DNA of 64,000 nucleotides, from sequence record OQ845958.1. One strand, given 5' to 3'. Under the pieces are notes generated by a model. The model ran no database searches. It saw nothing but the letters and a program-made list of their open reading frames with translations, and had not been told where the DNA came from. The position numbers and the translations under genes were made by a program. The DNA is from Escherichia phage pEC-M719-6WT.2. Shown here one piece after another: positions 1-64,000 of the stretch. Positions within the stretch are counted from its first letter, which is position 1; each line of letters begins with the position of its first letter.

Positions 1-1590
1 TCTCGTTTCTGTTGCCGTACGTTCATTGAGTTTTTTCGGAGAAATAATTACATCATCAACAAATGCAAAATCACTGTTCTGATTTACTTGGGCAGTCGTT
101 GCGATTCTGGCAATGCCTCGTTGGTTCTCTTTAGCAACACGGTTGGCTAAAGTCTGAGGGGTAATTGCGAGTTCTTTTTCTGGGTTATTTTCATGGTCAA
201 CGTTTGCCTGAGTCTGGTTTGCCAGAGCAATAACACCAAGACGTGCACGCGTGGAATCATTTAATGAGTCAACTCGTTCGACAGTCGGGACGTTCTGAGC
301 GACAACCCAATAACTTGTTCCAGACACTGTATCTTCTGCATATGATAATTCAATAACCGGAGTATAACTGATGTTGCCATTAAAGGTCAATGAATCAACC
401 AGCACCCAAGTTGTATCTGGTGGATACTCGGAACGTTTAGGGAATTGCAGCAATTTAATGTCAGATGCAATCTTATCGCCAACAGCAGCTCTTATATTAA
501 CAGTCTGTGATTTACGGAGATAGTTCAATGCAATTTTAACAATGTCGCCTTGCAAAACATTAGTTGGTAAATCGATATTAATCGTTGCCGGAGTTGAGTT
601 ATCTTCGCCAAATACAATGACACTTTCGTTTGGTAAAAGTTTAACGCTATCGCGAATAACGCGAAGACGAGTTTTAAAATCACCGTCCCAAACATACCAG
701 AGTTTTTCGGCAGCATTATAAACGAAGAAACCATCACCTGTAGTACGGAATTCCATTTGATGCTGGCCAGCTTTACCAAGACTGGAACTGGTGTCAAAGG
801 TTTCAACCATCAGGTGGAACGTTGGCCCCATGCCATCGATATCAACAGATTTGACAATATCACCCTGGTTTGCATACTTAGGAAGAATGAAAGTAATCGG
901 TGCACCAGTTGTATAACGACGCATAATAAAGTCGCCAGCTTGTGCATGGAAACGTCCGGTCGACGGTTCTACTCTGATACCACGTTCTTCGTTACCTGCT
1001 TCCCAAAATTGCCATAAGCGGTTTGAAAAGATAAGCATGTTATAAGAGAATGGTTTGGTAATTAAAACTTCTGAATACTGATTACCAAAGCGAACAATCT
1101 TTTGGTTACCTTGGCCAGGCACGTTGCTTGACTGGATTTTAATTTCATTATAACCGGTATTACCGCCGATATCTTTAATAACGATGGTATCACCATCAGT
1201 CGGGTTCGGAGGCAATGTAAATGTGGTAAAGCTTGCAGCTGAGTCGACTGCGATAAATTCCCCGGAGCTAAGCTGACGAGTTGGAGATGCAACAGTTTCC
1301 CATTTAGGGTCAGTACGAGTTGCTAACCAATACTGAGGGGTAAATGCTCCAGCTGGTGCCGGAATATCACGTTGAGCAACCCAAATACGGTTATCATTAA
1401 TAACTGCAAAGTTCTTTTTGTATCCGCGTGTTGCATCATATTGTTGAACTGTGTTTTCTTCTATAAAGAAACCTACGTTAACGCCGTCTGATAAAACTGA
1501 GTAATCAGCTTTTGCGACATTAATGACTTTCTCACCAGCAGCATCGAGACCGGATGTTGCTCTGAATGCTGGTTTTAAAATATCGGCCAT
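1..1590 (-). CDS. 34: long tail fiber proximal subunit gp34, N-terminal part (3' end beyond window)
   Basis: Minus-strand frame open from window edge to ATG at 1588-1590; translation (e.g. VERVDSLNDSTRARLGVIALA) matches T4 gp34 N-terminus from memory; late promoter just upstream. Confidence 0.85.
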   Translation of the reverse strand, partial: MADILKPAFRATSGLDAAGEKVINVAKADYSVLSDGVNVGFFIEENTVQQYDATRGYKKNFAVINDNRIWVAQRDIPAPAGAFTPQYWLATRTDPKWETVASPTRQLSSGEFIAVDSAASFTTFTLPPNPTDGDTIVIKDIGGNTGYNEIKIQSSNVPGQGNQKIVRFGNQYSEVLITKPFSYNMLIFSNRLWQFWEAGNEERGIRVEPSTGRFHAQAGDFIMRRYTTGAPITFILPKYANQGDIVKSVDIDGMGPTFHLMVETFDTSSSLGKAGQHQMEFRTTGDGFFVYNAAEKLWYVWDGDFKTRLRVIRDSVKLLPNESVIVFGEDNSTPATINIDLPTNVLQGDIVKIALNYLRKSQTVNIRAAVGDKIASDIKLLQFPKRSEYPPDTTWVLVDSLTFNGNISYTPVIELSYAEDTVSGTSYWVVAQNVPTVERVDSLNDSTRARLGVIALANQTQANVDHENNPEKELAITPQTLANRVAKENQRGIARIATTAQVNQNSDFAFVDDVIISPKKLNERTATETR

Positions 1591-1622
1591 GTGCTTTATC
1601 CTTATTGATTTGGTATATGTGT

Positions 1623-1630
1623 ATTTATAT
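1623..1630 (-). promoter_or_regulatory. late promoter (TATAAATA on minus strand) for gene 34
   Basis: Forward TATTTATA = minus TATAAATA about 30 nt upstream of the gene 34 ATG, followed by AAGGA ribosome-binding site. Confidence 0.6.
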
Positions 1631-1660
1631 TGCTTTAAAATTTTTATGCTAATATAATCG
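1631..1660 (+). promoter_or_regulatory. candidate MotA-type middle promoter for rnh
   Basis: TGCTTTAA (MotA-box-like), about 12 nt spacer, then TATAAT; AGAGG ribosome-binding site before the 1687 ATG. Confidence 0.4.
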
Positions 1661-1686
1661 AGTCAACTAATTGAACAGAGGTTCAT

Positions 1687-2631
1687 ATGAATTTAGATTT
1701 TTTACTCCCTGAAGAAGACCGTCAAAAAGATGGTTTTCTGTTACTCGATTTTAGCCAGCTTATCATGGCAGCAGCCTTCCAGGAATTCGGCAAAGACGCA
1801 GGCTTTCCGAAAGTAACAACTGCAATGACCAGACATCTGGTTCTGAACTCTATCAGAAAAAACATTGTACAGTTTAAAAAGCTCGGTTATACAGTCCCAA
1901 TTATTTGTGTTGATAATTCGAAGAATGGTTATTGGCGACGCACGAAATCTTATTATTATAAGAAAAACCGTGCAAAAGCTCGTGAAGAGTCACAATTTGA
2001 TTGGGAAGGCCTACATGCTGCCATGCACATTATCATTGATGAAATGGAAAAACATATGCCTTACATCGTGATGAATATGGATAAAATTGAGGCTGACGAC
2101 CATATTGCAGTATTAACGAAGTTGCTCACTGGTCTCGGGCATCCGGTTATGATTGTTTCTTCGGATGGCGACTTTACCCAGTTACATAAATTCCCTGGGG
2201 TAAAACAATGGTCACCGATGCAGAAAAAATATGTCAAAACTAAATCAGGCGATGCTCTTATGGATTGCGTGACAAAGGTTGTTAAAGGTGACAAAAAAGA
2301 TAACGTGTCAAGCATCAAGGTTCGTGGTGATTTTTATTACACTCGTGAAGAAGGTGAACGCACTCCACCGACCCGCTCTGCTGAGCTTGAACAAATTGCA
2401 CTCAACTATTACGACCATGACGTTTTGAAAACGCTTTTAACAGAAGAGCAATATAATAGATTCTGTGAAAACCAATTGTTGATTGATATGGACTTTATCC
2501 CAACGGAAATATCTGCTTCAATCTTAGAACGATATAATAACTACGTTATCCCAGCCAAAAGTAAAGTTTATCCTTACTTTGTTAAGTCTGGTCTGTCTAA
2601 ACTAACTGCAAACATTGCTGAATTTTATTAA
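1687..2631 (+). CDS. rnh: RNase H (5'-3' exonuclease/flap endonuclease)
   Basis: 314 aa; motifs GYWRRxxxYYYKKNRxKAREES and SSDGDFTQLHK match T4 RNase H from memory; synteny 34-rnh-dsbA-33-59-32. Confidence 0.9.
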   Translation: MNLDFLLPEEDRQKDGFLLLDFSQLIMAAAFQEFGKDAGFPKVTTAMTRHLVLNSIRKNIVQFKKLGYTVPIICVDNSKNGYWRRTKSYYYKKNRAKAREESQFDWEGLHAAMHIIIDEMEKHMPYIVMNMDKIEADDHIAVLTKLLTGLGHPVMIVSSDGDFTQLHKFPGVKQWSPMQKKYVKTKSGDALMDCVTKVVKGDKKDNVSSIKVRGDFYYTREEGERTPPTRSAELEQIALNYYDHDVLKTLLTEEQYNRFCENQLLIDMDFIPTEISASILERYNNYVIPAKSKVYPYFVKSGLSKLTANIAEFY

Positions 2632-2639
2632 GGTATATT

Positions 2640-2909
2640 ATGAAAGAGAAAAAAGTGAAAGTTGAATTTTGTCCTGATACTCATGGTGCTGAACTGGCCA
2701 AGCTGATTAAAGCTGCTTCCGATACCAAATTAAAAATGGAAGCATATGCAGACGAAATTAAAGACCTTAAAGATAAGGCAAAAACTGAATTAGGCGTTGA
2801 CGGTAAGATGTTCAATACACAGCTCGGCCTGTATCATAAAGGCACTCGTGAACGTTTTGAAGATGAAAAAACCGAAGCTGTGGAGCTCTATGATGTCCTC
2901 TTTAGTTAA
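2640..2909 (+). CDS. dsbA: dsDNA-binding late-transcription protein DsbA
   Basis: 89 aa, same length and position as T4 dsbA (between rnh and 33); basic/acidic small protein. Confidence 0.6.
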   Translation: MKEKKVKVEFCPDTHGAELAKLIKAASDTKLKMEAYADEIKDLKDKAKTELGVDGKMFNTQLGLYHKGTRERFEDEKTEAVELYDVLFS

Positions 2910-3183
2910 TTTTGATACACAGAAAACTGAATCGCCTTCCGGGGCGATTAGTAAGCAGCAAAACGGGCTTGATATTGAAGCCATGGTTGAGTCAACTGAA
3001 ATGTCTTATCTGGAAGCTGCGACTGCCTGGTTGGAAGAACGTGGAATTCCTGAAGGCAATTTTGCACGATACATTCCTGCGGGAATCATTGATAAGATTA
3101 TGAATGAAGCATATGATGATAACCTGCTTCGCCCAAGTATGTCTCGTACACAGAAAACTAATACGCTGGACTTTTTGTTATGA
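2890..3183 (+). CDS. 33: late-transcription accessory protein gp33 (start taken at internal ATG; ORF-track frame begins 2797)
   Basis: Position between dsbA and 59 as in T4; N-terminal extension in the ORF track overlaps dsbA and is probably not translated. Confidence 0.55.
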   Translation: MMSSLVNFDTQKTESPSGAISKQQNGLDIEAMVESTEMSYLEAATAWLEERGIPEGNFARYIPAGIIDKIMNEAYDDNLLRPSMSRTQKTNTLDFLL

Positions 3184-3848
3184 TTACGATTCGCATGCCT
3201 CCAAATAACAACCGATACATAAATGGTAAATCAGTATATCAACTGTACTTATCCATCAAACAGCATTTTTCGGGTCGTTATGATATTATCAAATATAACT
3301 GGACCATGCGAATCTCCGATAGTGCTTATCAAAAACGTCGCGATAAGTATTTTTTCGAAAAGCTTAGTGATAAGTACACTCTCAAAGAATTAACGTTAAT
3401 ATTCATGTCAAACCTGGTCGCGAACCAGGATGCATGGATAGGTGATATAAGCGATGCTGATGCTCTGATATTTTATCGAGAATACATTGGCAGACTTAAA
3501 AGAATTAAACAAGTATACGAAGATGATATAAAGAATATCTATTACTTCAGTAAGAAAGTCGAAGTCAAATCGCTTCAAGAGATTTTCGAGTATAATACTA
3601 AAGTAAACACAAGTTATATTTTCAAACTTCTCCAATCGAATGTTATCTCATTTGAAACGTTTTGTTTGCTTGATTCATTTTTAGATATTATAAATAAACA
3701 TGATGAGCAGACTAACGACTTGGTTTGGGAAAAGTATTCAACCAAACTAAATGCATATAAGAAAATCTTAAATATAGATTCTCTTGAAGCTCGTAAATTG
3801 TTCATCGAGACCGTTAAAAACTGTCAAATAACGCTTCAAGCACTTTGA
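3180..3848 (+). CDS. 59: helicase loader gp59
   Basis: 222 aa; strong similarity to T4 gp59 from memory (YNWxMRxSDxAYQKRRDKYFFxKLS, LVANQDAWIGDISDADAL). Confidence 0.9.
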   Translation: MITIRMPPNNNRYINGKSVYQLYLSIKQHFSGRYDIIKYNWTMRISDSAYQKRRDKYFFEKLSDKYTLKELTLIFMSNLVANQDAWIGDISDADALIFYREYIGRLKRIKQVYEDDIKNIYYFSKKVEVKSLQEIFEYNTKVNTSYIFKLLQSNVISFETFCLLDSFLDIINKHDEQTNDLVWEKYSTKLNAYKKILNIDSLEARKLFIETVKNCQITLQAL

Positions 3849-3908
3849 AGTATAATTAATACGTAATCAAAACAACTGCTAAAAATCAAATAATCTAAGG
3901 AAAATCAT

Positions 3909-4820
3909 ATGTCTATGTTTAAACGTAAAAACCCTGCTGACCTGGCTGCTTCCCTTAACGCTCTGAAAGGTGGTTCCGGTTTCTCTTCTGACGATAAAAA
4001 AGAATGGAAACTGAAAGATACTGATGGCGTCGGCTCTGCGGTTATTCGTTTCCTGCCTTCCAAAAATGAAGAAAATCCATCTCCGTTCATCAAGCTCGTT
4101 AACCACGGCTTTAAAAATGGCGGTCAATGGTATATTGAAAACTGTACTTCTACTCACGGCGACTATGAAAACTGTCCTGTGTGTGCGTACATGAATAAGA
4201 ATGACCTGTACAATACAAACGAATCCGAATATCGTAAACTGAAGCGTAATACTTCTTACTGGGCTAACATCCTGGTCATTAAAGACCCTGCTGTTCCGTC
4301 TAACGAAGGCCAAGTATTCAAATATCGCTTCGGCAAGAAAATCATGGACAAAATTAACCAGATGGTTGAAGTCGATGTTGACATGGGCGAAACAGCTATT
4401 GATGTAACTTGTCCTTTTGAAGGTGCAAACTTTGTACTGAAATCTAAACTGGTTTCCGGTTATAAAAACTACGATGATTCCAAATTCATGAACCAGTCTG
4501 AAATCGCTGGTATCAATGATGAAGCATTCCAGAAAAAACTTTGGGACGAAATGTCTGACCTGAATGAATTGCTGGTGTTTAAATCCCTTGAAGAGAATCA
4601 GAAGAAATTCTCTAAAGTAATGGGTACGGCTGCTCTTGGCGGTGCTGCTTCTAAAGCCGCTGCACAAGCTGATAAACTGGGCGCTGACCTGGACGATTTC
4701 GATAAAGATATGGAAGACTTCACTTCCAGCAAACCTGCTAAGTCTGAACGCACTGCGACTGCTCCAAGCACTCCAGAGCCTTCCGATGATGGTCTTGACG
4801 ACCTTCTGGCTGGCCTTTAA
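3909..4820 (+). CDS. 32: single-stranded DNA-binding protein gp32
   Basis: 303 aa; FLPSKN, LVNHGFK, YWANILV and acidic C-terminus match T4 gp32 from memory. Confidence 0.97.
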
Positions 4821-4824
4821 TATA

Positions 4825-4853
4825 AGGGGACCTTCGGGTCCCTTTTTTATTTT
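4825..4853 (+). terminator. intrinsic terminator (GGGACC-UUCG-GGUCCC hairpin + U-tract)
   Basis: ggggaccttcgggtccc followed by ttttttatttt immediately after the gene 32 stop. Confidence 0.7.
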
Positions 4854-4859
4854 CAAAAA

Positions 4860-4895
4860 GTAGTGTACAAGTCCTTTGAGCTAAGGCATAATGAT
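4860..4895 (+). promoter_or_regulatory. sigma70-like early promoter cassette (-35 GTGTACAA, -10 CATAAT)
   Basis: tagtgtacaa, 17 nt spacer, cataat; the same cassette recurs upstream of several small ORFs (6335, 14378, 15925, 22154, 46373). Confidence 0.5.
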
Positions 4896-4930
4896 TCCAT
4901 CAACTACTGATAACAACTGAGGAAATAAAA

Positions 4931-5293
4931 ATGGAAATCGGCAAAAAATATGAGTTCAATCCACATCGTATTAAATCTTTCATTGATATTAGTTCATCGA
5001 ATGCTAGTATGGTCGACATCATCCAAGAAAATGGCGGTTGGTTTGAAGTTAAATCAATATCAAGTGCAGACGGCTATGATTATGTAACCGAAATAATTTG
5101 TGCTAATGGTGCAATCTATAATGATGATGGCATGGGTGATGATTATTTTGAACTTAGTGAAGAAGAGTTTTATTGCTTCCGAGAATACTCCAATTATGCA
5201 AAAACACCTTCAGGGGCGGTTTCTATTAATTGTGTTGTGGATGCTAATAACGTCGACCAAATCATTGAACTTCTACAAAAAGCTTTCAAATAA
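4931..5293 (+). CDS. hypothetical early protein (paralog-family member)
   Basis: 120 aa with GAGGAAATAAAA ribosome-binding site; shares GK(K/F)Y...F(I/V)(D/A) and DYFEL...EF motifs with ORFs 5642-6073 and 18508-19050. Confidence 0.55.
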   Translation: MEIGKKYEFNPHRIKSFIDISSSNASMVDIIQENGGWFEVKSISSADGYDYVTEIICANGAIYNDDGMGDDYFELSEEEFYCFREYSNYAKTPSGAVSINCVVDANNVDQIIELLQKAFK

Positions 5294-5355
5294 CAGTTTA
5301 CAACAGGTCTATGGTTGAGATATTATAGACCTATCAACTACATGAGGAAAATAAA

Positions 5356-5583
5356 ATGGCTAAGGTTAATATTGATATCGTTGATTTTGAATACACTTAC
5401 GAAGTTATTCGTAATCGTTATCCTTCTTTGAGTATGACTTACATTAAAGATACTGTATTCTTTGGTATTCAAATTGAAGTCCAAGGTCCTCTTGAAGACA
5501 TTACCCGCTTTATGCAAAATGAATATTGTGATGGTATGTACCCCGAAGACACTAAATTTTATATGAATTTGATTGAAGCTTAG
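5356..5583 (+). CDS. hypothetical protein
   Basis: 75-aa ORF preceded by GAGGAAAATAAA ribosome-binding site. Confidence 0.45.
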
Positions 5584-5641
5584 TATACAAACCAATGGGA
5601 ACATGCTAATATGTTCCCTCAACCAAAATGAGGAAATTAAA

Positions 5642-6073
5642 ATGGAAACTGGTAAATTTTACGTATTAGACCCCGCTGCCAAAAAACAATTCATCGCTGA
5701 TAGTCCTGATGACAATTCGTGCATGGTCAGGTTGATGGAACAACATGGCAATTCCTTCAAAGTCCTGGATATGTGTTATATTGAAGGTGATTATTTTGTT
5801 GAAAAAGTTGAAATGAAAGATGGCACCATCCTGAATAGTATGGGTGGTGCTGATGAGTACTTTGAACTCGCTGGATGGGAATTCTGTCACTTCCTGGAAG
5901 TTGATGGCGATGCACCTGTTGATACCCAAACCATTCATGTGCAGGTAAATCACAAAAATGCGGCAGAAGTTGATGGCGATGCACCTGTTGATACCCAAAC
6001 CATTCATGTGCAGGTAAATCATAAAAATGCCGCAGAAGTCATTGCACTGATTAAAGCAACTTTTGGGGTCTAA
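5642..6073 (+). CDS. hypothetical protein carrying an internal 23-aa tandem duplication (ORF-track frame starts 5573)
   Basis: Internal ATG with GAGGAAA ribosome-binding site; contains EVDGDAPVDTQTIHVQVNHKNAA twice in tandem. Confidence 0.55.
   Translation: METGKFYVLDPAAKKQFIADSPDDNSCMVRLMEQHGNSFKVLDMCYIEGDYFVEKVEMKDGTILNSMGGADEYFELAGWEFCHFLEVDGDAPVDTQTIHVQVNHKNAAEVDGDAPVDTQTIHVQVNHKNAAEVIALIKATFGV
5897..6034 (+). repeat. 69-bp in-frame tandem duplication (2 copies, about 2 mismatches)
   Basis: gaagttgatggcgatgcacctgttgatacccaaaccattcatgtgcaggtaaatca(c/t)aaaaatgc(g/c)gca repeated head-to-tail. Confidence 0.9.
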
Positions 6074-6329
6074 TATGACTAAAGATGATTTCCTGGATGC
6101 AGTGGAAAAAGCCAGTGAACAATTTGAAGTGATGGGTGTGCGTTTGCATAAAGACAGAAATTATGGTCTGGATGTTCAAACCTACTCATTATGGCTTGTG
6201 GGTGAGCACAGCCTTGCAACCAATCTTGTTATGGGTGTAGATACATATCCTTTATTAGTTAAGTTCAGAAGTATGGAAAAAGCCACTAAGGAAATGATTA
6301 AACTTGGCAAATGGCTTGATAAAATTTAA
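6063..6329 (+). CDS. hypothetical protein
   Basis: 88-aa ORF overlapping the previous stop; coding-like composition. Confidence 0.45.
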   Translation: MGSNMTKDDFLDAVEKASEQFEVMGVRLHKDRNYGLDVQTYSLWLVGEHSLATNLVMGVDTYPLLVKFRSMEKATKEMIKLGKWLDKI

Positions 6330-6334
6330 AAAGT

Positions 6335-6368
6335 AGTGTACAACCAAATGGGGCTATGACATAATGGT
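6335..6368 (+). promoter_or_regulatory. early promoter cassette (GTGTACAA ... CATAAT)
   Basis: aaagtagtgtacaa ... cataatggtcccatactgag; near-identical to the cassettes at 4860 and 15925. Confidence 0.5.
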
Positions 6369-6404
6369 CCCATACTGAGCTACCAAATAAAACTGGAGAA
6401 TAAA

Positions 6405-6644
6405 ATGAAATTACAACGTGAAAGCATCAAAGATTCAGAAGTTAAAGGCAAATGGTACTTTACAATCCAGGGTAACAATCCAGAAGCTCTGGAAAAAGCT
6501 GAAGAAACTTTATGCGCGATGGGTTGGAAAGATGAGTGCGATGGTTGTCCTCTTTATGAAGATGGTAGCTCATCTGGTTTCTGGATTCATCACTCTGACG
6601 TTGACCAATTTAAAGCTGACTGGAAAGTTGCCAAGAAAGCGTGA
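6405..6644 (+). CDS. hypothetical protein
   Basis: 79-aa ORF with GGAGAATAAA ribosome-binding site downstream of early promoter cassette. Confidence 0.5.
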   Translation: MKLQRESIKDSEVKGKWYFTIQGNNPEALEKAEETLCAMGWKDECDGCPLYEDGSSSGFWIHHSDVDQFKADWKVAKKA

Positions 6645-6654
6645 GGAAAATATA

Positions 6655-8430
<1,776 letters not shown>

Positions 8431-8431
<1 letters not shown>

Positions 8432-8628
8432 TGAATATTCGTATAGTAAACAATAGATACGGCACCAATGAGGTGCTGTTTGAAAAAATGAATATAAGTC
8501 TCGATGAACTGCCTAAAGAGAAAACAACGATTTTTGTCCAAAACAAAGAACTTTATGTTATGCGTGTGATTAAATCGTATGAATATGATGATTTCAATCG
8601 GTCTATCTGGTTTATTGTCGAGGTCTAA
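8431..8628 (+). CDS. hypothetical protein
   Basis: 65-aa ORF overlapping td stop (ATGA-type junction). Confidence 0.4.
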
Positions 8629-8689
8629 TGAAAATTCAAATTGCTGGCCTTTTATTTCTGGCCATAATGGTCGGGCTTAACTTCCTACT

Positions 8690-8989
8690 ATGAAAGCCTG
8701 TCGGGTTGTTAACAAATATCAATCCGACTTTGATGTGAATATTCAACGGGGTACCATGTGGGGAAACCCATACAAAGATGGTACCCGAGAAGAAAACATA
8801 AAGAACTTTAAAGAATATTTCATAGCAAAGATTAAATCGGGCGAAATCAAAAGAGAACACCTTGAAACCCTTCGCGGAATGCGATTAGCTTGTACATGCA
8901 AACCAAAAGCATGTCATGGGGATATCATCGCTCTGGTCGTTAACAAACTTTTCAAAGACACCTTTTCGCTCGAGGATTTGGGCGCATAA
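8690..8989 (+). CDS. hypothetical protein, possibly DUF4326-like
   Basis: 99 aa; WGNPY ... ACTCKPKACHGD pattern resembles the DUF4326 family as I recall it; not verifiable here. Confidence 0.45.
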   Translation: MKACRVVNKYQSDFDVNIQRGTMWGNPYKDGTREENIKNFKEYFIAKIKSGEIKREHLETLRGMRLACTCKPKACHGDIIALVVNKLFKDTFSLEDLGA

Positions 8990-9048
8990 ATACGATTCCG
9001 CTTCAGGGCGCTGTGATATAATTATTTAAAATTTAATGAGAGGAAATT

Positions 9049-9294
9049 ATGAATTTACGATTTAAACGCCAGTCAGGCGAAGTCATTTTTGAAATGCCAC
9101 AATTTACCGAACAGGATTTACCTGCACCAAATTCTTATATCACTATTGACGGAATCAAATTTCTGGCCAAACGACATGAACGTGTCTACTGTCATGATTC
9201 AGCCGGTGACGTCCAGTCATATTTTGACATCACTGTCCAGTCAGAAGAAGAATATAATGATGAAATGACTTCGGAACTACCAGAGACAATTTAA
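9049..9294 (+). CDS. hypothetical protein
   Basis: 81-aa ORF with GAGAGGAAATT ribosome-binding site. Confidence 0.45.
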   Translation: MNLRFKRQSGEVIFEMPQFTEQDLPAPNSYITIDGIKFLAKRHERVYCHDSAGDVQSYFDITVQSEEEYNDEMTSELPETI

Positions 9295-9327
9295 GGTTCC
9301 CAACCCTTTTGAACTATAGAGGAAAAC

Positions 9328-11583
9328 ATGCAAGTACAAAAAAGTAGTGGTGTATCTCAAGATTTTGATGGCCAGAAAATTATTAAAGTTCTTTCCTGGT
9401 CATGTGAAGGAACTAATATCGACCCGTATGAATTATACGAAACAATCAAACCACATCTGCGCGATGGCATGACTACTCGCGATATTCAGACGGTTATCAT
9501 CAAAGTATCCGCTGGGCTTATTTCGGTTGAAGAACCAGATTACCAATATGTTGCAGCGAAGGCTACGATGTTTGCTCTACGTAAAGATGTTTATGGACAA
9601 TTTGAGCCACGTTCTTTTATTGACCAGATTTCTTATTGTGTTAATGAAGGTAAATATGACCCAGAGCTGTTGTCAAGCTACTCAGCTGAAGAGATTACTT
9701 ACCTGGAATCTCGTATTAAGCACGAACGCGATTTTGACCTGACTTATGCAGGCGCGATGCAGCTTAAAGAGAAATACCTGGTTAAAGATAAAACCACTGG
9801 GAAAATCTATGAGACTCCACAGTTCGCTATCATGGCCATCGGCATGGCACTGCACCAGGATGAACCAACGGACCGCCTGAAGCACGTTTGCCGTTTTTAT
9901 GATGCAGTATCCACGCAACAGGTTTCGTTGCCCACACCTATCATGGCGGGCGCCAGAACACCTACCCGACAGTTCAGTTCGTGTGTGGTTATCGAAGCTG
10001 CGGACTCCCTGAAGTCAATTAATAAGACTGCTAATTCAATCATCGAATATATCAGCAAGCGTGCAGGTATTGGTATCAACGTTGGCATGATTCGTGCTGA
10101 AGGTTCGAAAATCGGTATGGGTGAAGTCAAGCATACTGGTGTTATTCCGTTCTGGAAACATTTCCAAACGGCTGTTAAATCATGTTCACAAGGTGGAATC
10201 CGTGGCGGCGCTGCTACTGCTTATTATCCTATTTGGCATTTGGAAGTTGAAAATTTACTCGTTCTGAAGAACAACAAGGGCGTTGAAGAAAACCGCATCA
10301 GACATATGGACTATGGTGTCCAGCTGAATAACCTGATGATGGAACGACTGGCTAAGAATGATTACATCACTCTGTTTAGTCCGCACGAAGCAGGTGGTGA
10401 ATTGTATTATTCATATTTTGATAACCCAGATAAATTCCGTGAGTTATATGAAGCCTTGGAAAAAGACCCGACAGTTCGTAAGAAGCGCATCAAAGCAAAA
10501 GATGTATTTGAATTATTCATGACCGAACGTTCCGGGACAGCCAGGGTTTATCCGCAGTTCGTCGATAACGTGAATGACTACACTCCGTTCATCCGTGATA
10601 AGGCTCCAATTCGTCAATCAAACCTTTGCTGCGAAATTGCAATCCCGACCACTGATGTAAACAGCGAAGATGCTGAAATCGGATTGTGTACATTGTCTGC
10701 GTTTGTTCTGGATAGTTTTGACTGGCAGGACCAAGATAAAATTAACGAGCTGGCCGAAGTGCAAGTTCGTGCTCTTGATAACCTGTTGGACTACCAGGGT
10801 TATCCGGTTAAAGAAGCTCTGAAAGCCAAAAAACGCCGCAACCTTGGTGTTGGGGTTACTAACTATGCTGCATGGCTAGCAAGCAATTTCGCTTCCTACG
10901 CTGATGCAAACGATTTAACGCATGAACTGTTCGAGAGATTACAATATGGTCTTATCCGTGCATCAATCAAGCTCGCCAAAGAAAAAGGACCTTGCGAATA
11001 TTATTCAGACACTCGTTGGGCTCGAGGCGAATTACCTATCGACTGGTACAATAAAAAGATTGACCAAATCGCAGCTCCAAACTACGTTTGTGACTGGGCG
11101 CAGCTGCGGGAAGACCTGGTTGAACATGGCATCCGTAATAGCACATTATCAGCACTTATGCCTTGTGAGTCATCTTCCCAAGTTTCTAACAGTACAAACG
11201 GTATCGAACCTCCGCGTGGACCAGTCTCTATTAAAGAGTCAAAAGAGGGTTCCTTTAATCAAGTCGTGCCCAATATTGAACACAATAAAGGATTGTACGA
11301 TTACGCATGGGTGCTAGCTAAGCAAGGTAACAAACCTTATCTGACACAAGTCGCGATTATGTTGAAATGGATTTGTCAGTCAGCATCAGCCAATACATAT
11401 TATGACCCGCAGAATTATCCGAAAGGAAAAGTTCCGATGTCAGTTATGCTTGACGACTTGATGTACTTCTGGTATTTTGGTGGTAAAAACCTTTATTATC
11501 ATAACACTAGAGATGGTTCTGGTACAGACGATTACGAAATCGAAGCTCCTAAAGCAGAAGACTGCTCTGCCTGTAAACTTTGA
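9328..11583 (+). CDS. nrdA: aerobic ribonucleotide reductase large subunit
   Basis: 751 aa; class I RNR motifs and C-terminal CxxC tail; matches T4 NrdA from memory. Confidence 0.97.
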   Translation: MQVQKSSGVSQDFDGQKIIKVLSWSCEGTNIDPYELYETIKPHLRDGMTTRDIQTVIIKVSAGLISVEEPDYQYVAAKATMFALRKDVYGQFEPRSFIDQISYCVNEGKYDPELLSSYSAEEITYLESRIKHERDFDLTYAGAMQLKEKYLVKDKTTGKIYETPQFAIMAIGMALHQDEPTDRLKHVCRFYDAVSTQQVSLPTPIMAGARTPTRQFSSCVVIEAADSLKSINKTANSIIEYISKRAGIGINVGMIRAEGSKIGMGEVKHTGVIPFWKHFQTAVKSCSQGGIRGGAATAYYPIWHLEVENLLVLKNNKGVEENRIRHMDYGVQLNNLMMERLAKNDYITLFSPHEAGGELYYSYFDNPDKFRELYEALEKDPTVRKKRIKAKDVFELFMTERSGTARVYPQFVDNVNDYTPFIRDKAPIRQSNLCCEIAIPTTDVNSEDAEIGLCTLSAFVLDSFDWQDQDKINELAEVQVRALDNLLDYQGYPVKEALKAKKRRNLGVGVTNYAAWLASNFASYADANDLTHELFERLQYGLIRASIKLAKEKGPCEYYSDTRWARGELPIDWYNKKIDQIAAPNYVCDWAQLREDLVEHGIRNSTLSALMPCESSSQVSNSTNGIEPPRGPVSIKESKEGSFNQVVPNIEHNKGLYDYAWVLAKQGNKPYLTQVAIMLKWICQSASANTYYDPQNYPKGKVPMSVMLDDLMYFWYFGGKNLYYHNTRDGSGTDDYEIEAPKAEDCSACKL

Positions 11584-11621
11584 TATAATTATGCTCATGG
11601 ATGAGCTATTGAGGAAATAAA

Positions 11622-12800
11622 ATGAGTACAGTTTTTAATACCACTCCGGTGGATGTTTTAGCCGAGCCAATGTTCTTCGGTTCAGGATTGGGAATTGCCC
11701 GTTATGATATCCAGCGTCATAAAGTTTTTGAAGAATTAACAGAAAAGCAATTATCATTCTTCTGGCGTCCAGAGGAAGTAAACCTGATGATGGACGGAGC
11801 CCAATTTAATAAGCTTCCTGAACATCAACAAAATATTTTTACCAACAACCTGAAATACCAGTCGCTTCTGGATAGTATTCAGGGTCGTGCTCCTGCAGCA
11901 GCATTAGCCGCATTAGTTTCTGACCCGAGTCTTGATACCTGGATTCAGACTTGGACATTCAGCGAGACAATTCACTCTCGTTCTTATACGCACATCATGC
12001 GAAATCTCTATACGGACCCGGCGAAGGTATTCGACGAAATCCTGTTAGATGATGCAATCATGAAGCGAGCAGAATCCATCGGTCATTACTATGATGATGT
12101 TCTGAATAAAACTCGTCAATGGCAAAACCAGATTGCTTTTGTTGAACTGGCCAAAGAAACTCCCGAAGCGGACGAACGTTTGGAACGAGCTATCAAACAA
12201 GAATCTATCGCCAAACGAGCATTGATGAAGTCTCTTTATCTCTGCCTGCATGTCATTAATGCCCTGGAAGCCATTCGTTTTTATGTATCTTTTGCATGTA
12301 CTTTCAACTTCCATAAGAACATGGAAATCATGGAAGGCAATGCGAAGATAATGAAGTTCATCGCCCGCGATGAACAGCTCCACCTTAAGGGGACCCAATA
12401 TATTCTTCGTCAGCTGCAGACTGGTGTTGACGGTGACGAATGGGTTAAAATCGCTCGCGAATGTGAAGCAGAAGCCGCAGACATTTTCATGGAAGTTAAT
12501 CGCCAGGAAAAAGAATGGGCCGTGCATCTGTTTAAAGACGGTGGACTCCCTGGGCTGAGCGTCGAGATTCTTAACCGGTTCATCGATTACCTGACGGTTT
12601 CTCGTATGAAGCAATGTGGTCTCCCGTGTGAAATCGTGTTAGAATCTACTAAGCACCCGATTCCATGGATTCGCGAATATCTTAACTCTGATAATGTGCA
12701 ATCAGCACCACAAGAAGTTGAGTTGTCTGCTTACCTGGTAGCCCAAATTGACAATGACGTCGATGAGAACGTTCTTGCTGGTTTCCGTAAATATCTATAA
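11622..12800 (+). CDS. nrdB: aerobic ribonucleotide reductase small subunit, uninterrupted
   Basis: 392 aa contiguous ORF with di-iron/tyrosyl radical signature; follows nrdA after a 38-nt gap. Confidence 0.96.
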   Translation: MSTVFNTTPVDVLAEPMFFGSGLGIARYDIQRHKVFEELTEKQLSFFWRPEEVNLMMDGAQFNKLPEHQQNIFTNNLKYQSLLDSIQGRAPAAALAALVSDPSLDTWIQTWTFSETIHSRSYTHIMRNLYTDPAKVFDEILLDDAIMKRAESIGHYYDDVLNKTRQWQNQIAFVELAKETPEADERLERAIKQESIAKRALMKSLYLCLHVINALEAIRFYVSFACTFNFHKNMEIMEGNAKIMKFIARDEQLHLKGTQYILRQLQTGVDGDEWVKIARECEAEAADIFMEVNRQEKEWAVHLFKDGGLPGLSVEILNRFIDYLTVSRMKQCGLPCEIVLESTKHPIPWIREYLNSDNVQSAPQEVELSAYLVAQIDNDVDENVLAGFRKYL

Positions 12801-12802
12801 GG

Positions 12803-12824
12803 AAAGGGCTTCGGCCCTTTTTGT
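12803..12824 (+). terminator. intrinsic terminator (GGGC-UUCG-GCCC + U-tract)
   Basis: aaagggcttcggccctttttgtc directly after the nrdB stop. Confidence 0.6.
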
Positions 12825-12826
12825 CT

Positions 12827-13237
12827 ATGAAACAAATCGCTGACGAATACAGTTTTATAAAATACGCGGAGTTAGAGTTAGTCGATGGTAAAATCCCTAT
12901 CCTTACTCTCGCAAACAAGAAAAATGTTATCTATGCTATTTCAGTTGATGATGAACTAGTGTATATTGGTAAGACGAACAACCTTAAGAAGCGTATCAAC
13001 TATTACCGGACTGCAATCAACCGAATCGAACAGACGAGTGATTCAAACAAATCCCGGATGATACATGAAGCTTTACAAGAAGGCAAAAAGGTGGTATTCT
13101 ATGCACGACAATGTTTCAATCTGTCAATGACCAATGAACTTGGTACGATGTCAGTCGAAACGATGTCTCTGGAAGAGCCGATGTTCATCAAGCTTTTTAA
13201 TCCCCCGTGGAATTACCAACATAAGGTGAAGAAATGA
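12827..13237 (+). CDS. denA: endonuclease II (GIY-YIG family)
   Basis: 136 aa from ATG at 12827 (ORF track starts 6 nt earlier); VIYAI ... VYIGKTNNLKKRINYYR and FNPPWN match T4 EndoII from memory. Confidence 0.9.
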   Translation: MKQIADEYSFIKYAELELVDGKIPILTLANKKNVIYAISVDDELVYIGKTNNLKKRINYYRTAINRIEQTSDSNKSRMIHEALQEGKKVVFYARQCFNLSMTNELGTMSVETMSLEEPMFIKLFNPPWNYQHKVKK

Positions 13238-14370
13238 TTGAATTATATGATAACTTAATGAAGCTTTGCACCGAATCCGATAAAGGTAAGTTTTTCTATA
13301 CGGATTTTGTTTCTCCATTTGAAACTAAGTTCCGCATCTTTAGCTATAACTATGCTTCCTATAGTGATTGGCTCCTTGATGATGCGCTGGAGTGCCGTGG
13401 CATTATGTTTGAAATGGATGACAATGGTCCAGTTCGCATTGCTGCTCGCCCTATGGAAAAATTCTTTAATCTGGGTGAGAATCCAATGACCATGGACCTT
13501 AACCTTGATAAGGTTGTCCTGGTTACTGCAAAAGCTGATGGTAGCTTGGTTTCTACTTATATGGACCAGACTAATATCGCCTTTAAATCAAAGGGGTCAA
13601 TCAAAAGCTCCCAAGCAGCTGAATCCTTGCAGGTGTTTAAACAAGAACATCGCAGTGCATTCAGGGCTCGTGTGACTGAAATCACTGAAGCTGGTTATAC
13701 ATGCAACATGGAATATGTTGCACCGACCAACCGCATTGTTTTGCCTTACCAGGAACGTGACCTTATTTTACTGAACGTTCGTCATAATGAAACTGGTGAA
13801 TATATTCCTTATCAGGAGCTGTTCAAAGATGCAGCGCTTCGTCCTTTCCTGGTTGAAGCATATGACCCGGCAACCATTGAGAATGTTCGCGGTATGAAAG
13901 AGATTGAAGGCTTCGTCTATGAGATGGCTAACGGTCAGAAGTTCAAGATGAAAACAGAATGGTATTGTGCTCTGCATCATACTAAAGACTCCATTAATAA
14001 TAATGAGCGACTGTTTGAAGTTGTTGTTGCTGGCGGCGCGGATGATGTTATTGCCATGTTTACTGGCGATACTTATGCTCGTGAAAAAGTTACTGCCTTT
14101 ACTGCAACACATCTGGATTATCTGTCCAACACTCTTGGACTGTTGCTTGATGCACAAAAACAGTTAGCAGGAAAAGACCGTCGCGAGTTTGCGATTAAAG
14201 GTCAAGAGTTATGTAAACCATATCCGGGATTGTTCTCCGTATTAATGAACACCTATCAACGCCCACAGGAAACTGAACAAACGATTGCTCAAATCAATAA
14301 AGTTTTCCTTAAAAATCATAAACTTTACATTCCGTTAGACTACCAGGCGGAAGTAATCCTTCCTGAATAA
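13234..14370 (+). CDS. rnlA: RNA ligase 1
   Basis: 378 aa; FSYNYASYSDWLLDDALECRGIMFE, EDGSLVSTY, FVAPTNRIV match T4 Rnl1 (gene 63) from memory. Confidence 0.9.
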   Translation: MIELYDNLMKLCTESDKGKFFYTDFVSPFETKFRIFSYNYASYSDWLLDDALECRGIMFEMDDNGPVRIAARPMEKFFNLGENPMTMDLNLDKVVLVTAKADGSLVSTYMDQTNIAFKSKGSIKSSQAAESLQVFKQEHRSAFRARVTEITEAGYTCNMEYVAPTNRIVLPYQERDLILLNVRHNETGEYIPYQELFKDAALRPFLVEAYDPATIENVRGMKEIEGFVYEMANGQKFKMKTEWYCALHHTKDSINNNERLFEVVVAGGADDVIAMFTGDTYAREKVTAFTATHLDYLSNTLGLLLDAQKQLAGKDRREFAIKGQELCKPYPGLFSVLMNTYQRPQETEQTIAQINKVFLKNHKLYIPLDYQAEVILPE

Positions 14371-14373
14371 TAA

Positions 14374-14412
14374 AAAAGGGGTGTACAAGCCCCTTCTTTC
14401 TATACATAATGG
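14374..14412 (+). promoter_or_regulatory. terminator hairpin fused to early promoter (-35 in hairpin loop)
   Basis: aaggggTGTACAAgcccctt then ctttctatacataat; stem GGGG/CCCC encloses the -35-like TGTACAA, CATAAT about 17 nt later. Confidence 0.5.
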
Positions 14413-14441
14413 TTCCATCAACTACTGATGAGGACCAAAAC

Positions 14442-14675
14442 ATGTTAAACTTAATTACAAATGACAGAGTTACAAAGGCATATGGTGACAGAAATGATGG
14501 AATCTATGTCTATAAGGGAGACCGCCGGATTGGTTTCATTACTGACCTAAAGGCCAAATTGTTAAAAGAACTGAAAGCTCAAACAAGTGATTCTGGGTTT
14601 AGAGCAAGAGCCAAAAAGAAAGATGAGCGCCTGGGTGCCAACTCTTTTGGTCCCCGGGGTTACAACCGCTACTAA
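14442..14675 (+). CDS. hypothetical protein; paralog of the N-terminal domain of the next gene
   Basis: 77 aa from internal ATG; YGDRNDGIYVYKGDRRIGFITDLKAKL parallels YGDRHDGIYVYKGTKKIGLMTDLRKKL in ORF 14689-15192. Confidence 0.5.
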   Translation: MLNLITNDRVTKAYGDRNDGIYVYKGDRRIGFITDLKAKLLKELKAQTSDSGFRARAKKKDERLGANSFGPRGYNRY

Positions 14676-14688
14676 TGAGGAAAATATT

Positions 14689-15192
14689 ATGGATATGCAA
14701 CTGATTTCAAACGAAATGATTGTCAATGAATATGGTGACCGCCATGACGGAATTTATGTCTATAAAGGGACCAAGAAAATTGGTCTCATGACTGACCTGC
14801 GGAAAAAACTCGCCTCCAATAAAAAGTTGAAGGCGAAACAAAAAGAATATCGTGATAAAAAATCAGAAGAGCGGAAAGAAGCACTGCATGAATCTGTTCC
14901 TGAAATGGTTGACTTCTTAAAGAACCATTTGGTTAAATATGATGCAGAAGTGTTCATTAACCAGACCCAACCTAATGTACATATCAATGGATGTGTTTGT
15001 TATGTTGTGGTTGAACCCCTGACACTTCAACACCGCCTGGGGATTAAACACCCAGTGTTAACCCAGGATGATATGGCGGATGAAGTTGGTAATCAGTTCC
15101 GCATTTCAGCGTCTGACAGTACAAATCACATCCTCCTGAATGGTTTATCCCAGGATGATATTGTTGAGGTAATCATCAAGTTATGCAAATAA
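14689..15192 (+). CDS. alc: candidate Alc-like protein (host transcription shutoff), by position and length only
   Basis: 167 aa from internal ATG with GAGGAAAATATT ribosome-binding site; lies between rnlA and the spanin pair where T4 has alc. No sequence memory of T4 Alc to confirm. Confidence 0.4.
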   Translation: MDMQLISNEMIVNEYGDRHDGIYVYKGTKKIGLMTDLRKKLASNKKLKAKQKEYRDKKSEERKEALHESVPEMVDFLKNHLVKYDAEVFINQTQPNVHINGCVCYVVVEPLTLQHRLGIKHPVLTQDDMADEVGNQFRISASDSTNHILLNGLSQDDIVEVIIKLCK

Positions 15193-15536
15193 GTAATCTC
15201 ACTGCAGGGCTTATGCTAGCCCTGGTAGTAACTGCTGGTAGTGGTTTCTATCTAAAAGCAAAAGTAGATAATCTCAAGACGGCGGTGGCGGAAGTCACCA
15301 AAGTTGCAGAAGATAACGCGAAAAATCTGCAATCAGTAAAAGACCAGATTAATCAAATTAATCTCCTTGACCAGGAGCGCCAGGAATATGTTGAACTTCT
15401 GCAGAAGGAAAATGATAAACTCCGCGCAGATGCAAAACGTACTAAGGTTGTGGCAGCGAAGCCTAAATTAGTTGAAAAACAGATTAATCAGTCTTTTGAT
15501 AAGTTTGCCCAGGACTTCCAGGAGCTCACCAAATGA
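15183..15536 (+). CDS. i-spanin (Rz-like; T4 pseT.3 equivalent)
   Basis: 117 aa; N-terminal transmembrane segment (LMLALVVTAGSGF) followed by charged coiled-coil; overlaps the next ORF. Confidence 0.7.
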   Translation: MQISNLTAGLMLALVVTAGSGFYLKAKVDNLKTAVAEVTKVAEDNAKNLQSVKDQINQINLLDQERQEYVELLQKENDKLRADAKRTKVVAAKPKLVEKQINQSFDKFAQDFQELTK

Positions 15537-15823
15537 TGAAATCTATCATGGCAGTATGTTTGGCTATTGGACTCGTTTCATGCGCCCAGAAGCCCGTTGT
15601 GGAGCCCACAATCCAAGTTCATCCTAATTGGCCTGTTGCATTGGCTGATTACAAACAGCAATGGGAAGTTAAGGTAATTGAGGGTCAAGCCTGGGTTGGT
15701 ATGCCTTTTGAAGCATCGCAAGAATTCCGGATTTGGATGAATGATGTAAAAAGATATGTACATGACCAAAAAGGTATGTTATGTTATTATCGTTCTGAAC
15801 TAAAAGAAGAACGTTGCAAATGA
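15533..15823 (+). CDS. o-spanin lipoprotein (Rz1-like; T4 pseT.2 equivalent)
   Basis: 96 aa; signal peptide with lipobox LVSC; start overlaps i-spanin stop. Confidence 0.7.
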   Translation: MMKSIMAVCLAIGLVSCAQKPVVEPTIQVHPNWPVALADYKQQWEVKVIEGQAWVGMPFEASQEFRIWMNDVKRYVHDQKGMLCYYRSELKEERCK

Positions 15824-15924
15824 TAGAGAACTGTAGCCTTGGTTGGGATATTGTTAGATTTGGTGCATTCTGTTTTTGTTTTGGAATTGCGGCCACTTTA
15901 TGTGTTCAAGGTCTTTTTGGAAAG

Positions 15925-15958
15925 TAGTGTACAAACTCATGGGAGCAGAGTATAATGC
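15925..15958 (+). promoter_or_regulatory. early promoter cassette (GTGTACAA ... TATAAT flanked by short inverted repeat)
   Basis: aaagtagtgtacaa ... GGAGCAgagTATAATgcTCCT; 6-bp inverted repeat brackets the -10. Confidence 0.5.
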
Positions 15959-15984
15959 TCCTACGGATTATAAAATTTGAGGAA

Positions 15985-16469
15985 ATGACTATGACTTTAC
16001 GTGATAACAGTTTTGTGGCTAAGCCTGAATACATTTCAAGTATTAAATCTCCTGTATTACAAAAGCTCTTAAAATTAGGGTCCTGTGCAAGTACACCAAT
16101 TGAAAAGAAGGCAACTTTCGATTTTGCTTGGGCTATTGTGGACGGTATTGATGTAGTAAGACAGGTAACTTTTTATGCTCCTGGTGCTATTGAGCCTTCC
16201 CAAATTATTAACCTGGATGGAAGTAATTATATTACTATCCAACAGTGGTATCGTATGATGCGACCTGTTTGGGAATACCCAGAATTTATTGAAGAATACA
16301 ATGAAAAAGAACGTATTCGTGAACTGGTAAAAAGTTTTGAATATGCGGCTAAACGCCATGGTCAAATGCAAGCTGCCGCTACGCTTGGTGATGTTTCTGA
16401 AAGCGCGGCTTATGAAACTGGTAAAATCCTTAAAACTTGTCGCGAAGAACTTTATAAGGAGCTTGGTGT

Positions 16470-16473
<4 letters not shown>
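15985..16473 (+). CDS. hypothetical protein (internal start of ORF-track 15955-16473)
   Basis: ATG preceded by GAGGAAATGA; 162 aa. Confidence 0.45.
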
Positions 16474-17691
<1,218 letters not shown>

Positions 17692-17692
<1 letters not shown>

Positions 17693-17889
17693 TGAATAAT
17701 ATCGAAAAGATTTTTCGTACAATCGAAGAAATTGAAAAACGTTACGAATACTTTTTCAGTGTATGGCCTTTAACTGATGGACGTATTGGCCTGGATGTAA
17801 TGGACTATAAAGATGAAGACAAGGTCGATGGTGGTATTTTTAAATCCGCTCCAGAACTCTTGGCATTCTTGGAAGAACATTATGTATAA
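17692..17889 (+). CDS. hypothetical protein (internal start of ORF-track 17662-17889)
   Basis: ATG overlapping the pseT stop (TAATG); 65 aa. Confidence 0.4.
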
Positions 17890-18097
17890 CAAACACCATG
17901 AAGTTGAAGAAGAAGCTTATAAAGAGCTTCAGAAACTGGTAGGTCAGAATATGTCTCCTGCTCTTATCAATAACCTGGCTGCACTGCGTAATGACATCAA
18001 CGAACGGTACAAGGGCGAATATTATGTTGAATTCGTTCCGCTGACTGAAGTCATTGACCGATTTATCGTTAATGTCAAGGTGCATACCGTCCATTAA
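17882..18097 (+). CDS. hypothetical protein (internal start of ORF-track 17813-18097)
   Basis: ATG overlapping the previous stop; 71 aa. Confidence 0.4.
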   Translation: MYNKHHEVEEEAYKELQKLVGQNMSPALINNLAALRNDINERYKGEYYVEFVPLTEVIDRFIVNVKVHTVH

Positions 18098-18122
18098 CGC
18101 TTTAAAAATTTTATGGTATAAT
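18098..18122 (+). promoter_or_regulatory. MotA-type middle promoter
   Basis: cGCTTTAA, 12 nt, TATAAT, then conserved leader GGGGTCTAGGTCC; same architecture as promoters at 36613 and 42618. Confidence 0.5.
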
Positions 18123-18168
18123 GGGGTCTAGGTCCTTTGGATACCCCGATAACTAAGCGAGAAAAGAA

Positions 18169-18447
18169 ATGTTTCCCACATATTCTGAAATTGTTAAAGT
18201 ACTTTTTAGTCAGATTGTATCTGATTATCTATACGAAAGCGTCGACGTGTCGACTGAACTAAAAGTGCACGGTCGTTTGTCTGCTATTCTGGAAATCATG
18301 TTCCCAGATGCAGTTGATGCAATCACTGTTCAACTCACGCCTGGTGCAGCATTTGCAATTGTTCCATTTAAAATTGATAACCACATTTTGGCTATTTCAT
18401 GCAAAATGGACTTCCAGAAACAAACGGTAGTTGTCGAAGCAATTTAA
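18169..18447 (+). CDS. hypothetical protein
   Basis: 92-aa ORF with GAGAAAAGAA ribosome-binding site. Confidence 0.45.
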   Translation: MFPTYSEIVKVLFSQIVSDYLYESVDVSTELKVHGRLSAILEIMFPDAVDAITVQLTPGAAFAIVPFKIDNHILAISCKMDFQKQTVVVEAI

Positions 18448-18448
18448 G

Positions 18449-18478
18449 TGTTTACTTTCACCATGGATGGTGTATAAT
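18449..18478 (+). promoter_or_regulatory. early promoter (-35 GTTTAC, extended -10 gtgTATAAT)
   Basis: gtttactttcaccatggatggtgtataat upstream of ORF 18508. Confidence 0.5.
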
Positions 18479-18507
18479 GAATTTCATCAACACATGAGGA
18501 AAACAAA

Positions 18508-19050
18508 ATGAGCGATTTCTTTGAAGAAGGTAAGTTTTACAAATTTGTATCTGAAAATGCCAAAAAACAATTTATTGCCGGAGGCTGGGCAGCTAATTAC
18601 CAAATTGCCGGATACATCGGTATGACTCCATTTGAAGTTAAGATTTTACCTGATAATGTTAGCGGCGGTAAAAAAGTTTGTGAGATTCGTTTGATTGATG
18701 AAAATGATTTTGTGGATTTGGCAAAAATATCTGACGAAGGAAACAGACATCGTGGAGCAATGTTTGTTTCCGCTGGTCCGTTGTCAGATGAATTCCAATA
18801 TTTCATTCAGGCTGAAGTTGGTGTTAAGCCAGAAGTTGAACCTGCGCCAGTAAAACTTGCATCAGTTTGGAAATTGCTCGTGGTTAAAAATGGCAAGATT
18901 GAGATCAACTCTCGTCATACATCAAAAGAATATGCGGAAGACGAAGCAGAGCGCCTGTTAAACCGCGGTACTGCAGAAGATTGTTATATTATCAAAGGCG
19001 ATATCACAAAAGCTTCTATCGTTAAACAAGTTAAACAGGAGACAATCTGA
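18508..19050 (+). CDS. hypothetical protein (paralog-family member)
   Basis: 180 aa; N-terminal GKFYKFVSENAKKQFIA resembles TGKFYVLDPAAKKQFIA of ORF 5642-6073. Confidence 0.5.
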   Translation: MSDFFEEGKFYKFVSENAKKQFIAGGWAANYQIAGYIGMTPFEVKILPDNVSGGKKVCEIRLIDENDFVDLAKISDEGNRHRGAMFVSAGPLSDEFQYFIQAEVGVKPEVEPAPVKLASVWKLLVVKNGKIEINSRHTSKEYAEDEAERLLNRGTAEDCYIIKGDITKASIVKQVKQETI

Positions 19051-19295
19051 TGCTTAGCGAAACCCCAATTACTGTTGAAGAGTTCCACGAAAAAGTGAAG
19101 TCATTTGCTCAAGAGATGATTAACCGAGTATCGCAGCGATTCCCTGCTGCGACTTTGCAAGTTATTCAGGAATCTGCACGCAGTTTTATGATTGTCATTA
19201 ATCCGAAAATTACCCTAAAAGGTGGTGACCAGTTTACCCAACTGAAATTGGGTTCTGACGGTCTGGTTGAAGCGCAGCGAGTGTATATTCAATGA
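19050..19295 (+). CDS. hypothetical protein
   Basis: 81-aa ORF with start overlapping the upstream stop. Confidence 0.4.
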   Translation: MLSETPITVEEFHEKVKSFAQEMINRVSQRFPAATLQVIQESARSFMIVINPKITLKGGDQFTQLKLGSDGLVEAQRVYIQ

Positions 19296-19627
19296 TGAAT
19301 TTAATGGATATTTTCAAAGAATCACTTAAAAATGATTTAGGTGACCATCGTAAGTTGGACCCAGAAACAACTGCATTTATCAAAGTAACGCTTGCGAATG
19401 ATGCTCTGTTTAAAAGTATTCACCCAAGTAATTATGATGCGGTTGTTATCACAGAAGCTCCTGTAGAAATTGGTGAGCGAATGTTTGGGGTGATTTTTGA
19501 CGATAAGAAAAAACGCTTCAGCGACGGTGATAGTATAATTACAACACATGTTAAGAGCATTACTAAATTGCGACATGAATTATATCGTGTTGAAACTATT
19601 AAAACCAATTATCTCGTGGTGATGTAA
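19292..19627 (+). CDS. hypothetical protein
   Basis: 111-aa ORF with start overlapping the upstream stop. Confidence 0.4.
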   Translation: MMNLMDIFKESLKNDLGDHRKLDPETTAFIKVTLANDALFKSIHPSNYDAVVITEAPVEIGERMFGVIFDDKKKRFSDGDSIITTHVKSITKLRHELYRVETIKTNYLVVM

Positions 19628-20209
19628 ATGAAACCAACTACTGTTCTGCAAATCGCATACCTTGTATCTCAAGAATCCAAATGTTGCTCCTGGAAAGTGG
19701 GAGCTGTTATTGAAAAGAATGGACGCATTATTTCTACAGGGTATAATGGTTCCCCTGCAGGTGGGGTCAACTGTTGCGAGCATGCGGAAGAGCAAGGTTG
19801 GTTACTGAATAAACCTAAACCTGTTCTCGTCCCCGGTCACAAGCCAGAATGTGTGAGATTCAGTAAGGTTGACCGTTTTGTATTGGCGAAAGCCCATCGC
19901 GAAGCCCATTCCGCATGGTCAAAGAACAACGAAATCCATGCTGAGCTTAATGCGATTCTGTTTGCAGCCAGAATGGGTTCGTCAATTGAAGGCGCTACTA
20001 TGTATGTGACGCTTTCTCCTTGCCCTGATTGTGCAAAGGCAATTTCCCAATCAGGAATCAAGAAATTGGTTTACTGTGAAACGTATGACAAGAATATTCC
20101 TGGCTGGGATGATATCCTGAAGAATGCGGGAATTGAGGTGTTCAATGTGCCTAAGCGTAGTCTAGACAAATTGAACTGGGAAAACATTAACGAATTTTGT
20201 GGTGAATAA
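19628..20209 (+). CDS. cd: dCMP deaminase
   Basis: 193 aa; cytidine/dCMP deaminase zinc motifs (CEHAE ... SPCPDCAK); length equals T4 Cd. Confidence 0.92.
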   Translation: MKPTTVLQIAYLVSQESKCCSWKVGAVIEKNGRIISTGYNGSPAGGVNCCEHAEEQGWLLNKPKPVLVPGHKPECVRFSKVDRFVLAKAHREAHSAWSKNNEIHAELNAILFAARMGSSIEGATMYVTLSPCPDCAKAISQSGIKKLVYCETYDKNIPGWDDILKNAGIEVFNVPKRSLDKLNWENINEFCGE

Positions 20210-20442
20210 TGAAATTTCGTCTAGTTAAATTTTCAGGTCTGAACTCAAAAGGTGAAAACCTGGTAGCCTTTTCAGTAGAATATAAAAAGTACTTTTTCTC
20301 TCGCTGGAAATCGTACTATAAATCTGAGTGGGTTCGCGCCGAAATGAAATATAAAACGGTACCTATTCTTGATAATTGTCACCGTCTATTGCGTGCTCTA
20401 AAAGAGCGTAATGCAACCACTATTAAAACTGTTTTGGAATAA
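20209..20442 (+). CDS. hypothetical protein
   Basis: 77-aa ORF overlapping the cd stop. Confidence 0.4.
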   Translation: MKFRLVKFSGLNSKGENLVAFSVEYKKYFFSRWKSYYKSEWVRAEMKYKTVPILDNCHRLLRALKERNATTIKTVLE

Positions 20443-20444
20443 TT

Positions 20445-20744
20445 ATGATTTTAACTGAACAAGAAACAATTCGCCTTCGCGAAAAAGTCAAGACTATCTT
20501 GTCTGTCGGCTTTCATGAAGTTCTGTTTGAAAAAGCAGATGGTAGCATCCGTCGTATGACTTGTACTCGCGACCTGGACCTGCTTCCATATAAAGAAATC
20601 CAGGCCCCTGGACCAGAAGTCAATAAAGAACCAGTTAGCTATATCCGGGTATTTGATACCAAGCTTAATGAATGGCGTTCATTCTGTTTCAATAAATTGA
20701 TTTCCGTGAATGGACTGCAGACCGAGACTCTGCTCGTCCTTTAA
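20445..20744 (+). CDS. hypothetical protein
   Basis: 99-aa ORF directly after the previous ORF. Confidence 0.4.
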   Translation: MILTEQETIRLREKVKTILSVGFHEVLFEKADGSIRRMTCTRDLDLLPYKEIQAPGPEVNKEPVSYIRVFDTKLNEWRSFCFNKLISVNGLQTETLLVL

Positions 20745-20769
20745 TGCTTCAAACAATGCATGCTATTAT
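20744..20769 (+). promoter_or_regulatory. candidate MotA-type middle promoter for gene 31
   Basis: aTGCTTCA, about 12 nt, TATTAT immediately upstream of the gene 31 start. Confidence 0.4.
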
Positions 20770-20775
20770 TAATAC

Positions 20776-21123
20776 ATGACCAAACAACATGGATTAAATA
20801 TGGAATTACCAATTAAAGCAGTAGGTGAATATATTATTTTGGTTTCTGAGCCAAAGCAAGCCGGTGATGAAGAAACTACGGCATCAGGTATCGTTATCGG
20901 AAAACTCCATCAGGGTGAAATCCCGGAGATGTGTGAAGTATTTTCGGTTGGTCCGGATGTTCCTGAAGGATTCTGCGAAGTAGGTGATTTGACTCCTCTT
21001 CCGGTTGGCAAGATTGCAAACGTTCCACATCCTCTGGTTGCTCTGGGGCTTAAGCAGGCTAAAGAAGTTAAGCAAAAATTTGTGACCTGTCATTATAAAG
21101 CTGTTCCTTGTCTTTATAAGTAA
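20776..21123 (+). CDS. 31: co-chaperonin (GroES-like) for capsid folding, gp31
   Basis: 115 aa; AVGEYxILVSEPxQAGDEE, [17 protein letters not shown], VTCHYKAxPCLYK match T4 gp31 from memory. True start could be the second ATG at 20800. Confidence 0.9.
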
Positions 21124-21294
21124 AATTAGCGTTATAAATAATAATATGGATTGGTTGATGTCATACAGAGCTTTGCTGGTGTATGGGGTTAGCTAATCCT
21201 AAACGGTGGACTACAACTGAGAGACTTGCCGAAAGGAAGTGAAATTCAGAAGAACGTGTCCACCAAATATTCACCTCATATTGAGGCTTCTAAA

Positions 21295-21549
21295 ATGTCT
21301 TTAAACAAACAATTACAACACGCTCTCGAACTGCAACGCACTGCATGGAATAACGGTCACGAAAACTACGGCGCATCTATTGATGTTGAAGCCGAAGCAC
21401 TGGAAATTCTGCAGTATTTCAAACATCTTAACCCGGTTCAAACCGACCTTCGCGCAGTGCTCGAAGCAAAAGATGAACTGAAATTTGCTAAGCCGCTGGC
21501 ATCTGCTGCCCGTAAAGCTGTTCGCCATTTTGTCGTAACCCTGAAGTAA
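21295..21549 (+). CDS. rIII: rIII-like protein (by position and size only; internal start of ORF-track 21226-21549)
   Basis: 84 aa from ATG with GAGG ribosome-binding site; T4 rIII is a small protein lying next to gene 31. No sequence memory to confirm. Confidence 0.35.
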   Translation: MSLNKQLQHALELQRTAWNNGHENYGASIDVEAEALEILQYFKHLNPVQTDLRAVLEAKDELKFAKPLASAARKAVRHFVVTLK

Positions 21550-21947
21550 GCTGTAGGTGATTCGCTACCTTAGTGCGGCTAGAAAATCGAGGAGCCGTCG
21601 AACCGTCTGATTAATGATTTGCGAATCATTATAGTTTTAAGACCCCGGCAGTTTTACGGTGTACCTCTTGAATGTTATTCTTATAGCGGCAAGTGCATGC
21701 TACCCCGAGGTGATGGCCAATCGGGAGTACGCCTCAAGGCCTATATATCCATCAGTATATATCTTATCCTCGAGAAATCGAACCCGGAACCTTTAAGCTA
21801 ACGGTGTGCAACAGATAAGAGCTATAAGGTATGATGACGAGGTTTATGGTTATCCTGTCGTTAAATATCCGAAACCTAATGTTCCCTTCGAGGGCTTGCG
21901 CAGGCAATGCCAATAAGTCCTGCATTCTATTTTAAAGAGAATTTAAT
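21550..21947. other. ORF-free, relatively GC-rich, hairpin-dense intergenic segment; candidate structured RNA or regulatory region
   Basis: No ORF of 60 aa or more that looks real on either strand; hairpins CGGCT..AGCCG and AATGATTtgcgAATCATT; composition differs from flanking coding DNA. Confidence 0.3.
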
Positions 21948-22109
21948 ATGGCTAAGAAAGAAGTTAAAGTTGTTGATGGCTCCTCCAAACGCGCTGGTTA
22001 CAAGCGTGCGTCCAACAAGCGAATCAATCAGGTGACTGATAAACTTCAGGCTCGTGCTCGTGCGGTATTGCGTGCCGATGCAGCTTGCTTTGGTAAGCCG
22101 AAAGCATAA
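21948..22109 (+). CDS. small basic protein (53 aa), not in ORF track
   Basis: ATG ... TAA frame encoding MAKKEVKVVDGSSKRAGYKRASNKRINQVTDKLQARARAVLRADAACFGKPKA; followed directly by a strong terminator. Confidence 0.4.
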   Translation: MAKKEVKVVDGSSKRAGYKRASNKRINQVTDKLQARARAVLRADAACFGKPKA

Positions 22110-22112
22110 GTT

Positions 22113-22143
22113 CAGGGACTCTTCGGAGTCCCTTTTTTATTTT
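22113..22143 (+). terminator. intrinsic terminator (GGGACUC-UUCG-GAGUCCC + U-tract)
   Basis: agggactcttcggagtcccttttttatttt. Confidence 0.7.
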
Positions 22144-22153
22144 CCATAAAGGG

Positions 22154-22183
22154 GTTTACAACAGGGTTGGTCCAGTGCATAAT
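22154..22183 (+). promoter_or_regulatory. early promoter cassette (GTTTACAA ... CATAAT)
   Basis: ggggtttacaa, 17 nt, cataatgattccatactgagtta; leader nearly identical to the cassette at 46373-46420. Confidence 0.5.
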
Positions 22184-22224
22184 GATTCCATACTGAGTTA
22201 CACAATAAAACACTGGAGAATAAA

Positions 22225-22593
22225 ATGAAAATCAATCTTAACTCATACATCAAAGGTAAAGACCACGACGGTTACAAAGCCATTGAAACTAAAGAGATGC
22301 AATGGCACTTGTATAAAGAACAGTTTGAATTTGTTGGTTGCATGACTCCTGAAGGTCCTTCTGATGACTTCTCCTGGAAAATTATGGTAACAAACTTTTT
22401 TACTGGTGATACATACGAACTGAAAACTTTGATTTTGGGTAAGATTCGTTGTAAGACCTATGAAGATGAAGAAACTGGTTATTCTGAAGATGTTACATGG
22501 TATCAAAATGGTCGCACCACTGCAGACCTTCTGATTGAAAAAATGAAAGCTAAGGGTGAATTAAATTTAGATAATTGGATTAAAGTCGCATAA
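22225..22593 (+). CDS. hypothetical protein
   Basis: 122-aa ORF with GGAGAATAAA ribosome-binding site. Confidence 0.5.
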   Translation: MKINLNSYIKGKDHDGYKAIETKEMQWHLYKEQFEFVGCMTPEGPSDDFSWKIMVTNFFTGDTYELKTLILGKIRCKTYEDEETGYSEDVTWYQNGRTTADLLIEKMKAKGELNLDNWIKVA

Positions 22594-22597
22594 AACA

Positions 22598-22640
22598 GTT
22601 TACTTTGGTACAGGTTATGATATTATAAACCTGTACCAAC
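22598..22640 (+). promoter_or_regulatory. early promoter embedded in a 12-bp inverted repeat (promoter plus stem-loop cassette)
   Basis: GTTTACt TTGGTACAGGTT atgaTATTATaa AACCTGTACCAA; -10 sits in the loop of a perfect 12-bp stem. Confidence 0.55.
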
Positions 22641-22664
22641 AAATGAAAACAACTGGAGAATAAA

Positions 22665-23030
22665 ATGAACTACATCAACTTTGAACGCAAATATGTTTCT
22701 AACTGCATCCCAGGTTCTTCTGAAGTTATTTGCTTGTGGAAACATCAAAACGGTTCAGTGTGTGAAATTGAACAGTATATGACTCCTAACTACGTTTATA
22801 TGCGATTTGAAAATGGTATCACTCTTTCAATCACGATGGAAGGTTCGGTATTCAAAATCGCATTAGATGATGACTTCCGTGAGCGTGATTTAGGGACTCA
22901 TCCTTGCTGGAATGGTGTTAATCGCAAGCTTCTGGTTAAAACTTGGATTCGTCACATCCTGAGCAACAAAGCAAAACCTGAACACCTGGAAGCAATCTTT
23001 GATGTAGTTCTTAATGAATTTGATATCTAA
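22665..23030 (+). CDS. hypothetical protein
   Basis: 121-aa ORF with GGAGAATAAA ribosome-binding site. Confidence 0.5.
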   Translation: MNYINFERKYVSNCIPGSSEVICLWKHQNGSVCEIEQYMTPNYVYMRFENGITLSITMEGSVFKIALDDDFRERDLGTHPCWNGVNRKLLVKTWIRHILSNKAKPEHLEAIFDVVLNEFDI

Positions 23031-23067
23031 TCTTAAATGGGGCGAAAGCCCCCTTGAGGAAAATACT

Positions 23068-23355
23068 ATGTTTATGACTACTTACTTTGATACACGTAAA
23101 AATTTCTGTGAAGTTGTTTTCTCTAAAAAAGGTCTTAATGTTCCTGCTGGGTGTGAACCAACACGTGATTCCATTAAGAACTATGTTGATGTAGTTTGCC
23201 CACTAGAATTCCGGACTGTTAATGGACGCGATACTCTGGCAATCACCAAGCTTAGACGCGACATTGATATTGCCCCAATTGCAGCACGTGAAATTAATTC
23301 ATCTGATATTAATGGCGGTAATGTTAAATCACACGGTTTCCAGATGAGGTTCTAA
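23068..23355 (+). CDS. hypothetical protein (internal start of ORF-track 23014-23355)
   Basis: ATG preceded by GAGGAAAATACT; 95 aa. Confidence 0.45.
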   Translation: MFMTTYFDTRKNFCEVVFSKKGLNVPAGCEPTRDSIKNYVDVVCPLEFRTVNGRDTLAITKLRRDIDIAPIAAREINSSDINGGNVKSHGFQMRF

Positions 23356-23549
23356 TGAAATTATTCTTATCACAAACTGTTCAGTTAAAAGGTGTGGGTA
23401 TTCCTGGAATGATTTCAAAGGTCCTGCCTGCGTTTAAATTAGGCAATACCCAAATTAAAGAAGCATATGCAGTCTTGTGGGTTGATGGAACTGAAGACGT
23501 TCGCATGGGCGGTGAGTTGTCTGTAATCAAATGTTTAAAGCGAGGATAA
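23355..23549 (+). CDS. hypothetical protein
   Basis: 64-aa ORF, start overlapping the upstream stop. Confidence 0.4.
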   Translation: MKLFLSQTVQLKGVGIPGMISKVLPAFKLGNTQIKEAYAVLWVDGTEDVRMGGELSVIKCLKRG

Positions 23550-23550
23550 T

Positions 23551-23763
23551 GTGTTTAAGAAACTGATTCAGAAAATTTTGGGAACAGAAATGGTCGAAGT
23601 TACTTATCGCGTGACTGATGTAAGTCCATGGGCCCGAAATATTGAACCATATACTAAAACAATTAAAATGCTGAAATCTGATGGCGGATTATCTATTAAA
23701 GACCGTCTACCTGGTTATGGTCATTGGGCTGATGTGGATATTATCAGTGTCAAAGATGTCTGA
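23551..23763 (+). CDS. hypothetical protein (apparent GTG start)
   Basis: 70-aa ORF with GAGGATAA ribosome-binding site 5-7 nt upstream of GTG. Confidence 0.4.
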   Translation: MFKKLIQKILGTEMVEVTYRVTDVSPWARNIEPYTKTIKMLKSDGGLSIKDRLPGYGHWADVDIISVKDV

Positions 23764-24214
23764 GTTAGAAATAAGAAGCAATTTCCCGTGGCCATCATGT
23801 GCATTAAGTAACTTTGCCAAATGGCCTTTTGTTATGGAGGGTATCCAGTTTGGAGGTCTTGAAGGCTTCCTGCAAGGGTGCAAGGTGAGAAATGTTGAAC
23901 AACAAAAACGTATATTTGGGATGTCCGGATTGGCCGCCCAGCAAAGTGGAAGAGCTTATGCAAGAGCTGCGGACCGTGGGACGCTTTTCTGGCTTGGAAT
24001 TCCCTTTTCAAGATACTCTGCAGCATGGAAAGAGTTGTATACAAATGCATATTTTGAAGCAGCGCTTCAAAACAAAGGATTCCGCGATGCGTTACAATCC
24101 ACAAAAGGCAAAGTTTTAAAGCATTCGATGGCGAGCCACCTTACTGTTCATGATACAATATTGACTGAACAAGAATTTATTGACATACTTAACCAATTGA
24201 GAGATGCATTATGA
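23756..24214 (+). CDS. NADAR/YbiA-like domain protein (putative ADP-ribose N-glycosidase)
   Basis: 152 aa from internal ATG; SNFAKWP ... EGxQFxxLEGFLQGCK resembles the SNFAAWP ... SEHYFQAQK core of E. coli YbiA as I recall it. Confidence 0.5.
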   Translation: MSELEIRSNFPWPSCALSNFAKWPFVMEGIQFGGLEGFLQGCKVRNVEQQKRIFGMSGLAAQQSGRAYARAADRGTLFWLGIPFSRYSAAWKELYTNAYFEAALQNKGFRDALQSTKGKVLKHSMASHLTVHDTILTEQEFIDILNQLRDAL

Positions 24215-25035
24215 AACCCGTTATTTTAACAGATATTGATGGCGTATGTTTGTCATGGCAGTCTGGCTTACCTTATTTCGCCCAAAAATATAATTTACCC
24301 CTGGAACATATCCTTAAGATGATTCAGGACGAAAAATTTGTGACCCCTGGTAAACTTTTCAATTGTGATGAAGAGTTAGGCGCGCAGTTAATTGAAAAAT
24401 ATAACTGTTCAGACTTTATTCGCTATTTGTCTCCTTATGCGGATGCATTAAGGGTTATCAATAACCTCAAAGAGCAATATGATTTTGTGGCTGTTACAGC
24501 CCTAGGTGATTCCATTGACGCACGCTTGAATCGTCAATTTAACCTGAATGCTTTGTTCCCTGGAGCGTTTAAAGAAGTGATGATGTGTGGCCATACAGCC
24601 TCTAAAGAGGATTTGTTTCAGAAGGCAAAAGACAAATATAATGTCGTTTGTTATATTGATGACCTTGCCCACCATTGCGACCATGCGAGTGAAATTCTCG
24701 AGGTTCCGGTTTATTGGATGGCCCGCGGCGAACGTGATGCTATTCCTAAAACAGCTTCCAAAGTTTTTAATTGGGACGATGTTGCTGGACAGCTTAAACT
24801 GAAACACAAAGATGAACCGGTCAAACCAGAATTCACCCCAGATGAACTCCGTAAACTGGAAGAGCTGTTTCGTGAAACTCGACGCCTTCAACAACAAATG
24901 CAGCAAGGCTGGCAGCCTGGTCAACCGTGGACTCCTGGATATAATCCAGCATATCCATATCAATATGGCCAGCGTGTAGGTACTGGTATTGAATACTGGT
25001 ACAATCAACCGACCGGTGGCCAAGGGGGTAATTGA
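24211..25035 (+). CDS. HAD-superfamily phosphatase-like protein with Q/P/G/Y-rich C-terminal tail
   Basis: 274 aa; HAD motif I ILTDIDGV and motif IV YIDDLAHH; low-complexity C-terminal 50 aa. Confidence 0.55.
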   Translation: MKPVILTDIDGVCLSWQSGLPYFAQKYNLPLEHILKMIQDEKFVTPGKLFNCDEELGAQLIEKYNCSDFIRYLSPYADALRVINNLKEQYDFVAVTALGDSIDARLNRQFNLNALFPGAFKEVMMCGHTASKEDLFQKAKDKYNVVCYIDDLAHHCDHASEILEVPVYWMARGERDAIPKTASKVFNWDDVAGQLKLKHKDEPVKPEFTPDELRKLEELFRETRRLQQQMQQGWQPGQPWTPGYNPAYPYQYGQRVGTGIEYWYNQPTGGQGGN

Positions 25036-25313
25036 TGTTTGTCGTTCATACTATTTCTGACCGTGGTCCAACTACCACGATGGATTACGGTCATGTTAAT
25101 CAGTTTATTCGTCATGTGAATCATAATTACTCGTTTGATATTAATCCGGCTAAAGATAACCCCGTTTGGCGTGAATGCGTTGAGCAAGGATTTATCTATA
25201 TTCACTTCATGACCAAAATGAAACCAGACGGGGCAACTAAATTTGTGTTCACTTATCATAAGCGGCTGGATTTGCTTTTGGAAGACGTGGCATATAATAG
25301 AGTCAACGACTAA
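25032..25313 (+). CDS. hypothetical protein
   Basis: 93-aa ORF between HAD-like gene and ligase. Confidence 0.4.
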   Translation: MMFVVHTISDRGPTTTMDYGHVNQFIRHVNHNYSFDINPAKDNPVWRECVEQGFIYIHFMTKMKPDGATKFVFTYHKRLDLLLEDVAYNRVND

Positions 25314-25323
25314 GAGGTGATTA

Positions 25324-26856
25324 ATGATTTTAGATATTTTAAATGAAATTGCTGCAACCGATTCTACTAAAGAGAAACAAGCTATCTTGGAATCGTATTC
25401 TGATAATGAAACCCTTAAACGCGTGTATCGTTTGACATATTCCAAAGGCATCCAGTTCTATATAAAGAAATGGCCAAAACCTGGGGCAACGACTCAAAGC
25501 TTTGGTATGTTGAATATCGATGATATGCTTGACTTTATCGAATTCACATTAGCCTCTCGCAAATTAACAGGTAATGCGGCAATCGAGGAATTATCTGGTT
25601 ATATTGCAGATGGTAAAAAGGCTGATGTTGAAGTCTTGCGGCGTGTGATGATGCGTGACCTGGAATGTGGCGCATCTGTATCGATTGCGAATAAGGTTTG
25701 GAAAGGTTTAATTCCTGAACAACCGCAGATGCTCGCTTCTTCTTATGATGAAGCTGGTATTGCTAAGAACATTAAGTTCCCGGCCTTTGCACAATTGAAA
25801 GCCGATGGCGCTCGGTGTTTTGCAGAAGTTCGCGGCGATGAGTTGGATGATGTTCGATTGTTATCCCGAGCCGGAAATGAGTACCTCAAGCTTGACCTCC
25901 TTAAAAAGGAATTGATTGAAGCCACCCGTGAAGCGCGTGAGAGACATCCTGAGGGCGTTTTAATTGATGGCGAGTTAGTATACCATGAACAGAAAATAGC
26001 TCCCCAGAATGACGGTTTGGGCTTCCTTTTTGACGATTCAGATGAGATTGCTCCTGCAAAAGAAACTGCTGAATCAAGAACCTTTTCAAATGGTATGGCA
26101 AACAAATCATTGAAAGGAACTATTTCTGCAGCAGAAGCTTCTTGTATGAAATTCCAGGTTTGGGATTATGTTCCGCTGATTGAAGTCTATTCTGATGTTA
26201 AGATTCTCAATCCGTTGAAATACGATGTGCGTTTTGCTGTTCTGGAAAAAATGATTGCAGATAACGTGGTGCTGCATGGTTTTGACCGCATGATTCTGAT
26301 TGAAAACCATGTTGTTAACAATCTTGATGAAGCGAAAGTTATCTATAAGAAATACGTGGATGAAGGCCTTGAAGGTATTATCCTTAAGAACATGGCATCG
26401 ATTTGGGAAAACAAGCGCTCAAAGAACCTGTATAAGTTCAAAGAAGTAATTGACATTGCAATGGAAATCATTGGATATTACGAGCACGATAAAGACCCGA
26501 ATAAGATTGGCGGTGTGGTGCTTCGTTCTTCTTGTGGTAAGATTACAAATAACTGTGGTTCTGGTTTTAAAGACACAACTCAAGTCAAAGATAAGAAAAC
26601 CAAAAAATGGGTTACTATTCCGATTGAGGAGCGTCATGAAATGGACCGTGAAGCCTTGATGGTTAAAGCACGTAAAGGTGAATTGGTTGGAATGATTGCC
26701 GACTGTGAATGTAATGGTTGGTTGACTTCCGAGACTCGTAAAGATAATACGGTTGCATTGTTCCTGCCGATTATCAAAGGGTTCCGTTCCGATAAAGACC
26801 ATGCAGACACATTCGAAGATGTATTTGGCGACTGGTCAAAGACTGGATTAAAATAA
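25324..26856 (+). CDS. 30: ATP-dependent DNA ligase
   Basis: 510 aa; N-terminus MILDILNEIAATDSTKEKQAILE and adenylation-domain lysine context match T4 ligase from memory; GAGGTGA ribosome-binding site. Confidence 0.96.
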   Translation: MILDILNEIAATDSTKEKQAILESYSDNETLKRVYRLTYSKGIQFYIKKWPKPGATTQSFGMLNIDDMLDFIEFTLASRKLTGNAAIEELSGYIADGKKADVEVLRRVMMRDLECGASVSIANKVWKGLIPEQPQMLASSYDEAGIAKNIKFPAFAQLKADGARCFAEVRGDELDDVRLLSRAGNEYLKLDLLKKELIEATREARERHPEGVLIDGELVYHEQKIAPQNDGLGFLFDDSDEIAPAKETAESRTFSNGMANKSLKGTISAAEASCMKFQVWDYVPLIEVYSDVKILNPLKYDVRFAVLEKMIADNVVLHGFDRMILIENHVVNNLDEAKVIYKKYVDEGLEGIILKNMASIWENKRSKNLYKFKEVIDIAMEIIGYYEHDKDPNKIGGVVLRSSCGKITNNCGSGFKDTTQVKDKKTKKWVTIPIEERHEMDREALMVKARKGELVGMIADCECNGWLTSETRKDNTVALFLPIIKGFRSDKDHADTFEDVFGDWSKTGLK

Positions 26857-26857
26857 C

Positions 26858-26880
26858 AAAAGGGCTTCGGCCCTTTTTTA
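26858..26880 (+). terminator. intrinsic terminator (GGGC-UUCG-GCCC + U-tract)
   Basis: aaagggcttcggccctttttta after the ligase stop. Confidence 0.7.
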
Positions 26881-26914
26881 GTATAAATACATCATATTTT
26901 ATAAGGAACCTATT

Positions 26915-28975
26915 ATGTCTGAACAATTAAATGAACTCTTTGACAAATATATCGAAACCTTCGGTTATCCTGTCATTAATATGAATCCAAAATACAAGGT
27001 CCCACAGGTTTGGCAATTCGGTGTTCCTGGGACCAATTCTCTTATGGCCCGTTTGATGCAATTCACGGGCAAAGAAACAGTTAAACAATATAAACGCGGT
27101 GATGCAATTGCCGAGGTATTTCTGTTATCCGGAACTTCACACGGTCATGCTGTTCCTCTGAAGGGTGGTTTAGGTGAAAAACCTCTTGATGCAATTAACT
27201 TGATTTTTACTACAGTCTGGGAAAGCATTAAACTAGGCAAACCTGATGTAGTCTTGTTCCGTTTCCCATCCAAAAAGATGAAAGGACAAGACCAAGCTAT
27301 TATTCGTATTATGAATCGACTGATTCAAATGAAAACCAGCGGACGTTATCATGTTCTTCCGAATGCTTCTGGCCTTGGTAAAAAGAACGCTTATGTAATT
27401 ATGTACAAAAGGGGTGTTGACCTACTTTCGGTTGATGGTATGCCACCAGTCCCTGAGAAATATAAAAAAGTCGAAACTAAAGTTGGTGATGTATTCACCA
27501 ATAAAGATAATGGTGCACAAGTATCCAAACAAGAAATTGCAGCCGAGATTCTGATTGACGCAGCAAACAAAAAGACCGATGCTGCTGTTGCCCAGAAAAC
27601 GAAAATCAGCCGCCGAGCTATTGCACAAGCCCAGTACGCCCCAAGTGATTCCGTGCCAGAAGGTTGGGACGAAATTGATGCAGAAGCTGCTAAGTTTAGT
27701 CGCCCGGCTACGGCAGAACTTATCGATGATTATGAAGAACTGGAAATTTTTGTTCGACCTTCCGAAACGAATACTATGGCTCGTATGCGCGCAGCAGATA
27801 CGGCTATGCGAGCAAATGGTGTTTGGAAAGAAGAAATTCGTGTTGAAGACTCTGACCCAATTTTTAACCGTATGCATCGCGAACTTAAACGTGCTCCAGT
27901 TGGTAGTATGAAGCAGATGCAGATTTTTGCCGAATCATGCGCAGAGATTCTTAACCTTCGCAAAGCCGCATTTATTGAAAGAAAAATGAATGATGCTCCT
28001 CCTAACGTGGATGCAGCCACTTATGCAGCCTCGCTCTGGGAAAAAGAATACACAAGCGCCATTCGTGTTGCAGTTAAAGACTTTGCTGAAGAAGCATCAG
28101 AAAATACTCTTAATTTCACGGCAGGGTATACTGACAACCGTTTCCATTATGGTCAGCGAGAAGCAATTGCAGATTATTGTGGAGCAAACTATGCCGATAT
28201 TAATAATTATTTGATGGGCAAATATTATGAAGAAGAAGCTGAATTCCTAAATCTAGACAGAGTTGTCGAAACAATTAAGGAATTGGATTCGGCCTTTGAA
28301 ATTGGCCATAAGTTGCCACCTAATACAACTCTTTGGCGTGGTCAATATTTAAACGTTCCTACATTTGATAAAATTAAGAAATCTAAATTATTTTATTTCA
28401 GGAACTATGTATCAACGTCGTTTAAACCGATTATCTTTGGTGGCTGGGTGGCGAACGTTGCTATGGCTGCAGTTCATCAGGACTATCGTGATGGGACATC
28501 TTTCCAGGCTGATGACGAAATTGTTTTACCAGATATGCCGGAAGCACGCCGCGACCACGTAATGATGCATGTTGGTTGGAAAATTTCTGGGGCGGACTTA
28601 ATTAACGTAATTGTTCCTGGGGAATTGTCAGGCAACCCATCCGAGCAGGAAGTTATTCTTCCTCGTGGGACTGTAGTTAAGATTACCAAAATTACTGATG
28701 CTTCGTATCAAGGAAACGCGAACGTCAAAATGTTGGAAGCTGATATCCAGACTACGGACCAACTGGATGAAAATGCAGTTATCTATGATGGTGATGTGTT
28801 GATGGAAACTGGTGAGCTTGTCGTTTATCAGGGCGAGGAAACAGAAGAGCCAGTAGAATCTGTTGACTTTGCATCGTTTGCATCCTCTGGGGTAACGAAG
28901 AAAGTCAATCAAGGGCTTGGTATTCTTGCTAGTTGTATTAATTTGGAAGCTATTCCTCCCAAATTCCTTTCATAG
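26915..28975 (+). CDS. alt: ADP-ribosyltransferase Alt (virion-packaged)
   Basis: 686 aa, immediately downstream of gene 30 and upstream of 54/48 as in T4; size matches T4 Alt (about 682 aa). Confidence 0.8.
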   Translation: MSEQLNELFDKYIETFGYPVINMNPKYKVPQVWQFGVPGTNSLMARLMQFTGKETVKQYKRGDAIAEVFLLSGTSHGHAVPLKGGLGEKPLDAINLIFTTVWESIKLGKPDVVLFRFPSKKMKGQDQAIIRIMNRLIQMKTSGRYHVLPNASGLGKKNAYVIMYKRGVDLLSVDGMPPVPEKYKKVETKVGDVFTNKDNGAQVSKQEIAAEILIDAANKKTDAAVAQKTKISRRAIAQAQYAPSDSVPEGWDEIDAEAAKFSRPATAELIDDYEELEIFVRPSETNTMARMRAADTAMRANGVWKEEIRVEDSDPIFNRMHRELKRAPVGSMKQMQIFAESCAEILNLRKAAFIERKMNDAPPNVDAATYAASLWEKEYTSAIRVAVKDFAEEASENTLNFTAGYTDNRFHYGQREAIADYCGANYADINNYLMGKYYEEEAEFLNLDRVVETIKELDSAFEIGHKLPPNTTLWRGQYLNVPTFDKIKKSKLFYFRNYVSTSFKPIIFGGWVANVAMAAVHQDYRDGTSFQADDEIVLPDMPEARRDHVMMHVGWKISGADLINVIVPGELSGNPSEQEVILPRGTVVKITKITDASYQGNANVKMLEADIQTTDQLDENAVIYDGDVLMETGELVVYQGEETEEPVESVDFASFASSGVTKKVNQGLGILASCINLEAIPPKFLS

Positions 28976-28977
28976 GG

Positions 28978-29007
28978 GTTTACAAGCACAAGGAAGTGCG
29001 ATACAAT
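28978..29007 (+). promoter_or_regulatory. early promoter (GTTTACAA ... TACAAT)
   Basis: ggggtttacaagcacaaggaagtgcgatacaat upstream of ORF 29039. Confidence 0.4.
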
Positions 29008-29038
29008 GTTCATATCAATTGCACATGAGGAAAACAAA

Positions 29039-29329
29039 ATGAAATCATCTTTTCGCTTTAACGGTCAGGAACTGGTAGTTGAGAATGTTATCCCGGCTTC
29101 AGAAGAGTTTGACAGCGCGGTGGGTAATGAATTGCGCCGTGTATTTGGTGAAGATAAGAAGTTTGACCTTCGCCCTGTTGAAAACTTTGTAAATTCTGAA
29201 CAAACAGAAAATATTTTTAATGGTGTAGTAACTGGACAACTTGAATCTGAAGCACCAATTGCAATTACAGTCTTTGCTAAGAAAGAAGCTGTAATGACTG
29301 CAGCAGGTTTCATTTCATTCCGCAAATAA
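29039..29329 (+). CDS. hypothetical protein (internal start of ORF-track 29006-29329)
   Basis: ATG preceded by GAGGAAAACAAA; 96 aa. Confidence 0.45.
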   Translation: MKSSFRFNGQELVVENVIPASEEFDSAVGNELRRVFGEDKKFDLRPVENFVNSEQTENIFNGVVTGQLESEAPIAITVFAKKEAVMTAAGFISFRK

Positions 29330-29357
29330 AAAGGGACCTTCGGGTCCCTTTCTTTTT
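29330..29357. terminator. bidirectional intrinsic terminator between convergent genes
   Basis: aaagggaccttcgggtccctttcttttt; palindromic stem with A/T-rich runs on both sides, between ORF 29039 (+) and gene 54 (-). Confidence 0.65.
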
Positions 29358-30315
29358 ATAATATACGTTGACTTCCACCGGAGATTGTTCTCCCAGAACC
29401 AGTGAACGTATTGTACAGACTTGTTAATCCAGATTGAGCACCAGACAAGCGACTCAATTTGGCAACTTCTGCGTTCAAGTTGTTATCTGAACTAATACCA
29501 GATACACCCTTAATAACCTTATCTTCTAACCATTCCAATGCAGCAGCTCTTCCCACCGCGCCAGTTGACATAACGCGATAAGCAAAAGTAACATCAAATG
29601 TAGCTATCTGATTATCCCCTTCATAACTCAATTCAGGCGCTGATACACTTACAGGAACACAACCAGTTAGCATAACAACCGTATGTGGCAATCCATTACG
29701 TGAGTGAAGGTTAACCTGAATATCAGCTTCAACGTCTTCAGGCAAGGCCCTTAGCTGAGTAACTGGGTCTTGCACAGAGTTAACCCAATCGTTAAATGCT
29801 CTGTAGTTCCCTGCCTCTGAATCCATTCTAAAGCTCAATACCAATGGAGAATATTCTCTTCCTGTTATCTTGATATTTGGTGCGTTATGGTTGAGGTCCA
29901 TTTCATAGTTCAACGTGTTATCCGGAAGCTTAACAGAGTGGACCAATAGACCAGCCGTTGGATATGCCATATTAAAGAAATCAAGCAGGTAAGTACCAAC
30001 CTCGAATTCCCCTAATAATGATTGCACAACACGGTTACTCATTGCCCCGATAAGATATTTGCTTATCCCTGATTTGCGAATAAGCTTTTGTGTCCCAGCA
30101 GTAACAAGAGTTGTTATCCCTTGAGTTAAGTCGCCTTGCGTTAAACCAAACCAATCTGAGTTAACAGGAAGGTTGCTGAATAATGCGCCGCCAAACTGGT
30201 CCAGAAGATTCTGAGATTTGGAGGAAGGTGTGGTCGCGAAGACCACACTAAAAAGGTTATTCCTTTGTAAGTCGATATTAATCGCCTGCGTTTGGAATTC
30301 TTGTAAAGTAAACAT
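29356..30315 (-). CDS. 54: baseplate tail-tube initiator gp54
   Basis: 319 aa (T4 gp54 about 320); conserved order 54-48-29-28-27-51. Confidence 0.85.
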   Translation of the reverse strand: MFTLQEFQTQAINIDLQRNNLFSVVFATTPSSKSQNLLDQFGGALFSNLPVNSDWFGLTQGDLTQGITTLVTAGTQKLIRKSGISKYLIGAMSNRVVQSLLGEFEVGTYLLDFFNMAYPTAGLLVHSVKLPDNTLNYEMDLNHNAPNIKITGREYSPLVLSFRMDSEAGNYRAFNDWVNSVQDPVTQLRALPEDVEADIQVNLHSRNGLPHTVVMLTGCVPVSVSAPELSYEGDNQIATFDVTFAYRVMSTGAVGRAAALEWLEDKVIKGVSGISSDNNLNAEVAKLSRLSGAQSGLTSLYNTFTGSGRTISGGSQRIL

Positions 30316-31409
30316 TAGAAACCCTCCGCATATAACGAGCCACGGTTAAGCGTAATGATTTCACGGAAAGTGATTTCAAGTACAAAAGTCGATGGCAGGT
30401 TAGGAGCAATAGCTAATCCGCCGAAATGACCATCCGGAGATTTATCAAATCTTATGCTCTGAATCTGACATGGCCCAAATAGCTCCCCACGACCATCGTA
30501 CGAGCTTGTATCACCGAAGTTGCGGATATACCAGATAGTAGGGTTAGAGACCACCAGAACGTTCGTTAGGAAGCTTGTTATCTCTTCACCGAGCAACTTG
30601 CCGTCAAAGTTATCGATTGCTTCCTTTTTGAAGGTGGATTTATACCATGTATCGATTTTTTCTTTCAGCTCGGAAGCAAACGAACTTTTACCAGTTTCCC
30701 CATAGGAGTAATAGTTAAAAATCTCGTATATCTTCACTATCTGGATTAAGTCCTGGGCCGAACGTGGAGTCATTTCCCAGGTATAAACTTTTGTCCTGTT
30801 GTCCGGGCCAGCATACATGCTTCGTGCGGTTGTGTAAATCTGTTCACCGTGGTCGGCCATTACACCGTTTGTAACTGATTCGAGTGCGCCGAAAACTGCA
30901 GTCGATGCAATGTTACTAAGAATACCGGTGGCTGAGCCACCCCCTTTCGTAATAAGAGATTCACCAACATCATTGAATCGATGCGACACGGATTCTACAT
31001 CAGACTTCGAACGAGGCAACAGGATATTTGCAACAGCATTTGAATCAAAACTTTTACCTGTTGAGCCAGCCCCGGTTAATTTCGATTTAGCAAAAGATGT
31101 TAAACTTTTAACCGGGTTAAATGAAGCACCATTTGAAACGTTCTTTAATGAAGTCAATTGGCTTGACCTATCTGAGCGTAATTCCGGAGATGTTCTTGAA
31201 CTGAAATTGTATGCCGTGAATAACAGACCATTTTTATAAAGGTCATTAACTCGCATATCATCTGAAGAATCATTACCGGAAGCTCGTTCTGCTGGATATT
31301 GCGCCACAATAGTAGCTTGAGCCGGGGCAGCTTTTGACTGCCCCGCGGAGGTCTTAGAACCTCCGTTAAACAAACCCGCAATATCAATATCGAGTTCTTT
31401 TACTTTCAT
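30315..31409 (-). CDS. 48: baseplate tail-tube cap gp48
   Basis: 364 aa, same length as T4 gp48; synteny. Confidence 0.85.
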   Translation of the reverse strand: MKVKELDIDIAGLFNGGSKTSAGQSKAAPAQATIVAQYPAERASGNDSSDDMRVNDLYKNGLLFTAYNFSSRTSPELRSDRSSQLTSLKNVSNGASFNPVKSLTSFAKSKLTGAGSTGKSFDSNAVANILLPRSKSDVESVSHRFNDVGESLITKGGGSATGILSNIASTAVFGALESVTNGVMADHGEQIYTTARSMYAGPDNRTKVYTWEMTPRSAQDLIQIVKIYEIFNYYSYGETGKSSFASELKEKIDTWYKSTFKKEAIDNFDGKLLGEEITSFLTNVLVVSNPTIWYIRNFGDTSSYDGRGELFGPCQIQSIRFDKSPDGHFGGLAIAPNLPSTFVLEITFREIITLNRGSLYAEGF

Positions 31410-31417
31410 ATTATTCC

Positions 31418-33163
31418 TTAGTTAATTCTCGTAGCCTGTCTCATGCCAGGGGCAGGGGTTGAACTTTGGGGAGGCATATTGTATTGCGTCCTGGAAGTCT
31501 TCTGAATATTATTGACCGTGTTAATTTGAGCCTGAGCCGGTGCATCCTTGTATTTATTTTCTTTGGCCTTCATGCCTTCATCAACCTTCGCGGCTTGTTG
31601 CGCATCCGGAGAAGTCTTAATGTCTGGCGGTTTAACCTTCGGTTCATCTTTGAACTTCTCAAGAGACTTATCAAGTTTTTCCAGGAGAGCACGCATATTC
31701 AAGTCTTTCGGAGCTCCACCTTTCGCCATAGCAGGGTCAGCTAATTGTTTTTCAATGTTAGCTCTCATTTCCAGCGCATTCTTTTTATCGGTCGCATCTG
31801 GCTTCATTAGGTTGTCAGCAGTTTGGGTCAAACGAATAATATCAGCCTGTGCTTTGTCACGCTTCTTGAAATAGTCCAGACGTTCTTCTTCTGGAAGGTC
31901 TCTGAAGCTTGTGTCAATACCACCCGCGCGAAGTTGGTCAGCTTGTTCCTTGGTAAGGTTACCATATTTTTCGGCTTGATTAATTAGTTCGGGCTTATCC
32001 TTATACTTCTTATTCATCTTCTCTGCAGCTTTCATTGCTTCAGCCGAACGTTTGTCATGATATTTTGCTATCTTGGTTTGGTCTTCATCATCCAGAGTTG
32101 CCCCTGTATTTTGCTGATAAGACATCAAAGCCGAGGCTTCCACATTATCCGCTAAATCGCCCATCCCAGGGATTTTGCTTAAGATAGCTGAAATCAGTTT
32201 CGAAATCCCAAGCATAAGAAGTTGAGCCATGTTCTTCGTTAAGTTAACCATCCCACGGATAATAGCTTCAGCTAATCCCAACCAGTTCCTTTCACTAAAC
32301 ATCGCTTCAGCATTCTTAGCCCAAGTCATTAGTCCTTCGAGTAACGGTCCCCATTCTTTGAACTTGTCATTAAATTCGGCCCATCCTTTTTCGAATTGCT
32401 TCATGAAATATTGAAAATAAACTCGTATCGCATCGATACCAAATACCAACAGCAATAATCCACCAATAAGCTTGGCTGCTTCAGCAGCGGCCGTAATTGT
32501 GTATTTGAACAGCATCCCGGAGATTCGGTCAGCAACAGAAATCGATGCCTTAAATCCTTTTTCGGTTATCTTCGAAAGGGTGTCAAGCTTATCGCCAAGT
32601 GACCAGGTATTAGTCTCTTTGCCTTCTGCATCGTTTTTTGGTTGTTCTGGTTCTGGAATGAAGTCTGCGTCTGGCTTTTGTTCTTCAGGTGGTATGAGCT
32701 CTGGAACGCTCGCTGTGGGCTTATTCTCTTCAGGCTCTGGTAATGCATCCTCCACAGGTTTAAGGCTTTCAGAACCAGCTACAGGAGACGTGACACCTAG
32801 TTTACCACTTATCATTGCACTGAGTTTGTCGAGTTTATCCGTGAGAATATCCGTGAGGTTTTTAATCCCTTGTTGAGTCTTCTCGGTGGCTTCGGCCGTC
32901 AGTTCGACCCCAGCACTGATATCCTGGAGGACTCCATTATTGGTTTGGATATTCTCGATAATCTGATTACCCTTATCCTCAATAGCTTCCGACACAAGTT
33001 CGGTTGCAGCTTGTGTATTTGTAAGAGTTGTATTCAGATTCGATAGTTCGTCATTCTGTTCGGCAGAGAGGGCTTCCGCCCTCCTTTGTGGTGCTAATTC
33101 TTCAATAAGCTTTTTATTCGGTCCACCGCGTCTGAAGCTCGTTTGTTCGGAGTTCTTATTCAT
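31418..33163 (-). CDS. 29: tail length tape-measure protein gp29
   Basis: 581 aa; extended coiled-coil/charged sequence with central hydrophobic region; synteny with T4 gene 29. Confidence 0.85.
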   Translation of the reverse strand: MNKNSEQTSFRRGGPNKKLIEELAPQRRAEALSAEQNDELSNLNTTLTNTQAATELVSEAIEDKGNQIIENIQTNNGVLQDISAGVELTAEATEKTQQGIKNLTDILTDKLDKLSAMISGKLGVTSPVAGSESLKPVEDALPEPEENKPTASVPELIPPEEQKPDADFIPEPEQPKNDAEGKETNTWSLGDKLDTLSKITEKGFKASISVADRISGMLFKYTITAAAEAAKLIGGLLLLVFGIDAIRVYFQYFMKQFEKGWAEFNDKFKEWGPLLEGLMTWAKNAEAMFSERNWLGLAEAIIRGMVNLTKNMAQLLMLGISKLISAILSKIPGMGDLADNVEASALMSYQQNTGATLDDEDQTKIAKYHDKRSAEAMKAAEKMNKKYKDKPELINQAEKYGNLTKEQADQLRAGGIDTSFRDLPEEERLDYFKKRDKAQADIIRLTQTADNLMKPDATDKKNALEMRANIEKQLADPAMAKGGAPKDLNMRALLEKLDKSLEKFKDEPKVKPPDIKTSPDAQQAAKVDEGMKAKENKYKDAPAQAQINTVNNIQKTSRTQYNMPPQSSTPAPGMRQATRIN

Positions 33164-33716
33164 TTAGGAGTTCCATTATTTTCAGTAACCCCTTAACAGG
33201 ACCATTCGGTCCCGGGATTGCTAATGTGCTTGTGATATCGTCTGCCCACTTAGCAACAAAAGCAGGCATATCCAGAAAGTCTGGAACGTCTTCCCCGAGA
33301 TAAAGAGTCTCCAGGAGATTGTCAACTGGTCCGAATTCTTCATACGGTTTATTAGAGCGGAATTTAAATGTTTTTCCTTGATAAGAGAATTCAAGGCGCT
33401 GACAGATATAAACATCATCCAGCTTATATGTAAACCCATCAATCTCACGTTTGTCTTTTAGCTTACCATTAAATTCCAGAAGATGTAAAGATACAAAGTC
33501 GGATTCAGCTGCTGTAAGATTAGGGAATATCGATTGCATAATCTTTCTTAATGCAGCGTATGGGTTAGGTTCGTTTTTAATCAGATTGTGATGTTTAAGA
33601 CCCAGCTTAGGAATGTGAATCTCTTTATCACCCAGCTGTATTTTCTTCGTCGGCAGAATCAGTTTTAAGTTCATTTTTAACCTTTGGTGGCTCTTCAACT
33701 TCAATAGGCTTACCAT
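33156..33716 (-). CDS. 28: baseplate hub distal subunit gp28 (start uncertain; alternative ATG about 33674)
   Basis: 186 aa in ORF track, overlapping the 3' end of gene 27 by about 89 nt; synteny. Confidence 0.75.
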
Positions 33717-34797
33717 TGGTAAACATATAGAGGTTTGTAATTGATGTATTGTTACTCACTTCATGAATAACTTCGTCTACGTAAAAATCATATTTGAATT
33801 GGTTCTTCGGGTCATAGAAATTTATCTTATCACCCGGGGTTAATTCAAAGTTCCCGTATGTTTTGCAATGCGCGTAACCATCATATTGAGACATGGTTAT
33901 TAATCGTTGCGCTTCTTCGAAACCGTTTCGGTATGTATAATCCGAATAGCCGCCTGAACGAGATACCAGAATGCTGTTTTGTCCTTCCCCAAAAGTTATT
34001 CTGGTTGCGTTCTTGTCAAGGAATGAATGTGCATACACGGTTGCGTTTTCGTATGGTTTTCTTGTGTGTTGGTTCGCCTTTGTTAACCATTCAAAATCGA
34101 AGGCCAATGGAGTCTCGAGGTTTTGTACAAACTGGCCAACCAATCGAGGTTCACCCACCACGAAATTAATTGGCTCTTGTGATGTTAACCATTCATAATC
34201 CTGGATACTTATTCCATCAATATCTTCCCATACAAAAACAAATTTATCAGTTTCTACTGCCAAACCAACTTCCCTTATGAATTCCATATATCGGTTCATC
34301 GAATCACACCATGGAACGTTAGGAGCATAAACGTTTATGCCGTTTATTGGTGGAGAAAGCAACGGTCTATCCTGATAAATTACCCCGGTCATTTCGACTA
34401 ATGTTTCTTGTACACTCGGGTAAAACATACGACTAAATTTCAGGTCTTCAATTTCGTGAATAGGAGCCAGCTGAATTGTAATTATATTATCGCCTTTTGA
34501 ATCCACAGAAACTGCAAAGTGTTTGCTTCCATATATTCTGGATTGGGTTCGGTCTGAGTTGGCATTCTTAACGGAGACTTGTATAATTTGTTCACCGTTC
34601 ATTTTTGTATGTAAGTTCTTTGTGTCGTAGAATTGCAACAGACCTTCGTTTCTTCCGTAAAGAGAATCACGCATGGTCATAGTTGTAAATGTTGCAGCCA
34701 GTTCTACAAAACGGTGCTCGAGCCAGGCATCATAATCTTCGTAAAGGCGTATACTGATATTAGGAAAGCCTTCACGCTGCATAGATTTAGCTGTCAT
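33628..34797 (-). CDS. 27: baseplate hub subunit gp27
   Basis: 389 aa; [30 protein letters not shown] matches T4 gp27 from memory. Confidence 0.9.
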
Positions 34798-35546
34798 TTC
34801 TTCAAGTCCTTCTCAACTAACGATAAAGCAATACCTCGTTCGATAGGAATCATGTGCATGATGCTATCCAGTGTATATTGATTCTTTACCAGTAAGTGGT
34901 TAATTTGATAAAATACAAAGACTTCATCCGGGTTAAGGATAAGCTTAAAGACATCAATCAAGTCTGTATATTCGGTTTTGTGTTTTTCGCAGCAACCATA
35001 TGTAAATGGAATATAAACCGAATGCATTTTCTTAAGAAGCTCTTCGAGGCTCTCTATATCAATTGCATCGATAACTTGCATCTTTGTTTCTTCGGGAAGG
35101 TCTTCCCAATTGTATTTTTGTTCCGAGTCTTCGACGGTCTGAATGGTATTCAAGACAAGCTCTGACTTATCTTTATATTCCACTTCAGGGAACTTAAATT
35201 GTATTTTTATCCCCGCGGTTTCCATTGTTGGATTTGTCAATGGACCTTGACTCATATTAAACAAAGTCTGCTTTGTCTTTTTACATTTTTGACATTCAAA
35301 CGCTACCGGGACTTTTGTCTTACCGATAGAGGAAGTGAATACCTTCAGGAATATGTAAGGCCTCCATGCTTTTGGATACTCTCCAAAATAATCTTCCAAC
35401 AGTTCGTCTAATAATTGTTTTTGTTCTTCGACGGGTTTGTTGTTCATGTCGTTTCGCACAAGCAGTAAATCACGGTAATCAGCGACTGTAAACGGTTTGA
35501 AACGATGAACTCCGTCTGGCATTTCACATCTTACGATATTGGCCAT
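34794..35546 (-). CDS. 51: baseplate hub assembly catalyst gp51
   Basis: 250 aa (T4 gp51 about 249); Cys-rich; divergent from gene 26 as in T4. Confidence 0.8.
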
Positions 35547-35570
35547 AGAATCCCCTTTTATCTTTATTGA

Positions 35571-35582
35571 TATTTATAAATA
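35571..35582. promoter_or_regulatory. palindromic late promoter TATTTATAAATA serving divergent genes 51 (-) and 26 (+)
   Basis: TATAAATA readable on both strands within a 12-bp palindrome centred between the two start codons. Confidence 0.55.
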
Positions 35583-35599
35583 CAGTAAAGGAGCAAATT

Positions 35600-36223
35600 A
35601 TGACTTATGAATTTATTGTCCAAATTAAAAATAAAACTATAAATTGTAGGGCTTTTACCTTGCGCGAATACAAAGATTTGCTTCAGGCAAAATTAGAAAA
35701 GCGTATGGAACCTGCAATAATTGAACTGCTTAATAAATGCACTGATGCTAAAGGGTTAAACAAACAGGAAGCCGAGCTGCTTCTTATTAATCTCTGGGCA
35801 AATAGTCTCGGAGCTGTTAACGTCGAGCATACATGGGTATGCGAATGCGGAAAGGAACAAGATATTCCTGTGACTATAAGTCGTGCAAGCATCGTGGATG
35901 AGTCTGAAGTTATTCGTGATTTCGGGGCATTTAAAATTAAATTCCGTTATCCTGGGTTGTTTGAAGACGGCGATAAAGGTAAAATGATTGCTTGTTGTAT
36001 CGAATATATTATCACGGAAGGTGGCGAGCGCATCGTTGTTGATGACTTAAATGAAGCCGAAATCGAGGACCTATACAACGCAATTACCCTCGATGATATA
36101 AATGCACTAACCGAAGAACTTCTCAAGCCACAGGTCCAAATGGCTATTCCTATCTCTTGCGAGTGCGGAGCGCATTCTGTCCATGTAATTAAGGGGCTTA
36201 AAGAATTCTTTAAGTTTATGTAA
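35600..36223 (+). CDS. 26: baseplate hub subunit gp26 (internal start of ORF-track 35567-36223)
   Basis: 207 aa from ATG with AAGGAG ribosome-binding site (T4 gp26 about 208); the ORF-track start would lie upstream of the late promoter. Confidence 0.8.
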   Translation: MTYEFIVQIKNKTINCRAFTLREYKDLLQAKLEKRMEPAIIELLNKCTDAKGLNKQEAELLLINLWANSLGAVNVEHTWVCECGKEQDIPVTISRASIVDESEVIRDFGAFKIKFRYPGLFEDGDKGKMIACCIEYIITEGGERIVVDDLNEAEIEDLYNAITLDDINALTEELLKPQVQMAIPISCECGAHSVHVIKGLKEFFKFM

Positions 36224-36613
36224 ATGAATATAAACAAAATGTATAGCGATGTATCTCCCGACTTATCTACAAGTTGGGATAAAGACGTTGCTAAAGTAAC
36301 TGGCGCAAGGTCTGTTAAGAACAGTCTTCTAGGAATAATCACCACAAGAAAAGGGTCACGGCCTTTTATGCCTGAATTTGGATGTGATATAAGTAATCAG
36401 CTTTTTGAGAATATCACACCGTTAATTACAGATACCATTAAACGCAACATCGTCTCCGCGGTGCGGAACTTCGAACCAAGAATAAGCAATCTACAGGTTG
36501 CAGTTGTCCCTATGTATGATGATAACTCCATTATCGTAACGGTTCAGTTCAGCATTGTTGATGACCCTGATACCCTCGAACAAATCAGGATTCAGCTAAG
36601 TCAAAACGGTTAA
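36224..36613 (+). CDS. 25: baseplate wedge protein gp25
   Basis: 129 aa; GIITTRKGSRPFxPEFGCD and SAVRNxEPRI match T4 gp25 from memory. Confidence 0.92.
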   Translation: MNINKMYSDVSPDLSTSWDKDVAKVTGARSVKNSLLGIITTRKGSRPFMPEFGCDISNQLFENITPLITDTIKRNIVSAVRNFEPRISNLQVAVVPMYDDNSIIVTVQFSIVDDPDTLEQIRIQLSQNG

Positions 36614-36638
36614 TGCTTTAATTTTATGGCTGTATAAT
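36613..36638 (+). promoter_or_regulatory. MotA-type middle promoter for uvsY
   Basis: aTGCTTTAA, 12 nt, TATAAT, then conserved leader GGTTCTAGACCC. Confidence 0.55.
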
Positions 36639-36666
36639 GGTTCTAGACCCTTACATTGGATACATT

Positions 36667-37101
36667 ATGAAAACAGAGATTGAATATAAGTTGGAAGTCT
36701 TTCAGGACGAGTTAGATGCAGATTTAAAAATTGATGGTACACAACTTCAATATGAAACACAAAACAACGTTTTGTTGCATAGCAAATGGTTGAGATTGTA
36801 TACCAACTGCAAGAAAGAAATAATGCGTCTTGAGATTCAGAAGAAAACTGCACTGAAAAAACGACTAGACCATTATACGGGAAGAGGTGACCCAGGGGAA
36901 GAGGTATGCATGGATGTATACGAGAAGTCAGAATTGAAAACAGTCATGGCAGCAGATTCAAACATACTGAAGATTGATACTTCAATTCAGTATTGGGCAC
37001 TACTCCAGGACTTCTGTAGCGCTGCATTAGATGGTGTTAAGTCGCGAAGTTTCGCACTTAAACATATGTTAGAAATAAGACAATTCGAGGCAGGCAAATA
37101 A
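36667..37101 (+). CDS. uvsY: recombination mediator UvsY (internal start of ORF-track 36637-37101)
   Basis: 144 aa; LQYExxNNVxLxSKWL, RLDxYxGRGD, FAxKHxxxxRxFEAGK match T4 UvsY from memory. Confidence 0.9.
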   Translation: MKTEIEYKLEVFQDELDADLKIDGTQLQYETQNNVLLHSKWLRLYTNCKKEIMRLEIQKKTALKKRLDHYTGRGDPGEEVCMDVYEKSELKTVMAADSNILKIDTSIQYWALLQDFCSAALDGVKSRSFALKHMLEIRQFEAGK

Positions 37102-37334
37102 TGCGATATTCTATCGACGATGCGTTTAACCAAGACGAAGAGTTCGAAGAAGAAATTAAGTATATGATGAAGGAATGGAAATTGAATCGTGCAGATATTC
37201 GTATCTGCGCTGACCACCCTTGCGGTGAAGATGTTATCTATGTTAAAGGTAAATTTGCAGGATACATCGATGATGCGTTCTATTCTCACAATATGGGGAT
37301 AGATACTGGTATGAGATACTTTAAGGAAAATTAA
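37101..37334 (+). CDS. hypothetical protein (uvsY.-1 position)
   Basis: 77-aa ORF overlapping the uvsY stop; Cys/His-containing. Confidence 0.45.
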   Translation: MRYSIDDAFNQDEEFEEEIKYMMKEWKLNRADIRICADHPCGEDVIYVKGKFAGYIDDAFYSHNMGIDTGMRYFKEN

Positions 37335-37445
37335 ATGAAAAATATTAGTAAGATTCTCGACGAGATGGTTATCTCTGCAAACCGAATAACTGAAATTGTT
37401 AATGAGATGAAAGCTCGTGCTGCTATTATGAAGAGCACTAAATAG
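37335..37445 (+). CDS. small ORF (36 aa), not in ORF track
   Basis: ATG preceded by AAGGAAAATTAA; ends TAG at about 37445. Confidence 0.3.
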   Translation: MKNISKILDEMVISANRITEIVNEMKARAAIMKSTK

Positions 37446-37473
37446 ATATGTAAGTTTAACTGAGGAGACAATC

Positions 37474-37641
37474 ATGTCAGATAAGATTTGTGTTGTCTGT
37501 AAAACTCCAATCGATTCTGCATTGGTTGTGGATACAGACCAAGGTCCGGTGCATCCGGGCGCCTGTTATAATTATGTTCAGAGTTTGCCAGTTACGGAAA
37601 ATACAGAAGAGCAACTGAACGAGACCCAACTTTTAATTTAG
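37474..37641 (+). CDS. small CxxC protein (55 aa), not in ORF track
   Basis: ATG preceded by strong ribosome-binding site GAGGAGACAATC; CVVC motif; followed by terminator. Confidence 0.4.
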   Translation: MSDKICVVCKTPIDSALVVDTDQGPVHPGACYNYVQSLPVTENTEEQLNETQLLI

Positions 37642-37660
37642 CTAGTGTTGTTAACCATTT

Positions 37661-37700
37661 TTGGTTTTGCCCCTTCCTTTTGGTTGGGGCCTTTTTATTT
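37661..37700 (+). terminator. intrinsic terminator
   Basis: gccccttccttttggttggggc followed by ctttttattt. Confidence 0.5.
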
Positions 37701-37926
37701 AGAAATCTTCGTCTTCGTCGTCGTCCATATCCTCAAGCTCGGCGCGTTTACCGGCAAGAGCATCACGAACACTGATATCATCGGAATCTTTTAGTTCAGC
37801 TTCTTTGCTGCGTTTTTTATAATAGCCTTCCAACTCCTTCAGACCGTCCATGGTCTGACAGGAACCAATCTTAGCCATAAAGCCTTCAATTGATGCTTCG
37901 TACATAATTTCTTCGAAGGATTTCAT
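37699..37926 (-). CDS. UvsW.1-like small acidic protein
   Basis: 75 aa directly downstream (minus strand) of the uvsW region, as T4 uvsW.1; acidic C-terminus. No sequence memory to confirm. Confidence 0.5.
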   Translation of the reverse strand: MKSFEEIMYEASIEGFMAKIGSCQTMDGLKELEGYYKKRSKEAELKDSDDISVRDALAGKRAELEDMDDDEDEDF

Positions 37927-38621
37927 TATATTTCCACCTGTTTAATTAAATTTCTGATTTTATATAAAGAAAGCCCCGTTGCTACAGAAGCTTGCTTCAT
38001 CGAACCATATTCAATCCCGTTTAAAACCACTTTCTTAGCGGCAGGATTTTTGGATGGGTCTTTATAACGTTCTTTTGCTTTATCTGAAATTTTCTTTGAT
38101 GCTTCTGGTGTATGTGATTTACCATACATCCAATTACCTTCACCTTTATTTCTTTCAGATATAGCTTGACATTGTGCTTGAGAGTATTTATACGGATTCG
38201 CTTTCTTTGTCGCAGATATTTTATCGGCCCAAGTTATTTTGCGACCCTTCAATAATTGGCTCATATATTCTTTATGTTCTTCAGTATGGTGCTTACCATA
38301 AAAAGGATTACCTTCACCAGTTTGAAGAGCTGACATTTGCCTACGCTCCCATCCATACGATTTATTAAATTGTCGTTGATGTGTCCGAGAGCTCATACCC
38401 ATAGCAATGACGGCCTTTATAAGACCGTAATGATTAGGATGAATTTTGGCCAATAATTTATGTGCAATAAAATGTTCTTCCGGAGTAAGGTTGACTCTGT
38501 TTTCTTGTGTATCAGGTCCACCCATACATTCTGGAATAATATGGTGAGATTCCGTATATCCAATTGGTTTGGAAGCCTTTCGGCTCCCAATTAAATCATC
38601 ATATATTTTTTGATAATTCAA
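37926..38621 (-). CDS. free-standing HNH homing endonuclease (HNH + NUMOD3-like repeats + C-terminal HTH), apparent TTG start
   Basis: 231 aa; ESHHIIPECMGGPDTQENRVNLTPEEHFIAHK; two GEGNxxYGKxHTxExxKxxS repeats; C-terminal GIEYGSMKQASVATGLSLYKIRN. Start/stop overlap uvsW and uvsW.1. Confidence 0.8.
   Translation of the reverse strand: MNYQKIYDDLIGSRKASKPIGYTESHHIIPECMGGPDTQENRVNLTPEEHFIAHKLLAKIHPNHYGLIKAVIAMGMSSRTHQRQFNKSYGWERRQMSALQTGEGNPFYGKHHTEEHKEYMSQLLKGRKITWADKISATKKANPYKYSQAQCQAISERNKGEGNWMYGKSHTPEASKKISDKAKERYKDPSKNPAAKKVVLNGIEYGSMKQASVATGLSLYKIRNLIKQVEI
37930..37948. repeat. 19-bp direct repeat copy 1 (atttccacctgtttaatta), at the 3' end of the HNH gene
   Basis: Exact copy of the sequence at 38622-38640; encodes KQVEI on the minus strand. 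Confidence 0.85.
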
Positions 38622-40117
38622 ATTTCCACCTGTTTAATTACATAGTTAAACCGTTCATCAGCATATCTTTGTATACGTTCAAGGCCATGCTTTAGGGCAA
38701 AGTTCAAATGAACATATTTCTTTTTAGCATTTGCCGATTTAGGTTTAACACCCATATCGTCAACGATATCAAAAACGTTTGCTTGTGATTTGGATTCATG
38801 TTTTCGAAGCACGCGGCCAATTGTCTGGAGTACAATTACCTTTGACTTGACCGGGTGAGCGAAAATAATATGATGGAGGTTTTTAACGGAAATACCCGTC
38901 GAGAATACACCGTATGAAGCTACAACAATAATTCCTTTTCCATTCTCTGCCATGACCTTTAATGCATTACGAGTTTCGGTATCAACTTCCCCGGAAACAT
39001 AATACACTTTCTCATGACCAGCTTCCTTAAGCATTTCAAACATCGATTTGCCATGCTCGATATTCTTAAACATCAAAAAGACGTTTTCATCTTTTTTAGC
39101 AAGCTTGAGAGCAAGATTTGTTACCCATTTATTTCGGCGTGTAGCTTTTGTAATTACCTTAATTTCATCCTGATAAGTTTTACCTTTCATTTTAACGGTA
39201 AATTCATCAGGGTAACGAAGGAAAATACTATTTATTTTAAGGTCAGTAACCTGTCCATCTTCCATCAATTTAGATGTGGATACTGGTTTAAAGATATCAC
39301 CAAACAGACCCATATATTGCATAAGGTTGGCTTTGCCGTCACGGAGTGAACCTGACAAACCAAATTTAAACGTACAATTCGTAAGGCCTTCGATAACCGT
39401 CGAAATTGATTTACCTGTCGCCATATGACATTCGTCATTCATAAACTGGCCAAACTGTTCAAACCATTCTTTAGGTTGTTTTACAGCCGTCTGATAAGTC
39501 GATACATAAATCATCGCATCAGAATCGCGTTTGGTACCAGAACGAATACCCAGACAAGCTTCACGAGGGAACAGACGATAATCAACAAAGTCATTAATCA
39601 TCTGGTCAACGAGCGCAGTTGTAGGAACAAGGATAAGTACTTTGCCTTCATAGTTCTCGAGATAATATCGCGCCAGAAGCGCCTGGATGAGACTTTTACC
39701 TGCAGACGTAGGTAAGTTCAGAATCTTTCTTCTGTTGACCAGACCATCATATACGGCGTCAGATTGATACCAATGGGGAGTTATCTTGGTATTGCCTGAA
39801 TAGATTTCTTTTGACTCGACCCATTTGTCGAATTCTTCGCGAGAGATTTCTTCTTTCTCTGTGATTTGTGGGTCAATCCAGAATGAATAGCCAAACTGGT
39901 CAGCGAACTTTTTAATTTGATTAACCAAACCGTATGGTAATTTACGATTGTAATCCAGGAGGCGGATTCGTCCGTCCCAAACTCCCTGCTTGAATTTTGG
40001 ATTGAAGCGATAGTTTTCAGCTTCGAAGCTGAAGTAATCACGGAGTTCGTAGAAGATTCCATCTTCACATTCAACATGCACGTGACTAAAATTTAGAAAG
40101 TTGATTTTAATATCCAT
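38618..40117 (-). CDS. uvsW: UvsW ATP-dependent DNA/RNA helicase (start at internal ATG; ORF track extends to 40156)
   Basis: About 499 aa from MDIKINF; helicase motifs NLPTSAGKS, DECH, GLSGSLRDGKA; matches T4 UvsW from memory. The ORF-track start lies upstream of the late promoter. Confidence 0.95.
   Translation of the reverse strand: MDIKINFLNFSHVHVECEDGIFYELRDYFSFEAENYRFNPKFKQGVWDGRIRLLDYNRKLPYGLVNQIKKFADQFGYSFWIDPQITEKEEISREEFDKWVESKEIYSGNTKITPHWYQSDAVYDGLVNRRKILNLPTSAGKSLIQALLARYYLENYEGKVLILVPTTALVDQMINDFVDYRLFPREACLGIRSGTKRDSDAMIYVSTYQTAVKQPKEWFEQFGQFMNDECHMATGKSISTVIEGLTNCTFKFGLSGSLRDGKANLMQYMGLFGDIFKPVSTSKLMEDGQVTDLKINSIFLRYPDEFTVKMKGKTYQDEIKVITKATRRNKWVTNLALKLAKKDENVFLMFKNIEHGKSMFEMLKEAGHEKVYYVSGEVDTETRNALKVMAENGKGIIVVASYGVFSTGISVKNLHHIIFAHPVKSKVIVLQTIGRVLRKHESKSQANVFDIVDDMGVKPKSANAKKKYVHLNFALKHGLERIQRYADERFNYVIKQVEI
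38622..38640. repeat. 19-bp direct repeat copy 2 (atttccacctgtttaatta), at the 3' end of uvsW
   Basis: Exact copy; both uvsW and the HNH protein end in the peptide KQVEI followed by stop. Confidence 0.85.
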
Positions 40118-40144
40118 GATGATTCCAAGGTAATAAATATATCT

Positions 40145-40152
40145 ATATTTAT
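40145..40152 (-). promoter_or_regulatory. late promoter (TATAAATA on minus strand) for uvsW
   Basis: Forward TATTTATA about 28 nt upstream of the uvsW ATG. Confidence 0.5.
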
Positions 40153-40171
40153 ACACTAACCGAGGTTCATC

Positions 40172-40837
40172 ATGATTGACAAGAACTACATTGAGGAAAT
40201 TCGTGTCCTCGAGAAAAAAGAAGCCAAAGAAAAATTAGCCGAATACGCAGCATCACTTGGCGTTGATGTTAAGAAAACAAAAACCTTTGATAATATGTTG
40301 GCTGACCTGGAAGCAGGACTTAAAGCATTTGCTGACATGCCTATGCCTGATGATAATGAAGGTCTGAGCATCACTGACCTTATCGATGCCGACGATGAAT
40401 TGTCAGGTGCTAAATTTGATGGCGATGAGTCAGCTAAAGAAGAAGCTAAACTCTTATTTGATGCTCCAACCGAAGCAAAGGTTGAAGTTGTTGAAATCGA
40501 AGAACCAGTTGTTTTGGTCGAAGAAGATGTTCCTTTTATCGAAGAAAAGTTCGAAGCAGCTGTTGCTAAGGTTGTCGAATCTGAAAAACCTGTATTTGCT
40601 CTGCCAAAAAACTTTAGTCCAAATCTTATGCTTATTGGCAAGAACCCTGGATTCTGTACTGTTCCGTGGTGGATTTATCAGTGGATTGCCGAGACTCCGG
40701 ATTGGAAAGAACGTCCAACTGCTTTCCCACATCCCACCGCGCATCAAACCCTATTCAGTTTGATTTATTACATCAATCGTAATGGGTCTGTTCTAGTACG
40801 AGAAACTCGTAACTCATCTTTTGTCACTTTAAAATAA
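40172..40837 (+). CDS. hypothetical acidic protein; possibly Inh-like (prohead protease inhibitor) by position
   Basis: 221 aa, highly acidic, adjacent to hoc as T4 inh is; no sequence memory to confirm. Confidence 0.3.
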   Translation: MIDKNYIEEIRVLEKKEAKEKLAEYAASLGVDVKKTKTFDNMLADLEAGLKAFADMPMPDDNEGLSITDLIDADDELSGAKFDGDESAKEEAKLLFDAPTEAKVEVVEIEEPVVLVEEDVPFIEEKFEAAVAKVVESEKPVFALPKNFSPNLMLIGKNPGFCTVPWWIYQWIAETPDWKERPTAFPHPTAHQTLFSLIYYINRNGSVLVRETRNSSFVTLK

Positions 40838-40846
40838 GGGTTTATT

Positions 40847-41980
40847 ATGGCTTATACCGTAGCTATTGCTCCTTTGGCGGCTACGGCCGTTATTGGAGCA
40901 ACAACCAATTTCACTGCAACCGGCTCTGGTGCTGCAGCTGAAGGTGTTGAATCATTTGTATGGACCGTTGATGGCGTTCCTCAATCTTCTGTGACTGCAG
41001 CAATGGATTATGTCGCTGTTGGCCCAGCAGGCAGTAAGACTATTAAAGTTGTTGCAACTACCACTCCGGCAGACGGTGAACCGGAAACTGCTGAGGCTGA
41101 GACAACTTTAACTATCCAGAATAAAACAATGCCTGCTATTACATTGACTTTAGACCCTGCCTCTGTTACTAAAGAAGTGGGGCAATCTCAAGTTGTTACT
41201 GCTAACGTGACAGGCGCTCCTTCTGGTGCAACAATCGCTTACGTTTGGAAACGTAACACTAGCGTAATCGCAGGTCAAACTGGTAAAACTATTACCGTCA
41301 CCGAATCAGCAGAAGCAAATTATACATTGAACTGTGAAGTTACTGTTTCTGCACCCGATTATAATAATGGCACCGCATCTAAAGGAGCTGCGGTAACTTT
41401 TGTTAAGAAAACTATGTCGGGTGTTTCTGTTACTTTAGCACCGACCTCTATTAATGTTCCTGAAGGAACTCCGGCTTCTTTTAAAGCTACTGTAGCCGGT
41501 GCGCCTGCTGGTGCTACTTTTGCCTATTCTTGGAAGAAAGATGGTTCACCAGTCGCTGGTACCACGGATACTTTGGCAATCGATACAAGCGCCGAAGGTT
41601 CCCAGTTAATTGAAGTTTCTGTTGTTGTATCTGCTACAGATTATAACCCTGTAACCGTTACCAAAACTGGTAATGTAACAGTCACGGCTAAAGTCGCACC
41701 AGTTCCAGATGGCGAATTACCATATATTCACCCATTGCCAGTACGTAATTCAGCTTATATCTGGTGTGGTTGGTGGGTTATGGATGAAATTCAGAAAATG
41801 ACTCTTGCTGGGCAAGACTGGAAAACTGATGACCCAGATAGCCCGTATTATTTGCACCGATACACACTTCAAAAAATGATTACCGACTATCCAGAGGTTG
41901 ATGTACAAGAATCTCGTAATGGTCGAGTTATTCATCGCACCGCTTTAGAAACTGGTATTATATACGATTACGTTTATTAA
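40847..41980 (+). CDS. hoc: highly immunogenic outer capsid protein Hoc (tandem Ig-like domains)
   Basis: 377 aa (T4 Hoc 376); three repeated about 90-aa Thr/Val-rich Ig-like modules plus C-terminal Trp-rich capsid-binding domain. Confidence 0.8.
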   Translation: MAYTVAIAPLAATAVIGATTNFTATGSGAAAEGVESFVWTVDGVPQSSVTAAMDYVAVGPAGSKTIKVVATTTPADGEPETAEAETTLTIQNKTMPAITLTLDPASVTKEVGQSQVVTANVTGAPSGATIAYVWKRNTSVIAGQTGKTITVTESAEANYTLNCEVTVSAPDYNNGTASKGAAVTFVKKTMSGVSVTLAPTSINVPEGTPASFKATVAGAPAGATFAYSWKKDGSPVAGTTDTLAIDTSAEGSQLIEVSVVVSATDYNPVTVTKTGNVTVTAKVAPVPDGELPYIHPLPVRNSAYIWCGWWVMDEIQKMTLAGQDWKTDDPDSPYYLHRYTLQKMITDYPEVDVQESRNGRVIHRTALETGIIYDYVY

Positions 41981-42010
41981 TTAAAAAGGGACCTTCGGGT
42001 CCCTTTATTT
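41981..42010 (+). terminator. intrinsic terminator (GGGACC-UUCG-GGUCCC + U-tract)
   Basis: aaaagggaccttcgggtccctttatttttatgg. Confidence 0.7.
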
Positions 42011-42147
42011 TTATGGTACTGAGCAAACGTTGCCTGGCCCCTTCTCCGGTAAGTCCTTGTGGTCATACCATAACAATTGTTCATCTGGCATAAAAATCAT
42101 GTTTACAAGTTAAAAATTCCATGTTAAGATAGCTTCACTAACTCAAC

Positions 42148-42351
42148 ATGAGAATCATTATGGATAAGGTTAAAGTACATTTTTTGCATGAATCTGGCAT
42201 GACATTTATTGAAATCGCCAAGGTATTAGGCGGGACTGCTAAAGAGATGGCAAAGGCCTGGGTTGATGTAGAACAAGCCAAAGCTAAATTTAAAGCGAAA
42301 GAAAAGATTGTTTATCGTAAACGTTTGAATAACAAAAAGGTGAAGAAATGA
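42148..42351 (+). CDS. hypothetical small basic protein, possible HTH
   Basis: 67 aa; MTFIEIAKVLGGTAKEMAK helix-turn-helix-like; early-type promoter (GTTTACAA) upstream. Confidence 0.4.
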   Translation: MRIIMDKVKVHFLHESGMTFIEIAKVLGGTAKEMAKAWVDVEQAKAKFKAKEKIVYRKRLNNKKVKK

Positions 42352-42611
42352 CATTCGCAGAAGAACTACGCCAAATAGCCAAAGAGTCACAAGATAAAGT
42401 TGCAAATGACTTTATTTCTATATTTCGCAAAGTGGCTATTGCCGCCGCCGAGAACGGCAAAGATGCTGTTAATATGGCAGTTTCTGAAAAAGAGTATGAA
42501 GAAGGAAACCGCGCAAAGATATCTGAATTTCTGCGAGCAGAAAAATTTACATCTTTTACCTGGAATTATGATTGGCAAGAATCCAAGCCAATGCTGTATG
42601 TAAAATTCTGA
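42348..42611 (+). CDS. hypothetical protein
   Basis: 87-aa ORF overlapping the upstream stop. Confidence 0.4.
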   Translation: MTFAEELRQIAKESQDKVANDFISIFRKVAIAAAENGKDAVNMAVSEKEYEEGNRAKISEFLRAEKFTSFTWNYDWQESKPMLYVKF

Positions 42612-42617
42612 CCCTTT

Positions 42618-42654
42618 TTGCTTCAAATAAAAATGCGGTATAATGGTTCTAGAC
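42618..42654 (+). promoter_or_regulatory. MotA-type middle promoter upstream of rnlB
   Basis: tTGCTTCAA, 13 nt, TATAAT, then conserved leader GGTTCTAGACCC. Confidence 0.5.
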
Positions 42655-42741
42655 CCTTTGTGACTATTAATTCCTTTCAAAGAAAGAAAGTATAGCGGGT
42701 CTAATTTATAATGATATTTATAACATCAAAAGTGAGAGATT

Positions 42742-43749
42742 ATGTTTAAGAAATACAACAGCCTTGAAAATCACTATAATAACAAGTTCATTGAAAAGAT
42801 TCGCCTGCAAGGCTTCACCAGCGGTGAATGGGTAGCTCGTGAGAAAATTCATGGTACCAACTTTTCATTAATCATTGAACAAGACAATGTGACATGCGCG
42901 AAACGCACTGGACCTATTCTACCTGCAGAAGATTTCTATGGTTATGAAATTGTATTAAAGAACTACGCAGATTCTATTAAATCTGTGCAGAAACTTTTGC
43001 AGGATATTAATTACCAGGCTTACCAGATTTATGGCGAGTTTGCTGGTACAGGTATTCAGAAGAATGTGGATTACGGCGATAAAGATTTCTATGTGTTTGA
43101 TATCCGCGTTACTAAGGAAGATGGCTCTGAATCCGTCCTGACTGACACACTTATGGAAGCCTTTTGTATTATTCATAAGTTTAAAGTTGCCCCACGCCTG
43201 GCCACAGGTAGCTTTGAAGACTTGATTAAGCTCCCTAATGACCTGGATTCTGTGGTCCCTGATTACAATTTTACAGTGGATAACGCAGGATTGACTACAG
43301 CAAATACCACTGATTTTGATGCAAAGGTGGAAGGTAAAGTATTCACTGCTGAAGGATTTGTATTAAAACCTGATGTTCCTGCATGGTTACCTAACGGTGA
43401 GCGCGTAGCGATTAAATGCAAGAACTCTAAATTCAGTGAAAAGAAAAAGTCTGATAAGCCTATTAAAGCTGCAGTTGTGTTGTCACAGGAAGACCTGGAT
43501 GTTTTATGGAAGTTCACTGATTATGTGACTGTTAACCGCATCAATAATGTTATCAGTAAGATTGGGGAAGTATCGCCGAAGGATTTTGGGAAGGTAATGG
43601 GTTTGACTGTCCAGGATATCCTGGAAGAAGCGGGTCGTGAAGGCCTTGAATTAACCCAGACGGAAAATCCTGTTGAAGTTAAAAAGCAACTTATCGCAAA
43701 TGTAAGAGAAACATTAAGACATGTTTGGATTGCATTAATTAGTGAATAA
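42742..43749 (+). CDS. rnlB: RNA ligase 2
   Basis: 335 aa; MFKKYxSLENHYNxKFIEK, [34 protein letters not shown] match T4 Rnl2 from memory. Confidence 0.95.
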
Positions 43750-43780
43750 AAAAGGGCCACAAGGCCCTTATTCTTTTTCC
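43750..43780. terminator. bidirectional intrinsic terminator (GGGCC-ACAA-GGCCC)
   Basis: Palindromic stem flanked by A-run and T-run, between convergent rnlB (+) and the gene 24 paralog (-). Confidence 0.6.
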
Positions 43781-45051
43781 AGCGGTGGAAGTTTAACACC
43801 AAGATAAGAACTCAATTGACTTTGGTTAGCCATCTTATCCATATCAGCTCCATCAATAAGGCGAGCTTCTTTATCATCTTTAGCAACGGTGTAAGGGTTT
43901 GCAGTCAAAGCATAACGAGCTAACAGTGCAACCGTAGGCTGTAAGCTTTCAGGGTCAACAATAACCTTGAATTCCCCAACCGAGGTATCACCCTCATCAT
44001 CAACTTCGCTAAGCCCTTCCGTATAAGGCGCATAATACAAAGATGCGACCGTCTGACCCTCGCCCATATCCGCATTTACACCAACAATAACATAATCGCA
44101 TGGACTATTCATATCTGCATAAAGAGGCAAACCGTTCTTCAGAACACCATAGGCCAATTCATCCTGGTCTTCCTTTTTCTCAACCCAACCAGAAGCGGCT
44201 AAAATAGCTGCACAACGGGAAGAAGCAACCGCATATGTACCAGCAAATGAAGTCTGACGTTGAACTGCAGAATTCATTTCACACATATAATAATACAGGG
44301 TTCGCGCGCGGTCCTGTGCGTTATCATATTTCGGGTCAGTGAGATTCAACACGCCTTTTTCAGAAACACCTTGTACCTTGAAGCGGGAACTAACAGTAAT
44401 AAGGGATTGCAATACATCCTTATTAATTTCCTCCGCCATTTGAATACCGAGAATATTATCGATGAAGTCTGTTGCATCGAAACCGTTTGCTTCCAGGTCC
44501 TGGGCAAGCTCGACAGTTAAAGAAGTTTTCAACTTTCTGGATTTAACTTCAGTCTGCCATTTATCGATACGGAACCCAGCTTCAGCAATTTCAGGATGCC
44601 CCTTTTCAAATTTATCAGTGAAAGCAGCATCTGACATCATTCTTATATGTCCAGCAGCAATGGCTTCAGAAATAACTTCACCTAAATCAGTTTCGAGTGT
44701 CCCGGCGAATGGTGATGCTTCCAGAACTTTGAATACAACGCTTTCAAACTGAAACATATCGCCGACTGCATAAGCTTCGTCTTTGTTTGTAAATTCTGGA
44801 ATATTCTTACGCTCGAACATACCAATCTGACCTGCAAATGTTGCTCCACCGAGATAAGTCATTTTATCATCTGGGTTCAGAACACGAACACCATACAGGG
44901 CTGCAACAGGCTGGGTAGTTTTCTGTTCGGCCACGAGCGCTTTAAAAATTCGTTTATTCGTAGCCTGAGTATAAGAAAGCAAATTAGGACGGGCGACCTG
45001 GTTGGCCGCCGTTAATGTTGATTCGTGAATTAGTGCATTAATCTTTTGCAT
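43768..45051 (-). CDS. gp24-like capsid vertex protein paralog (second copy)
   Basis: 427 aa; roughly half identical by eye to the adjacent gp24 and to T4 gp24 (KSRKLKTxLTVELAQDLEANGF, EINKDVLQSLITVS). Confidence 0.85.
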   Translation of the reverse strand: MQKINALIHESTLTAANQVARPNLLSYTQATNKRIFKALVAEQKTTQPVAALYGVRVLNPDDKMTYLGGATFAGQIGMFERKNIPEFTNKDEAYAVGDMFQFESVVFKVLEASPFAGTLETDLGEVISEAIAAGHIRMMSDAAFTDKFEKGHPEIAEAGFRIDKWQTEVKSRKLKTSLTVELAQDLEANGFDATDFIDNILGIQMAEEINKDVLQSLITVSSRFKVQGVSEKGVLNLTDPKYDNAQDRARTLYYYMCEMNSAVQRQTSFAGTYAVASSRCAAILAASGWVEKKEDQDELAYGVLKNGLPLYADMNSPCDYVIVGVNADMGEGQTVASLYYAPYTEGLSEVDDEGDTSVGEFKVIVDPESLQPTVALLARYALTANPYTVAKDDKEARLIDGADMDKMANQSQLSSYLGVKLPPLEKE

Positions 45052-46332
45052 TTACGCCTCATAAATGATTGGCGGAAGTTTAACACCGAGCAGATAAGAC
45101 ATATTGCTCTGACCGGCCATTAAATCCATATTGGTTGCATCGATAATACGAGCTTCTTTATCGTCTTTAGCAACGGTGTACGGGTTAGCTGAAAGTGCGT
45201 AACGAACCATCAGAGAGATAGATGGCTGCAAGCTGTCTGGGTCCACAATGACCTTAAACGCACCAACGTGCTCTTCATCATCCAAGTCCAGGCCTTCGGT
45301 ATAAGGAGCATAGAAAATTGAGCCTACGACTTCGTTTCCGCCGTAATTTTCTTTAACACCAACAGTTACATAATCCAATGGACTGTTAACATCACAGAAT
45401 ACAGGGAGGCCATTAATCAAATAACCGTACGCTGTTTCGGGGAGCCACTGTTCGTCTTCTGGCCTGTGTTTCAACCAACCAGAACCGGCCAACATAGCAG
45501 CAACACGGCTAGAGGCAACAACAAAGGTACCGGAATAAGATGTAGTTTTCTGAATTTCGGAGTTCATTTCGCAAACCAGTTCGTACAGTTTACGTGCACC
45601 TTCTGGGGCTGCATCGTATGTTAAATCGATGGTGCCATTGTCAGAAACGCCAGTTACTTTATAACGCTTGGAAACGGTAATAAGAGACTGAAGAACATCT
45701 TTGTTAATTTCATCTGCCATAATAGTGGCAAGCAGGTCTTCTAAGAAAGCAGGAGCATTAAAACCATTTGCTTCCATATCCTGGGCAAGTTCAACAGTTA
45801 ATGCAGTTTTCAATTTACGTGTTTTAACCGGAGCATTCCATTTGTTAACCTGGAATACAGCATTGCTAATTTCAACATCACCGGCTTCGAATTTTTCAGT
45901 GTGTGCGGCATCAGGAACAAGGCGAATAGTCGATGCAATAAGACCTTCTTGCAGAACATCAGATAACACTGTTTCTGTGGTCGATGCAAATGGATTATCA
46001 ACCAGAGCTTTGTAAACGATATTTTGGTATTTTACATATTCGCCTTTAGCCACAGGCTGAGTGGCTGTAGTTAATTCTGGAATAGTTGTGCGGTCTTTAG
46101 AACCGACTTCGCCTCCATAAGTAGCGCCCGTCTGGAAACTGAATTCATTATCAGGAGTAAGATATTTAACACCATACAGTGCAGCAACAGGTTGGTTAGT
46201 ACGTTGTTCAGCGATGATATCGCGGTAAATCAATTTAGTCGTAGCGCGGGTCAAAGCAACAAGATTCGGGCGGCCCAAGGAGTTGCTGGTAGTAATAGTT
46301 GACTCGCGCAGTAATTTGTTAATCTTTGCCAT
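45052..46332 (-). CDS. 24: capsid vertex protein gp24
   Basis: 426 aa; N-terminus MAKINxLLRESTxTxSNSxGRPNLVALTRATTKLIY and much of the body match T4 gp24 from memory. Confidence 0.92.
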   Translation of the reverse strand: MAKINKLLRESTITTSNSLGRPNLVALTRATTKLIYRDIIAEQRTNQPVAALYGVKYLTPDNEFSFQTGATYGGEVGSKDRTTIPELTTATQPVAKGEYVKYQNIVYKALVDNPFASTTETVLSDVLQEGLIASTIRLVPDAAHTEKFEAGDVEISNAVFQVNKWNAPVKTRKLKTALTVELAQDMEANGFNAPAFLEDLLATIMADEINKDVLQSLITVSKRYKVTGVSDNGTIDLTYDAAPEGARKLYELVCEMNSEIQKTTSYSGTFVVASSRVAAMLAGSGWLKHRPEDEQWLPETAYGYLINGLPVFCDVNSPLDYVTVGVKENYGGNEVVGSIFYAPYTEGLDLDDEEHVGAFKVIVDPDSLQPSISLMVRYALSANPYTVAKDDKEARIIDATNMDLMAGQSNMSYLLGVKLPPIIYEA

Positions 46333-46358
46333 TTGCGCTTTCCTTTTGTGATATACTT

Positions 46359-46366
46359 TATTTATA
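46359..46366 (-). promoter_or_regulatory. late promoter (TATAAATA on minus strand) for gene 24
   Basis: Forward TATTTATA about 25 nt upstream of the gp24 ATG; back-to-back with a plus-strand early promoter. Confidence 0.55.
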
Positions 46367-46372
46367 AAAGTT

Positions 46373-46420
46373 GTTTACAACCAGATTAAGATAAGACATA
46401 ATGATTCCATACTGAGTTAA
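46373..46420 (+). promoter_or_regulatory. early promoter cassette (GTTTACAA in short hairpin ... CATAAT)
   Basis: gttGTTTACAAc ... cataatgattccatactgagtta; leader nearly identical to the cassette at 22154. Confidence 0.5.
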
Positions 46421-46443
46421 CAAACAAAACCTGGAGTTTAAAA

Positions 46444-46725
46444 ATGAACAAAGCAACTTTCCTTCTGAACACCTTTAAAAAATTGGAAATTGAAGTTATT
46501 GCATTGGTCAACAAATACCCAAATGGTGTTAATGGTAATGCTCTGAACAAACTAGTTAAAAAATATGAAAACTTAGCATATGACACTGATTTCTGGTGGA
46601 ATGGTAATTATTCTACTCACACTAAAGATAAAAATGGTAACTGGTTGAAACTTCAAGAAAACAATGTTAACTTCAGAGACCTCATCAAGCGCCGGGTAGA
46701 AGTTCATTTAAATGGTATGGTATGA
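46444..46725 (+). CDS. hypothetical early protein inserted between late genes 24 and 23
   Basis: 93-aa ORF on the opposite strand to flanking capsid genes, with its own promoter and terminator. Confidence 0.55.
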   Translation: MNKATFLLNTFKKLEIEVIALVNKYPNGVNGNALNKLVKKYENLAYDTDFWWNGNYSTHTKDKNGNWLKLQENNVNFRDLIKRRVEVHLNGMV

Positions 46726-46730
46726 AAACA

Positions 46731-46766
46731 AGAAAGGGACCTCAAGGGTCCCTTTTTATTTAACTT
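46731..46766. terminator. bidirectional intrinsic terminator (GGGACC-UCAA-GGGUCCC)
   Basis: aagaaagggacctcaagggtccctttttattt; serves ORF 46444 (+) and gene 23 (-). Confidence 0.65.
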
Positions 46767-46775
46767 AATCTAGGA

Positions 46776-48335
46776 TTAAATTCCTTTAACATATACGCGG
46801 CGGAAGTAACCGTTCAAGCCGAGGCTGTTAACGATGTCCGGCATGCCATTCTGGATGCGCTTGGCCGGAGCCTGAGCTACCGGGTCAGCGAACGGGTTAA
46901 TACCGATACCGTAACGGGTTTTGAAGCCCATAACCGGCTGGAAGTTTTTCGGGTCAGAGCCACGCAGCGGGGTCAGTGCAACATATGGTGCGTAGTAGAT
47001 ACCAGCATCCATTTCGTTAGCGCCTTTGTAACCGATGGTGAAATAGTCTGCACGAGCATACTGGTCGATGTATACACGGTATTTGCCACCCAGAACACCA
47101 GCGAACACAGCTTTAGTGGTGTCAACGTTGAAACCTTTACCCAGACCCTGAGCAGCATAAGATACGGAGGTATCAACTGCAGCCAGTACGTTAACTACGT
47201 TACGGGAAGCGATGATGAAGTTACCTGCACCACGGCCAGTCTGACGAGCGATTTCAGCGGCTTCTTTATCAATCTGGAACAGTAAAGCTTTGAAGCTTTC
47301 ACCAGCCCAACGAGCGCCACGGATATCAATCGGGTCCTGGAAGTCAAACACACCAGCTTTAGCGCCAACGGTGTTGGTCATACCAGATTTACCAACCTGT
47401 GCGGAGTAGTTAATCCAATCGATAACTTCGCGGTTGATTTCCAGCATAATTTCGGTAGCCAGAATACCACTCAATTCGGCATCAGCATCCATACCATGAA
47501 CAGCGCGCAGGTCCTGTGCCAGTTCGATGGAGTAACTTGCTTTCAGCTGGCGGGATTTAGCTTCGATAACTTGTTTATCGATACGGAAGCCCATTTCGTT
47601 CCACGGGTTATCAGTAGAACCGTTGAAGCCTTCCTGCAATTCGGCGATAGAGGTAGCCATACCTTCAGCGATTTCGGCCAGCTTACCAGCTTCGAGCAGT
47701 TTGGTAACTTCGGCGTCAAGTTTAGCGGCATCAGTAGCAGCAGCATCAACGGTTACAGCTTCAACAGCCTGGAAGTGCGCGGCACCGGTTGCTTCGAAGA
47801 AGTGAGAATAAATTTTACCAACGGTAAGAACTTTGCTTGCAGCCAGAGCTTCGAAAGCCTCAGCAGCGCCCTGACCAGAGAACATAGCATTTGGAGCATA
47901 CATCGGGTGGAAAGCTTCTTTAGCACCTGCAGCTACAGGGTCTTTACCGTAAACTGCACGCAGGGCAAATACCTGGCCAGTCGGGTTGTTCAGAGGCTGT
48001 ACGCCACAAATATCAAACGCAATCAGATGCGGGATAGCACGACGAACCATGCCCATAACTGCCGGCCCAATCTGAGTTACTGCACCAGAGGTCTGGCCAG
48101 CAGCGATATTGGTAGCATCATAACCATGGTCACCACCGATTTCAGCTTCGGTCAGGAAAGAACCAAATGCTTCGGAGATTTTTTCGTCACGGTATTCAGG
48201 AGCGGTCAGAATATCTTGTTCCTGGTTTTCAAAGATTTTAGCGATGATAGCTTGTTTGGAAGCACCAACGATTTCCGGAAGAGCTTCGTTTTCCAGCAGA
48301 GCGGACCATTTTTGAACTAATGCATTCTTTTTCAT
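46776..48335 (-). CDS. 23: major capsid protein gp23
   Basis: 519 aa; long stretches match T4 gp23 from memory (e.g. SFLTEAEIGGDHGY, NPWNEMGFRIDKQVIEAKSRQLKA, C-terminal FRRVYVKGI). Confidence 0.98.
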   Translation of the reverse strand: MKKNALVQKWSALLENEALPEIVGASKQAIIAKIFENQEQDILTAPEYRDEKISEAFGSFLTEAEIGGDHGYDATNIAAGQTSGAVTQIGPAVMGMVRRAIPHLIAFDICGVQPLNNPTGQVFALRAVYGKDPVAAGAKEAFHPMYAPNAMFSGQGAAEAFEALAASKVLTVGKIYSHFFEATGAAHFQAVEAVTVDAAATDAAKLDAEVTKLLEAGKLAEIAEGMATSIAELQEGFNGSTDNPWNEMGFRIDKQVIEAKSRQLKASYSIELAQDLRAVHGMDADAELSGILATEIMLEINREVIDWINYSAQVGKSGMTNTVGAKAGVFDFQDPIDIRGARWAGESFKALLFQIDKEAAEIARQTGRGAGNFIIASRNVVNVLAAVDTSVSYAAQGLGKGFNVDTTKAVFAGVLGGKYRVYIDQYARADYFTIGYKGANEMDAGIYYAPYVALTPLRGSDPKNFQPVMGFKTRYGIGINPFADPVAQAPAKRIQNGMPDIVNSLGLNGYFRRVYVKGI

Positions 48336-48356
48336 GTGTTGTATAACCTTATTAAA

Positions 48357-49175
48357 TTAAGAAATTCGTGATGCTGCGAGAGCAGACAAGTCCGCGAAGG
48401 ACAGGGTAGGCTTGGCGCCTTTTTCTTCAACTGCTTCTGAAATGTAATTCAGTGCCGCAGCATCGTCTACATTTTTATTTATAGCGGCTTCGGTGATTGG
48501 TTTGCCGGTGGGTTCTACCTGACCTTTAACCATTTCAACGATAGCGCCAATTTTGGTACCGAATGCATCAGAGTATTCCATGCCTTCTACCAGAGAACCA
48601 ACTTTTTCTTTTTGAGATTCAGTCAGGTCTTTAGTCGCTTCAGTCAACGCAACTTCACGTTGGACATAATTGATATAAGCATCACGCTTAGCAACTTCTT
48701 CGAACAGATTAGCGGTTTCTTCTTTCTGTTCAGCCAGTTCTTCCTGCATTTCTGCAACAACATCGACAGATTCTTCTGGAACAACAACGTTGTGCTCAAC
48801 GAACAGTTCTTTCATGCCGGTGAACATGGATTCGAACAGGTCAGCTTTAATGCCACGGTCGACAGCCAGTTTATTTTCAGCGAGCCATTCTTTAGCAACG
48901 TGGTCCAGGAATTTAGCTGCAGATTCTTTCAGTTTTTTCTCTGCTTTTTCGTCGGCTTCTTCTTTATTCTTTTCGACTTCTTCTTCAGCTTTTTCAGCGA
49001 TGGCGTGAATGTGAGATTCTGCCAGTTTGATGGCGTGTTGCTTGACGGTAGCTTCGAATACAGTGCCGAAGGTAGCTTTCGCTTCCGGGGACAAATTAAC
49101 TGATTCGAAAATACTATCGAGAGCAACGGAAGCATCGATATTCTGAGCTTCAGAAATGAGTTGTTCTTTAAGCAT
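48357..49175 (-). CDS. 22: prohead core scaffolding protein gp22
   Basis: 272 aa, highly acidic coiled-coil protein; synteny 20-67-68-21-22-23. Confidence 0.85.
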   Translation of the reverse strand: MLKEQLISEAQNIDASVALDSIFESVNLSPEAKATFGTVFEATVKQHAIKLAESHIHAIAEKAEEEVEKNKEEADEKAEKKLKESAAKFLDHVAKEWLAENKLAVDRGIKADLFESMFTGMKELFVEHNVVVPEESVDVVAEMQEELAEQKEETANLFEEVAKRDAYINYVQREVALTEATKDLTESQKEKVGSLVEGMEYSDAFGTKIGAIVEMVKGQVEPTGKPITEAAINKNVDDAAALNYISEAVEEKGAKPTLSFADLSALAASRIS

Positions 49176-49207
49176 TTTGTAGTCCTGTTGTTAAGATATA
49201 CATTTAT

Positions 49208-49846
49208 TTATAACGTCTTTAAAGCCTCTGCGAGAGCCATAAAGGCGTCATCGGCACTGGTATCGGCAACTGCCGTTTGTGATTCTGTAATCTGCTTTGG
49301 TTTGACCCAAGCGTCCGGAGCACTTGGCCCCCATACTGCATCTACTCCAACCGTCAATTTAAAACCTTCATTAACGATGCTATAACCTTTTGCTGATTTA
49401 GTCAAGGAACCAAGTCCACGACTAGATACACCTGGAATCCAACCTGCTCTTATATTTGCAGCAAGTTTATCACCTGGGCCATGGTCGCCTTCGATAATAC
49501 GTGCGCGGCCATATACATCATTACCTTTCCACCACATATCTTCAATAATAATAGCGGCTTGCATAGGGTCGACGTTAGCACGGGGCGGATGATTTAATTC
49601 TCCTAAAGCTTGTTTAGTAGCAACCTGTTCTGTCATATAATCAGCAACGGCTTTTTCCAAAATATGTTTAGGATAAAGTCGTTTATTACGGTTAACAACT
49701 TCAGCTTGTAGGAAAATACCTTCAATATAAAGTCCTGGCTTTAAACCGCTGCTGGAACCGTCATGAGATTCCAACATCGGTACACCATCTTTAATTTCGC
49801 CCGGTTGACCCCAGTGTTCAATTAGTAACTCTGGTTTCTGTTCCAT
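49208..49846 (-). CDS. 21: prohead protease gp21
   Basis: 212 aa, same length as T4 gp21; synteny; late promoter TATAAATA upstream. Confidence 0.88.
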   Translation of the reverse strand: MEQKPELLIEHWGQPGEIKDGVPMLESHDGSSSGLKPGLYIEGIFLQAEVVNRNKRLYPKHILEKAVADYMTEQVATKQALGELNHPPRANVDPMQAAIIIEDMWWKGNDVYGRARIIEGDHGPGDKLAANIRAGWIPGVSSRGLGSLTKSAKGYSIVNEGFKLTVGVDAVWGPSAPDAWVKPKQITESQTAVADTSADDAFMALAEALKTL

Positions 49847-50274
49847 TAATCAAGTCCGAATGCTTTACGCTTAGCTCGAGCTTTTTTGCGCTTGCGCTCT
49901 GCTCTGATTTGCGTAGATGGGTTTGCTCTTTTTGTTTTAGTAGCCAGACGGGCAATTTGACGACGTTTAGCTTTAGAAAGACCAGTTGTTTGGAAAGCAT
50001 TACGCTTACGAGTAGCTAGGTCTTTTGTGCGGGTTAACTCACCGCGAGACGATACATGTTTAACGATAAATTCGTTAAGCTGAACACCTTCATTCAGCGC
50101 GCCGATAACCGTTGCTTTTTCATATTCACCGGCTGCAAACATGTTTTCTACAATAATATTTATATCGTCTTTTTCTAAGGCTTCAGATAATGAATCAAAT
50201 TGTCCCTGAGCTTCTTCGGAAACACTTTCAATGTTTTCAAGAGTTAATTCGTAATCATCAGGGATAATAAACAT
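49846..50274 (-). CDS. 68: prohead core protein gp68
   Basis: 142 aa; position between 67 and 21 as in T4. Confidence 0.75.
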
Positions 50275-50522
50275 TATTCATCGTCCTCATCTTCATCATC
50301 GTCGCCTTCGTCAGCGTCATCAGATTCTTTTTTGTCTTTCTTTTCTGCTTTACCGTCTTCATCATCTTCTTTAGGCTCTTCGCCTTCAATCATGATGGAA
50401 CGTGCAATTTCAATCTTACGTTCTTCAATCAAACTACCGCATACTGGGCCAATGTTTTCAGCAAAATATTTGCGAACGGCTACGAGGTCGTTTGATTTAA
50501 TGGCTTCAAATAAATCATCCAT
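50274..50522 (-). CDS. 67: prohead core protein gp67
   Basis: 82 aa with acidic C-terminal tail; position after gene 20 as in T4. Confidence 0.75.
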
Positions 50523-52096
50523 TAGAAATCCTCTTCTTCTTCTTCAGGGTTTTGGAAACGAGCCTCTTTGGACTCCAATTCAATTTGCTTAGCTTCTTGA
50601 TTAATTTCTTCATCAGACATCTGGAGGAAGTCCTTCATAGCCGTTTGATGCGAAATATATTTACCGATAAACGGTTCAGCCATCGTTAGCATATTGATTC
50701 TGCGTTCCATGATTTCTGCGTCTTTCATTTCGGTGAAATAGCTATCACGGTTGAACGTAACTTTAATATTATTTAGTTCCTTTTCCCATTCCTCTTCTGA
50801 AATAATTTTTTTCAGGATAAGGTTGGTTTTAAGCGGGTCGAGGAAAACTTCTTCAAATTTATTCTGTAGCTGCCTAATCCATTTAGAGAAATTCAATTCA
50901 TCGCGAGTAATTGTCGCGCCCGCATCAAACATAACGCCGCTGTTTTGGTCATTAGGGATACGAGATAATGGAATTCGGAGAGCCTGATATAGGTTGTTCT
51001 TAAACCAGCGAACATCGTCCATATCCGACATGCCTTGTGCACCCGGGAGTGTATCAACTTCGGTGACTGCTTTACCATCACGACGTTGCAACCAATAGTC
51101 TTCTGTCATTGACATGTTGTGCTGTTGGTTTTTGATTTTACCCGTGGTTGCATCATATACGACACGGTTTTTCATCGTATTCATAATATGTTGCATGTGT
51201 GCTGCTGCTTTACGAGACGGCATATTTCCGGTATCGATATAAAAGACTCGGCGGTCTGGTGCACGAGTTATACGATAAATGACTAAAGCATCTTCTAATA
51301 GTTTTAATTGGTTTGCAGGTTTAATTGCTCGTTGTAAGTATCCGATGATATTCTTACCACAGCAATCGAGTAATCCCGAATGCGCATATACAATCGCCGC
51401 ACGAGGAATTTTTATTTTAGTACCTGCTTCATATATACGACCATCGGCACAATAACTTTCATGACCAGTATCGTATACAAAATATTCTCTGTAACCGTCG
51501 ACAATTTTTGTACCATTTTCCATGCGTGTAACGATTTCACGGATGAACTGGATTTGTCTTGGGTCAAGGCGACGAAGTTCTTGGACCCCATCTTTAAGTT
51601 TTGCTGGGTTGATAATTTTGTGGAAGAAAATTCGAGAATCCACATACCAACGTTTAAAGTGGTCAGAACCTTTACGCTCGAAATTAAGGAGGTTATTAAC
51701 TTCCGCGAATTCTTCAAGGATTCGGTCTTTAATTTTCTGACTAAATTCGGTAGCATCAAGATTAAGAGCTACAACATCTTTACCGTCTTCAAAAACGATA
51801 GCATCAGACACAATTTCTTGCACCGCGTTATCAACTTCATAATTATTTAGTAAGTTGCGGTAGGTGTCAATTAATTCCCTGGTATTTTTTACTTCAGGTT
51901 CATTACTCCCGAACATCTGTTGCATCAATGCATTATACGGGACGTTTTGTTCTTGTGACTCAATTTCGCGAGCCCCATCGTCAAACTTCGGCCCGGTCAT
52001 TGACTCTAAATTATTTTTTTCTTGTTGCTTATATTCTTGTTCATCTTCTTTAGCCCAAGGCTTAAGAAAATTTAGTATTGTGTTAAAACCTGCCAT
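50522..52096 (-). CDS. 20: portal vertex protein gp20
   Basis: 524 aa, same length as T4 gp20; late promoter upstream; synteny. Confidence 0.92.
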
Positions 52097-52153
52097 TAGA
52101 GTCTCCGAAGTTTGGGAAATGAGGCCGAAGCCTCATAATAACTTTATTTATAC

Positions 52154-52645
52154 TTATTCCCACCAGTCAATTGCGAACGTTGCTTCGAACGTTTCAATTT
52201 CGTTGTTACTGTCCCAATCCATCTGGACTTCCCCAACGTTGGTTGGCCACATGCCGGTAATAACAACTTCTTTCGTAACGGTCTTACCATCACGATGGAA
52301 CTGACGAACAGTAGCGGTTTTCTTATAATCAGCAGGAGCTGCACCGGTGATTTCGTTAGTCATACCGTGACACAGGTTTTGCCAATCAACAATTGCTTGA
52401 CGAACTTTATGAGCATCGTCGTTATAAATCGTAATAGTCCAGTCATCAAATGTACGGTCGCCCGCAACGTTGATTTTACGGTTCATGTAACCGACAGGAA
52501 CTTTTTCTACAATGCCAGCAGGCATCGGGGCTGCTTTACAATGGAAAGCAAAGTTTTTACCCAGGAATGGGATTTCGACTTCGAACAGGTTAGGGCGAGC
52601 AAAGTCGCCGGATTCGAAAGCGCGTGTGATATCGGTCAACTCCAT
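52154..52645 (-). CDS. 19: tail tube protein gp19 (start at internal ATG; ORF track extends to 52696)
   Basis: 163 aa from MELTDITRAFESGDFARPNLF, same length as T4 gp19; the ORF-track start abuts a TATAAATA late promoter and is unlikely to be translated. Confidence 0.93.
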   Translation of the reverse strand: MELTDITRAFESGDFARPNLFEVEIPFLGKNFAFHCKAAPMPAGIVEKVPVGYMNRKINVAGDRTFDDWTITIYNDDAHKVRQAIVDWQNLCHGMTNEITGAAPADYKKTATVRQFHRDGKTVTKEVVITGMWPTNVGEVQMDWDSNNEIETFEATFAIDWWE

Positions 52646-52697
52646 TAAGGAATCCTCTTTATAGACACAGGTCGCGCGAACGCGTCCCTGATGCATG

Positions 52698-52705
52698 TAT
52701 TTATA
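52698..52705 (-). promoter_or_regulatory. late promoter (TATAAATA on minus strand) for gene 19
   Basis: Forward TATTTATA about 50 nt upstream of the gp19 ATG. Confidence 0.5.
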
Positions 52706-52762
52706 CTAGGTAATATGATTCATCATCTCAAGATAACGGCTTCCCAGAATCAACTACAGGAG

Positions 52763-52813
52763 CCCGTAGAACCGATTATGCTTTTATTTATACCACTGTA
52801 TAATGGTTCTACG
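52763..52813. promoter_or_regulatory. promoter element inside a 10-bp inverted repeat, readable as a plus-strand middle promoter or a minus-strand late promoter
   Basis: CCGTAGAACC gatt aTGCTTTTA tttataccactg TATAAT GGTTCTACGG; reverse complement contains TATAAATA. Confidence 0.45.
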
Positions 52814-52849
52814 GTTTCTAACTGATTAATTCATTCTAAGCGATGATAA

Positions 52850-54829
52850 TTATTGTGGCCCAATCAGCTCATCAAAATCAGCACCAGTGCTAGTGGCTAC
52901 GAAGTTAAGAGTGATGTAGTTGATGCTGCGCGCAGGTTTAAAATAAATGCTAGCAACAAACTCATTTCGGTCTATGACCGACGGGGTGTTGTTAGTAGTA
53001 TCACAAACTACACGACCTTCATAAATGCCACCAAGTGCACGAATACCATCCAAGTATTGAGAAGTTTCCATACGGAATGATGCACGAGTGAAGTTATCGT
53101 TAAGCTCAAACAGTTTATATTTGGATGCATCACCGATATTTTTCTTCAGCATATTCGTAAGACGACGAACGTTAATATGGTCCATCGGAGATGGAACTTT
53201 AGTTGCAGTCTTATCACCATACAGAACAAAACCATCACCACCTGCGAAACCAACAACCGGGTTGATAGCTTCTTGATACATGCGGTCACGTTGGGTCTGA
53301 CGTGGTTCAACAGCCAATTTCAGAACGTTCAGAATCTGACCGCGGTTATAACCAGCCGGAGACATCCAAGGCTGAGAAACATCATCAGTACGAGCACACA
53401 GACCAGCCATATCAGCTGCCAGAGGAACCCAACGGTTAACGTCATTATATTTATCATACTGATATTTATAGTTGCCATCAATCGCTGCATAAGTCGTGCT
53501 GATATTCATGTTATCAGTATCAAATGCGCCAGCACCTGTACGCCAGTCAATCAGGTTATCCACTGCACGGGTCAGAGGAACGTTAACCAACAGACCTTTC
53601 GGCGGGGAAATAAATGCCAGACAATCCTGACGTTCGTCAGCAATAGAAACCACGTGTTTCTGAACAGTGGAAGCGGTTGCATCACCTTCACCAGCTACTG
53701 CACCAGCGATAAGCAGGTTAATATGCAGTGCTTCACGGTCAGCAAACAGGTCCCAACCTTGCATCAAATCACCAGCGGTAATCTTATCGTTTGCAGAAAT
53801 ACCACCAGACAGATTGATGATACCACTGAAGCCTGCAGGCCAGTTGCGAGATGTTGCATAGATGTAGTTGGAAGTACCTTTTGCAAAGTAGTCATCCAGA
53901 TAAATGTTATTACCGTAAACATCTTTTTCGCCCTGCTTGGTAGACAAAACAACGTTTTCGACGATTGCACCATCGCGGCGAACGATAATTGCATATTGGT
54001 TTTCAGACTGAGGACCATAGTTAAACACGGCACGAGCCACAGAAGCACGCGTTCCGCCGCCCGGGAAAATATTCAGATTTGCAGCTGCGCCTTTTTCAAA
54101 TTCAGCTTTAGATACGATTTCAACTTCCAGAGTAGAACCGATTTCGCCTGGATAAAGAGCAACAACACCTGGCATTGCATATTTTGCTAATGATGCCTGG
54201 AATTCCAGAGAAGTAATTGCTTCTTCACTGTTTTCTGCTTCAGTCAACAGAATTCCAGAATCGGTAACAATTTTCCCAACAGTGATGGTACCAGATACAC
54301 CAGAAGAAGTGGTTGTAACTTCCGCAGTCCATGCACTACCTAAATTAGGATACTGATTAATAGTTTTGGCAAATGCAATAATCTTATCGGTAGGAATAAA
54401 GATTGCCTGAATTTTACCATCAACGTCGACCTTGGTCACACGGCCAGCCGGTTCAACAACAGTCTGGTTGTGTTTAACCTGAATAACATCACCGACAGCA
54501 TAGTTTGTACCAGCAGTTACGATGGTAGTTTCAATATTGCCAGCAATAGGGGATGCGTTTTTAGCTTCGTCACGGTTAACAACACGTACAGTACGGAGGT
54601 CATTACCATATTGCAGGAAGTTCATCCCACTCATAAAGTAATCTGCTGTTTCATTATTCGGACCACCAAACAAATCAACAAGTTCAACTTCGTTTGTAAT
54701 TTGAGTTACCTGGAAAGCTGGGCCCCACTGGAATTTACCAACCAGCGCCGCACGACCCGTCGCGTTACGAACAACAGTGCTTTGTACCGTTGTTTCTTTG
54801 AGCTCAATGCCCGGGGATAATAAAGCCAT
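52850..54829 (-). CDS. 18: tail sheath protein gp18
   Basis: 659 aa, same length as T4 gp18; late promoter TATAAATA upstream (forward TATTTATA near 54868). Confidence 0.93.
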   Translation of the reverse strand: MALLSPGIELKETTVQSTVVRNATGRAALVGKFQWGPAFQVTQITNEVELVDLFGGPNNETADYFMSGMNFLQYGNDLRTVRVVNRDEAKNASPIAGNIETTIVTAGTNYAVGDVIQVKHNQTVVEPAGRVTKVDVDGKIQAIFIPTDKIIAFAKTINQYPNLGSAWTAEVTTTSSGVSGTITVGKIVTDSGILLTEAENSEEAITSLEFQASLAKYAMPGVVALYPGEIGSTLEVEIVSKAEFEKGAAANLNIFPGGGTRASVARAVFNYGPQSENQYAIIVRRDGAIVENVVLSTKQGEKDVYGNNIYLDDYFAKGTSNYIYATSRNWPAGFSGIINLSGGISANDKITAGDLMQGWDLFADREALHINLLIAGAVAGEGDATASTVQKHVVSIADERQDCLAFISPPKGLLVNVPLTRAVDNLIDWRTGAGAFDTDNMNISTTYAAIDGNYKYQYDKYNDVNRWVPLAADMAGLCARTDDVSQPWMSPAGYNRGQILNVLKLAVEPRQTQRDRMYQEAINPVVGFAGGDGFVLYGDKTATKVPSPMDHINVRRLTNMLKKNIGDASKYKLFELNDNFTRASFRMETSQYLDGIRALGGIYEGRVVCDTTNNTPSVIDRNEFVASIYFKPARSINYITLNFVATSTGADFDELIGPQ

Positions 54830-54861
54830 TTTGAGTCCTCTAATAGTTTGCTTTACTTTAT

Positions 54862-57165
<2,304 letters not shown>

Positions 57166-57169
<4 letters not shown>

Positions 57170-58041
57170 AGTGGTACCCTATTTTTTCTTGGAGCTGGCG
57201 GTGCTGGGTCAACCGGTACAGGAATATCCTGCGAATATGTTTGAACAGATTCACCTTGCCAGTCTTCTTGGTCGACGTCTCGTGGAACGGCTTCCGAGTC
57301 AACAGATTCGAAATTGCCCTCTGGTGCAAGCTCTCTGGAATTTGCAAAGAAGTCAAGATAGATAGTACGGATTTCCCCGGCTACTTCCTTGACCGGTGGA
57401 TATAACCAACCGTTAACTTCGAACATAATGGACCATTCGAGTCTACGACGAGTCATTGCATCACCTTCAATTTGCTCATCCATAGCAATTGACTGCAATA
57501 CGATTCTTATATCACGTTCGAATGTAATTTCATTCGTGTAAAGTTCAGTGATGGTTGTATTAAAATGTGGCTGGAAGTAAGGCATGATTTGTTCGATAAT
57601 CTGGAACATATCATCTTGATGCCTTGTATATATTCCAAGCTCGAAAATCATTTTGACCGGCACAGGAGAATATTGAGATATCTGCTTGCGAGGGTCGTTA
57701 TTAGCAAATCGCGCTTGTGTGTGATTCTGGAGAGCCGTTTTATATTGCCCGTTATACATCAAGTCAACCATATGTAGGTTCATACGGGGCAATACGGTCT
57801 CGATTTTAGCCTTCTGAGCAGCACGTTCTTGTGGTGACATGTCAGGAGTCGGTGTATTCTGAATAGCGGTCCATTTTCCAAGCTGCATCATGAATTTTTC
57901 TTTTGAAGCATAAGAAATAGGGACCTTAATATATTTAAGTCCAGTGTCTTCTCTGGTTCTGGCCACTTGTACATGGGAAAATAAATCGCCCATTAAAACG
58001 ATATAGCGACGCAGAGACGAATTATAAAAATGCCCAAACAA
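57166..58041 (-). CDS. 15: tail sheath stabilizer / tail completion protein gp15
   Basis: 291 aa; MFGxFYNSSxRRY ... ITYASKE ... QPHFNTT match T4 gp15 from memory. Confidence 0.9.
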
Positions 58042-58084
58042 AGTAACCTCCAGGCGCCCAGTTCGGGCGCATTAATAAATGTAT

Positions 58085-58873
58085 TTATTCATCAAAGAAA
58101 CTATCGTCAAAGCTATCCTGTTTTGCCTTCGGAGGAGCCTCAAGTCCACGACCATTCTGCACAAAATATGGTTTAACATATTCAGCTGCTTCTGCGTTAA
58201 TCTCATTGGATTCAGCATAAGGGATATTGCTGATATCTGTAAGACCATCGATATTGTGGATTGGTTGTAAATCGAGCTCACTGAATTCTGGAATATTAAT
58301 ACCTTCATTCCGTTGCAATTCGGGTTTAAGCTCTTCTCCGGAGTAAATGTATTTGCTCGCAGTGATTTTACGGATAGCATTTTGACCTACCTGATAGAAT
58401 GGGTCATAAGGTTGCACCCATGTAATTTCGAACAGGCTGTTATCAAGAGGGAAATAAATCAAATCCCCGGCAATAGGTTCAGTTCCATTGCATTGGTGTT
58501 TAAACAGGTTAGGGTTAATCGATATTGTAATTTCATCGTTCACAGTCATACCGAATTTACTAAAGATAGAACCATCACCCTGATATGCATCGAACGTATC
58601 CAGATATCCAGCAAATTTCCATGCTTTATCAAATTTACTCTGGAGGTCTTCACCAAATAACAAATCCGGTTTAACGAATTGCCTTGGGATATAATAAAGA
58701 GACATTCCGCGCATCTGAATACTTTCAGCAACAATAGCATCTGCTAAAGTCTGGGTATTTTCATGATGCATAAAGTTTACATATTGGTTGAGTATCTCTG
58801 ACGAGTTTGTATTGTCATACCCGGTTCCATCTTCGAGCCGAGCGAATAAGCTTGCATCATAAGAATTACGCAT
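58085..58873 (-). CDS. 14: neck protein gp14
   Basis: 262 aa (T4 gp14 about 256); synteny 13-14-15. Confidence 0.8.
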
Positions 58874-59501
58874 AATTCCATAATTTCCATTTTTCGGCTG
58901 TACTTTTACATCTGTAAATGACCGTCGCCGGTGTTATCGAATAATATTCTGCACATTTTCTTCCGGTACAAAATTCTAGGTCGCCGGTAATAATTTTACG
59001 CGCGGCCGGATTTTTATCATCAGAAAAATCTGGATGTCTGTCCTTAAAATCAATCCACATTCGAGCTGTTGATTCTTTACGACGTTTTAATCCTTCTTCT
59101 GACCATTCCCTTTGTTTTGCTGCGTCTGACATTCGTTTTCTTGATTCTGCTGTTCTCTTTTTACCAAAGGCAGGGGAATCTTCTGGACAACTATAACCTT
59201 CTGGTCCGCCTCCCCCTGTTGGATGTAAATTTGCACAATTATCGAAACTTTCTAAAAGCTCACTGACTAGTAAGGCTTCGGCTTCTTTTAATAGGGCAGG
59301 CGATTCAAAAGGTTTAGACCATGTAATGTCGACTAAACATTTCCTTCCGTATTTTTGTTTAGCTCGCTTGACAATAGTACCAGAACCGAAATAACTATCC
59401 GCTTTAGAATCTTCATAATGTGAATGGCGTTTACCGCCATATACCATTATCCCATTAGATGTTTCAAATGTTGATACATAAAGTCTATAGTATGTAGTCA
59501 T
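58866..59501 (-). CDS. free-standing GIY-YIG-type (seg/I-TevI-like) homing endonuclease candidate
   Basis: 211 aa filling the 13/14 gap; degenerate N-terminal GIY-YIG-like motif (YRLYV ... IMVYGGKR); C-terminal [32 protein letters not shown] resembles the I-TevI DNA-binding domain. Confidence 0.5.
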
Positions 59502-59504
59502 TAA

Positions 59505-60443
59505 TCACCCAATTAGTATTCCAGCTGGTGCATCCAGCAGGTCAAGTTCTTCGCGGAGACGTTCTTTTTCCATACGAGCTTCTTCAATTAAACGAACACC
59601 ATCAACCGTGGTACCACCTGGCATCATCATCCCCTGGTGTTTAGCCAATACGTTGCCGTTAACTTCCTTAACGAGCGCTGTGGCATAGTCTTTCACCCAA
59701 CGGTTGTTATATGCACCATCTTGAAGTCCAAGGTCCTCACCAGCTCTCATACCGCTTATTCTGCGCGCTGGGTTATCCCACTGTGCGCCTGCATTCCACG
59801 GATTATCACAATCAGCCGAAGCAAAACCATAGCCAGCTGTATTGCCTACCATTGAATCCACACCGTTATATGATTTGGTAAAAACTTCAATTACAATCAC
59901 ATCTCCCTGGCGGAAGTTGCCCATAATTTTAAGTTGTTCGGTATCGTCATTATACCAGTAATCTGGCAGCGGAACCATCAGGTCTTGCATCATTGAACGG
60001 TATTGCATAAGCTGTGTAAAATAACCAAGGTCTGCACCAAAAGCATTTGGACCAAAGCTGTTACATGAGCTACCCATTCCACCGTTAATCCCGGCCAGTC
60101 CCAGAACAAAATCTGTGAACCATGGATATGTAGCTTGACCATCCATCGAAGTTAATGAACCGACGTTAGTACGAATAATCTGCGTTACTGCAAAAATATT
60201 ACGGCCTTTTAAATCGAAAACACCATCGCGAAATTTCTGTTGTGAAACGTCATCATGACCGATATAAAAAGCCTGATAACCTTTGTTATAACCATTATAA
60301 TGATATTCACCATATAATTCTAATGCACGCTGGATGCAATCATAGACCTGTTCGGTCGTAACTTCGATATTCGTAATTGGAGCACCAAGACGTCGAAGGA
60401 TTGCATCTTTTAATTGTTTCGGGTTGTATGATTCAGTTGCCAT
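59505..60443 (-). CDS. 13: neck protein gp13
   Basis: 312 aa (T4 gp13 about 309); N-terminus [15 protein letters not shown] ... [16 protein letters not shown] matches T4 from memory; late promoter upstream. Confidence 0.9.
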
Positions 60444-60460
60444 ATGTTTTCCTCTTTACT

Positions 60461-60468
60461 GTATTTAT
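60461..60468 (-). promoter_or_regulatory. late promoter (TATAAATA on minus strand) for gene 13
   Basis: Forward TATTTATA about 20 nt upstream of the gp13 ATG with AAAGAGGAAAAC ribosome-binding site. Confidence 0.55.
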
Positions 60469-60473
60469 ACGAA

Positions 60474-60498
60474 AAAAGGGCCGAAGCCCTTTTGTTAT
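60474..60498. terminator. intrinsic terminator after wac (GGGC-UUCG-GCCC), potentially bidirectional
   Basis: aaaaagggccgaagcccttttgtt immediately downstream of the wac stop on the minus strand. Confidence 0.6.
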
Positions 60499-62120
60499 GG
60501 TCCAACAGTCACGAATGTAGACAAAAGAACCCATGCATTATCAACGAGCACATAAGGGAGACCATCAGCTGCAGGAGCGACAGGAGGCCTTTTGGCGAGC
60601 TCTGTTTCTAAGGCTGATACTTTACCTTCTAAAGTAGTTATCTTCGCCTCGGCCGCATCCAGGCGACCAGGGAGCGGAGTTACTGTACCTTCAAGGGTTG
60701 TCACGCGAGTGGTTAATGGTGCAATTTTTGCAGTATCGAGTTTAATTGCATCAATCTCGGTTCTGGTATCGATAATTTCAGTCCAGTTTCCTTGCTTGCG
60801 ACCATATAACTTATTGTCCAATGGTGCGTCGTTCAGCTTGGATGCCATCAGCATATCCAAGTTAATTACAACCGGAAGAACACCACGTTCAGCCACAGTA
60901 GCACCGTTAGGGTTTGTACCATTCATCTGGCTAGTTAAAGTCAAAATAGAGCCTTTCATACCAGTGTTATTTGTACCGATTTCGGCCTGTACATCCTGAA
61001 GGCCTGATGCAGTTTCGTTAGCCAGTGTAGTGGTCGCATTCAACTTATACGTGATAGTGTTTGGCTCCGGAGATTGCTCTGTACCGATTCTCTGAGAAAG
61101 CCATGCAGTGGTACCACGTAAACCAGAGCTTGAATCCTGGCCAACAACAACCTGTAAGCCATTAACATCCGAGCGCAAAGCACTGATTCGACCATTAATT
61201 GTTAATGGTTCCAGAGCGGTGCCGATATCAGCTTCAACCTTAGCAAGTCTTGGTTTGATATCCGCAATATCTGTTTCATTGACCGAAACACGTCCACCAA
61301 GATTTTCAACGCGAGTTGTAATTGCAAGTCCGTTACCAAAACCAATAGCTTCTTGAATGTTGACAATATCTTCGTCAATTTCGACTACTTTGTCGTCAAG
61401 AGTATTCAGTCGAACAAATACAGTCGGTTTACCTGTTGCTAAAGTAGACTCACCTAATTCTTCGCGAATTTTAATTACTTTTATGTTAAGAGAACCAACA
61501 TCAGAATCATGATAGTTATCTTCAAGAGTCTTAATACGAACTCCATGAGCAACAATAGCCGAACTGTTATCGATGATGCGGCGTTTCATGCCTTTTGACG
61601 GATTGCCGATAACCTGGAGACCATTTATATCTTGGTCAACATACTGGCCTAATTCATTTTTAATCCATACGAGGTCATTACGAACTGTGCGATAATATGA
61701 ATCGGTTAACGGGTCATAAACGCCAACATCTTCTTTTAACTTTTTAAGGTCTTCAGATGTTTCGCTTGATAATAATTCGGTATTAAATTGACGTTCATCA
61801 AGGTCAAGAATATCCGTACGGTTTTTTTCAATTTGTTTAACAACTTCCGTGTTAGTTGTTATATTCAAAGCTTCCTGAATATTATTGACGTTATCAATAA
61901 TTTCGTTTATTTTTTCTTTAGATGCATTTGAGTTGTCGTCGAGTGTATCTACGTTTGTTTGAACGCCAACTGCAGCGGCGTTCAAATTACCATCATGACC
62001 ATATTTGGTACTGGCCGCAGTCATACAATCGCCGTTTTGTATCCAACGAATTCTCTGTTGACCTTCGTCTGGAATACCGATGCTATACGGCAGTTCTTTG
62101 AGACTGAGTTTATTAATCAT
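60495..62120 (-). CDS. wac: fibritin (whisker/neck fibre) with C-terminal foldon (start at internal ATG; ORF track extends to 62171)
   Basis: About 541 aa; N-terminus LPYSIGIPDEGQQRIRWIQNG and C-terminal foldon-like PYVLVDNAWVLLSTF parallel T4 fibritin from memory. Confidence 0.9.
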   Translation of the reverse strand: MINKLSLKELPYSIGIPDEGQQRIRWIQNGDCMTAASTKYGHDGNLNAAAVGVQTNVDTLDDNSNASKEKINEIIDNVNNIQEALNITTNTEVVKQIEKNRTDILDLDERQFNTELLSSETSEDLKKLKEDVGVYDPLTDSYYRTVRNDLVWIKNELGQYVDQDINGLQVIGNPSKGMKRRIIDNSSAIVAHGVRIKTLEDNYHDSDVGSLNIKVIKIREELGESTLATGKPTVFVRLNTLDDKVVEIDEDIVNIQEAIGFGNGLAITTRVENLGGRVSVNETDIADIKPRLAKVEADIGTALEPLTINGRISALRSDVNGLQVVVGQDSSSGLRGTTAWLSQRIGTEQSPEPNTITYKLNATTTLANETASGLQDVQAEIGTNNTGMKGSILTLTSQMNGTNPNGATVAERGVLPVVINLDMLMASKLNDAPLDNKLYGRKQGNWTEIIDTRTEIDAIKLDTAKIAPLTTRVTTLEGTVTPLPGRLDAAEAKITTLEGKVSALETELAKRPPVAPAADGLPYVLVDNAWVLLSTFVTVGP

Positions 62121-62128
62121 TTTGGTCC

Positions 62129-63679
62129 TTAGTAATGAATTTTGATAATATAGTTTAAAGACATATTCCATGGGCGAGTTTCATAACCAATAAGACCTTC
62201 ACGGTTTAACGTACCTAAAGCATCTCTGCCGCCACCGAGTTCAAATCCATCGTTAGTAAAATATGAAGCGTTATCCCAGTCTGCATATTTTCTTGTGCCC
62301 AGATAACCTTGATAAACTGATGCACCAAATGGAGCTTCGTTACGTTGGTATTCACCCCAACCACCCGCGTGTTTATGATATGACATTTGCTGAGCTTGTA
62401 CACCACCGACCCATGAACCATCACAACCAACACCCAAACGGTCTTTGCCATAACCATCTTGACCGCGGTTATTCAGAATATGTCCACCGGTACCAGCACC
62501 ACGAACAAACAAACCACGCATATCAGGAATACCGACGTTGGTCCAATCGCCACCGAAACGAGTTCCAACAGTATTTCGATAGTCAGGGAATTGGTCACCA
62601 TTAACGGTGCCGCCGTGACACATAATCCAGCCAGGAGGAGCACTATCACCTGCGAACATCATCACCGTTCCAACTGGAACCCGTTCAGAAGCATAGCGCT
62701 GTGTAGAAAGTAATTGACCGCCCATATGAGCTGTATTGGAATCAAAATTGCCGGTGGAAATATAATCTAAAGAAAGACTTCCATTAATTCGTTGACCACC
62801 ACGAGTGTTGATTACATCAGCATTCCAAGCCAGTGCACCTGAACCATCACCACCAGGAGCAACCCCCGCTTGAGTAGTTAATCTAACAACGCCACGAATA
62901 TCGGTTGTGGCTCCACGACCATTAAGAGTTGCACCAGTTACCGCAACACCATCAGCACTGTTATTAATTTCTGACTGGTTACCAAGACGAATAATTCCAG
63001 CGCGGTCTTGTGTTGCTGTACGAGCATTTAAACCTGCTGGAGAAATTGCTACACCGTCACCCAGGGTTCCTGCTTGCACTTCAGCATTTGTAGCAATTCG
63101 TACTAAACCAGAAACAGTTTGTGTGGCAGTTGAATAAGTTGGAAGCGCCGCTGTTGCTTTGCCAATTGCCAGAGCAACTTTCAACGGAGACATAGCGGTT
63201 GTATCATCTGTACCAGCTAAAGCTGCATCCTCGGTACTAATACGAAGAACACCCAGGTTATTTTCAGTACCAACACGAACAGTAAAAACATTATCAATTG
63301 TTGCTTTTAATGAAGATGGAACAATAGCTGCATCGGTTACTGTCCCGGCAATTGCTTCGGCATTGGTTGCATAACGGGTAATACCTACATAAGTTTCTGT
63401 AGCTTGCGTAGGAATGTCTAAACGAGCTTTTAAGGTCGCTGGAGTAACTGCAGAGTCTGGACTAATACCATCAATAACTTCTTGTGTGGTGGCTAGCCTG
63501 ATGAGTCCTGCGGTCGTTTCGGATGAGGCTGGGATATATCCATCTAACGCAATTTTATTAAGAGACCCTAAAGCCTCTTGTACGTTGGTAACAGTCGACG
63601 GGAAAGCTGTTCCCGTCGGGTCGAATGTTTTATATTCGGATTTATCGCTAATGTGTTTTAGCGTGTTAGTCGTTGTCAT
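62129..63679 (-). CDS. 12: short tail fibre protein gp12
   Basis: 516 aa; C-terminal HKHAGG ... FTNDG ... ETRPWNxSLNYIIK match T4 gp12 from memory. Confidence 0.93.
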   Translation of the reverse strand: MTTTNTLKHISDKSEYKTFDPTGTAFPSTVTNVQEALGSLNKIALDGYIPASSETTAGLIRLATTQEVIDGISPDSAVTPATLKARLDIPTQATETYVGITRYATNAEAIAGTVTDAAIVPSSLKATIDNVFTVRVGTENNLGVLRISTEDAALAGTDDTTAMSPLKVALAIGKATAALPTYSTATQTVSGLVRIATNAEVQAGTLGDGVAISPAGLNARTATQDRAGIIRLGNQSEINNSADGVAVTGATLNGRGATTDIRGVVRLTTQAGVAPGGDGSGALAWNADVINTRGGQRINGSLSLDYISTGNFDSNTAHMGGQLLSTQRYASERVPVGTVMMFAGDSAPPGWIMCHGGTVNGDQFPDYRNTVGTRFGGDWTNVGIPDMRGLFVRGAGTGGHILNNRGQDGYGKDRLGVGCDGSWVGGVQAQQMSYHKHAGGWGEYQRNEAPFGASVYQGYLGTRKYADWDNASYFTNDGFELGGGRDALGTLNREGLIGYETRPWNMSLNYIIKIHY

Positions 63680-64000
63680 TACGATACTCGCTTATAATGG
63701 TAAAGTGAAATTGCGCCATCTGCTGTGCCACCTGATAATGTCTGGGTTGAAGTTCCAAGATATTCCCAGGAACCATAACCACCGCGCGGTTGCTGTATAA
63801 TAGTCTGGCTAAGCGTACAACCATATTGAGTAAAAGGTGCAAAATTATGGTTTTGATAGTCGTTATATGTAATATTTAATATAGACTGGTCTACACTATC
63901 AATTGCAGAGCTTGATACAATTAAACTATCAGCAACAGCCGCCAGCAAAGCATCGTTAACCTTGGAAGCAACTAATACAGCCGAATCCCCGACAATAACC
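63679..64000 (-). CDS. 11: baseplate wedge protein gp11, C-terminal part (5' end beyond window)
   Basis: Frame stays open to the window edge (ORF-track start at 63948 is an in-frame TTG); position upstream of gene 12 as in T4. Confidence 0.6.
   Translation of the reverse strand, partial: VIVGDSAVLVASKVNDALLAAVADSLIVSSSAIDSVDQSILNITYNDYQNHNFAPFTQYGCTLSQTIIQQPRGGYGSWEYLGTSTQTLSGGTADGAISLYHYKRVS

Follow-up and report, generated by a model that had tools for sequence, protein, structure and literature searches.

The window analysed here, a stretch of 64,000 nucleotides from Escherichia phage pEC-M719-6WT.2 (sequence record OQ845958.1), carries the capsid genes 24 and 23 on its minus strand, and the intergenic segment between them, in the following denoted the 23/24 slot, harbors a small open reading frame on the plus strand. 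According to the list of open reading frames and the annotation of phage VR7, the left flank of the slot is formed by gene 24(1) for the capsid vertex protein (45052..46332, minus strand), adjoined by its paralog gene 24(2) (43768-45051, minus strand), and the right flank by gene 23 for the major capsid protein (46776..48335, minus strand), beyond which genes 22, 21 and 68 are arranged in order. The two gp24 paralogs in tandem (43768-46332) are 56% identical to each other; the pair is annotated as 24(1)/24(2) or 24a/24b in VR7 and JS98, and a single copy is present in Mosigvirus and T4. A literature search on the gp24 duplication and orf173 of JS98 returned no match. To the left of gene 24(2), rnlB (42742-43749, plus strand) is assigned from the local gene order.

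Over the 700 bases around the slot, identity amounts to 99% with several phages of Escherichia and Yersinia and to 91-94% with VR7, VR20, VR25, VR26 and SP18. VR7, TH15 and TH57 are assigned in their records to Gaprivervirus, a T4-type phage genus, and in 31 of the 33 Gaprivervirus records the larger part of the query stretch surrounding the slot is present.

The plus-strand reading frame, ORF93 (46444..46725), encodes 93 amino acids, and its assignment as a gene is based on the open reading frame list, a profile match (phrog_6003) and homologs. A frame of this length between genes 24 and 23 had been noticed in an earlier reading made without database searches (the sequence-only reading), and it is indeed present. 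A Shine-Dalgarno motif GGAG (46433..46436, plus strand), recognized in the sequence 7 nt 5' of the ATG, is kept in the ORF-bearing alleles. Two minus-strand reading frames in the slot (46386-46586 and 46573-46707) overlap ORF93, which is the frame with demonstrated conservation.

Predicted promoter elements and terminator hairpin of the slot

The late promoter box TATAAATA of gene 24(1) (46366..46359, minus strand; assigned by sequence and motif scan) is located 26 nt upstream of the gene 24(1) ATG at 46332. On the plus strand, consensus and strict-pattern scans identify a -35 element GTTTACA (46373..46379) of a T4-early-type sigma-70 promoter, and the consensus scan a -10 element CATAAT (46397..46402) positioned 17 nt past the hexamer TTTACA (46374-46379). 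TTTACA-17-CATAAT matches the consensus at 10 of 12 positions, and the G at 46373 extends the -35 element to the T4-early form GTTTACA. Compared with the T4-early promoter definition (-35 GTTTAC(A/T), spacer 17 +/- 1, -10 TAnnAT), the site agrees except for the first base of the -10 hexamer, which is C and not T. Transcription is predicted to start near 46409. As TATAAATA occupies 46366..46359 and GTTTACA begins at 46373, the early and the late promoter are placed back-to-back and 6 bp apart. The sequence-only reading had described just this pairing of a plus-strand sigma70-like promoter with the gene 24 late promoter, and GTTTACA-17-CATAAT is present as a predicted element. The conserved AT-rich block TATTTATAAAAGTT (46359-46372, plus strand) spans about -51 to -38 of the early promoter; it sits at the position of an UP element and might act as one.

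In another part of the window two TATAAATA boxes overlap on opposite strands (35571-35582; plus at 35575, minus at 35571) between the divergent ORFs 34794-35546 (minus) and 35567-36223 (plus), where they may constitute a compact divergent late promoter pair.

The late box TATAAATA is invariant in every occupied allele of the slot as well as in the empty Tequatrovirus G2133, the sole exception being the empty slot of TH57, which reads AATAAATA. In TH57 a deletion joint (3155-3175 of the excerpt) has turned the gene 24 late box TATAAATA into AATAAATA, and expression of TH57 gene 24 may be more dependent on read-through from gene 23. The block TATTTATAAA(A/G)(G/A)TTGTTTACA is invariant across Gaprivervirus, Dhakavirus and Mosigvirus, and so is the -35 element GTTTACA, which reads ATTTACA upstream of T4 segD. 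A -10 hexamer is found at the same 17-nt spacing in four genera, where it reads TACTAT in Dhakavirus and Mosigvirus, TATAAT in TH15 and TATTAT in T4. The spacer sequence has diverged among the genera, while the -35 element and the spacing are kept. The promoter block is missing from empty slots and specific to occupied alleles.

A generic sigma-70 scan of 1.3 kb yields 2 sites against 2.2 expected, i.e. not above chance. It could be argued from this that the putative promoter is a chance match in the AT-rich gene 24 leader and that ORF93 is read only by transcription running through from rnlB, 24.2 and 24.3. The literature on segD, the homing endonuclease gene of T4, offers some support for such a view. 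Edgell, Gibb and Belfort (2010; PMC2988022) point out in their review that segD is the only T4 endonuclease gene oriented against its neighbours, that a segD-specific promoter was not found, that distant upstream promoters have been suggested and that transcript levels are probably vanishingly low. In the supplements of a time-resolved omics study of T4 (PMC9697503), segD is classified as 'early RNA, middle protein' with the protein detected, and rnlB, 24.2 and 24.3 fall into the same 'early RNA' class. However, the -35 element and a -10 hexamer at the proper distance are retained in four genera despite the divergence of the spacer and are absent from empty slots, which argues against a chance match. 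Furthermore, the strict T4-early pattern GTTTAC[AT]-N16-18-YANHAT, scanned over the 64-kb window, gives 6 matches against 0.65 expected. All six are located on the plus strand, which is the early direction in this window, and each ends at most about 45 nt from a plus-strand start codon, the match at 28978 reaching one. Read-through would also have to traverse the 2.6 kb of the antisense gene 24 pair. A slot devoid of a promoter of its own is therefore regarded as very unlikely. Early or middle transcripts of the rnlB cluster, which lies upstream on the strand of ORF93, could nevertheless pass antisense through both gene 24 copies and add to its expression.

Upstream of segD in T4 (NC_000866, 107246-107295), the positionally homologous ATTTACA-17-TATTAT abuts the gene 24 late box, with predicted elements on the minus strand at 107281..107276 (-35) and 107258..107253 (-10) and a predicted start near 107246. 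Since T4 segD lies behind a positionally homologous promoter and is represented by early RNA, indirect support is obtained for activity of the slot promoter. The rnlB cluster, which is also early and lies upstream on the segD strand, possibly contributes by read-through.

Just 3' of the ORF93 stop codon a hairpin AGAAAGGGACCT-CAA-GGGTCCCTTTTT with T-runs on both strands is found (46731..46762), which is inferred from folding, covariation and its presence in empty slots. The hairpin proper (46731-46757) comprises 12 pairs, and its free energy is -17.0 kcal/mol on the plus strand (z -4.1) and -15.9 kcal/mol on the minus strand (z -3.1), the z-scores being relative to shuffled sequence. Compensatory changes are seen in 5 of 8 stem pairs across 7 alleles, with the covarying stems GGGACC/GGTCCC, GGGACTC/GAGTCCC, GGGAGAC/GTCTCCC and GGGAACC/GGTTCCC. 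With a stable GC-rich hairpin and a U-run on each strand, the element has the features of a bidirectional intrinsic terminator and is predicted to act as one, in agreement with the sequence-only reading. A clean plus-strand T-run is restricted to the Gaprivervirus ORF allele; the T-rich tail on the minus strand is general.

The same reading had counted the terminator as part of a self-contained cassette, and in this respect it has to be corrected. The hairpin occurs in all states of the slot, and in the empty alleles of TH57 and Tequatrovirus G2133 it is likewise found 3' of gene 23. It is thus best described as the resident terminator of gene 23 itself, which ORF93 uses from the other side. 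As plus-strand transcription would stop here, early transcription is not expected to proceed antisense into gene 23.

The hairpin motif AAGGGACC-loop-GGTCCCTT occurs 3 times in the window against 0 expected, its copies outside the slot being located at 29331 and 41986. An Rfam scan of the slot gave sub-threshold matches to sraA and SraG over the hairpin only, which were taken as chance. A second unit of equal design is observed at 28978-29350 of the window, where a GTTTACA promoter at 28978 with a GCAC...GTGC inverted repeat in its spacer precedes a small plus-strand ORF (phrog_1739, function unknown; ending at 29329) just past an alt-like gene. A hairpin AAGGGACCTTCGGGTCCCTT (29331-29350) is located 3' of this ORF, where a minus-strand tail gene converges, and the same hairpin is present 3' of hoc (41986-42005).

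The ORF93 protein family

The equivalents of ORF93 are VR7ORF190c and JS98 orf173, and RB69ORF188c-189c are related to it. Residues 1-90 of ORF93 align with positions 1-90 of the 90 positions of the phrog_6003 profile (E 8.9e-47), and tblastn yields ORF93 matches in 237 phage records. Homologs in the identical slot share 61% (JS98) and 36% (Shf125875) of their amino acids with ORF93 over the whole alignment, and 62% and 37%, respectively, by tblastn. The dN/dS ratio is 0.19 between the window and VR7, and 0.13 both between JS98 and LF82-33 and between JS98 and IME341. ORF93 is basic with a pI of 9.56, and the family maintains a pI of 9.5-9.6 and a net charge of +4 to +5.5 among members that are only about 31-36% identical. 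The dN/dS values together with the conserved basic charge point to selection on the protein itself. Conservation of the frame, on which the sequence-only reading had made its proposal depend, is evident from the profile match, the number of records and the substitution ratios.

The AlphaFold model depicts ORF93 as a small domain predicted with confidence (pLDDT 82), consisting of helices 3-24, 31-48 and 77-91 and a beta hairpin 58-70. Fold and sequence searches with ORF93 retrieved no relative of known function, a Pfam scan gave no match and in particular no GIY-YIG domain, and the family is annotated as hypothetical in every source. The family is narrow, with 8 clusters in an exhaustive profile search of 1.84 billion representative proteins; two of the eight were discarded as spurious or chimeric, one being a low-complexity repeat protein (P0012) and the other a chimera (P0008). 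Most likely, ORF93 would be an early-acting binder of a host or phage macromolecule with a role in host take-over or counter-defence. Its partner is more likely to be an acidic protein or a nucleic acid, as the net charge of the family is kept at +4 to +5.5.

With a GC content of 33%, ORF93 differs from the window (41%) and from its flanks (43-50%). It also evolves far faster than its neighbours, as dN between the window and JS98 amounts to 0.30 for ORF93, 0.07 for gp24 and 0.02 for gp23. All three nevertheless diverge in the same order, with Gaprivervirus closer to Dhakavirus than to Mosigvirus, which argues for mostly vertical descent of ORF93 from a common ancestor. A recent horizontal insertion into the present genome is rejected on account of the flanks, which exhibit only ordinary within-genus divergence, and of the 31 of 33 congeners that hold most of the stretch. 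Taken together, these sequence comparisons indicate that ORF93 is an old and mostly vertically inherited resident of the slot in Gaprivervirus, Dhakavirus and Mosigvirus.

A homolog with 33% identity is encoded amid small same-strand ORFs in a phage of the Vequintavirinae, so that the gene is found outside the capsid slot as well. In Acinetobacter phage ABPH49, from an unrelated subfamily, the distant homolog (33% identity, 50% GC) lies in a run of small same-strand ORFs, where it is flanked by two hairpins with CGAAAG loops (3430-3445 and 3773-3790 of the excerpt). In RB69 (NC_004928, 6292-6532 of the excerpt), the annotated genes RB69ORF188c and RB69ORF189c are pieces of one ORF93-family gene. 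Compared with Shf125875 (97% nucleotide identity), the split is due to one inserted and one deleted base together with a small cluster of mutations, and the RB69 copy is either a pseudogene or the result of old sequencing errors. Unless the latter applies, the interruption by two frameshifts implies that loss of the gene is not lethal to the phage.

Occupancy states of the slot and exchange between its joints

Comparison of the 23-24 intergenic region over T4-like phages, which the sequence-only reading had suggested, was performed by a distant-mode search with the slot and both flanks as query. Four states are observed: empty, ORF, ORF plus segD, and segD alone. Empty slots are present in about 17 of the sampled genomes, mostly Tequatrovirus, with about 83 bp between genes 24 and 23 (e.g. 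G2133), and also in Gaprivervirus TH57. The ORF alone is found in the window, VR7, JS98, Shf125875 and WFL6982, and the ORF followed by segD in IME341 (Dhakavirus) and the LF82 series (Mosigvirus). An endonuclease gene alone is carried by T4 (segD), PhiZZ6 and Gaprivervirus TH15. The slot is thus the one that holds segD in T4, as had been proposed, and there too the gene lies on the strand opposite to the capsid genes. Homing by SegD was reportedly the subject of a study by Sokolov et al. in 2018.

The endonuclease of TH15 is 72% and that of IME341 56% identical to T4 SegD. With respect to the Pfam model SegE_GIY-YIG, the TH15 gene scores above the cut-off, and the genes of IME341 and LF82-33 score below it. 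In IME341 and LF82-33 the segD ATG starts at the fourth base past the ORF stop, i.e. with 3 nt between. No obvious Shine-Dalgarno motif precedes the segD start in the ORF plus segD alleles (1248-1260 and 906-916 of excerpts L007 and L008, respectively). The close spacing suggests that segD translation may be coupled to that of the ORF93-type ORF in these alleles.

The left joint is seen in TH15, whose identity to the window extends through GTTGTTTACA and is lost within the promoter spacer. The architecture upstream of T4 segD is alike, with the reverse complement of TATAAATA, AAGTTATTTACA, 17 nt and TATTAT. As the late box and the -35 element are common to all occupied alleles including T4 segD, it is the cargo between the joints that is exchanged and not an entire promoter-ORF-terminator unit. 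The sequence-only reading had viewed the arrangement as a mobile module of the latter type. Its exchangeable content is borne out by the SegD-type gene of TH15, the empty slot of TH57 and the block in LF82-33, but the self-contained unit is not, the hairpin belonging to gene 23 and the late box and -35 element being fixed in all occupied alleles.

Between JS98 and IME341 the ORF differs only in its last ~12 nt, after which IME341 contains a 685-bp segD insertion; past segD, a cluster of mismatches extends from the hairpin into the last ~20 nt of the gene 23 3' end. In LF82-33 the flanks match Mosigvirus WFL6982 at mostly 96-100% identity, whereas the ORF and the larger part of segD match Dhakavirus IME341 at mostly 90-100%, with the joints at the ORF start and at the terminator. 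The LF82-33 ORF protein shares 93% identity with that of JS98 and 32% with the usual Mosigvirus allele. Judged from this Dhakavirus-type block between Mosigvirus flanks, ORF and segD have evidently moved as one block between genera. In the final codons of gene 23, a synonymous patch of T4 type is common to TH15 and TH57, whose flanks farther out display ordinary within-genus divergence. The patterns in JS98/IME341, LF82-33 and TH15/TH57 are, as read from the alignments, signatures of break-repair co-conversion around a homing endonuclease gene.

The same exchanges might instead have arisen independently of SegD, by simple homologous recombination between repeated copies of the promoter and stem-loop motifs, possibly via mini-circles. 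The breakpoints of TH15 inside the promoter spacer and at the hairpin would be accounted for, and copies of both motifs are available in the window, i.e. three of the hairpin against none expected and six of the GTTTAC promoters. Exchanges of this kind have been described for the promoter-early stem-loop (PeSL) cassettes (PMC2839356, PMC4122927). However, each replacement found here involves a SegD-type gene (TH15, IME341, LF82-33), and the short conversion patches at the 3' ends of gene 23 and the ORF are typical of double-strand-break repair. Furthermore, no composite promoter-plus-stem-loop motif exists at either end of the cassette, and no inverted repeat is found in 46333-46443. Recombination at the motifs alone is hence considered rather unlikely.

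A different reading would regard ORF93 as a selfish passenger, useless to the phage and kept as flanking cargo, or as an expression platform, of SegD through co-conversion. It is suggested by the immediate proximity of segD to the ORF stop in IME341 and LF82-33, with no obvious Shine-Dalgarno motif of its own, by the joint transfer of both genes between genera, and by the loss of the ORF in T4, TH15 and TH57 and its frameshifts in RB69. Yet most carriers possess the ORF in the absence of segD, as exemplified by the 31 of 33 Gaprivervirus records that hold most of the stretch and by the ORF-only alleles of JS98, Shf125875 and WFL6982. Neither the dN/dS of 0.13-0.19 with its conserved basic charge nor the homolog in a different context in the unrelated Vequintavirinae phage would be expected of a mere passenger, which makes this reading quite improbable.

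A predicted early accessory unit in a late operon and its relation to known systems

In our preferred interpretation, to which we assign a probability of roughly 70%, the ORF93 unit is a small monocistronic early transcription unit placed antisense in the late capsid operon of Gaprivervirus, and ORF93 is an accessory gene in an exchange slot with two joints. Host sigma-70 RNA polymerase would start at GTTTACA-N17-CATAAT soon after infection, as judged from the anatomy of the site, and the AT-rich DNA upstream of this promoter would double, on the other strand, as the late promoter TATAAATA of gene 24. The predicted mRNA of ~350 nt would encode the 93-residue basic helical protein and would be halted at the hairpin that also ends gene 23 transcription from the opposite side. 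Some close relatives lack ORF93 or carry another gene in its place, which marks it as a non-essential accessory gene. Purifying selection nevertheless maintains it, and its residence in the slot predates the split of Gaprivervirus, Dhakavirus and Mosigvirus. Cargo would swap between two conserved joints, on the left side the block of late box and -35 element and on the right side the terminator of gene 23. SegD genes would have been inserted just past the ORF stop (ORF plus segD), would have taken the place of the ORF downstream of the shared promoter (T4, TH15), or would have been lost together with the ORF (empty).

The homology in position and architecture suggests that T4 segD may have inherited its promoter from an ORF93-type cassette. 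A wider proposal goes further and is put forward tentatively, at somewhat less than even odds. The ORF93-type cassette would have occupied the 23/24 slot ancestrally and served as a landing pad for the invading SegD, T4 segD would be the remnant after loss of the ORF, still driven by the cassette promoter, and ORF93 would be an early effector of orphan fold in host take-over or counter-defence. [quoted passage not shown]

The 23/24 intergenic slot of the Tevenvirinae thereby emerges as a four-state polymorphic site with fixed joints. It provides clean natural cases of SegD-associated cargo exchange, between genera too, and a testable account of the orientation and early expression of T4 segD. 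With phrog_6003 it also offers a small conserved basic family devoid of fold relatives, which could reasonably be entered into screens for host take-over or anti-defence functions. The finding is a modest one, as it reveals neither a new kind of genetic element nor a new mechanism; it adds a so far unnamed member, ORF93.

Several known systems resemble the slot in part. Morons, as defined by Hendrix and co-workers, are autonomous promoter-gene-terminator units between genes that are adjacent in related phages. In accordance with a moron, one additional gene, preceded by a predicted sigma-70 promoter and followed by a terminator, is situated between two late genes, the flanking genes are adjacent in relatives (TH57, G2133 and the ~17 mostly Tequatrovirus genomes), and the GC content of ORF93 (33%) is below that of the flanks (43-50%). 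Contrary to a moron, the phage is virulent and expression is predicted early in lytic infection and not from a prophage. Moreover, the ORF93 terminator is borrowed from gene 23, and ORF93 is old in the slot and no recent addition. As to a promoter and a terminator of its own, the promoter is restricted to occupied alleles, and the hairpin, shared with gene 23, is also present in empty ones.

For the PeSL cassettes of T4-type phages, modular exchanges are described by Arbiol et al. (2010, PMC2839356) and Comeau et al. (2014, PMC4122927), as is their occurrence within conserved virion modules beside unknown genes. In common with them, a T4/PST-type early promoter (TTTACW-N17-TAYWAT) and a stem-loop in the style of A3-4G3-loop-C3T3-4 border an unknown ORF, breakpoints of indels and replacements among close relatives fall within these motifs (TH15, TH57, LF82-33), and both motifs recur in the window (hairpin 3 vs 0 expected; GTTTAC promoters 6 vs 0.65). 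In contrast to PeSLs, the promoter and the stem-loop are ~330 bp apart at opposite ends of ORF93, the -10 hexamer of the slot starts with C, and a homing endonuclease gene takes part in every replacement observed here. Since promoter and stem-loop do not form one composite motif, the slot departs from the strict definition of a PeSL.

With T4 segD and intronless homing (PMC2988022), the locus has the slot, the strand and the late-box/-35 block in common, and SegD-type genes either accompany the ORF or substitute for it, flanked by short conversion tracts. Unlike in T4, there is no endonuclease gene in the window, and ORF93 lacks a GIY-YIG domain. Direct family membership connects ORF93 with phrog_6003, VR7ORF190c, JS98 orf173 and RB69ORF188c-189c, all of them hypothetical proteins. 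Residing in the variable segD slot, ORF93 is to be viewed as an ordinary phage accessory-gene cassette and not as an element of a new type. Among known systems, moron-like or PeSL-like early cassettes and intronless homing come closest.

Follow-up and report, generated by a model that had tools for sequence, protein, structure and literature searches.

Opposed candidate middle and late promoters within a hairpin between tail genes 18 and 19 of a Gaprivervirus phage

Layout of the gene 18/19 spacer

The 64-kb window analyzed here, by which we mean the whole stretch of DNA, belongs to Gaprivervirus, a T4-type phage. Its minus strand carries the tail genes 18 and 19, and the spacer between them holds a short conserved island in which candidate promoters on the two strands overlap. 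The features of the locus are as follows, in order of position.

52154 to 52648, minus strand: gene 19 (tail tube), the late gene downstream of the island
52668 to 52690, minus strand: hairpin with a UUCG loop, which folds at the 5' end of the late promoter 2 transcript (gene 19 leader)
52698 to 52705, minus strand: late promoter core TATAAATA no. 2, the proximal gene 19 promoter
52754 to 52769, minus strand: alternative small hairpin CUACGG-GCUC-CUGUAG, which reuses part of the 3' arm
52758 to 52817: conserved 60-bp island, containing the inverted repeat and both promoter cores
52764 to 52773: left arm CCGTAGAACC, the 5' arm on the plus strand and the 3' arm in sense late RNA
52776 to 52785, plus strand: MotA-box-like decamer TTATGCTTTT, a 9/10 match to wwwTGCTTtA
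52792 to 52785, minus strand: late promoter core TATAAATA no. 1, in the hairpin loop, with a predicted start near 52779
52799 to 52804, plus strand: sigma-70-type -10 hexamer TATAAT, 13 bp past the MotA box
52805 to 52814: right arm GGTTCTACGG, which doubles as the discriminator/start region of the plus-strand promoter
52811, plus strand: predicted start (A) of the orphan middle transcript, 7 nt past the -10 hexamer
52850 to 54829, minus strand: gene 18 (tail sheath), whose 3' end is the target of the putative antisense transcript

An earlier note, made from the letters of the window, had described an orphan promoter bracketed by a 10-bp inverted repeat in this spacer. The repeat is present, with arms that are complementary at 10/10 positions and 31 nt apart, although the span given for it, 52763 to 52813, is one base off. 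By itself, the repeat is no better than chance (seven perfect 10-bp inverted repeats with loops of 3 to 60 nt in the window, versus 5.8 +/- 2.4 expected from second-order Markov simulations), and its weight comes from conservation. The 51- to 71-nt stretch folds far better than shuffled sequences (z = -3.8 and -6.0 for the sense and antisense strands, respectively), and in this phage an inner pairing of ATTATGC with GTATAAT lengthens the stem inward. The core ATGCTTTTATTTATA-N6-TATAATGG occurs a single time in the window and found no match in 100 shuffles. Rfam covariance models gave no match on either strand of positions 52000 to 53600 at E-values up to 1.

No conserved ORF lies on the plus strand downstream of the middle-promoter match, which is thus an orphan, as the note had held: without a coding sequence ahead of it, it aims into the 3' end of gene 18. 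A 44-amino-acid plus-strand ORF at 52691 to 52825, a hypothetical protein in the UPEC07 annotation, was rejected as a gene because it meets a stop after 12 codons in the VR7-type lineage, as we read the alignment.

Promoter matches on opposite strands

Middle promoters combine a wwwTGCTTtA box centered near -30, a spacer of 12 +/- 1, and a -10 element (PMC2988021). On the plus strand of the window, TGCTTTTA at 52779 to 52786 is followed after 12 nt by TATAAT at 52799 to 52804, and the sole mismatch of the decamer TTATGCTTTT to the box consensus is a T in place of the final A. We scored this site with a position-weight matrix trained on 58 mapped T4 middle promoters. The MotA-type middle promoter previously read on this strand finds its counterpart in the 9/10 box, the 13-bp spacer, the perfect TATAAT, and a score of 17.1 bits, compared with a median of 16.1 bits for the 58 mapped promoters. 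The match ranks eighth on the plus strand of the window, and all eight sites that reach at least 17.1 bits lie on that strand, with none on the minus strand. The same threshold yields 24 matches on the early/middle strand of T4 versus 2 on the opposite strand and is reached by 23/58 known T4 middle promoters, a specificity that is flattered because the matrix was trained and tested on identical promoters. TGCTT-N13-15-TATAAT, for which 0.2 occurrences are expected, is found five times on the plus strand of the window and never on the minus strand. As uvsY and rnlB are plus-strand genes, the orphan match lies on the prereplicative strand.

The claimed likeness to the promoters of uvsY, rnlB, and ORF 18169 also withstands comparison. 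The stretch CTGTATAATGGTTCTA is common, letter for letter, to the orphan match and the uvsY promoter of this phage, and over the same stretch the rnlB promoter and the promoter at 18095 are almost identical to it. A -10/start module, GTATAATGGTTCTA, is common to the orphan, uvsY, and rnlB promoters of the window and is close to that of T4 PnrdC.7, while the start geometry TATAAT-N6-A also occurs at the mapped T4 PuvsY start. PnrdC.7 is similar in a further respect, in that both have mutually complementary box and -10 regions (AACC...TTATACCA / TGGTATAA...GGTT) along with the -10/start module TATAATGGTTCTA. The orphan match thus shares with the MotA/AsiA promoters of T4 the box, the 12 +/- 1-bp spacer, TATAAT, and the prereplicative strand. 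It differs from them in its last box position (T, not A), in its location in an intergenic spacer amid the large late-gene cluster, a region from which no middle promoter of T4 has been mapped, and in having a perfect 10-bp inverted repeat around it and an opposite-strand late promoter in its spacer.

The motA and asiA genes lie outside the window, and both MotA and AsiA are annotated in phage VR20, which is 97% identical at the locus. A scan of VR20 with the same matrix recovered the known orphan promoter P34i/oriG in gene 34, and across the 20 kb from gene 10 to gene 24 the element described here is the only antisense match of at least 15 bits. Among the 17 middle-promoter candidates of the window, it is also the only one within a strong hairpin.

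The earlier note had further proposed a second late promoter upstream of gene 19 in the same bases of the minus strand, and a TATAAATA core is indeed present at 52792 to 52785, in late-gene orientation and 144 nt ahead of the gene 19 ATG. Both promoter matches fall between the arms, so that the placement of either one inside a stem-loop agrees with the coordinates. The motif TATAAATA occurs 16 times on the minus strand and 4 times on the plus strand of the window. Perfect inverted repeats of at least 8 bp flank only two of the 16 minus-strand occurrences, this one and the one that precedes uvsW (40153). Positions 52691 to 52706, around late promoter 2, and 52778 to 52793 form a direct repeat (14/16), and the UUCG hairpin at 52668 to 52690 is identical between the window-type and VR7-type lineages. 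The gene 18/19 spacers of T4 and of Yersinia phages fHe-Yen9-01 and TG1 likewise contain two TATAAATA motifs, located at -135 and -57 in the Yersinia phages and at -144 and -57 in the window. In VR26, late promoter 1 is the sole TATAAATA read from gene 18 to gp19.1/gene 19. Judged by its motif and setting, the minus-strand TATAAATA at 52792 to 52785 is very likely an active late promoter.

Activity of the plus-strand element is open to several objections. None of the mapped T4 middle promoters falls in the part of the genome from 75 kb to 110 kb, so the locus is without experimental precedent; the MotA-like match is possibly in part a by-product of the inner-stem pairing ATTATGC/GTATAAT; and the GCAT that follows late promoter 1 recurs after late promoter 2. 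The last two points, together with the absence of a middle promoter from this locus in T4, also favor a reading in which only the sense-strand features work. The late promoter would then sit in the post-gene 18 hairpin and the MotA-like match would be a silent by-product, with the -10 hexamer and the 5' half of the box simply forming the two halves of an A+T-rich, palindromic inner stem. A hairpin followed by, or formed around, TATAAATA is in fact the general spacer design across Straboviridae, and a promoter inside the stem is also found in Yersinia phages fHe-Yen9-01 and TG1 and in Acinetobacter phage Acj61. Should the middle promoter be silent, what is left is an ordinary late promoter within the usual post-gene 18 hairpin. 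However, the wrong strand has almost no matches at this score, and the comparison with relatives below also speaks against this reading, which we consider unlikely. In our assessment, the plus-strand element is likely an active middle promoter.

Conservation of the island amid replaced flanks

Between the window and the VR7-type lineage, 57/62 aligned columns of the island match, compared with 17/37 in the left spacer and 24/37 in the 32 nt to the right. Just three columns vary among 16 copies of positions 52779 to 52817. Position 52793, in the promoter spacer, takes all four bases, while the box and the -10 hexamer are conserved; the decamer TTATGCTTTT is kept in all Gaprivervirus copies, VR26 included. 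VR26 has lost the arms, the left one by deletion, and has a different GC hairpin directly after gene 18, yet it retains the core (29/31 identical, with unrelated flanks). The -10 hexamer occupies the same spacer position in Gaprivervirus, in Dhakavirus (as TGGTATAAT), and in Marfa-like phages. Equivalent antisense sites at the homologous position score 20.0 to 20.6 bits in Dhakavirus and 17.0 to 18.8 bits in Marfa-like Klebsiella phages; the T4 gene 18/19 spacer has no antisense middle promoter, its best score being 9.7 bits. Dhakavirus brackets the site with different complementary arms (CCCAGGC/GCCTGGG), and the Marfa-like phages bracket it with CCTACCGG/CCGTAGG and a 14-bp inner stem.

This pattern is not what a silent by-product of sense-strand features would lead us to expect. 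Dhakavirus and the Marfa-like phages keep a high-scoring antisense promoter without TATAAATA at that spot. A 2-nt insertion in the VR7-type lineage abolishes the sense-strand inner stem but leaves TATAAT and TGCTT unchanged, and both the box and the -10 hexamer persist in VR26, which has no sense-strand hairpin at all (-1.9 kcal/mol).

In relatives, optional ORFs of the gp19.1 family are inserted beside the island, on its right side in VR7, RZ, DK-13, TH57, and DCP80 and on its left side in VR26. Their only assignment is to PHROGs phrog_5104 (function unknown); searches of gp19.1 against Pfam, NCBIfam, and the sequences of solved structures, and of the family profile against the T4 Mob/Seg proteins, gave nothing significant. 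We considered a homing endonuclease, as the C-terminus (YQLDHK/I...NL...W.xN..K) looks HNH-like by eye, and rejected it when the searches gave no support. gp19.1 is an optional and probably mobile ORF, and the locus illustrates a core that survives repeated insertion of optional genes around it.

The island could be regarded as a recombination cassette of the PeSL/PmSL kind (Arbiol 2010; Comeau 2014), a patch of homology for swapping optional genes such as gp19.1. Like these cassettes, it is a conserved short motif with a stem-loop and a Mot-box variant, at junctions with optional ORFs: Comeau et al. report stem-loops with promoter motifs, a Mot-box version included, at indel junctions (PMC4122927). 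Here, the core is common to three lineages while the DNA on one or both sides is unrelated; the insertion of gp19.1 ORFs to its left or right and the replacement of its flanks are as expected of a junction. However, PeSLs are multicopy and dispersed in hyperplastic regions, whereas this core is single copy in the window and in every genome searched and lies in the conserved structural core of the genome. In a PeSL, the stem-loop precedes the promoter; here, it surrounds the promoter, and the optional ORFs are on the strand opposite to the promoter. The insertion junction of the VR7-type lineage also falls approximately 25 to 35 bp to the right of the arms, outside the core. A role in recombination would be compatible with promoter function, but as the explanation of the island it is quite improbable.

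No further loci of the core were found in IMG/VR viral contigs, and it occurs at one place per phage record. A metagenome scan for the core returned 37 matches, 36 of which were dismissed as unrelated A+T-rich DNA, leaving a single homologue, contig L054. The only new match in a search for the arms (L022) falls within coding sequence of an unrelated contig of 14.8 kb and was set aside as a coincidence. Amplification of T4 genes 17-18 reportedly involves homology between gene 16 and gene 19; a search for such homology gave only short imperfect repeats in the window and nothing convincing in T4, and the idea was dropped.

The arms could instead form a palindrome to which a dimeric protein binds, occluding both promoters; this protein would be either a regulator or the gp19.1 product acting as an I-TevI-like autorepressor or at its homing site. 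The arms are perfect and invariant, their centers are 41 bp (about four helical turns) apart with the two promoters between them, and the intron endonucleases of T4 recognize operators overlapping the late promoters of their own genes (PMC2988022). Yet the arms are identical in genomes with and without gp19.1, the half-site occurs elsewhere in the window only as scattered one-mismatch matches, and profile and structure-sequence searches confirmed no nuclease or DNA-binding domain in gp19.1. In other genera the arms are unrelated, a difference more readily explained by a structure than by a binding site. We regard protein binding at the arms as highly improbable.

The hairpin and its enclosed candidate promoters

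The arms are unchanged in every aligned Gaprivervirus copy that has them, while the flanks are replaced. The sole variant is a right arm of GATTCTACGG in contig L054, which keeps a U.G pair in the sense RNA and leaves a C.A mismatch in the plus-strand RNA. This variant favors minus-strand folding, whereas the inner stem, through a G.U pair, favors folding of the plus strand, so that the two observations point to different strands as the one that folds. As the arms show no variation in Gaprivervirus, they offer no base-by-base covariation. The stem is followed by GCUCCUG on the sense strand and by only UUUC on the antisense strand, neither of which makes an intrinsic terminator, and a terminator scan of the repeat gave no call; lacking a sense-strand U tract, the hairpin is not a classical terminator. 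The alternative hairpin at 52754 to 52769 could form only without the 5' arm, and we give it low weight because in the VR7-type lineage this flank is replaced and the hairpin is not kept.

The large majority of surveyed spacers have a hairpin after the gene 18 stop. In Straboviridae, a stable hairpin after this stop typically has TATAAATA after or overlapping it, and T4 has two such units. The first TATAAATA of fHe-Yen9-01 and TG1 is located inside the hairpin, as it is in the window; phiR1-RT shares 96.6% identity in this region. The Gaprivervirus version differs from other Straboviridae spacers in that its 31-nt loop adds the antisense promoter, and its arms are not GC-rich and have no U tract.

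Late promoters inside RNA hairpins are known for genes e and soc, I-TevI/II/III, segB, and Aeh1 mobE, and with TATAAATA inside the stem-loop, read-through RNA can fold while RNA started internally lacks the 5' arm (PMC2988022, PMC3014915). The position of TATAAATA within the hairpin is the same here. In contrast to these cases, the 3' arm (GGUUCUACGG) contains neither a ribosome-binding site (Shine-Dalgarno) nor a start codon, the gene 19 AUG being 116 nt further on, and the nearest short frames are not conserved. Translational unmasking thus does not apply, as the 3' arm masks no start and no conserved ORF begins nearby. uvsW in the same window (40153) is a textbook case of the e/soc type, with its ATG in the 3' arm.

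Matches at the sequence level, along with their strand specificity and pattern of conservation, are the basis on which we infer promoter activity, start sites, and an RNA-level role for the hairpin. The reading that we prefer, with a probability of roughly 55%, is that two divergent, overlapping promoters of different temporal class lie within the post-gene 18 hairpin. The first would be a MotA/AsiA-type middle promoter (box at 52776 to 52785, -10 at 52799 to 52804, start near 52811) that serves no ORF and is the evolutionarily oldest part of the island. Its noncoding transcript would run antisense to the 3' end of gene 18 or, in relatives that carry gp19.1, to the 3' end of that ORF. The second would be a gp55-type late promoter, TATAAATA, located within the spacer of the middle promoter and acting as the more distant of the two gene 19 late promoters. 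As the middle promoter and this late promoter physically overlap, they would be usable only at different times. The inverted repeat would be the local form of the post-gene 18 hairpin found in all relatives, forming in late sense RNA that arrives from upstream, probably as a barrier that protects or defines the 3' end; RNA started at either internal promoter would have just one arm. That the hairpin is selected at the RNA level has, in our estimate, an even chance of being right.

T4 middle promoters almost always serve genes, and the best-known exception is P34i, which is the replication origin oriG. The orphan promoter described here would be a second such case, conserved in three genera, amid the largest late-gene block, and without a T4 counterpart. 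Its orphan status, its conservation in three genera, and its absence in T4 make it a testable candidate for either a new origin or a regulatory antisense transcript ("anti-late" RNA) directed at the most abundant tail protein. If both promoters are active, one 30-bp stretch would be readable on opposite strands by two differently reprogrammed forms of the host RNA polymerase.

Within this reading, the orphan transcript may be a replication primer or an antisense RNA. The element might go further and form the core of an R-loop origin of the oriF/oriG type, in which untranslated RNA hybridized to the template primes the leading strand early. Like P34i, the orphan promoter points antisense into a late structural gene without an ORF downstream, and it is kept in three genera without a coding target. 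In the T4 record, the primer RNA of oriG lies opposite late gene 34 and that of oriE is annotated as complementary to the transcript of late gene 5, in both cases the same anatomy as here, and early synthesis in T4 begins mostly in late-gene regions. The T4 origins that can be tested on plasmids consist of a MotA-dependent promoter and a downstream unwinding element (PMC3016281). The 110 bp downstream of the orphan promoter, however, are not unusually meltable: the least stable 51-bp segment has a dG of -59.9 kcal/mol (91st percentile of the window), whereas the uvsY promoter is at the 97th percentile and most other middle promoters lie between the 97th and the 100th. The downstream sequence also varies, being the gene 18 end here, gp19.1 in the VR7-type lineage, and another hairpin in VR26. 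VR20 already has homologues of the oriG and oriF promoters, and no T4 origin has been mapped near genes 18/19. On these grounds, an R-loop origin appears unlikely. In its fuller form, Gaprivervirus, Dhakavirus, and Marfa-like phages would possess a gene 18/19 origin absent in T4, with a MotA-dependent primer RNA antisense to gene 18, and in Gaprivervirus the late promoter and the hairpin would take over this DNA for gene 19 once middle transcription stops; we regard this scenario as distinctly unlikely.

Probable promoters on both strands of the gene 18-19 spacer

The 52100-53000 region shares 99.4% identity with Escherichia phages TH22, TH55, and UPEC07 and 94-97% identity with VR20, VR25, and SP18, all members of the genus Gaprivervirus (Tevenvirinae). 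With the late genes carried on the minus strand, the plus strand corresponds to the early/middle transcription strand of T4-type phages.

Features of the locus
50522-52096, minus, gene 20 (portal)
52154-52648, minus, gene 19 (tail tube)
52705->52698, minus, proximal gene 19 late promoter TATAAATA
52764-52773, left arm of the inverted repeat, CCGTAGAACC
52776-52785, plus, MotA-type box TTATGCTTTT
52792->52785, minus, predicted distal gene 19 late promoter TATAAATA
52799-52804, plus, -10 hexamer TATAAT, 13 nt after the box
52805-52814, right arm of the inverted repeat, GGTTCTACGG
52850-54829, minus, gene 18 (tail sheath)
54862-56694, minus, gene 17

An earlier note had observed an orphan promoter bracketed by an inverted repeat here; the observation is confirmed, and its interpretation finds support in the sequence and in comparisons. 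As read from its sequence, the island (52758-52817) combines known kinds of element: an intercistronic hairpin and, with it, a late promoter and a middle promoter of the T4 type. What is unexpected is a predicted orphan antisense middle promoter inside a late-gene block, kept in three genera.

To score the plus-strand element, we made a two-block weight matrix from the 58 experimentally mapped T4 middle promoters listed by Hinton (PMC2988021), extracted from the assembled T4 genome. The element scores 17.1 bits, against a median of 16.1 bits for the known T4 promoters, and ranks eighth among all plus-strand positions in the window, while no minus-strand position reaches 17.1 bits. At this threshold, T4 gives 24 hits on its early/middle strand and 2 on the other, with 23 of the 58 known promoters at or above it, a specificity somewhat flattered because the matrix is tested here on its own training set. 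Simple pattern counts are similarly lopsided: TGCTT-N13-15-TATAAT occurs five times on the plus strand of the window and never on the minus strand (0.2 expected), and GCTT-N13-15-TATAAT occurs 12 versus 2 times. With CTGTATAATGGTTCTA as its -10 and start module, the element agrees exactly with the uvsY promoter of the window (36611), almost exactly with the rnlB promoter (42616), and more loosely with mapped T4 PnrdC.7 (GGTATAATGGTTCTAAG) and PuvsY; by this likeness, transcription is predicted to start at the A at 52811. Score and module both favor the proposed MotA-type middle promoter, and MotA and AsiA are encoded by VR20.

One -10 and start module, GTATAATGG(T/G)TCTAG(A/G)(C/T)CC, recurs in the strongest middle promoters of the window, all on the plus strand (uvsY, 36611-36660; rnlB, 42616-42665; and 18095-18140). 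It reaches far past the hexamer and resembles T4 PnrdC.7 and PuvsY, which suggests a subclass of middle promoters with conserved start-region sequence. In the divergent gene 34/rnh spacer, a minus-strand TATAAATA (1629->1622) abuts a plus-strand MotA-type promoter whose box begins at 1628; this stretch (1622-1655) represents ordinary back-to-back late and middle promoters, each serving a gene.

The promoter was described as having no plus-strand gene downstream, and no conserved ORF follows it. A 44-aa plus-strand frame (52691-52825; a hypothetical protein in UPEC07) was rejected as a gene: it starts upstream of the promoter, spans the island, and, by our own reading, is cut short after 12 codons in VR7-type phages, an interruption that makes it probably an annotation artefact. 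In Yersinia phage P8, too, a hypothetical protein is annotated where the spacer matches.

On the minus strand, the distal TATAAATA of the second late promoter predicted before gene 19 is likewise present. This motif occurs 16 times on the late-gene strand of the window and 4 times on the opposite strand. In T4, TATAAATA in replicating DNA is essentially enough for a late promoter, and we therefore rate the distal copy as very probably active. The two late promoters lie in a direct repeat matching at 14 of 16 positions (52691-52706 and 52778-52793, ATGC(A/T)T(G/T)TATTTATAC), so the distal promoter may have originated within Gaprivervirus by local copying of the proximal one. The homologous T4 spacer carries two units, each a hairpin plus TATAAATA. 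Late promoters lie at -135 and -57 in Yersinia phages fHe-Yen9-01 and TG1, compared with -144 and -57 in the window, and phiR1-RT is 96.6% identical over the Yersinia stretch. The first of these Yersinia promoters sits within a hairpin, as does a late promoter in Acinetobacter phage Acj61.

The inverted repeat and its conservation within Gaprivervirus

The 10-bp inverted repeat of the earlier note is real, with arms complementary at 10/10 positions and 31 nt apart, but its coordinates were one base low. As had been claimed, both promoters fall within the stem-loop: the box, the TATAAT, and the distal TATAAATA all lie between the arms. An inward extension of the stem (ATTATGC/GTATAAT) is possible, and a 71-nt stretch folds at -20.2 kcal/mol (z = -3.8) as sense RNA and -25.9 kcal/mol (z = -6.0) as plus-strand RNA. 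Perfect 10-bp inverted repeats with loops of 3-60 nt number 7 in the window versus 5.8 +/- 2.4 in second-order Markov simulations; the repeat alone is thus unremarkable, and the element must be judged by what it contains and by how it compares with related phages. Perfect inverted repeats of at least 8 bp surround 2 of the 16 late-promoter motifs, distal gene 19 (z = -3.4) and uvsW (40153, z = -2.9), and a third motif, at 35578, also folds (z = -2.3). Only the gene 18/19 element, among 17 middle-promoter candidates, has a strong hairpin around it (z = -5.9).

We aligned the window with 15 relatives and added a metagenomic copy, L054, for column counts. Against the VR7 type (VR7, RZ, DK-13, TH57, and DCP80), identity is complete over the proximal gene 19 promoter region (81/81), the next 32-37 nt are unrelated (17/37), the island is conserved again (57/62), and the 32 nt beyond it match at 24/37. 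Positions 52779-52817 contain three variable columns only across 16 copies; within the promoter spacer, 52793 takes all four bases and 52796 is C or T, and the third column is a right-arm substitution in L054. A 2-nt insertion between box and left arm in the VR7 type removes the sense-strand inner stem ATTAT/ATAAT, with AUGCU/AGCAU pairing instead, and leaves the TATAAT and TGCTT strings intact. In VR26, the left arm is gone, the right arm is mutated, and the sense strand is unfolded (-1.9 kcal/mol), yet the core TTATGCTTTTATTTATA-N6-TATAATGG keeps 29/31 positions between flanks that do not align; its TATAAATA is the sole copy read between gene 18 and gp19.1 (an optional ORF of this spacer)/gene 19. 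Box and hexamer are thus retained with or without pairing, which points to their use as specific sequences and not to a by-product of structure.

A gene 18 stop followed by a stable hairpin is found in the great majority of spacers surveyed. Different arms flank the antisense promoter in Dhakavirus (CCCAGGC/GCCTGGG) and in the Klebsiella phage Marfa group (CCTACCGG/CCGTAGG plus a 14-bp inner stem), and VR26, its arms lost, has a separate GC-rich hairpin directly 3' of gene 18. Our conclusion, of moderate confidence, is that the repeat represents this post-gene-18 hairpin in its local form and acts in late sense RNA from upstream; RNA started at either internal promoter would contain one arm only. 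No U tract lies 3' of the repeat, so the hairpin would be a barrier protecting or defining a 3' end, not a terminator. Evidence on which strand folds is mixed, and base-by-base covariation is absent. The single G-to-A change in the L054 right arm gives a U.G pair in sense RNA and a C.A mismatch in plus-strand RNA.

An 8-bp inverted repeat, CATGATGA/TCATCATG (40114-40173), has the uvsW late promoter (minus) in its loop and the uvsW ATG in its 3' arm; its 5' arm, on the opposite strand, shares bases with the start of the divergent inh gene. This is the classical T4 arrangement, in which the start of translation is masked in read-through RNA (PMC2988022, PMC3014915). In contrast, the 3' arm of the gene 18-19 hairpin has neither a ribosome-binding site nor a start codon, and translational masking is therefore not applicable there.

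Two other inverted repeats were noted in the window. A 14-nt inverted repeat (93% complementary) pairs 52745-52758, left of the island, with 52915-52928 in the 3' coding end of gene 18, enclosing the island and the gene 18 stop; a T-to-C variant common in relatives preserves a wobble pair in its sense RNA, and the repeat may be due to chance. Within the gene 17 coding sequence, about 60-110 nt past its start, 17-nt arms (56582-56598 and 56622-56638) are 88% complementary around a 23-nt loop.

The predicted antisense promoter beyond the genus and its possible roles

In 79 loci around gene 19 homologues (IMG/VR) and several annotated genomes, we scored each spacer between genes 18 and 19 on its antisense strand.

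Best antisense sites in the gene 18-19 spacer
Gaprivervirus: 16.0-19.9 bits
Dhakavirus (WG01, L075-L079): ACGCTGTA, 13 nt, TGG-TATAAT-GGTTTTAGG; 20.0-20.6 bits
Klebsiella phage Marfa group (L088, L091): TATTGCTAAA, 13 nt, TATAAT; 17.0-18.8 bits
T4: best spacer site, 9.7 bits
Remaining genera: all 9.3 bits or below

The Dhakavirus site closely resembles T4 PnrdC.7. Gaprivervirus, Dhakavirus, and the Marfa group can be aligned over sense-strand CATTATAC followed by AGC, which indicates that the antisense site probably derives from a common ancestor; TATAAATA is absent at this spot in Dhakavirus and the Marfa group. A CGTAG string adjoins the promoter in all three groups on differing sides: 3' of it on the sense strand in Dhakavirus (L075-L079) and the Marfa group (L088/L091), and in the 5' arm in Gaprivervirus (52764-52769), with its complement in the 3' arm.

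The known orphan promoter P34i (oriG) served as a control: the scan finds it in VR20 gene 34, at an offset of 2262 nt (19.0 bits) versus 2238 nt in T4 (21.0 bits). P34i/oriG of VR20 (L018) is conserved almost base for base with T4: ATTTGCTTCAAGAATATTCAGCGTATAATGGTCCCAGA. Across the 20-kb late block of VR20 (genes 10-24), no antisense site other than the gene 18/19 element reaches 15 bits, and the T4 middle promoter list has none between 75.4 kb and 109.8 kb (PMC2988021).

The closest precedents for an orphan transcript are the T4 origins. OriF and oriG each consist of a MotA-dependent promoter and a downstream unwinding element (PMC3016281). In the annotation of the T4 record, the primer RNA of oriG runs opposite late gene 34, and that of oriE is complementary to the transcript of late gene 5. 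The orphan promoter may belong to an origin of the oriF/oriG type. Against this, the 110 bp downstream reach only the 91st percentile for ease of melting, whereas uvsY and most other middle promoters reach the 97th-100th, and the DNA downstream varies by lineage. Alternatively, the transcript could be an antisense RNA to the gene 18 3' end, or to gp19.1 where present.

The gp19.1 family (201-227 aa; PHROGs family phrog_5104) occupies the spacer in several relatives and genera, between gene 18 and the island in VR7-type phages and, as a 36%-identical homologue, between gene 19 and the island in VR26 and Serratia phage LC53. Acinetobacter phages and a Dhakavirus (L075) carry additional homologues.

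Positions of gp19.1
RZ: L001 2242-2847
VR7: L004 1393-1998
VR26: L003 2050-2733
LC53: L060 617-1300
Other loci: L075, L090, L096, L099
Counterpart of the gp19.1 site in the window: 52818-52849

By eye, a YQLDH...NL...N..K motif at the C terminus of the protein recalls HNH, and a CxxC...CxxC motif is also present; the protein has no significant match in Pfam, NCBIfam, solved-structure sequences, or T4 Mob/Seg, and profile searches did not bear out the HNH likeness. Like the PeSL/PmSL cassettes of Arbiol and Comeau (PMC4122927), the island keeps its regulatory core between swapped flanks; unlike them, the core is single-copy, and its stem encloses the promoter rather than lying 5' of it.

Follow-up and report, generated by a model that had tools for sequence, protein, structure and literature searches.

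A Seg-type free-standing homing endonuclease gene, probably mobile, at the junction of neck genes 13 and 14 in a Gaprivervirus genome

In phage T4 the neck genes 13 and 14 are adjacent, with gene 13 ending at locus position 14554 of the T4 record and gene 14 starting at position 14556, 1 nt apart and with nothing inserted. At the same locus of Escherichia phage pEC-M719-6WT.2 (OQ845958.1) the two genes are separated by an additional reading frame, which raises the question of what this gene is and how it came to lie there. We analyzed a stretch of 64,000 nucleotides from this phage (the window), in which all the features located below lie on the minus strand. The additional gene (58866 to 59501) has an ATG start and encodes 211 amino acids plus a stop. 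It is flanked upstream by gene 13 (59505 to 60443, 312 amino acids), a neck protein and head-tail adaptor identified by its match to PHROG 211 (head-tail adaptor; E 7e-42) and by the annotations of relatives, and downstream by gene 14 (58085 to 58873, 262 amino acids), a neck protein involved in head closure with a strong match to Pfam T4_neck-protein (E 2.3e-102). Three nucleotides (59502 to 59504) separate the gp13 stop from the start of the inserted frame, and the end of the inserted frame overlaps the gp14 start by 8 nt (58866 to 58873). A first-pass annotation had proposed that a GIY-YIG or I-TevI-like endonuclease gene fills the gap between two genes that adjoin in T4; its 211-amino-acid length, 3-nt gap and 8-nt overlap agree exactly with the list of open reading frames, and the 1-nt spacing in the T4 record bears out the adjacency.

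The gene belongs to a well-sampled group of phages. Over a 2.5-kb region, identity is 98.4% to Yersinia phage vB_YenM_P8 and 93 to 98% to other Gaprivervirus members (SP18, VR7, VR20, VR25, VR26, RZ, and others), and on this similarity the window is assigned to Gaprivervirus, within the SP18/VR7 group. The endonuclease gene is already in the databases, since it is annotated in SP18, RZ, P8, and VR26: the window protein is 100% identical to an ORF (gp176) of Shigella phage SP18 annotated as "segC: homing endonuclease," and the annotated endonucleases of RZ and P8 ("homing endonuclease") and of VR26 (VR26_173) are 96 to 99.5% identical to it. Homologues have been labeled variously as segC, putative endonuclease, group I intron endonuclease, and hypothetical protein. 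We rejected the orthology with T4 segC implied by the label in SP18, Phi1, and VR26, as both locus and architecture differ; T4 segC lies between genes 5.1 and 5.3 and encodes a protein of 140 amino acids that lacks a DNA-binding tail and is ∼30% identical over 126 amino acids. Judged by these features, the name "segC" in the relatives is a best-hit label, not a statement of orthology. A search of the searchable literature found no experimental study, and no cleavage or inheritance data, on any Seg enzyme of the 13/14 site, and the sole mention of such an enzyme that we found is that of the phi1 "segC," which is absent from RB49 (Arbiol et al., PMC2839356).

The endonuclease frame is not a chance ORF, as PHROG 314 ("homing endonuclease") covers residues 1 to 210 of its product (E 1.8e-29) and its dN/dS ratio relative to the VR26 copy is 0.049 (dS 0.36). 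Searched on its own, the window protein gave weak, subthreshold matches to Pfam NUMOD3 (E 0.01) and, over residues 107 to 208, to TIGR01453 "group I intron endonuclease" (E 0.0024). It fell below the Pfam I-TevI_DNA-bd model (PF20987), had no match at E up to 1 to the Pfam models GIY-YIG (PF01541) and SegE_GIY-YIG (PF19835), and had no match in the PDB when used as a single query in phmmer. A word-indexed protein search returned 9 homologues with 52 to 99% identity, 8 of which were aligned with the window protein. NUMOD3 matched all 9 members of this alignment, the window protein included (best E 3.9e-4), PF20987 matched 8 of the 9 (best E 1.6e-10), and the profile built from the alignment matched the crystal structure of the I-TevI DNA-binding domain in the PDB (1i3j_A; E 2.5e-5; residues 146 to 206). 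When the family profile was compared with T4 proteins in hhalign, it matched SegC (96.8% probability), SegD (96.7%), SegE (91.9%), and I-TevI (91.7%), with the SegD alignment extending through the C-terminal DNA-binding part. In the reverse direction, the endonuclease ORF was the sole match in the window to T4 SegC, SegD, and SegE in tblastn (E 6e-8, 2e-5, and 8e-6, respectively).

Together these comparisons outline a protein of three parts. The C-terminal portion (approximately residues 152 to 211; 58869 to 59048) is a predicted I-TevI-type DNA-binding domain with a helix-turn-helix, supported by the profile, PF20987, hhalign, and TIGR01453. It is preceded by a NUMOD3-like linker motif (residues 109 to 125; 59127 to 59177, matched by Pfam NUMOD3), which follows a glycine-rich, low-confidence hinge. 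We found no CxxC...CxxC zinc-finger motif in the linker sequence, and the zinc-finger segment of I-TevI was left unaligned by hhalign. The N-terminal portion (approximately residues 1 to 95; 59217 to 59501) is a putative GIY-YIG catalytic domain in which the motif letters are degenerate, reading RLY...VYG in place of GIY...YIG. The motif tyrosines are Y8 (R-L-Y) and Y21 (V-Y-G-G), spaced by 12 residues versus 10 in I-TevI. The hhalign match to I-TevI begins at residue 42 and pairs E75 of the window protein with E75 of I-TevI and N91 with N90. Candidates for the equivalent of I-TevI Arg27 are K24, R25, and H26, of which K24 is invariant and the other two are mostly conserved among close homologues.

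An exhaustive profile search recovered 7,156 relatives at E up to 0.001, and 41 diverse ones were aligned. Y8, Y21, G23, G39, E75, N91, and G96 are invariant in all 41, eight of which match SegE_GIY-YIG (PF19835) and three GIY-YIG (PF01541). By motif and alignment, Y8, Y21, E75, and N91 correspond to the GIY tyrosine, the YIG tyrosine, the catalytic glutamate, and the asparagine of the GIY-YIG superfamily. The structure model of the protein is moderately confident (pLDDT 75.9, pTM 0.42), with pLDDT below 50 at residues 94 to 106 in the hinge, and its catalytic domain is predicted to fold as a three-stranded antiparallel sheet flanked by helices, as in I-TevI (1LN0) and UvrC (1YCZ). Because the window protein itself falls below the Pfam GIY-YIG models, its membership in the superfamily rests on fold, transitive homology, and motifs. 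The degenerate N-terminal motif and the I-TevI-like C terminus described in the first-pass annotation are therefore both upheld, the former by the four invariant motif residues and the alignment to Seg proteins and I-TevI, and the latter by the family profile, the PF20987 matches, and the weak NUMOD3 signal; of the HMM comparisons it proposed, that for the DNA-binding domain succeeded with the family profile and homologues, whereas that for Pfam GIY-YIG on the window protein itself did not.

The nearest known systems are the Seg proteins and I-TevI. T4 SegA to SegG are free-standing GIY-YIG homing endonucleases responsible for "intronless homing" and marker exclusion, and I-TevI is the endonuclease of the T4 td intron. 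The window protein resembles the Seg proteins, especially SegD and SegE, in a homologous N-terminal domain and in the Seg-typical Y-G-S-G and K-Y-G motifs, and its gene, like theirs, is free-standing between two phage genes, promoter-less, overlapping a neighboring ORF, and polymorphic among close relatives. It differs from them in genomic site, as T4 has no seg gene at 13/14, and it has no similarity to SegG, for which hhalign against the family profile indicated no relationship (0.1% probability). The resemblance to I-TevI lies in the GIY-YIG domain, the long flexible linker with a NUMOD3-type element, the C-terminal helix-turn-helix, and the conserved equivalents of E75 and N90. Unlike I-TevI, the window endonuclease is not intron encoded, has no zinc finger in its linker, carries the degenerate RLY/VYG motif, and has a D-x-Y-x-G-S-G loop in place of helix 1 with its Arg27 region. 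Relative to the annotated Gaprivervirus genes (SP18, VR26, RZ, and P8) and to the homologues at the 13/14 site, the window copy shows no real difference. We conclude that the gene is typical of the free-standing Seg-type homing endonucleases, a familiar class, and that it has already been annotated in sister phages.

The distribution of the gene within the genus allows its boundaries to be drawn. Among 32 Gaprivervirus records the endonuclease gene is present in 8 (5 phages) and missing from 24 (21 phages), and hence is not a constant feature of this locus in relatives; the 24 insert-free records align to the window in two pieces, with exactly the endonuclease segment missing. The insert-free junction reads ...GGTGGGCTAATGGCTAC[A/T]TATGAC..., so that gp13 stop and gene 14 start share nucleotides (TAATG), and the gp14 N terminus is MATYD, as in T4. 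The T4 junction is compact too, but reads taa-T-ATG where the insert-free Gapriverviruses overlap. In carriers the endonuclease ORF starts ATG[A/G]CTAC[A/T]TA[C/T]-TATAGA (M-T/A-T-Y-Y-R-L-Y), and in VR26 its ATG retains the TAATG overlap with the native gp13 stop. The endonuclease of Tequatrovirus F2 starts with MATY, like T4 gp14. Junction alignment suggests that the start of the window ORF, ATGACTACATAC (59490 to 59501), was once the start of the ancestral gene 14 with its first four codons, which read ATGGCTACATAT in phages without the insert. Most parsimoniously, the insertion point follows codon 4 of the ancestral gene 14, in which case the endonuclease ORF would take its ribosome-binding site, its start codon, and its initial four codons from gene 14. 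The insertion first described as exactly intergenic thus does interrupt an otherwise contiguous 13/14 junction, but its site appears to fall just inside gene 14.

At its other end the insert supplies gene 14 with a new beginning. It terminates in ...TGGAATTATGCGTAATTCTTAT immediately before GAT, a stretch that encodes both the endonuclease C terminus (WNYA and stop) and, in another frame, the gp14 start (MRNSY-D...). Junction alignments define this replacement start, ATGCGTAATTCTTAT (58859 to 58873), as part of the 3' end of the insert, and the N terminus of gp14 in the window is accordingly altered, reading MRNSYD versus MATYD. The same arrangement, an overlap of 8 or 14 nt with the gp14 start at a W-N-Y codon run, is found at 7 of 7 insert-bearing loci from five genera. 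The insert itself is 631 nt long in VR26 and 635 nt in the window type. This junction anatomy, in which the gene 14 start is taken over and replaced by an out-of-frame one, is a modestly new element of the analysis.

Carriers and noncarriers also differ in the sequences bordering the insert. In a 3.4-kb alignment from the 3' end of wac to gene 15 (5 carriers and 4 noncarriers), all 12 of the fixed differences between the groups fall at 58784 to 58856, in approximately the first 90 nt of gene 14, a variant tract of ∼75 nt linked perfectly to the presence of the endonuclease gene. With VR26 left out, 9 further fixed differences appear at 59504 to 59525, in the last seven codons of gene 13, where carriers other than VR26 share a second linked tract (PAGILIG-stop versus PTPILVG-stop). 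Over the rest of the 3.4 kb, divergence between the groups equals that within them. A 126-nt query from the gene 14 tract separated all 32 records, the 8 carriers being 96.8 to 100% identical to it and the 24 noncarriers 86 to 88%. A search of the phage collection found no donor for this tract; after the insert-free Gapriverviruses, the best matches reached only 74 to 79% (Acinetobacter, Providencia, and Morganella phages). We read the gene 14 tract as a possible co-conversion tract, a self-protecting target polymorphism, or both. A homing endonuclease gene that moves together with short co-converted flanks, or whose carrier allele bears protective changes in the target, would be expected to leave such a pattern.

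Expression of the gene probably depends on its neighbors. A motif scan located one T4-type late promoter motif, TATAAATA, at 60462 to 60469, 18 nt upstream of the gene 13 start, which we take, on established T4 biology, to be a late promoter. Motifs of this type have 20 matches in the window versus 4 expected, with none between 55366 and 60461, and the one at 60462 to 60469 is the only late promoter motif upstream of the endonuclease gene in the operon. None was found within or just before the insert, and a scan for sigma-70 promoters and intrinsic terminators yielded only chance-level results. With a single late motif upstream of gene 13 and none in the insert, the endonuclease gene has the appearance of a cassette that lacks a promoter and is carried on the late transcript of genes 13, 14, and 15. 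A search for regulatory RNA hairpins where the endonuclease and gp14 frames begin gave fold energies no better than those of shuffled sequences (z scores of -1.2 and -0.45). An imperfect palindrome, GGAATTA-TGCG-TAATTC, spans the gp14 AUG; it is small and not significant. Free-standing seg genes are often promoter-less cassettes in existing operons that overlap neighboring ORFs, a situation described for several seg and mob genes of T4 (PMC2988022).

Homologues at the 13/14 junction are not confined to Gaprivervirus and were also found in Tequatrovirus (F2), Dhakavirus (MX01), Slopekvirus (phT4A and Klebsiella phage Prick1), and Krischvirus (Phi1 and G5211), and in most of 66 tblastn-positive phage records a neck gene lay under or beside the match. 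Identity to the window protein is 96 to 100% within the genus and 28 to 60% in the four other genera at the same junction. The relationships among these enzymes are discordant with those of the phages that carry them: Phi1 and G5211 are 98.4% identical in gp13 and 89.5% in gp14, with endonucleases only 27.6% identical, phT4A and Prick1 share 99.0%, 98.8%, and 73.5% identity in gp13, gp14, and endonuclease, respectively, and the window and MX01 share 88.5%, 74.0%, and 56.9%. Because endonuclease similarity does not follow phage similarity, repeated horizontal invasion of one site, or replacement there, is favored over vertical descent accompanied by losses. This evidence for 13/14 as a recurrent homing site in five genera is, with the junction anatomy, what is modestly new here. 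The gene is nonetheless under purifying selection: all 11 endonuclease copies examined are intact ORFs, and dN/dS between genera is 0.17 to 0.33. The synonymous divergence of the window and VR26 copies (dS 0.36) indicates that the gene has long been resident in the genus.

Taken as a whole, we consider it probable, at roughly 0.85, that the segment from 58866 to 59501 is a mobile free-standing ("intronless") homing endonuclease gene of the T4 Seg type that would cleave gene-less relatives and bias its own inheritance. Support computed here comes from the domain identities, the conservation of catalytic residues, purifying selection, the precise presence or absence of the gene, the linked flanks, the occurrence in five genera, and the discordant relationships. 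That the enzyme cleaves DNA, where it would cut, and that it biases inheritance are inferred by analogy with the homing of SegB, SegE, SegF, SegG, and I-TevI (PMC2988022, PMC2330249). We hypothesize that the late promoter upstream of gene 13 would drive cotranscription of the endonuclease gene with genes 13 and 14, and that translation of the endonuclease would begin at the former gene 14 initiation site. In a mixed infection with a gene-less relative, the C-terminal domain would bind the insert-free 13/14 region, and the tethered nuclease domain would introduce a double-strand break nearby. Recombination of the T4 type would repair the break with the endonuclease-bearing genome as template, copying the gene and short flanks in genes 13 and 14 into the recipient. 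Carriers may protect themselves by the interrupted junction, by the linked changes in approximately the first 90 nt of gene 14, or by both.

Some of these features could also be those of a decayed or domesticated endonuclease that no longer cuts DNA and is kept for gp14 synthesis, or whose DNA-binding domain now serves a regulatory function; I-TevI itself acts as an autorepressor. The gp14 start lies within the last codons of the endonuclease gene, which itself sits on the original gene 14 initiation site, so that a simple deletion would damage gene 14. The missing Pfam GIY-YIG match of the window protein, the lack of a residue matched to I-TevI Arg27, and the long residence in the genus would fit this view as well. 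We consider it unlikely, given that the equivalents of the GIY tyrosine, YIG tyrosine, Glu75, and Asn90 are invariant across the 41 relatives and that the whole ORF is under purifying selection, which would be unexpected if only its 3' end mattered. Moreover, 21 sister phages thrive without the gene, and the finding of very different endonuclease lineages at the same site in nearly identical phages points to ongoing invasion.

Ancestral presence followed by deletion in most phages would attribute the present distribution to loss and not to mobility, and could account for the shared position in five genera and for the divergence of the window and VR26 copies (92.6% nucleotide identity), which is close to that of the flanking genes. 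We regard this as very improbable: insert-free genomes share a compact TAATG-type junction and the MATYD N terminus of gp14 with T4, which independent deletions would not restore exactly, the endonucleases are 28% and 73.5% identical in phages whose gp13 proteins are 98% (Krischvirus) and 99% (Slopekvirus) identical, and the flanking tracts linked to the insert have the short length and sharp limits that gene conversion would produce. The remaining candidate, an endonuclease encoded by a group I intron in the manner of I-TevI, is suggested by the weak TIGR01453 match (E 0.0024) and by the annotation of the G5211 homologue as a "putative group I intron endonuclease." We rejected it as scarcely credible, as no intron or other RNA family in Rfam matched positions 57500 to 61000 at E up to 1, the RNA around either junction folded no better than shuffled sequence, and two complete, separate genes bound the ORF so closely that there is no room for a ribozyme.

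Beyond the mobile Seg-type gene itself, a broader picture can be offered tentatively. The 13/14 junction is possibly a homing hot spot across the Straboviridae, reinvaded by divergent Seg lineages, at which the gene may be hard to lose, having taken over the gene 14 start and supplied the N terminus of gp14 in another frame; the synthesis of an essential neck protein would then be coupled to the translation of a selfish gene. The changes at 58784 to 58808 might in that case mark a remote cleavage site ∼60 to 80 nt from the insertion point.

The gene leaves the current understanding of these elements unchanged, and adds one more Seg-type enzyme to those known. For annotation, the "segC" label in relatives is misleading. 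The tidy natural set of carrier and noncarrier genomes would make target-site mapping easy, and in phage engineering or in phage cocktails a carrier phage may convert or outcompete coinfecting relatives at 13/14. Free-standing homing endonuclease genes rank among the main causes of mosaicism and marker exclusion in T-even phages, and one that lies inside the essential late neck operon would, in mixed infections, skew which short segments of genes 13 and 14 are inherited.

Among the Gaprivervirus phages that carry the Seg-type GIY-YIG endonuclease gene between genes 13 and 14, VR26 has a record in which an internal start is used, giving a protein of 194 aa and leaving a 53-nt "gap" at positions 2949-3001 of its locus (L006). 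The full 211-codon ORF is intact in VR26, beginning at a TAATG overlap with the gene for the neck protein gp13, and the shorter form probably reflects a mistake in the annotation of that record. Gaprivervirus records also disagree on where gene 15 begins: gp15 is given as 291 aa in VR7, VR20, and VR26 and as 276 aa in SP18, P8, and RZ; the mechanical ORF in the window (57166-58041, minus strand) begins at a TTG and encodes 291 aa.

At the other end of the endonuclease gene, its stop codon and the gp14 AUG are both covered by an imperfect palindrome, GGAATTA-TGCG-TAATTC (window 58857-58880, minus strand). This palindrome could fold into a small hairpin that covers the start of gp14, but the 91-nt region around it had a fold energy no better than that of shuffled sequence.

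The window also encodes a second free-standing homing endonuclease, a MobE-like ORF of 231 aa at 37926-38621 (minus strand), with an N-terminus that is 56% identical to T4 MobE of the HNH family (tblastn, E value of 5e-24) and a C-terminus (KNPAAKKVVLNGIEYGS...) that resembles the I-TevI-type DNA-binding tail of the 13/14 endonuclease. This gene follows, with a 4-nt overlap, a 512-aa UvsW-like helicase ORF (38618-40156, minus strand), and the two proteins share their last six residues, IKQVEI*, as if the helicase gene's 3' end had been duplicated or restored by the MobE-like insertion.

In the Krischvirus Phi1, a 66-nt spacer (positions 1429-1494 of its locus, L015) separates gp13 from the endonuclease gene labeled "segC," a feature of the Phi1-type endonuclease in which other lineages differ. 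The spacer contains a strong ribosome-binding site, AAGGAG, and an inverted repeat (ATGTTCTCGT...ACGAGAACAT), and it may represent a regulatory hairpin or terminator 5' of the endonuclease gene. Phi1 and G5211 are near-identical phages, with gp13 proteins sharing 98.4% identity, and the endonucleases that they carry at this same junction share just 27.6%. Because gp14 identity between them falls to 89.5%, the comparison suggests that co-conversion with each endonuclease lineage involved a different stretch of gene 14.
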